Positions 1 to 64,000 of a stretch of DNA of 64,000 nucleotides are shown here, in pieces (position 1 is the first letter of the stretch; each line of letters opens with the position of its first letter). The translations under genes were made by a program, and so were the position numbers. The stretch spans positions 23,312,001 to 23,376,000 of the forward strand of contig CM069165.1 of assembly GCA_035221665.1 (NCBI GenBank). The letters run 5' to 3'. Source of the stretch: Okamejei kenojei. Taxonomy: Eukaryota. A model generated the notes under the pieces. That model searched no databases. It saw only the letters and a program-made list of their open reading frames with translations, and was not told where the DNA came from.

Positions 1-1690
1 AGCATTAGAGATTACACAGCAAAACCTGTTAGGATCGATCCATTTAAATGTAATGATCTAATGTGACCGTGAGCAGCTCTTGTGCCTCATAGTTTCCTCT
101 GGTATTTTATATAAACCTACCTGTTTAGAAATCCAGAGTACAGGTTTGCAAACTGGTATTCATAGCTGGTATGGGGGTGCATGCGGTGAGGAGGCAGGAT
201 CGGGTAGCGGTGATGAGGTTTCTTGGTGTAGTTCATCTATAGATCGCCTGTGAGTCAGTCGTGTAGTGCCGGTAAATTCTAACTATAGCAATATGTAAGA
301 AATACCAGGAACTTCAGAACAAGGCTACGTACATCAGTACTAATTAACAGCAAGTGACGAGCATAATTACGCCATTGTTGTATCTCCCATGAGGTGCGTC
401 TGTACTTACACACACACACATATACCATAGTGGATGTTGAGAAGATCAGTTTTACGTACGTCTGAGATTGGGTATTCTGTTGCTATGATCACAGCTTCAC
501 AAGTAATTTTTCTGTTGTTAAAGTTATGGTCCTAGAGCATAAAGCACACATATTGGCTCAAGTCCATGCCAGACATTAAGCATCATTTACACTGAACTCA
601 TTTTAATTGTAGACCGACACAAAAAGCTGGAGTAACTCAGCGGGACAGGCAGCATCTCTGGAGAGAAGGACATTTTAATTGTCTCTACTTTCCCATCCTC
701 TCTTCTCAGGTTCTATTAACTACACACTAAGCAATCTACAGTGGCCAATTAACCTATTAGCTGGCACATTTTTTGGATATAAAAGGAATCTAGAACACTG
801 TCACAGGGAGAACATGCAAACTCCACACAGACAGCACCCCAGGATCAGTATTGAATCCAGCTCACTGGAGCTGTCTGGTTCTGGTTGTGCTGTACCACTG
901 TTTCACCAACTTATAAACAATTGATGTAGGTCGCTGTTTATTAATAAAGATTAGCACCACATAGTCCAGAGGAGGTGGTAGAAGTGGGTATTCCTAACCA
1001 GTCTGAAGAAGGGTCTCGACCCAAAACGTCACGCATTCCTTCTCTCCAGAGATGGTGCCTGTCCCGCTGAGTTACTCCAGCTTTTTGTGCCGATCTTCGG
1101 TACAGTTATAATGTTTGAATGACATTTGGACAGGTTCATGGATAGAAACGGTTTAGAGGGATATGAGCCAAATGCAGGCAAATAGGATGTGCACTGACAA
1201 GAATCTTGGTCAGCGTAGTTGCAATGGACCAAAGGGCCTGATTTCACGCTGCATAACTCTGCAGCTATGAGACAGTGTACAACATGTATAACATGGAGAG
1301 GAAGGTTTAACTCACCAAAGTCTCCAATCTTAACTTGGTGACCACTCTTACTGAAGACAGTTTATTTATGAAGAGTACATTAAACACATTTGAGTGCAAG
1401 AACTAACAACGTGACTTTAATTGTAGGTAGATTGAGCCTGGAGGGAGTATGTATATACATTGTGGATCGGGTTTACCCTTTCAAAGTGACCTCTGGGTCC
1501 AGTGGCTTTGGCTTCTCAAATTTCAAAGTGAGGTCTGCCCAATCTTCAGTTTCAATCAGCTTTCAATTTCCAATCGATATAAATTGGTCCCAGTGGACAC
1601 GGCTCCAGATGTCAATGCCTACCTTGCCTGGGACACCCTCTAGTGTTCATCCTGAACATTATTCCATCCTTCTGCATGTGGCTCTGTGTT

Positions 1691-1990
1691 AGTTGTTTAG
1701 TTTAGAGATACAGCACGGAAACGGACCCTTCAGAACCACCGAGTCCGCACGAACCAGTGATCCCCATATATTAACACTATCCTACACACACTCTGGACAA
1801 TTTACATTTCTACAAAGCCAATCAACCTACAAAACCTATATGTCATAGTGTGGGAGTAAACTGAAGATCTCGCAGAAAACCCATGTGGTCACGGGGAGAA
1901 CATACAAGCTCCATACAGCCAGCACCTGTAGTCGGGATTGAACTTGGGTCTCTGGCACTGAAAGCGCTGTAAGGCAGCAACTCTACCACC
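1691..1990 (-). mobile_element. HE1-like V-SINE
   Basis: Reverse-complement match to 7070-7380. Confidence 0.8.
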
Positions 1991-2467
1991 TGATCTGCGG
2001 TAATTTCCCTCTGGGTTGGTGCTTCTGCCCCATGTCCGTGCACATTTTCGGACATACCCGCTGGCAAGAGATAGGGCAGCATCTGACTCCCCGGATGCCA
2101 ACTACCCCTCTATTGTAATGGTAACGAGCACTGTCAGTCTCCACAAGCTTCTCCGCTGAGGATGTGCCAGGTTAAACCTGTTGAAAGCCATTGACGTCAG
2201 TCGGAAAAAAACACTGTCAAGAGAAAGTTAGTGGAACTGGAGACAATTGACTGTTATTTAATGAAGACAATCCTTGCCCTTCCCCTGCCCTGCCCCCACC
2301 CCGATGTGCGCACATTTCTCCCTCCATCTCACACCACCCCTGTCACCCTGCTCCTTTCCCCTCTTTTGTACACACATCAACCATCCCTGAGATCCATATT
2401 CCCTTTTCCCTACATTACCCCTCTCCACCTGTCCTGTTCCACCCATCCCCCCCCTCCAGTATACCAG

Positions 2468-2499
<32 letters not shown>

Positions 2500-3610
2500 C
2501 TTCACATTTCACTTTCCTTTTTCCTCTATCCTTATCTGACATCCGTTCATATTTTCACCTCTGACCTTTATCACTTACTCCACCCATGTGCCAATCAACC
2601 CCACCCCACCCCTCCACACACACGCACACACACTCCTGTATCCACCTATCACTTGCCAGGCTTTGCCCTGCCCCCCACTTTTCCAATTTTCTCCCCCATA
2701 CTCCAATCAGTCTGAAGAAGACCCCAAAGATGAAATGTTGTCAATTCATTCCCTCCACAGATGCTGCCTGACCCGCTGAGCTCAGGCACACAGGAGAAGT
2801 ATTCTATGCGCTTTGTTCAAGATTCCAGTATTTGCAGATCCTTGTGTCTCGATACCTCTGTTTTATAAGTATGCGCGTCTATTGTTTTATTATTCTGTGT
2901 TCAAAATTATTAATACCATTAAGAATTTTTATATTTTTCCACAATATTTGTAACTTTGCAAACTTTGCAGTAAATGAAAATCAAAAGAAGCTACTAGAAT
3001 TCTGAAATGAGAGCAGAAAATGTTGGGAACACATATCGCATATCGCAGCATCCGTGGAAAGTGGAATAGTTAAAGTTTCAGGTCTGGGACCCTCCTTCAG
3101 GGTTGGGATTGGCAGCTGTGAGGTGCATGGCCATTGAAGTCCTAAAGCAGACTTGACTTCTCTTGTATTGAGTGTTTCTGCTCTTCAGGGGCAGATGATA
3201 TTACAACTTCTGACTGGGTTGCCCTAGCAGGCTGAAACAACGATATTCCGATAGAATAGAAGGAAGCATTTTACCGGAAATGAAGCTGTTTTATTAATGT
3301 AATCATATCCACACACTGCACAAAAATCCTTGCACATTGGTTAACCGGCTTGGCTAATGCCATTAAAAGGGCAATATTGATTTATTCTATTAATAATCTT
3401 CTATCGATGATCCTGGATAGATTTCACCAATTAAAGGAGTATTGTCTTCCCTTAAATATCATTGGGCAGGATGAGCTTTCAACTCAGCATTGATGAGGCG
3501 CTAATGATAGTAACGATGTCTAAGAGAGACACCATTGTTCAGAAATTTAGCATGCTTATTTGATTCTTATGTGAGTAGCATTACCCTGCTTATTTCACAA
3601 GAAGATTGTA

Positions 3611-3829
3611 AGGGCCCGTCCCACTTGGCGATTTTTTTTGGCAACTGCGGGCATCATTGACCGAAAAATCTGTGGCGTGATGCGGCACGCTGACGTATGA
3701 CGCGCGGTGTTTTTTCAAGTGTCGCAACTTTTTTTGTCGCCGCTGGATTTTTGAAATGTTCAAAATCTTTTGGCGACACTGATATGACGCCGGTAGTCGC
3801 CGAAATAATCGGCAAGTGGGACAGGCCCT
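3611..3829. mobile_element. PIF/Harbinger MITE
   Basis: TIRs AGGGCCCGTCCCACTTG / CAAGTGGGACAGGCCCT. Confidence 0.78.
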
Positions 3830-4687
3830 TCAGGCCTTGGCTTGCAGAACTAGGGGATGGAAATCACAGATGGGCAAGTCTCCATTGAGAAGGAAGACGT
3901 TACGAAGATTGACACAAGATGCTGGAGTAACTCAGCGGGTCAGGCAACATCTCTGGAGAAAAGGGAGAGGTGAAGTTTCGGGTCGAGACACTTCATCAGA
4001 GTGAGTCAGACTTTATCCATTTACATTACACGTTAACTATCTAAGGATATCCCAAAGAAGTTTAGAATTTAGTCATTCTTGGGGATGGTCACAGCTAAGC
4101 AACAACCAAACTACGCAGCAATCTCCCACACACAGATAATGTCCAGACAATCTATTTTAAAGATATTGGTTGGATAAGTGATTTGGAATTACACACAAAA
4201 AGCTGGAGTAACTCAACGGGTCAGGCAGCATCTCTGGGGAGAAGGAATGGGTGACATTTCGTGTTGAGACCCTTCTTCAGACTTGGAGTACTGCCTTTTT
4301 GGGTATCTGGACAATAAATATCCATGGTCATTAATTCTGAATTTGAAAGAGACATTTTCTTGAAATTGGAGCTCCATCATTAGAATCAGAAATGATAAGG
4401 AATGGTAATGGTTGACATTTTTACTCCAAAGATGTTCGATGGGGTCGCAGTTATGGCCGATAGAGATTTGCCATTGAGTTAGACAGGCACTCTTCTCTAG
4501 CCTGTAGTCAATTGTAAATAATCTGTTAATCTGTTCTGGTTTGCGATGGCTTTGATACTGTTTATAATCGGTCCTACTATCAATGTGTAAATATTGTCCA
4601 TCTGTTTAGCAACCTGACTTTATAATCACTCTATCATTGGCAGTCATGCTTTCAGCTACCAAAGCACTAAAGTCTGGAATTCACTCT

Positions 4688-4991
4688 TTAGACTTTAGTG
4701 ATCCGGTGCAGAAACAGGCCCATCGCCCCACCGAGTCCAGGCCAACCATAGATCACCCTGTACACTAGCACTATCCTACACACTAGGGACTATTTACAAT
4801 TGTAACAAAGCCAATTAACCTAAAAACCTTTGTCTTTAGAGTGTGGGAGGAAACCATAACACCTGGAGAAAACTGGCGCGGTCAAGGGGAAAAGGTACAA
4901 ACTCCGTACAGACAGCACCCATAGTCAGGATCGAGCCCGAGTCTCTGATCCTGTAAGGCAGCAACTCTCCTGCTGCGCTACTGTGCCGCCC
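4688..4991 (-). mobile_element. HE1-like V-SINE
   Basis: Reverse-complement match to 7070-7380, including the GGGCGGCAC head. Confidence 0.8.
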
Positions 4992-6311
4992 TTCAGTCAG
5001 ACTCTCCGGTATGAGATGTTACTGCAGCAGTCCAGTTAAATGTAAACCCACTGCGAGCAGGGTTAGATTGGGATATTGGTCTGACAATGCTCTTCTTCAA
5101 ACCTTGATATCTCACCCCTCCATAGTTTTGTCCCTAATTTCCTCATCCAGTTGCGATTCTTTTGTTAATAGTTTCTTTCTCCCTCGCTTTCCACGATTAA
5201 CTCCCTCAAAAAACACATCAACTCTTGCCCGCTTGATTAGTTCCTATGGAACAAATTCTACCTTCGAACCAGGGCTGGCGAGGCTTTCCGAGATCCCGTC
5301 TTTTTCCACTGTCGCAGAAAGTCAAGTAGATCGGGGGATGGCTGAGGTGAAACATCAACTCATTCCAGCTTGAACATCCCAAAAACAAAAACTTGAAAAA
5401 GACAACAAGAAATGTTTTTATGGCCATTCATTCTACTGCCAAAGAATTATTGCTTAATAATGTTTATTCTAGCACCGAAAGAGACAATTCAGCCCATCGG
5501 GTGCATACTAGGTCCCAGCAGAGCAATTGGTCTTATTCCCCGGCCATTGTAGCCTTATCACGTGCTTCTGACGCTATTTAGACACACAAAGGGGCAAATT
5601 ACAATGGCCCACCCTTCCTTGAGGTGTGGAAGAATTGGATGTATTGGGGAAGCCAATGTTACCACAGGGAGAGGATGCAAACTCCACATAGACAGCATCT
5701 GAGGTCAGAATGAGACCTGGTTCTTGGAGTTGTGAAGCAGCAACCACCGAGGCTTGTGTGGACTGTACTTACCGTCAAAGTAGATATCTAGGATCTTTTA
5801 TGCCCCAACAAGGAGGGCAGGCAAAGCCTCAGTTTGCAGCTCTGGAATATGTCTCTCAGACCGGACTGCACTCTCGCATGTTAATAGTGTCTTATGCTGG
5901 CCATTTGTGTTCAAGTTCCTGCCATTTGAATTTTCAACATTCTGATTTCAAAGATCAGCATGGAATAATTGGGCCAATGGTGCTGTTATAGTACTGTACA
6001 ACTCTATGACACTTATGACTTCCGTTTGCACGGATAATATTCTAATATTGAATGTAAGATTAGACAGAAAGTCGCTTATTATTAAAACAGTAAGGAAGGA
6101 CAGGGAAAGTTGGGTTCAAACACATTTAGCAGAATTTGAAACTTTTGAGATTTTGAGTTTGACATTTTATTTGGTAATTTTTCACTGTCAAAGTAGAAAT
6201 TTGCATCTGTCTTTGTCTCTTCATTCTCCTCTCCTCTCTTTCTAATTTTATTTGTTCTTTTCGCCGTTGCTCTTTGCTGTCCCCTTCTCACACATTTGTT
6301 CTTCCATCCAG

Positions 6312-39034
<32,723 letters not shown>

Positions 39035-40374
39035 AAAGCCCACGACAAGCCAATTGCTACGTGTGCACATTCATACCTTATTCCCTCAGCACACACACAC
39101 AGACACATACTCCCTCCTCCGCAAGCTTTAAACTGGGCGAAATGGATGAATTCCTAACTGCTTGCTCCCAACATGGTGTGAGGAATGGGTGACCTCTGAA
39201 CCCTCACAACTTGACCTAATGCTTCAACGAGGCCTCCTTGATCCAGCCTCATCCCATTTCCCTAATGTGATTTCTACCACCGTGCCTGAAATGATCTGGT
39301 GTTTGTTTAATTATCTGAGGAACTGAGGAAAGGAAGAGACACTGGGGGTTGGATTGAGAGCCAGGAGGGCCTAGCAGTGGAGGAAGGAAATGCTGGAGCC
39401 ATAATGATTGGAAAGATAGGTGAAATAATATACGTAGCTTTAATGGTGACAGCAATTTATGTGCCAATTCCAATTTTCTGTGGCTAAAGGAATTAGATAT
39501 TTAGAATTATTTACCCTTGCGCTTTGAAGTAAACCAAAACACAATGGCTTTGCAGCTGCCTCACAGATATTGACTATTACTTACACCACCAGTCTAGGTT
39601 TCAATCTCAGTGGCTGGATTATTTGAGCAGTAATGGCTGCTTCTGGCTGTAAATCAGTTCTCTTGACATGCACACATTCTACATCCCACCATTTTTCCCT
39701 ATTATTCAGCATGTATCCTGGAAGTCCTGAGTTGTGGGAATAGCAAAGCACAGTGTAAGAACAAGAGTAGGCCAAGCAGCCTTCAGGCTCACAGTGGCAT
39801 TCTGATAGATCAAGGCCACCCTGTCTGACCAGACCACATACCCATCTTAGTTTCTGAACTCCTGGCACTCTCACTGAATCTATTAATCTTCACTTCAAAA
39901 GTTTCAATTGTTTCATAACCAACAAAGAGAGATTCAGGTTTCTGACCAGTTATGGATTACAAATATCAGTGTTCCCCGGATTCCAGAACAAAGGAGAATC
40001 TAGATGACAAATTAGCCTATTAACAGATATTGGTTGTTGAAAATTAGAGCAACATGGTGCTGGGACAATAGAATCAACAGCAGGATAATTGGACCTAGGC
40101 CCCGGGTACAGTCATCTTGGTGGCCAGCTGATTTTTGACTGAAAGGAAAGTTTTGACTGAACTTGGATAGTATTAAGGGAATCACCTTGGGGATGGCACT
40201 AGCTGTTACACAGGACCACAAGTATTTGTAGTCATGGCTGACTCTCATGGTGTGAGGTTTGCGGGAAGCCATTGCTGCTGCTTCTCTGACTAAGGCTGGG
40301 GTGAGTCAGTGATGAAGGACAGAAGTATTCACAGCCTGACGTTGTGCGAAATTATAACACACACTGATCAACTT

Positions 40375-41330
40375 AACAGCAACTTGCATTTATATTGTAA
40401 CTTGCATATAGCTAAGCACATTTTAAAGTTGTGTTATTAAACAAATTTTAAGATATTAATGCTATGTCTAAAACTTTAGTGGGGCTTAAGAATTATCTTA
40501 AAGGAAGAAAGATGGAGAGAGAAGTGGAAAGGTAATAAGGCCCAGCTACAGTTGCCAATGGTCCAGCAATTACATTTAGGGTTTGGTTAAAAGTCTAAAA
40601 CTGGAGGGACATGAACATTCCTGAAGACTAGAGGAAATGAGCAACATGGGGAGCGTACCACTATGGGGCCATTTGATGATAGCAATAGGTTAAGGTTAAG
40701 ATTTTGCCTAAGCAGGAGCCAGTATACAAGCACAAGGGTGAGGGGTGAACAAGACTTGGTGTGGGCTGCAAGACAAACTGTCGTATTTGGATGGTCTCAG
40801 TTTTTCTGAGCCACAGATGCCACCCTAGAGCAGATAGGTCTAGAAGTAAGAAAGGCAGATAAGGGTCTCAGCAACAGCAGCTGAGTTGAGGTAGGGGAAT
40901 ATTTGGGTGATGTTATGCAGATATGATGGCAGGAAGAAACGACCAGTACTCCTTTCTGAGGTCAAATACAATGCCAAGGTTGCAAACAGTCTGCTTAGGT
41001 TCTTATTGTTGCCAGGGTAAGGATGAAGTCACTGGCCTTGACAATGATGCATAGCCAGGGACTGAAGGAGCTAGCTTTAGTCCTTCTGATATTTGGTATA
41101 AAAAATATCTGGAGTCAGACAACGATCTTACAATTTAGAGAGAGTGGAGAAAAAGGCACTGGTGAGGTTAAGCTGGGTATTGTCAGAACACATGTGGAAA
41201 CTGACACAGGGTTTTGTGGTAAGATATAGACAAGAAATAGAAGGACAAGGACGTGATCTTTGGGATACACCAGATGTGACGGCATTGGTGCAGGAAGAAA
41301 AAACATTGATACTGATTCTTGGCGAGAACT
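40375..41330 (-). mobile_element. L2-type LINE fossil
   Basis: VTSGVSQRS...VSFHMCSDNTQL resembles L2 TSGVPQGS...SFHMYADDTQL; 3' end atataaatgcaagttgctgtt. Confidence 0.65.
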
Positions 41331-42721
41331 GGAAAAATGAATTTAAACAGGGTTGATTCGGCAAACAACACAATGCTAAACAAACACTGCAAAACTGAAA
41401 TCCAGATAATGACAATGATCTTTTTGTACTTGGCCACACTCTGAATTGAAGCAGCCATGTTAGAAAGCCCAAGAATCAGCAAGTGTATGAGCTGATGCTG
41501 TAGCCTTAGTATTTCGCACTCTGCTGGAGCTGGGATGAGGCACCCCATTTCTCCATCCCACCTGATCTACAGGAAGCACCCCACTGACACAGAAATGAGT
41601 TGTGTTGTTCGAGATGAGTGTATGTTGGTTCTGCCTAAGCTCCCAAAGAATGAGGGTGAGGTTGTCCTTTTGTGACTAAAGGTTGTGTGTGTATCAATAT
41701 GTCACAGCACCTAGAGATGGTGCAGTAAACTTTTTATAAAGCTGCTTTGAATGATTTGAGTGGAGAAAGGAAGGCCAATAACATAGGATTTGTGACCTTA
41801 GATGCATTGTATATATCCTTACCAGGGTTGCTAAGTTTTTTTTTTAAGCTGTAATGCGAAAGGGGGGAAAATGTAGATTTTATTCACTTCCCTTTCAAAC
41901 AGCCAATTGTTCTCCACCTGTTCCACAATGTTAGTGTTGGCCCCAACACCACACTGCCATCTGCTGGGAGGCGCTAAATGACACCAATGCTGACAACATT
42001 GAGTTAATAGCCTCAGAAATGGAGCATATAATGTTAGTGTATTACACTGTGAATACTTACCACAGTCAAGGGCATGGGGCTTTAATGCAGATAATGACTT
42101 ACGCTATCTGTTTCAGTTTAGTACCTCTCTTGAAACAACAACACAACTAATTTGAGCTAACTATAATTATTAATAGAAATAGTGGAAGAGGCTTAGGAGT
42201 GGTGATTCAGAAAATATCTTGATTATTGTGACAAATTGTTTAAGTGATGTTTGGGAAAGTTAATGCTATCCAATGTGTAACGAATGTTTACGGATAGTCA
42301 CCAGAAATTGAGATGATTCTTTGTGAATCAGGAAACCATTTTGGATCCCTGTCCCAATAGTCGTCAGTTTCCAAACAATAAAAAATATATTGAAAGAGGG
42401 AATTCTCAATAATCTAAATGTCTTCTTTACTCCTAGTCCCAAACCCCTTAGGATAGGATGACCCCATAATCATATTTTTCCTTCCTTCTTCTGACAAAAA
42501 AAATTGGTTTGTCGAGAAACCTCATCACTGCCAGACATCCATTACGTTTGACTGTAGCAATAGTGCAGTTATAACCACTGCACAAAAATGATTCAACTCT
42601 CGCCTCCATCTAAAATATCAAATGATGCAAAGTGAGTTTGAATTTTTAAAACGAATGTGCACCAATTGATCGCTGGACCCCTTGGCTCAGCTACCTTCTC
42701 ACCAATATGTTGTTGAAATCT

Positions 42722-43285
42722 TTCATAGAACATACAATAGTACAACACAGGATGCCCACACTGTCTGTGTAGAACATGATGCCAAGACCAGCTCTTAGCT
42801 GCCTGCACATAACCTATATTGCTGCATCCCCTGCATACCTACGTGCCTATCCAAAGTCTCTTCAATGCCATTATCATATCTGCGTCCACCATCACCCTCG
42901 GCAGCACATTCAAGGCACTCGCCACCCTTTATGTCAAAATATTTGTCACATCTCACTTTCTCCTCTCATCTTAAAGCTATGCCCTCCAGTATTTGATATT
43001 TCCATCCTAGAAAAAAGGTACCTCATCTGTGCCTCTGATAATTTTATATACCTCTCTCAGGTCTCCCCACAGCCTCTGGGGTTCCAGAGAAAACAATTCA
43101 AGTCTTTCCAACCTCTCCCTCTGGCTAATATCCCTAATCCAAGTATAATTCTGGTAAACCCCTGCATCCTTTTCCAAGCCTCCACATCGGGGCGACGAGA
43201 ACTGTGCACAATACTCCAAATACGGCCTAACCAAAGTCCTATAAAGCTGCATCATGACTTCCTGACTCCTATACTCAATCCCTAG
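42722..43285 (-). mobile_element. CR1 LINE 3' fragment
   Basis: GIEYRSQEVMMQLYRTLVRPYLEYCAQF...LELFSLE..RLWGDLREVYKII. Confidence 0.85.
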
Positions 43286-44079
43286 ACCAAAGTGAGATGA
43301 CCGCAGTTGGAAACAATTTTGGTCCAAGCAATGTTTTACAACAGTGTGGAGCTTTGCAGGATGGAACACAGATCAGAGATAGGGTTGTAGTACAAAGGAG
43401 TTGAATCTGTCACGAGGGAAAACCGCCCAGCATGGCTGCTTGCTTAGGAAACATCTTCATAAAATTAGCCTTTATATGTATATGACACACTTCAAGTGCC
43501 TTTGCATGAATGTGCATGTGCATATACATGTCAATAGGGTAGAAATGGTAGGGAAAGCTTACTATTAGTTAGGCGGTGGATATGTACTGCACCTAGCCCA
43601 ATCTTTTTTCCCCATTAAAGGTGTGTAATTGGGCCATTGTCCACTGTGTCCTAGGTTACATCCCCCCTCAACCAATGCCACCGAAAGATTGGCTTGTTAT
43701 GGCAGTGTGTGGATCTTTGCTGACAGATCTTGCCTATTGTTCTGTCACTGTGACTTAGACCCATGGTGCGCACATTTCCTTTGCCTTGGTATTCGCAGCA
43801 CAATTCAGGAGCAAATCTATCTTCTTGGCCTTGCCTGTTCTCTTTTTAGCATTGTGTTTCCTAGTTGTTAATTCACACCAAAAGAATTTGGAAATATATT
43901 TTTAAAATATAAAAAGTATCTTAAATAATGTCATACAATTCTGTTAATTAGAACTAATTTATTAATTTTGAGGATTACTATTTAAACTGAATATTTCAGT
44001 ATTTTTTCAACCATAATGATATTTGTTTCTGCATTTGTTGTGTAGATTTAGTGGGCATAATATTGATAATCTGTTATGC

Positions 44080-44125
44080 AATAAATAATGTATCATGGAT
44101 GTAAATCTTTTTTGCATAAAATAAA
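44080..44125 (+). other. Candidate distal polyadenylation signals of the RET51 3' UTR
   Basis: Two AATAAA (44080, 44120) at the end of an AT-rich non-repeat block, followed by a T/GT-rich stretch. Confidence 0.3.
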
Positions 44126-44749
44126 TAGATTACTCTCTCAGCTATGTTCCTATTGATTCAATTTGTTTTGAAACTGCTTTTGAAGCAGGAATTATTTTCA
44201 GTTTTGGTTGTGGACTGGCCGGTCCAACATGTGTGTCCTGAAGGAAAATGACAAGTGAACCAGTGGCACAGCTATTCGAACTGATGCCTCGCAGTGCCAC
44301 AGGTTCAATCCTGACCTTGGGTGCTGTCTGTGTGGAATTTACATATTCTCCGGGTGAGTTTCCACCCACATCACAAGACGTGCGGGTCAGTGGGTTAATT
44401 GGCCACTGTAAATTGTCTGTAGTGTGTAGGCGAGTGGTAGAATCTGTGGAGAGTTGATGAGAATGCGGGGAGAATAAAAATGGGGGTCATGTAGGATCAG
44501 TGTAAAAGATAAACACATGATGGTGACGTTTCAGGTCGATACACTTCTTCAGACTGGAAGGGTCTCAACTCAAAATGTCACCTATTCCTTTTCTCCAGAG
44601 ATCCTGCCTGACTCGCTGAGTTACTCCAGCTTTTTGTGTCTATCTTTGGTGTAAACCAGCATCTGCAATTCCTACATATCTTTGTAAAGGATGCTTGATG
44701 ATCAATATGATCGCCATATGCTGAAGGCACTGTTTCTGTACTGTAAATT

Positions 44750-45540
44750 TAGTCAAAGTCAAGTCAAAAGAGTTTATTGTCATGTGTCCCTGACAGGACA
44801 ATGAAATTCTTTCTTTGCATAGCACAACAGAACATAGTAGGCATTGACTACAATTATATACGTAAATACACACATTAATTAATAAATTAATAAAGTGCAA
44901 ATAACAGATGGAGGGGTATTAATGTTCAGAGTTTTGTCCGAGCCAGGTTTAACAGCCTGATGGCTGTGGGGAAGTAGCTATTCCTGAATCGGGTCGTTGC
45001 AGTTCTCAGGCTCCTGTACCTTCTACCTGAAAAGGTAGCTGTGGGTCCTTGATGATGCTGCCAGCCTTTTTGAGGCAGCGACTGTGGTAGATCCCTCGAT
45101 GGAAGGAAGGTCAGACGATGATGGATGGGCAGTGTTTACTACTTTTTGTAGTCTTTTCCTCTCCAGGGCACTCAAGTTGCCGAACCAAGCCACGATGTCA
45201 ACAAGCTCTCTACTGTGCACCTGTAGAAGTTAGAGCGAGTCCTCCTCGACAGACCGACTCTCCATAATCTTCTCTAGAGGCGCTGATGAGCTTTCTTAAT
45301 AATTGCATCTGTGTTCTCGGACCAGGAAAGATCTTCACAGATGTGCACACCCAGGAATTTGAAGCGCTTGACCCTTTCAACCATCGACCCATTGATATAA
45401 ACAGGACTGTGGGTCCCCATCCTACTCCTTCCAAAGTCCACAATCAGTTCCTTGGTTTTGCTGGTGTTGAGGGCCAGGTTATTGTGCTGGCACCATATGG
45501 ACAGTCGCTCGATCTCTCTTCTGTACTCCGACTCATCTTA
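44750..45540 (-). mobile_element. Rex1/Babar-like LINE 3' fragment
   Basis: Degenerate RT C-terminus (AWFGNLSALERKRLQKVVNTA); aataaac plus (TTTGAC)n-like tail. Confidence 0.7.
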
Positions 45541-46647
45541 CTCTAGACAACTGCCTCCTCTCTATTCTGTGGTTCTGCAGTGCTATTCACATTTGCTGGG
45601 TGTTCCAAAATAGGTGGGCACTTGGCATGGATACCTGTTCTTCTCCAAAGTAGTTATTCAAGATATTTTATACTCAAGCATATGCCAGACAGTGGTTTAA
45701 TGTGCCAGGGAATGCAAAGGAGTAATGTAAATAGGACGGATAGGTAGAAGGCAGCTGATCTACCTGCAGCACAACAGCTCTAGTGCAAGTTGAAAGTATA
45801 GCCTAGTGAATGTGTTCAACATTCTCTTGGAACCTCACTACCACAGCTGTGAAAGAAGAAACATCTCTACCCAAAGGTTAATGAGATTGTTGAATTCTCT
45901 GTCACGAGTGGCAAATATAAGGTGAGAAAAACACATTTGACAAATAAGTGTAAAGTGAATTATACTGATAAATTAAGATGAAGAGGATCAGTAAGAGACT
46001 GGAGTGTAGCATAAATATTGGCATAGAGCATTTGGGCCAAATTGCTTAATTATGTATGGTAGATCCAATAGAGTCTTATGTAGATAGAGGTAGAGAAAGA
46101 CTTTGGTATAGCCACAAGGTGGCAGACTGTGCACAGCTGAGTCATTGCTCATGCAGTCTCGGTTGGGGCCCTCCCTGCGTTGCAAACAGCAAAGCGAAAT
46201 GGACAAAGCTTTTAAACCGCTTGTTAAAGTAAGCTGCTGTACATCACAAATCTAATTAATCTACTGTTTTATATCTCATATGAGGAGTACCATATCAAAA
46301 TTACTAGGTCTCCACAGACCCTAGACTGAATTTTGGCTGAAGTCAGGCTTGTTGACTGCGGTCTGTGTGAGTGGCAATTGGAAACTTAGCTCCCCAGGAG
46401 AGTTATCAAGTGCAACTTTGAAGTAAAAAGGGAAATGGTCTCAGGATTAACCCCAAATTCCCTACGTTATTGGAGACACAACATTATATTCAAAGAGGTC
46501 CCAGGAAGTTGACAACCTTTCAGGATTGCCTCTAAATTCTAAAGGTAACTTCCAGAAGACTACAGCAAACAAGCAGAAAAAATACAGATGTGGTGAGATT
46601 TAAATGTAATTCTGTTTTATTCAATCAATGCTTTCAACCTTTCAAAT

Positions 46648-49234
46648 ATAGAATAGAATAGTTTCTTTATTGTCATTGTAACATGAACCATGTACAACGA
46701 AATTTAAAAAAATGTCAGCCAGTCAGTGCACCATTCAAATATTTCTAAAAGCTAACGATACATACAAGGTACAATATTAAAAAAGATAAACAACTAAAAT
46801 AAATATGAAAATAGCACGCATAAACACCCAACCCTATAACCTTCTGTCGATTTCACAGTGTACCAACCACAGTCCCTTAGTCCCTGCGTTCCTTAGCGGC
46901 CACATCTAGTGCCTTTATAGCAGTGGGGTAAAAACTGTTTTTAAGTCTGTTTGTCCTTGTCCTTGTAGATCTGTACTGTCTGCCTGACGGCAACAGTTCA
47001 AACAGGGAGTGTCCGGGGTGGGAAATGTCCTTTATAATATTCTGGGATTTTTTGATGCAGCGGGAACTGTGTAAGTCTTCCAAGGTAGGGAGAGGGCAGC
47101 CGACAATCCTCTGGGCGTTGTCAATGGCCCTCTGGAGCGCTTTCCTCTGGGCCGCTGTGCAGCTGGTGTACCACACGCATACACAGTATGTTAGGATGCT
47201 CTCAATGGATCGGAGCACCGATAAAAGGACAGCAGCAGCCTCTGAGTGATGTTATTCTTCCTGAGCACCCTCAGGAAGTGCAGTCTCTGCTGGACCTTTT
47301 TCAGCAGCGCAGAAGTGTTCACGCTCCACGTCAGGTCCTCCTCAATATGGATTCCCAGGAAGCGGAAATCCGCCACCCTCTCCACACAGTCCCCTCTGAT
47401 GATCAGTGGTACCATGTCCGTTTTGTTCTTCCTGAAGTCTATTATTATCTCCTTGGTCTTTAAGGTGTTGAGGAGCAGGTTATTTTCTCCACACCACACT
47501 GTCAGCTGTTCCGCCTCATCCCGATAGGCATTCTCGTCCCCCCCGGAGATGAGTCCCACCACCTTAGTGTCATCCGCAAATTTGACAATGGTGTTGCTGT
47601 GGTGGGTGGGGGTGCAGTCATGTGTGTAGATGGTGTAGAGCAGGGGGCTCAGCACGCAGCCCTGTGGAGAGCCGGTACTGAGGCTGAGGGCCGTGGATGT
47701 GTGGTGGCCCACTCTGATTCTCTGACTGCGACCCGATAGGAAGCTATTTATCCACATGCAGGTGGAGTGTGGAAGTCCCAAGTCCCCCAGTTTGTCCACC
47801 AGTTTGTGGGGAAGGATAGTATTAAAAGCAGAGCTGTAGTCCACAAAGAGCATCCGCACGTAGCTCCCCCGCTGCTCCAGGTGGGACAGTGCAGCATGGA
47901 GAGCTGTGGCTATAGCGTCCTCTGCAGATCTATTCGCTCTGTACGCAAACTGGTGGGGGTCAAAGCTTCGGGGCAGGAGTGATGTGATATGACCCCGGAT
48001 CAGTTTTTCAAAACACTTCATCACCACTGGTGTGAGTGCGACTGGCCTTTAGTCATTGAGGCTGGAAATGTGGGGTTTTTTGGGCAAGGGGACTATGGTT
48101 GCGGACTTCAGACAGGGTGGGACAGTGGACTGGGCTAGAGACTGGTTAAAAATCCTCGTGAGGACTCCAGCCAGCTGGTCTGCGCAGTCCTTCAGCACGC
48201 GTCCAGAGACACCGTCGGGTCCAGTGGCCTTCCTTGGATTGATGGCCCGCAGCGTGCGCCTCACCTCATGCTCCTCTATTTTGAGGGTTAAGCTGCTGTG
48301 GACCGTATGGTGTGATGTGGCTCTCGGGTGGCTCCACTTCAAAGCGAGCAAAGAAGAGGTTCAGCTCTCTGATGCCTCTCTTCAGGTTAGCTCGGGCCAT
48401 GCTGTATAAAGCCCTATCGCCAGACCTAAAAGCGGTGTTCCTCTCTTTTAACAGCCGCTGGGCCTCCCGGGTCATCCAGGGCTTCTGGTTGGGGTAGACC
48501 CTGATGCGTTAGTCCACTGTGACCGTGTCTACGCAGTTTTTAATGTAACACAGTACACTGTCTGTGAACAACTCCAGGTCCCGGTGTTCAAACACATCCC
48601 AGTTGGTCCTGTCGAGGCAGTCCTGTAGCTGCTGAGATGCACCATCAGGCCAGGTTGTGATGGTCTTTGTGATGGGAGGAGCGGTTTTCCTGAGGGGGGC
48701 ATATGCAGGAATTAAAAGCAGGGACATATGGTCCGACTGACCCAGGTGAGGTAATGGTCTAGCCCTGTAGCCCAGCTTGATGTTGGAGTAGACCTTGTCC
48801 AGTGTGTTAGCTCCTCTTGTAGCACATTTAACATGCTGGTAGAATTTGGGGAGCATTTTCTTCAAGTCCGCGTGATTAAAGTCCCCTGCTATGATGTGAA
48901 CACCGTCCGGATATATGCTCTGTTGACTACTAGTGCTACCGTACAAATGTCCGATAGGCGAGTTAGCATTAGCATCCGGTGGTATGTACACAGCAGTTAT
49001 CATGACAACAGTAAACTCTCTAGGGAGATAAATGGGCCTGCATCTAACAGTCACATACTCCAGGTCCGGGGAGCAGTGTCTGTCCACAATCACTGTGTTT
49101 GTACACCAGGTGTTGTTCATGTACACACAGAGCCCTCCTCCTCTGCTCTTACCAGAGTCTCTTGTCCTGTCATGATGCTGTGCTGTGTAGCCTGCTAGCT
49201 CGATAGCAGAGTCCGGAATGAATGAACGAAGCCA
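46648..49234 (-). mobile_element. Rex1/Babar-clade LINE, 5'-truncated, disrupted ORF (APE + RT)
   Basis: APE motifs (SGKSRGGGLCVY, AVYIPP, IAGDFN, SDH) and RT motifs (VMKCFEKL, QFAYRANRS, GSPQGCVLSPLL, KFADD). The frame has stops, frameshifts and an internal deletion. The 3' end is AATAAA plus a (CTATT)n tail. Confidence 0.92.
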
Positions 49235-50489
49235 TATATTAGGGATGAAGTATTTTTCACTAATACCCAAAACATAACTAAAAGTTTGTTCCTTTTCGAA
49301 GTGTCTCTGCAATGATAGTAGGACTTTGAAGATGAATGAAAGGCTACTAATTGCAGGAAAGAGTTAACATAATGCAAAGTGGTAGTAGATCTGAGAGTTT
49401 TGGGGAAGTGGGTGAGTGTTTTATCCAAGTTTCATTCACTAACATGCTTCTTGAGCCACAGTTTATCAATAATTTATCAATGAATGAGTCCATAATTTAT
49501 CAACGAATTAGCAACGGACTGAAGGGAAGCAAATTAGTCCTCATTTCGAGGTTGACCTCACCAAGGAACTTAATTGGGACAAGTTGAACAAATGATTTCT
49601 TTCTACTCTTTGCTCATCAATCAGTTTTTTCGTTAGTTTGCTGAGCACTTTCCTTCCATTTTAAGCTTAGGCTTAAGATTGATGGTTTAATATCTGAAGA
49701 TGTTCTGACATAGGATCTTCAACCTGAAACCTTATCTCTGTTGCTCCACAGGTGCTACCTGACCTGTTGAGTGTTTCCAGTATTTTTAGTTATTGTTTCA
49801 GATTTCCAACATCTGTAGTTTTATTTTGCTTTTCATGATTTAATAACATATGCACTGGAAAGGAATTAGTCAGCTGGTTTTGTTATCTCCTTAGCTCAGG
49901 ATATGTTAATGGTGCTGTAGCTCAAGTCTTAAAGATAGTCTTAAAGTCTTAAAGATCTGCTTTATCCAGTGTATTTCTGATCATATGACTGACAAACTGA
50001 TGAAAAAAAATGAAATCTGCTTTTTAGCTTCTCGCCAGATGTAGACACAAAGAACTGCAGATGCTGGAATCTTATGTAGAACACAAAGTACTGGAGTAAC
50101 TTAGCGGGTCAGGCAGCATCTCTGGAGGACATGGATAGTGATGTTTTCAAATCGGGACCCTTCTTCAGATTTAGTTCCTAGCCTTTGACCAGGTCTTTAG
50201 TGCAGTCCAAGAATATTAGCAACTTTTTGGAAACTCTCCAGACAAATCTGCTTTTTCACTGAGAAAGTTTTACTTCCTGAACTTAACACGAAAGATTGAA
50301 AATAGAACTAATATTCCAGATGTAGGCAAATTTTGTAGTGAAAACTTCTGGGCCTCAGGAGGCTGGATCCATGTCGGAAGGTTTAGGATGAGATATTAAT
50401 AGCAAGAACAGAAATATTATTTTCAGACTATTCTGCACGACTATTGGGAATGTACATGATGATTACCAATGAAAAATATTAATTTAGGT

Positions 50490-50995
50490 CTTCACCTTTA
50501 TTGCTTGGAGATTCTGGGGCAATTCCTTGGCTGCCTGCATGTCTGTGTTTGCAGCTTTACCAGAGATACGGATGCAGGTTAGGGCATTATTTCAATCTGT
50601 CAAACCAACCTTTGCCAGCTGCGAATGTTTCTGAGCTATCTATCTCCTTCTTCTTCCAGTAAGTGTTTCTGAACTACTTCCTTCTTCTTCCAGTAAGCTC
50701 CTTGCTTTTTCCATGATTATAAGTTGGCTTAATGGCTTGTTGCAATGTGTTTGGTCATCCACCCAAATGCAAAACATATCTTCCATTTCTCCAAAGAAAA
50801 ATTGCTCCTTGACCGAGTCAACTACATTGCTGATAACCGTGAGGTTGGCATGGCAGAAGCTTTTATCTCAACTGAATTTTTAATAAAGGTTCTAATCATT
50901 GATTCAGTCCAGTTCAAAGATTTATCAACATCCATATGATGCTCACCAGCTTCCAAATGCCTCAACACTTGTAGTTTTTACATCCAATGGACACT
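50490..50995 (-). mobile_element. Tigger/pogo transposase N-terminal fossil (CENP-B-type HTH)
   Basis: Frameshifted translation: LQVLRHLEAGE...ESMIRTFIKN...TRSRS / EMEDMFCIWVDDQTHCNKPLSQLIIMEKARSL / AGKGWFDRLK / ISGKAANTD. Confidence 0.75.
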
Positions 50996-51009
50996 GTGGG
51001 GATGTAGCA

Positions 51010-51250
51010 TTTGTCATGGAGTCTTTGAACGCATCCTTGAATCTTTTCCTTTATCAACCTACTAATCCTTTCCCATGACAGAGCTTGGAGTAAAGTATAT
51101 TTTTCTTGAGTATTATACTTGGCAGATAATCAATGTCAGTCTGGCTAATGTTGCTGACTGAGTCTGTCCTCAATGCCGGGGATATTGACCTGGGACAGGA
51201 TATTGACGTTGCCTTGCTTCCACATACAGTGAATCTGCGTGTGGATATAA
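51010..51250 (-). mobile_element. RTE-clade LINE fragment
   Basis: KNILYSKLCHGKGL..RKRFKDAFK resembles the RTE C-terminal KQILYSEL..GKR..G.QRKRFKD motif. Confidence 0.6.
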
Positions 51251-54200
51251 CTATGCACTGGATTTCAACAAGGGATGAATGCATTAGAGAACCTAAAGGC
51301 ACCAGGCAAATTCAAGTCTCATTGTTCTATTGTAGAATTTTAATCATGGCAGCTCAATTTTAGGGTTAATGTCTGTGCCTCTGAGATATAATTGTATTTC
51401 CAATTTTTCTGCTGGACTGTTCATTGTGCCTGAGAGTACGTAGTTCTATTTTAGGTCACACAATCATTGGTCTGTGGTACGGTGTAGCTTTAATTGTAAC
51501 ACATATTGTAACTTAGAGCAAATGCATGGAAGTGAATCACTGACAATTCCACACAACTCTTTCTGCAATGGTTTTATTCAAAGACAGTCTGACTCTGCTC
51601 TTTCCCCCACCTTGGCCTGCTTCCACGGGTCAGTTTTGATCAATGGGTTTCTGTGATATTACTTGGTGTTACTATTTCCCAGGGACTACTGTGTGATTGC
51701 TTCCTCACTGCCAGACCTTGAATCAAACACCAAATCTGTACTCATTTACTGTAAGGGCAATCGAGGAAATGAAGCGGGAAGAGGTAGTGAGACCGGGTTA
51801 AACCATCAAACGAATGTTGGAAGATTTGTTATGATTGTGGGTGTTCTTAGTGCAGATTGTGCCAACATGCAGAAATCCACCTTAAGACAATGATCATGGG
51901 ATAGTGTTTCCATGCTAGGAAAGATGACTGGCAGTTTCCACACTGTCCCAAAACACTTTACAGCCAGTGAAGTATTTCTTAAGTATAGTAATGACTGTAA
52001 TGTAGGATATGATTGTGCTGGAGAGAATGCGGAACGGATTGATTTTGCTGGAGAGATCACAGAGGAGATGTATCAGGATGTTGCCTGGATTGGAAGACTT
52101 CAGTTATGGAGAGAGATTGGCTTGTTTTCACTGGAACAAAGAAGACGAAGGGGTGACCTAATAGAAGCATAAGATTATGTGAGGAATGGTTGGATAGACA
52201 AAACCTTAAAGGTAGATGTTTTATAGGGGGTCCGAAGGGTATGTTGTTTTTACTCAGTGGTTGATATCTGCAATTGAGGTAGTGGAATCAGATACAATGA
52301 CTTCTTTTAAGTGGACACTTAAAAAGCAAGGCATTGAAGGATAGGTTCCTAATATGGGCCAATGGGATTCGTATAGATGAGATGAGGACCCAAGATATCG
52401 CGTCCATGTATCCCAGATATGCTGCCTGACCCACTAAGTTACTCCAGCACTTTGTATCTTTTTTTGTAAGCAAGTAATTTTTATTTATATAGCATTTTAA
52501 AATCAAATCACGTTGAAGCCAAAGTGCTTTAAAGAGAAGAAATGAGATTACCATACATCCATATAAAATAAAAAAAAACAGAGTTTGTAAACCAGAATCT
52601 GCAGTTCATTGTCTCACCTAAATGTTGACAGATGTTGATTATTCTGTTTGGTAAATTTCTATGACAAATATTATGTGCCTTTTGATCTGATGGTTGTGCA
52701 CTTGAATAACCAGACATCATTAAATAGTTCTATTTAAGCAACGTATCCTTTAAGATAATGTTGTGTGCAAAGTCTCAGCAATGTGTTTAAGTGATTTGTT
52801 TGGGTGATGCTAATTCTTCAAAATTGCTCATATCTACTGGAATTAAAGATTAATGTCTACAAGCAGTGCAGATCCAAAGGTACAGGATTCACACACGCTT
52901 CATGAAAATGTGAAAGATAGATATAGAGATTATTCTGGACTTGGCATCGAGCACACTGATGCACAAGGTACACTCTACTACACAAAGCCCTGGTTTGACT
53001 GCACCTGGAGCAGAGTGCAGTCCCAGGCATCACACTTTATAGGTTTTGGCTTGGAGGGAATGCAACAGAGATTTTTATACCAGTGTTATATCCAGTTCCC
53101 AGGAGTTAACTTACCAAAGAAGATTATGCAAATTATATTTCCTGGAATTTTGCATCATGATGTGATACTCAAATTAAATAAAACCTATACTGTTGACAAG
53201 AGTCTGGGTAATTTTGGCCTTGGGTGCACAATCAAAAAATTACAGTTACATCTTTCACAAATAAAATTACATGCAGAGGATAGGATAAACTTGAAAGGCA
53301 ATTAATGCTACACCAATTGTTAATTTTATGATTTAAGTTTTGAAAATATGTTAAGTGAAAGAATTAAGGGATCTCGGGAAGAGGCACACAAAAGAGTTAA
53401 GTTACTGATCAACCATGATCTCACTGAATGAGAAGGCTCAAAATGCTAACTGGCTTCTTATTCTTATTGTCCTATGTTCTAATAATTGGCCTAAAGGCCT
53501 AATACTTTGCATGGTATATGTGATATAGGTTGTGAATAATTCTTGTTATATTTAAGTATTGCGACATGTGACTAACTACTCGAAGGGTTGCAGTTAATGG
53601 TCATTGTTAGTTCCAGAGACTGTTTGTGAAGTGCGCTTGAAATGACTGCATGCACTTTTGATTGAGCTCCTCATGTCTCACAGGTATGTCTGTACACTCT
53701 GCAATGGACTTCATTAGAGGTTAAGAACTTATTGAGTGCACAGGATTTACACTTTGGAATTAAACTGTGAAATAATGAGCGTATAAATCCTAAGTACGTC
53801 TGGATAATGTCGTCTGCATACTTCTTTAGCAGAGGCAAAGGCTGTTTTATTTTACATAGGTTAACACACTTCCCTCTCAATATTGCAGACCAATTTCTTT
53901 CCAATGTACAAAATATACATTGATAATGAACTGGCTAACCAAGATTTGTTGTTTTAAAAGGGGTGCTCCTAGAGTTAACTTGGGTCGGATTCCTGTTGAC
54001 TGGAATATTTAATCACAGTGTATTTTGATGGCCCTGGTCTTTAAGCATATTAGTTATCAGAACTGTTGTATTTGGCACTAATTAGTATGTAACGTAATGG
54101 AATAGAGAAAAGGTAAGAATAGGGAAAAGTCTGATAGACTGAATATCCTGCAAACATTTGACATTAGTCTGTAACAGAACCAGGAGAAAGAAGACTATAA

Positions 54201-55379
54201 CAAATAATAAACTGCTGGAGGAACTCAGCAGATCAGGCAGCATCTGTGGCAGGAAATAAACAGTTGACATTTTGGCGTCCTCTGAACCTAAAATGTTGAC
54301 TGCTCATTCCCCTCCACAGATGCTGCCTGACCCTCCACAGTTTGGTATTTTGTTTCAGATTCCAGCATTTGCAGTCTCTTGTGTCTCCAAAAGGAGACTA
54401 TAACCCTGAGTATATAAGAATAAAAAAAAATACAGCTTCTGATTTCATGATTTTCTAGTGGATTTCTGAAGATTAATTTTATAATAGAGAGTTTGAACAG
54501 GAATCACTGGGAATTAGGAAGATACGCTCAGTAAGTAACGATCTTATCGGTGTAAGATCATCAATGATTAATGTATCATCGACCATTACATTACTTTATT
54601 TTACTGGCATGTTCCTTAAACTTATTTCATCCACTATTGTCCAGAAGCAAATCTGCAGATGCTGGAAATCTGAAGTAGAACAAAAAATGCTAGATACACT
54701 CACCTTGACAGGCTGCACTTGTGGGGAGGACAAGGTAACTTGGCAAAGATATGGAAAACAAGTATTAACATGCAGACAAAGGGTGGAGAAGGAAGAACAA
54801 AGGGGAAGGTGTGTGATTGCGGACAGGAGGGAAGATTAAATACCAAAAGGAGTGTGGAGCCAGGTGGAAGGGTGCATTGAAGGCCAGTTAATTACAGAGA
54901 ACCAATAAATGTGTGAAATCAAAAGAAATGATAGATAAAAACAAACTAAGCTGAAAATGTGAAAACTCAATCTAATGAGTCATAACTGACACAAGAGACT
55001 GCAGATGCTGGAGGCTGGAGCATAAAACAAACTACTGGATGAATTTTGCAGGTCAGGAAGCATCTGTGAAGAGAAATTGAATTATATTCTATTTTCTTGG
55101 TAGATTGCATGGGTGACAGCCTGAATAAAACAAAGTTGGATTTGTTTTAAGCTTTCATCACAAACTGGAATGCCGGGGCAAACACACAGTTTCTTTGGTT
55201 TTATGGTAACCAGGTAGCACAACAACTGAAACTGCAGCAAATAAAATATACCCATTACCCAACGAACATGGAGGTCAAATAATGATTACTCCCAGGTTTT
55301 TAAAGATTTTTAAAACTATTTTCTTTATCCCTTCAGCTGTCCCAACTCTCTTCTCTCAGATCAGCTCATGCCTTCTTTT

Positions 55380-55985
55380 GGTTTAGTTTATTATTATCTA
55401 GTGTACCATGGTTCATGTAAAGCTTTTGCTTGCGTGGTATCCAGTCAAAGAAAAGACTATACATGATTCCAATCAAAAGTCTTCCACTGTACACAGGTAT
55501 AGAATTAAGGGTACAACATTTAGTGCAAGATAAAGTCTGATTAAAAATAGTTCACAGGTCTCCAATGAAGTAGATGGTAGGTCAGGACTGCACTCCAGCT
55601 GATGAGAGGACTGTTCAGTTGCCTGATAACAGCTAGGATGAAACTGTTCCTGAATCTGGAGGTATGTGTTTTCAAACTTCTATATCTCTTGCTTGAGGGG
55701 AGAAGAGGCAGTGACCAGGGTGAGAGTCATCCTTGATTATTCTGCTGGACTTGTTGAGGCAGTGTGAGGTGTAGATGGAGTCAACGTTGGTTTGCGTGAT
55801 GGTCTGGGCTACATCCACAACTTTCTACAATTTCTTGTAGTCTTGCATGGAGATGTTCCCAGACCAAACTATATTGTATCCCAATAAAATGCTTTCAGCG
55901 GCTCATCTGTAGAATTTGGTTAGGGTTGTTGGGAACATGCCGAACTTCCTAGGCCTTCTGAGAAAGTAGAGGCATTGGTGTTCTT
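55380..55985 (-). mobile_element. Rex1/Babar-like LINE 3' fragment, degenerate
   Basis: Similar to 44750-45540 and 16390-16730 (ctctactttctcagaaggctaggaagttcggcatg on minus strand). Confidence 0.55.
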
Positions 55986-56957
55986 CTGTCCAGTTTTAGA
56001 ATTGGCAGTGGGTGGAACTATCCCAAAGGAATACATTTCACATGGTTCAATTTTTGGATATACCAAAGGCAGAACAAGAACATTTTTCTCACACACAATC
56101 CAATATTTCTCATATCTCGGAGGGATCTGTTGATTGCTGAGTTTACATCAATACTATACAAAATGGATTGGGGATACCTAGTCGCTATCATAGAAACAGA
56201 TACGGTTGCATCTGCTTACATAAGGAGGCAAGAAGATAAACTTTTTAATAAGCCCTTTAATACATTTTTGGGATGTGAATGTTACAATAAGAGGGGAATG
56301 GAGGGGATGAATGCACAAATACTTTTACCTAAGTGATGGGAATCAAAAACCATATGATATAAATTTAAGGTGAGAGGGACCAGATTTATTATGAACCTGA
56401 GGGACAATATTTTCACTGATGGTGGTGGATATATGGAACAAGCTTGCAGAGGAGGTAGTTGAGGCAGGAACTGTAACAGCATTTACAAGACTCGGACAGA
56501 TACATGGATAGGAAAGGTTTAGAGGGATATTGGCGAAATGTGGGCAAATGGGACTAGCTTAGATGAGGCACCTTGGTCAATATGGACTTGTCAGGCCAGA
56601 GAGCCTGTTTCCAATCTATGTTAATTTGTAATTCCCTCTGCTTCGGTGTGAGATCTGCAATGGGAGGCCAGGGGATTTGCCGGTGATTCCAACATTAAAA
56701 TCACCTTATGTCACAGTGGTAACGCCCACTTGCAGAAATCTGGAAATGATTGGATTATATAACGTGTTTGGTGATATAGAAACTTTGGAAAGAATGAAAT
56801 CATTTAAAATCGGGAAATAGCTTCAGGCCACACAAAGATTTTCTAGATAGGGATTGGATACAATGAAAGCTGCACGACAGAACTTCTGAAGAAGGGTCTC
56901 GACGCGAAACGTCACCCATTCCTTCTCTCCAGAGATGTTGCCTGTCCCGCTGAGTTA

Positions 56958-57446
56958 ATGGCCTGTCCCACCAGCATGCGTTTGCGTGCGTCTAGCTTGA
57001 GGTCGCTTGAGGCGTACGGCCTCGCGGGGCTGGTCCCAATTCGAACTGCGGAGGCGTATGGAGTTGTGTGGGGCTGGTCCCGACATCATACTCACAAATC
57101 AGCTGGGCAGGAGGCGGACCGACTGAATTTAAACGTCGCACGGCGTCGGGCGGTGACGCCACCTCGCAATGCCACGCGCTAGGCGTACGCCATCAAGACG
57201 CTGCGTACGACGTCCAAGACGCTGCGTATGTCCTCAATGCGGCTGCGGGCCGACAGGCTGTTAGCGCGGGGGATTTTTTTTGTTTTTCAGTTTTTCGGAG
57301 CCCCGCGCGATGTCGGGACCAGCCCCGCACAACTCCATACGCCTCCGGCGATCGAAGTGGGACCGGCCCCGCGAGGCCGTACGGCTCAAGCGACCACGTT
57401 AGGTCGCGCTCGCCGCATGCAGCCGCATGCTGGTGGGACAGGCCCT
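56958..57446. mobile_element. PIF/Harbinger MITE inserted into a Penelope-derived element
   Basis: TIRs A(T/G)GGCCTGTCCCACCAGCATGCG; TTA TSD; removing it restores the host sequence gctgagTTActcc. Confidence 0.88.
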
Positions 57447-57569
57447 TTACTCCTGCACTTTGTGTCTATAATTCAATGTAAACCAGCATCTGCAGTTCCT
57501 TCCTACACCTCTCACTTAGAACAGTATAGCACAGGGAGGAGGCCCTTCAACCCACAACGGTTGATGCCA

Positions 57570-57920
57570 AGAGCTACTTATCTGCCCGGCAGCATCTCCC
57601 GGCGAGGCTGTGCTGCGCGCCCCTGCAGCAGCCGCCACTGGGGTCCCGGCCGGCCGCCGGCGGGGAAGGGGAGCAGGGCCCGCGCCCGGGCCGGCCGCGG
57701 TTGCTAAGCGACGGCGTGCGCGGTCCGCGCCCAACCTCCACCCCCCCGCCCGCTTCCGTGTCAACTTCCGGCGCGCGGGTCTCATGCATCCGCCGCTGGC
57801 GCCGCGGCTGCAGTCGGCTCGGAGCTCGGAGCTCTCCCCTCTCCCGAGAAACCACCGACGGGTGAGTAGAGGAGTCCGGGATGGCTCGTCCTCTTGGCTC
57901 CCGTCCGTCCGGGATGGGTG
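57570..57920 (+). promoter_or_regulatory. CpG-island promoter and putative first exon (donor at 57862), probably of CSGALNACT2
   Basis: Very GC/CpG-rich non-repeat DNA; GC box near 57744; ETS sites CTTCCG at 57753 and 57765; X-box-like GTTGCTAAGCGAC at 57700; donor CGG|gtgagt. Gene identity rests only on known RET-CSGALNACT2 synteny. Confidence 0.65.
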
Positions 57921-59809
57921 CACCCTCCCCTGCTCTAGCTCCACTCACCTCCCCATCCATTTCACCGTTTGTGATGCCGCGTTGTCACCTTCACCTCAGC
58001 CAACTATCAACCAACCGTTCTACATTTCCTTCTTCGCCGCCTGCTTTCATCTGTGTAGGGGGGAAACTGCACCCAAAACAAGACTCAAAGTGCCGGAGTA
58101 ACTCAGCGGGACAGGCAGCGTCTCTGGAGAGAAGGAATGGGTGACTTTTCGGGTCGAGACTGTCGTTTTGACCTCATTCTTCACACACATAACCCCAGTC
58201 TCCCTCTCCCCTGACTATCAGTCCAAAGAAGGGTCTCGACTCGAAACATCACCCATTCCTTCTCTCCAAAGATGCTGCCCGACTGTTATTGCTACATGTT
58301 GTGTCTATCTTCATTGTAAACCTGCATCTGCTGTTCCTTCCTGCATCTCATGTCCTCTCCACACCAAACTTGCACCGTCCCTTGATTACCCTCCAGACCC
58401 TACTCTCGTCCAGATCTTTTCTTTTTCTTCCGTTCTGCACTACTTTCTCCCAACACTATCATCACAAGATCAATGCTCATATCCTGATCTTAACTCATAA
58501 TCAGTCCATCCCAATGTTTACCCCCTTGGTCAAATTGACCATCAATTGCTTTCCCCCCCCCCCCCCCCCCCCCCCCGTTAAAATGTTATTCATCTCAACC
58601 AGTGCTGTCAATCTCGCCCATCTGTGAAAATAATCTTGTAAATTTTGTTTTAATAGTGACTAATAGCTGACCGCTTTGACCTCTCTTAGTTTAGTTTTAT
58701 TGTCTCATGTACGGAGGTGCAATGAAAAGTTTTAAAATTGTATTTGCATTTCTTCTTGCAAGCCCTTTAAAAGTGCCCTAAAATGTAGACATTGGAGTTC
58801 TGTTCTGATGCAATATGTTTTTTTTCCATGCCTTAATAACATCCTGTTGCCAGTTGTACCATGTCCAGTTTGCTATAATGAAATACGGGGGTTGGTAATT
58901 ACAGAAAAACAAATAAAAATAAAAGTATGCACAAAATACCTTATGATTGGTTAGAGTTACAGCGAGCAGAATAAACCATTGTTTTTCGTCATGTTTTAGC
59001 TTTGCAGAACTTGGAATGATAACAGCAAAGCACGCTGCCTCTTGAGTTCCTGCTAGAATAATGCAATTGTTTTGAATCGCTTGCCCTTTATCTATTGCCC
59101 TGCAATTATTTTTGAATAGTGATCCGACTTCCTTTTGAAATCCATAAATGAATCTGCCTACATACCCCGTCAGGCAATGTATACCTGATGCTAATCACAT
59201 GCTGTAAAAAAGAAGAGTTTTTATTTGTACTGTTTTTTGGTTCTGCTGTCAATTGCTTTATAGCTATTGACTCTGGTTCTTAATATTTCTCATCAATTTG
59301 TAAATGTTTCTCTCTACCTTGTTTCTCTGGCTAGATTCTTCATTATTTTCAGCACCTGTTTCAAACTTCTCTATCACACCAAGGAGTGATAGGTTGCAGG
59401 GAAATAAATGTGGAATCGACAGACATGATTTTCCTGAGTGCTGAAATAGTGCCGATGAACCAATTGTCCTCCTCCATTGGAAGGAAATATAGAAATATCG
59501 AAATATTTGCAGCTATTGACAAAACAGTGTTTTTAAATAGTTCATTATAACTTCTCAATGTTTGTGGTCTGTCTCTTTTTTTAACCTAGGATCCCTGTGC
59601 AGGTCAGACAGAAGGGTCAGTATGGGAGGGGAAGGGGAGATGAAATGGTAAGCAACCAGGAGAAGTAAAAATCGGTTAACCAGTGCCACAGTTCACAACG
59701 ATATATCCCTCTTTGGATTACACCATCCCTCACCATCAATTGGCCTCTCTGGGAACCACCTGCATGAAGTCATCTGTTTTGCCAGTCCTGGTCTTTTCTT
59801 ACTTCCAGA

Positions 59810-60088
59810 CAATAAACAATAGGTGCAGGAGTAGGCCATTCGGCCCTTCGAGCCAGCACCGCCATTCAATGTGATCATGGCTGATCATCCCCAATCAGTA
59901 CCCCCTTCCTGCCTTTTCCCCATATCACCTGACCGCTATCTTTAAGAGCCCTATCCAGCTCTCTCTTGAAAGCATCCAGAGAACCTGCCTCCACCGCCCT
60001 ATGAGGCAGAGAATTCCACACACAACTCTCTGTGAGAAAAAGTGTTTCCTTGTCTCCGTTGTAAATGGCTTACCCCTTATTCTTAAAG
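59810..60088 (-). mobile_element. CR1/HER1 LINE 3' fragment (further pieces near 20710, 25800, 31830, 34160, 52050, 56330 and 60340-61620)
   Basis: LRIRGKPFTTETRKHFFSQRVV plus the conserved 3' UTR. Confidence 0.82.
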
Positions 60089-62147
60089 TCCCACACCAGT
60101 CCCACACCAATCAGTCTGAAGAAGAGTCCTGATCCGAAACATCACCTATTCATTTTCTCCAGAGATGCTGCCTAACCTGCTGAGTTACTCCAGCATTTTA
60201 TGTCTATCTTTGGTATATACCATCATCTGCAGTTCCTTTTTATTAAATCTGGGAATATTTGAGTACAACCTAATGGAAGTTGTAGAGCAAATTAAGAAAT
60301 AAATATTTGTTTTTAATGTCTGAAATGGGCTTTATAAAGAGACTTAAAATATAGGAGCAAGAACGTTGTGATGAAACTTTTTGATAAAATACTATTCCTA
60401 GCATAATTGGAGCGCAACAATCAACTTTGTTCAATATATTACGAGCCTAAGAAATGCAAGAGATTTACTATAATGATTCTAGGACTGGTGGTCTGAACCA
60501 ACATGGGTAGACTGGAGAAGCAAGTTGTTTCTCTTTGGAAAGGAAGAGGTCCAGAGGAGATCTGGATGCAGTTATTTAAAATCATGAAAACCCTTGAAGG
60601 GAGGGAAATTGCTTCCACTGCTGATGGAGCCAAGAGCCAGAGGGCATGGAATGGTAATTGACAAAAAAAAAAGATTATATGATGCAGAATTGTTTACACC
60701 AAAGATCATAGAGCGGAGATGATCTCTGGTTTACAGTGAGTATGTTTACACAGTGGAATGCAAGCTGGTAGCGAAGACAGATTTAATCATGGCTATCGAA
60801 TGGGAATTTGATAAGTACTTAAAAGGAAAAGAAATCAAATATATAGTGAAATAGTAGGAAAATGGGGCTAGCTAGATTATTTGCAGTGAGCTGGCACAGA
60901 CGTCATGGGCTGCGGGCCTACTTCTGTTGTGTGACTTTGCTGTGATTCTGATTCTGAAGTTCTGCTGTCAGAATCCTAAAGCTCCCTACCCAACATCTCT
61001 GTGGGAAGAACTGCACTGATCCAAGAGAGAGTTAGATATAGCTCTAAAGGGTAACAGAATCAAGGGATCTGGGGAGAAAGCCGGAACTGGCTACTGATTT
61101 TGGATAATCAGCTATAATCATATTGAATGGTGGTGCTGGCTCAAAGGGCAGAAAGGCCTACTCCTACACCTATTTTCTATGTTTTCTATGTTCTATGTCT
61201 ATGTTATTCAGTAATGTGGTTCATCACCATCATTTTGGAGTAATTAGGTTTGGGGAGTAATTGGCTGGCCTTGTGAGGTATCTCCTCCTATCATTATAAA
61301 GGCAATGCCTGATTATAATTTCATAAGTTAGAGGAGCAGAATTAGGCCAATTGGCCCATGTTTACCATTCAATCATGGCTGATCTATCTTTTCCTCTCAA
61401 CCCCATTCTCCTGACTTCTCCCCATGCCTCTGACACCCGTGTTAATCAAGAATCTAAATTTCTGGTTTAAAAATATCCATTGACTTGGCCTCCGGAGCTG
61501 TCTATGGTAATGAATTCCACAGATTCACCACCCTCTGACGAAAGAAATTCCCCCTCATCTCCTTTCTAAAAGAATGTTATTTTATTCTGAGGCTGTGGCC
61601 TCTGGTCTAAGACTCTCTAGACATTATAATGGAAACAAACATGGTGGAATGATTTGTCAAGTTGGTGGATTTTGTCTACCATCTACGATTGCTTTACCAA
61701 GAGGCTTTGTCTAATACCACAGGAAGGGGATAAGAAATGACAGTTGGTGTATAGTTTGACTCGAAATATCGCAAAGCTGATCATATTCGATAATAATTTA
61801 CTCATGTTACAACAAGCCAACAACAAGTTTTAACGTGTATTTCAAAATTGGAAAGCTTTAAATATACTCTCTTGATAATTCCTCTAGATTTTCAGTTAAG
61901 CTGCTTTGATGTTTCCTTTTCCCATATTTTCAAGATGAGAATGCCAAGTTTCTCAAATCTCTACTGGTCCTTTTTAGATATGTGATCCATTCTCTAGCCA
62001 AGCAAAAGTTTTTTCTCATGGCCAGGACTTCACACAATACTTGATGTACAAGAGACCAGTTCGTGTCCTGCCTCCAGGCCTAAAATATACTGATATCTAT
62101 TTGATATCTGATGTCCACTACAAACGGACCGACTCCCACAGCTCCAT

Positions 62148-62181
62148 AGTCTGAAGAAGGGTCTCGACCCGAAACGTCGCC
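62148..62181 (+). ncRNA. Minimal type I hammerhead ribozyme motif, copy 1
   Basis: CUGAAGA-A-GGGUC UC GACCC-GAAAC-GUC: conserved core, GC-rich stem II, palindromic ACGU in place of stem III, GUC cleavage triplet. Confidence 0.7.
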
Positions 62182-62392
62182 CATCTCCTTCGCTCCTTAG
62201 ATGCTGCTGCACCCGCTGAGTTTCTCCAGCTTTTTGTGTAACCCTCGATTCTCCAGCATCTGCAGTTTCTTCGTTAACAGCTTACAATGGCTTGTTCCCT
62301 TTATCATTGATACTTTTTTGCATATCTTTCATTCATTGTTCTTTATCTTTCCACATCACCGTCTATATCTCTCGTTTCCCTGATCCTTGAAC

Positions 62393-62426
62393 AGTCTGAA
62401 GAAGGGTCTCGACCCGAAACGTCACC
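62393..62426 (+). ncRNA. Minimal type I hammerhead ribozyme motif, copy 2
   Basis: Identical core CUGAAGAAGGGUCUCGACCCGAAACGUC, 245 nt downstream of copy 1. Confidence 0.7.
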
Positions 62427-63298
62427 TATCTCCTTCGCTCCTTAGATGCTGCTGCACCCTCTGAGTTTCTCCAGCCTTTTGTGTACCTCTGATATCTATT
62501 TCAACCAGGTTCAGTTTTATCAAGTTAAAGGAATATTTAAAGGTTTTACTTGGTTGTGCTTAACCCTAGGGTAAAGGATGTGCAGAAATTGAGGCACAGG
62601 CTCTCCTTCTGGGGACTTCCAGGAAGCTCATAAAGACTGTAGAGAATGGTTGCTCCCTGTGTTCAAGGGAATTGGATAGGAAGTACTTAAGGAGAAATTA
62701 TAAAGGGTTTGGAACAACGGAAAAGAAAATAACAAGTTTGCCGTTGGGCACTATCTGCCTGAAAACCCGATTCTTGGCAGATAGGGTTCAACTCTGCATG
62801 TTAGTGCACCGCAGATCACAGGTTTGTTTTGATTACATTCACTCTTTGCCTTAAGGTGGCAAGATAAACACACTGCCTAGCGGCTTCAGTTGCCTGAGGC
62901 TATGTTACAAAGAGTCTACAGTATAGAAATGGATCAACCATCTTCAGCTCATTCCTTTAATGTGATCCTTTAAACAGTTTGCCTTCATGCTCTTGTGACT
63001 TCCTCTTAATTGTATCCATTGAATATAAATTTCAGCCACACTCTGAGATACCATGTGTACCTGTTTCTAACCGCTCTTTAGGCTCCCAAGCTATTTGACA
63101 TTGATAGTCTGATGGGCTGAAAGGATTGGGGAGAAATCACAACTCCCAGTATAAGTTGTCCTCGTATCTCCAGAGGGCAGGGTGTTTTAAAGCAGTTCAA
63201 AGCATGGCCAGGAAACAGACCACTAGAGAAGGATAATAGACAAGAGTATAAAAGACTGGAAGCCAGGGAGAGTTAAATTAAAGATAGAAGAGATCTTG

Positions 63299-63586
63299 GT
63301 GGGTGGCGCAGCAGTAGCCTTTACTGCTGTACAGCCCCAGAGGTACGGGTGTGTTCCTGATTATGGGTGCTGTACGGACTTTGCTCGTACTCACTGTGAC
63401 CACGTGGGTTTTCTCCAGGTGCTCCAATATACTCTCACATTCCAAAGACATACAAGTTTGTAGGTTAATTGGTTTCTGTAAATTCTCCCTAGTGTGTAGG
63501 ATAGAACTAGTGTACGGTGAGGTCAGTGTGGCCTCGGTGGGCTGAAGCTGAAGGGCTTCTTTCAATGTTGTATCTAAATCTAAAAC
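63299..63586 (+). mobile_element. HE1-like V-SINE (more degenerate copies near 700, 5500, 24730, 30130 and 44270)
   Basis: Direct match to 7070-7380. Confidence 0.75.
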
Positions 63587-64000
63587 TGGGAGAGAACAAG
63601 TGGAAATGGGTCTGATCTGACTTCCAAGCTATCGTATTAACAACAATGTTGACAGTGCATATCTCCCTCTTTAATTCCAAATGCATTAAGATAATTTTTT
63701 GGCTTATTGCTGAAGTTGATCTTGAATGAATTAAATGTTGTATTTAATTCATTTAAGATCAACTTTCATTGTGCCAATTTTTTTATTTTTGCAAAGAGTT
63801 TTCATCCTTCATCTCAGAAAGACCCTTTTATTGTGTTATGCAGCTTTGCTGAGATGAATTGTATCAAAAATGGGCATGTATCGAGCCTTTTGGCAAGAAT
63901 ACTGTTAAAATAAATGATAGAGGCTGGAATGATTGAAAGTGAGATGAGGTGCCACAAGATTCTGTACCTGCTGTGATGACAGAGTGTGTCTTTGTGGAAG

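Follow-up and report, generated by a model that had tools for sequence, protein, structure and literature searches.

A hammerhead pair in Okamejei kenojei as the probable remnant of nested insertions of a Penelope-like element

The window analysed here, meaning the whole stretch of 64,000 nucleotides of Okamejei kenojei DNA, carries an insert with two hammerhead motifs. We conclude, with a probability of roughly 0.75, that this insert is what is left of two insertions, one nested in the other, of a single endonuclease-bearing Penelope-like element (PLE) of very high abundance, together with a loss of about 1.08 kb. The features given in a preliminary description of the sequence are real, whereas its reading of them as a retrozyme is unlikely. 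The locus itself is ordinary: PLE end fragments like it number in the tens of thousands, and it is probably inert. The point of interest is how the hammerhead pair formed, and the mechanism behind it is moderately interesting.

Structure and surroundings of the insert

The insert, 386 bp in length, is enclosed by direct repeats of CTGATATCTATTT at 62090–62102 and 62489–62501 (this and all other features of the insert are on the + strand). The corresponding site is empty in a relative (organism C): in a contig of run X10, window positions 61689–62089 (record 593–1004) are followed by 62489–62974 (record 1005–1510) with no gap in the record, and the 13-mer occurs once only. Because the empty site holds a single copy, the repeat is a true target-site duplication (TSD), and the earlier claim of a 13-bp TSD around a 386-bp insert is thus borne out by the repeat positions and by the empty site.

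On the map of L149, a natural full-length copy of the parent PLE, the insert consists of unit 2732–2761 (RT), 4 nt, unit 3842–3939 (the end of the pseudo-LTR, or pLTR, with core 1), a 35-nt tail, and unit 3727–3936 (pLTR with core 2). The 5′ junction (62103–62113) is only loosely similar to the parent RT in L149; its first 7 nt (62103–62109) repeat part of the target, and the segment appears to be filler sequence. The RT remnant of the outer (host) copy follows at 62114–62143, where 27 of the 30 nt (90%) are identical to unit 2732–2761, which reads TDIHYKPTDSHSYLDY in the parent. The translation of 62107–62154 is SDVHYKRTDSHSSIV followed by a stop. The previously recognised Penelope RT remnant therefore stands as regards its RT-like translation and its match to a parent in the same genome, but the DNA match covers these 30 nt and not the first 45 nt.

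A 4-nt join (62144–62147) marks the probable internal loss, of about 1.08 kb. The RT/hammerhead junction formed by it occurs nowhere else, with 1 genome match in a search allowing up to 2 mismatches. A mobile subfamily of 386-bp inserts was ruled out by the single genome match, and a splice join between the remnant and the hammerhead was ruled out by the parent, which has no GT donor after the remnant. Beyond the join lie the inner copy (62148–62244), which is a pLTR end starting at unit 3842 with haplotype T/AA; the PLE tail of 35 nt (62245–62279), which corresponds to the start of the element's 5′ region (unit 1–35 of L149); and the pLTR of the outer copy up to its tail-less end (62280–62488), with haplotype C/A. 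The self-target site in the host pLTR (62276–62294; unit 3727–3745) has its first 4 nt in common with the tail end, and its upstream duplicate, present in sister loci, is gone at the window locus. From the L149 map, therefore, the 245-nt unit is closed by the tail-to-pLTR junction at 62279/62280, about 100 nt off either predicted cut. The 98-nt direct repeats (62148–62245 and 62393–62490; spacing 245) show 94% identity, and common family variants are among the 6 of 98 sites at which the two halves differ. The haplotypes T/AA and C/A are both common, accounting for 67 and 31 of 163 pLTR ends, respectively.

Both hammerhead cores proved to be intact and at the positions claimed for them: the exact 28-nt core of the minimal type I hammerhead occurs at 62151–62178 and 62396–62423, 245 nt apart, with predicted cuts after 62178 and 62423. 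The motif is not a chance occurrence, because 10 matches at up to 3 mismatches are present in the window versus 0 in each of 100 shuffles. Eight more cores in the window are decayed (1003, 3972, 4253, 22827, 26341, 34424, 44525, and 56886), and the one at 56886 has older-subfamily flanks. Genome-wide, 48,215 exact cores were counted in 2.76 Gb, within the pLTR of the PLE, and the pLTR-end motif next to the core has 115,513 matches. In kind, the repeats resemble those of a ray or skate. Several traits of PLE minimal hammerheads are present, namely an intact core, stem II, an extra nucleotide after A9, and a palindromic helix III; the ACGU helix and the assignment to the minimal hammerheads, both made previously, agree with the features described in PMC4209133. 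The extra A after A9 had been regarded as a caveat. A defect of this kind was ruled out, since a nucleotide between 9 and 10.1 is described in PMC4209133 as conserved in PLE minimal hammerheads. The other caveat, a short stem I, holds: the stem has 2 bp only without a bulge, not 4–5 bp, and a 5-bp bulged stem I is possible only between the 5′ strand of copy 1 and the 3′ strand of copy 2 (best duplex, −1.5 kcal/mol).

Rfam gave no match in the window at the gathering score and, at E up to 10, three chance-level matches, none of them to a hammerhead family. Folding of the insert and the single cores yielded no hammerhead fold (z = 0.73, −0.04, 1.27, and 0.97). The constrained dimer fold had −50.4 kcal/mol against a minimum of −69.5 kcal/mol, a cost of about 19 kcal/mol in a model that cannot score tertiary contacts or the second stem I, and the predicted pair probabilities of stem II were 0.005 and 0.14. 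The predicted 245-nt circle (−33.1 kcal/mol, 45% paired) folds like its shuffles (z = −0.27 vs 100 shuffles). With a 2-bp stem I and a circle predicted to be unstructured, cleavage and circle formation look unfavourable. PLE minimal hammerheads, dimers included, are reported to have low in vitro activity (PMC4209133), the Anolis motif to require protein (PMC11167929), and 1 of 9 Xenopus dimers to have been cleaved (bioRxiv 10.64898/2026.07.22.740005). The circle junction 62423/62179, proposed earlier as a diagnostic of circular RNA, has the same sequence as an ordinary parent pLTR-plus-tail transcript, private changes aside, and the proposed test is therefore confounded.

The insert had also been placed in sense within an intron of the downstream gene. 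Such a position, in intron 1, is plausible because a CpG-rich stretch with a splice donor lies upstream and + strand CHGN-family exons lie downstream. The CpG-rich stretch (57560–57861, + strand) is probably the promoter of the host gene together with a first exon that is non-coding, and it is closed by a strong + strand donor after 57861. A 255-aa + strand frame lies about 17 kb beyond the window and is followed by CHGN-family coding exons (17–32 kb beyond the window), which we take to belong to a CSGALNACT2-like gene. Most likely, the locus is an inert fossil in intron 1 of this chondroitin GalNAc-transferase gene. Exon prediction with a rough splice matrix gave nothing useful near the insert. 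When the + strand ORFs were scanned against Pfam, 3 of 134 had a match, and the match to Mei4 is probably coiled-coil noise, since the same ORF weakly matches CHGN. The surroundings also include another copy of this PLE, long and rearranged, which lies antisense in the same probable intron some 5 kb past the end of the window (L032:4857–7578, minus strand); an AT-rich inverted repeat of 24 bp, nearly perfect, with 5 nt between its arms (window 63713–63765); and broken LINE-like endonuclease and RT frames, recognised by eye (window 46877–49363, minus strand).

The parent element and the target site in its own pLTR

The autonomous RT + GIY-YIG parent, for which a search had been suggested, is present in the same genome and matches the RT remnant. 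At loci matching the insert, the end of an RT + GIY-YIG ORF lies directly upstream of the same repeat, and the 30 loci from a search with the RT fragment include open frames of 595–774 aa with YIDD, CNRKKCNTC, and YIG. The parent has a single ORF, with RT and with GIY-YIG at its C terminus. Pfam matches of this ORF to RVT_1 (E = 4.5e-5) and GIY-YIG (E = 2.2e-4) were both below the curated cut-offs, and a PDB search with it gave 0 matches. The Cys linker CNRKKCNTC (CX4CXXC) points to a PLE of the Neptune or Nematis type, a CX2-5CxxC linker between RT and endonuclease being described as a trait of these groups (PMC8557442). L149 has the order pLTR-tail-ORF-pLTR with a unit of 3,939 bp, and its cores at 1584 and 5521, 3,937 bp apart, lie in a partial-tandem pLTR arrangement. 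The 35-nt tail, the inverted 5′-truncated arm, and the TSD of EN+ PLEs were all found; the tail is carried at one end of insertions, and L010 ends at it.

The family was surveyed in 137 de-duplicated element clusters within the fetched loci, which are a non-random sample. TSDs of at least 7 nt were called in 61 of the 137 clusters (range 7–21 nt, mostly 13–14 nt), and the short calls among them may be chance or partial. Two-sided 3′-type ends consist of one tail end and one tail-less end in 20 of 21 clusters. Arm starts were examined in 30 arms, chosen by the pLTR-end motif only and stemming in some cases from the same insertion: 15 are at unit 3841–3843, 18 at 3838–3847, and 0 at the cleavage position. 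The inner copy of the window thus starts, at unit 3842, at the commonest 5′ boundary of the family. A 5′ end of the insert at the ribozyme cut was ruled out, as 0 of the 30 arms begin there. By analogy, the pattern of arm starts fits the both-strand extension reported for Anolis, in which the tail lies between two RT starts and the template is mainly uncleaved RNA (PMC11167929).

Several further observations concern the 5′ ends of the copies. Most short copies (L176–L205, unit 3838–3847; window 62148) start at the 5′ edge of the hammerhead core. The sequence at this start fits an initiator motif, and it fits a splice acceptor too. Unit 3838–3847 could be an RNA start, with the 97–133-nt copies as strong-stop-like products. 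A good splice donor overlapping a possible start codon is present at L149:1740–1750, about 70 nt past the pLTR end; this donor and the acceptor-like site before the hammerhead could lead to splicing or back-splicing of a 165-nt exon. Several copies have their start, or a change of orientation, no more than about 100 nt from the HYKPTDSH codons (unit 2640–2740), namely L005, L008, L009, L010, L018, L021, L030, L145, and the window copy at 62114. This region is a possible second hotspot of 5′ truncation.

As a stand-in for a genome-wide count of core pairs by spacing, the tail-to-pLTR junction was searched with up to 2 mismatches allowed, and 8 kb were fetched around the 25 non-window loci. The junction occurs at 26 loci genome-wide, no two of which are 245 nt apart. 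A host half ending at the same site was found upstream in 17 of the 26 by motif search and in 2 more (L127 and L130) by BLAST, which makes 19 of 26. Typically, the host ORF and 3′ region run to unit 3745, an inverted tail-less pLTR arm and a forward arm with the tail follow, and the host is resumed at 3727–3731. Judged by this layout, the typical junction locus arose by nested insertion, which duplicated about 15–19 nt. The 7 loci without a split host half are the window locus and L122, L134, L138, L139, L140, and L141; the latter six could be dimers that moved as a unit. L138 and L139 lie 23 kb apart on opposite strands of C6 with near-identical three-pLTR layouts, one of them only 87% identical to the parent, and they may represent one event, through a local duplication or an assembly problem.

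The haplotypes of the inner and outer pLTR ends differ in 14 of 20 scorable loci and are the same in 6 (another 6 were unscorable), although the letters concerned lie next to runs of T and A, where the same mutation could recur. The inner inverted arm and the inner forward arm share the diagnostic letter in all 10 loci read. A search for the upstream junction gave 21 loci, of which 5 overlap the 26, 5 more are complete nested inserts, and several are one-armed. The one-armed events at the same pLTR site (L159, L164, L165, L170, and L174) have the inverted tail-less arm only, with small duplications or deletions. The older-subfamily version of the junction was found at 10 more loci, 6 of them with a split host half and 3 of them young inserts in older hosts; in the latter, two separate events, acting in trans, must therefore have taken place.

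The preference for this site can be gauged as follows. Intact targets number about 19,760 and arms at most 115,513, and uniform insertion predicts by simple arithmetic about 0.4 events per base and orientation, versus at least 26 seen. When up to 1 mismatch was allowed, the hotspot junction was recovered at 24 of the 26 loci, while the opposite orientation at the same site gave 0 junctions, another TGTT gave 2, both apparently real, and another AACA site in the element gave 0. The hotspot is thus preferred (24 loci versus 0, 2, and 0), to a degree that is provisional with few controls of one register each. This preference may be due in part to microhomology with the two RT start sites. The target 21-mer (window 62276–62296) forms an imperfect palindrome bounded by AACA and TGTT, and the tail joins only one of its sides (26 versus 0).

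The genomic copies define a specific 21-nt target, a stagger of about 15–19 nt, and one orientation, kept between subfamilies. PLE tandems, tails, inverted arms, and insertions in or beside earlier copies are described in print (PMC8557442, PMC2377424, PMC3846280, PMC6765202); we found no report of a fixed, orientation-specific PLE self-target site in the open-licence full-text literature. It is plausible that an orientation-specific hotspot is the origin of PLE tandems and retrozyme seeds. A fuller version, which we put forward tentatively and at somewhat short of even odds, is that homing directs the PLE lineage, in one orientation, to a single conserved site of its own pLTR, and that the lineage nicks both strands, each primed at a different RT start, and so repeatedly builds short head-to-tail hammerhead dimers, the missing step to pLTR tandems and animal retrozyme seeds; the window locus would be such a seed, which might be cut in the host pre-mRNA with PLE protein.

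Formation of the hammerhead pair

The preferred history of the window locus, two nested insertions, comprises three steps. First, a 5′-truncated copy inserted with the 13-bp TSD that is seen at the locus. A second copy of about 133 nt would then have entered the first at the fixed site 114 nt upstream of the hammerhead, with its tail end downstream, as is seen in the sister loci; insertion at this pLTR site would place two hammerheads 245 nt apart. Finally, either with the second step or later, the stretch that separated the RT remnant from the inner copy, about 1.08 kb, would have been lost, so that 30 nt of RT remain. Most sister loci have an inverted arm, and the collapse of such an arm is one way in which the loss could have come about. 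As for the chemistry, the Anolis in vitro data suggest staggered nicks 13–19 nt apart with each strand priming RT, and the priming would use two start sites on uncleaved RNA, the tail end and the pLTR end. Against nesting at this locus stands the fact that the upstream host half and any inverted arm are gone, so that nesting is not directly visible there.

The locus was compared across four of 24 runs. Run X22, which is probably DNA, did not cover the unique flanks. In a second sample of the species, a contig runs through the RT junction to 62171; this one other sample carries both junctions, and no presence/absence polymorphism was seen in it. One contig of organism B fits as far as 62143 and ends in 13 unfitted letters, and another starts in the pLTR end. 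From these contigs, organism B has the insertion, but probably not in the deleted 386-bp form.

Alternatively, an ORF-pLTR-tail-pLTR dimer formed beforehand by self-insertion elsewhere could have been retrotransposed as one linear RNA, with a template jump at the 5′ end from the 5′ edge of the hammerhead to the RT region. The enclosure of the whole insert in one TSD and the 7 of 26 loci, this one included, that have no split host half agree with such a history, as does the recurrence of a T/AA inner and a C/A outer end in 8 of 20 scorable loci, again with this locus included. However, 5 of these 8 loci (L123, L131, L133, L135, and L136) have their own split host halves, which means that the combination arises by independent nesting too, and organism B appears to differ beyond the RT remnant, which points to a change after insertion. 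We regard this alternative as unlikely. Another possibility is that the tandem was made, without a second retrotransposition, by a tail-bearing copy and another pLTR recombining unequally, or by a local duplication. The 4 nt shared at the junction and the approximately 115,000 pLTR ends available as substrates would favour it, but recombination would not yield a 15–19-nt site duplication with an inverted arm between the halves, nor is it in line with the 0 junctions at another AACA site in the element; it is therefore very improbable.

The least probable history, with hardly a chance of being correct, is the one originally proposed, namely that a non-LTR retrozyme was copied from a 245-nt circle released by cleavage of the dimeric hammerhead. 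Its size, GC content of 44%, two intact cores, and long TSD fit the outline given in PMC7229834, and a preprint reports animal retrozymes from PLE pLTRs, with retrozymes present in its sole sampled chondrichthyan genome (bioRxiv 10.64898/2026.07.22.740005). Shaping by a circular RNA was nevertheless not upheld: the unit boundary is a junction of the tail with a fixed pLTR site, 19 of the 26 loci are nested in split hosts, the window halves have unlike haplotypes with differences at 6 of 98 sites that include common family variants, and the window form is unique. There is no sign of amplification as a unit from dimers to multimers, as none of the 26 junctions belongs to a trimer or array of three units, and no array was detected by TRF. 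An RT remnant would be absent from a circle, and the structure predictions show neither a stable, highly self-paired monomer (z = −0.27) nor a favoured dimer fold or stem II; in the preprint, too, only 1 of the 9 dimers tested was cleaved. According to published descriptions, retrozymes occur in arrays and form circles that are structured (PMC7229834), and the working definition of the preprint is a tandem found by TRF in which two or more consecutive units each contain a complete hammerhead; the present locus has two complete cores 245 nt apart but spans 1.4 units, and TRF reports no array there. A pair of hammerheads separated by a few hundred bases is not on its own the mark of a retrozyme.

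Comparison with known systems

As described in PMC8557442 (Craig et al. 2021), PMC2377424 (Schostak et al. 2008), and PMC3846280 (Arkhipova et al. 2013), the EN+ PLEs Neptune and Nematis resemble the parent element in having a single ORF with RT and with GIY-YIG at the C terminus, a Cys-rich linker, a pLTR with a hammerhead, and a 30–40-nt tail at one end, as well as inverted 5′-truncated arms, partial tandems, and TSDs of about 8–10 bp or more. Two differences exist. One is that their tandems are described as a general propensity, whereas here a subset occurs at one fixed pLTR position in one orientation. Another is that the tandem here is a short pLTR-only one of 245 nt, not a pLTR plus the full ORF.

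For Poseidon of Anolis (PAc), it is reported that both strands are nicked and extended in vitro and that two RT start sites bracket the tail (PMC11167929; Frangieh et al. 2024). According to that report, the template is mainly uncleaved RNA and RNA-seq shows no ends at the cut, and nicking "in its own pLTR" is proposed. PAc belongs to a different clade, Poseidon, and is described in the same report as preferring an ATT motif near the ORF-pLTR junction, whereas the site here is a near-palindromic pLTR 21-mer, known from genomic copies and not in vitro.

The metazoan PLE minimal hammerheads described by Cervera and de la Pena (2014; PMC4209133) share the core, the extra nucleotide after A9, the G10.1-C11.1 pair, and the palindromic 15.2–16.2. 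The stem I of 2 bp is like that of D. virilis and shorter than the 4–5 bp of Schistosoma, according to the same report. Animal non-LTR retrozymes, as outlined in PMC7229834 (Cervera and de la Pena 2020) and bioRxiv 10.64898/2026.07.22.740005, are similar in monomer size, low GC, two tandem hammerheads, a long TSD, and PLE pLTR ancestry, and their pLTR origin is already in print (Li, Clavereau and Pollet 2026; the latter preprint). The window locus differs from them, as so described, in its minimal, not canonical, hammerheads, its monomer predicted to be unstructured, its unlike halves, and its RT remnant, and in showing neither arrays nor amplification of the unit.
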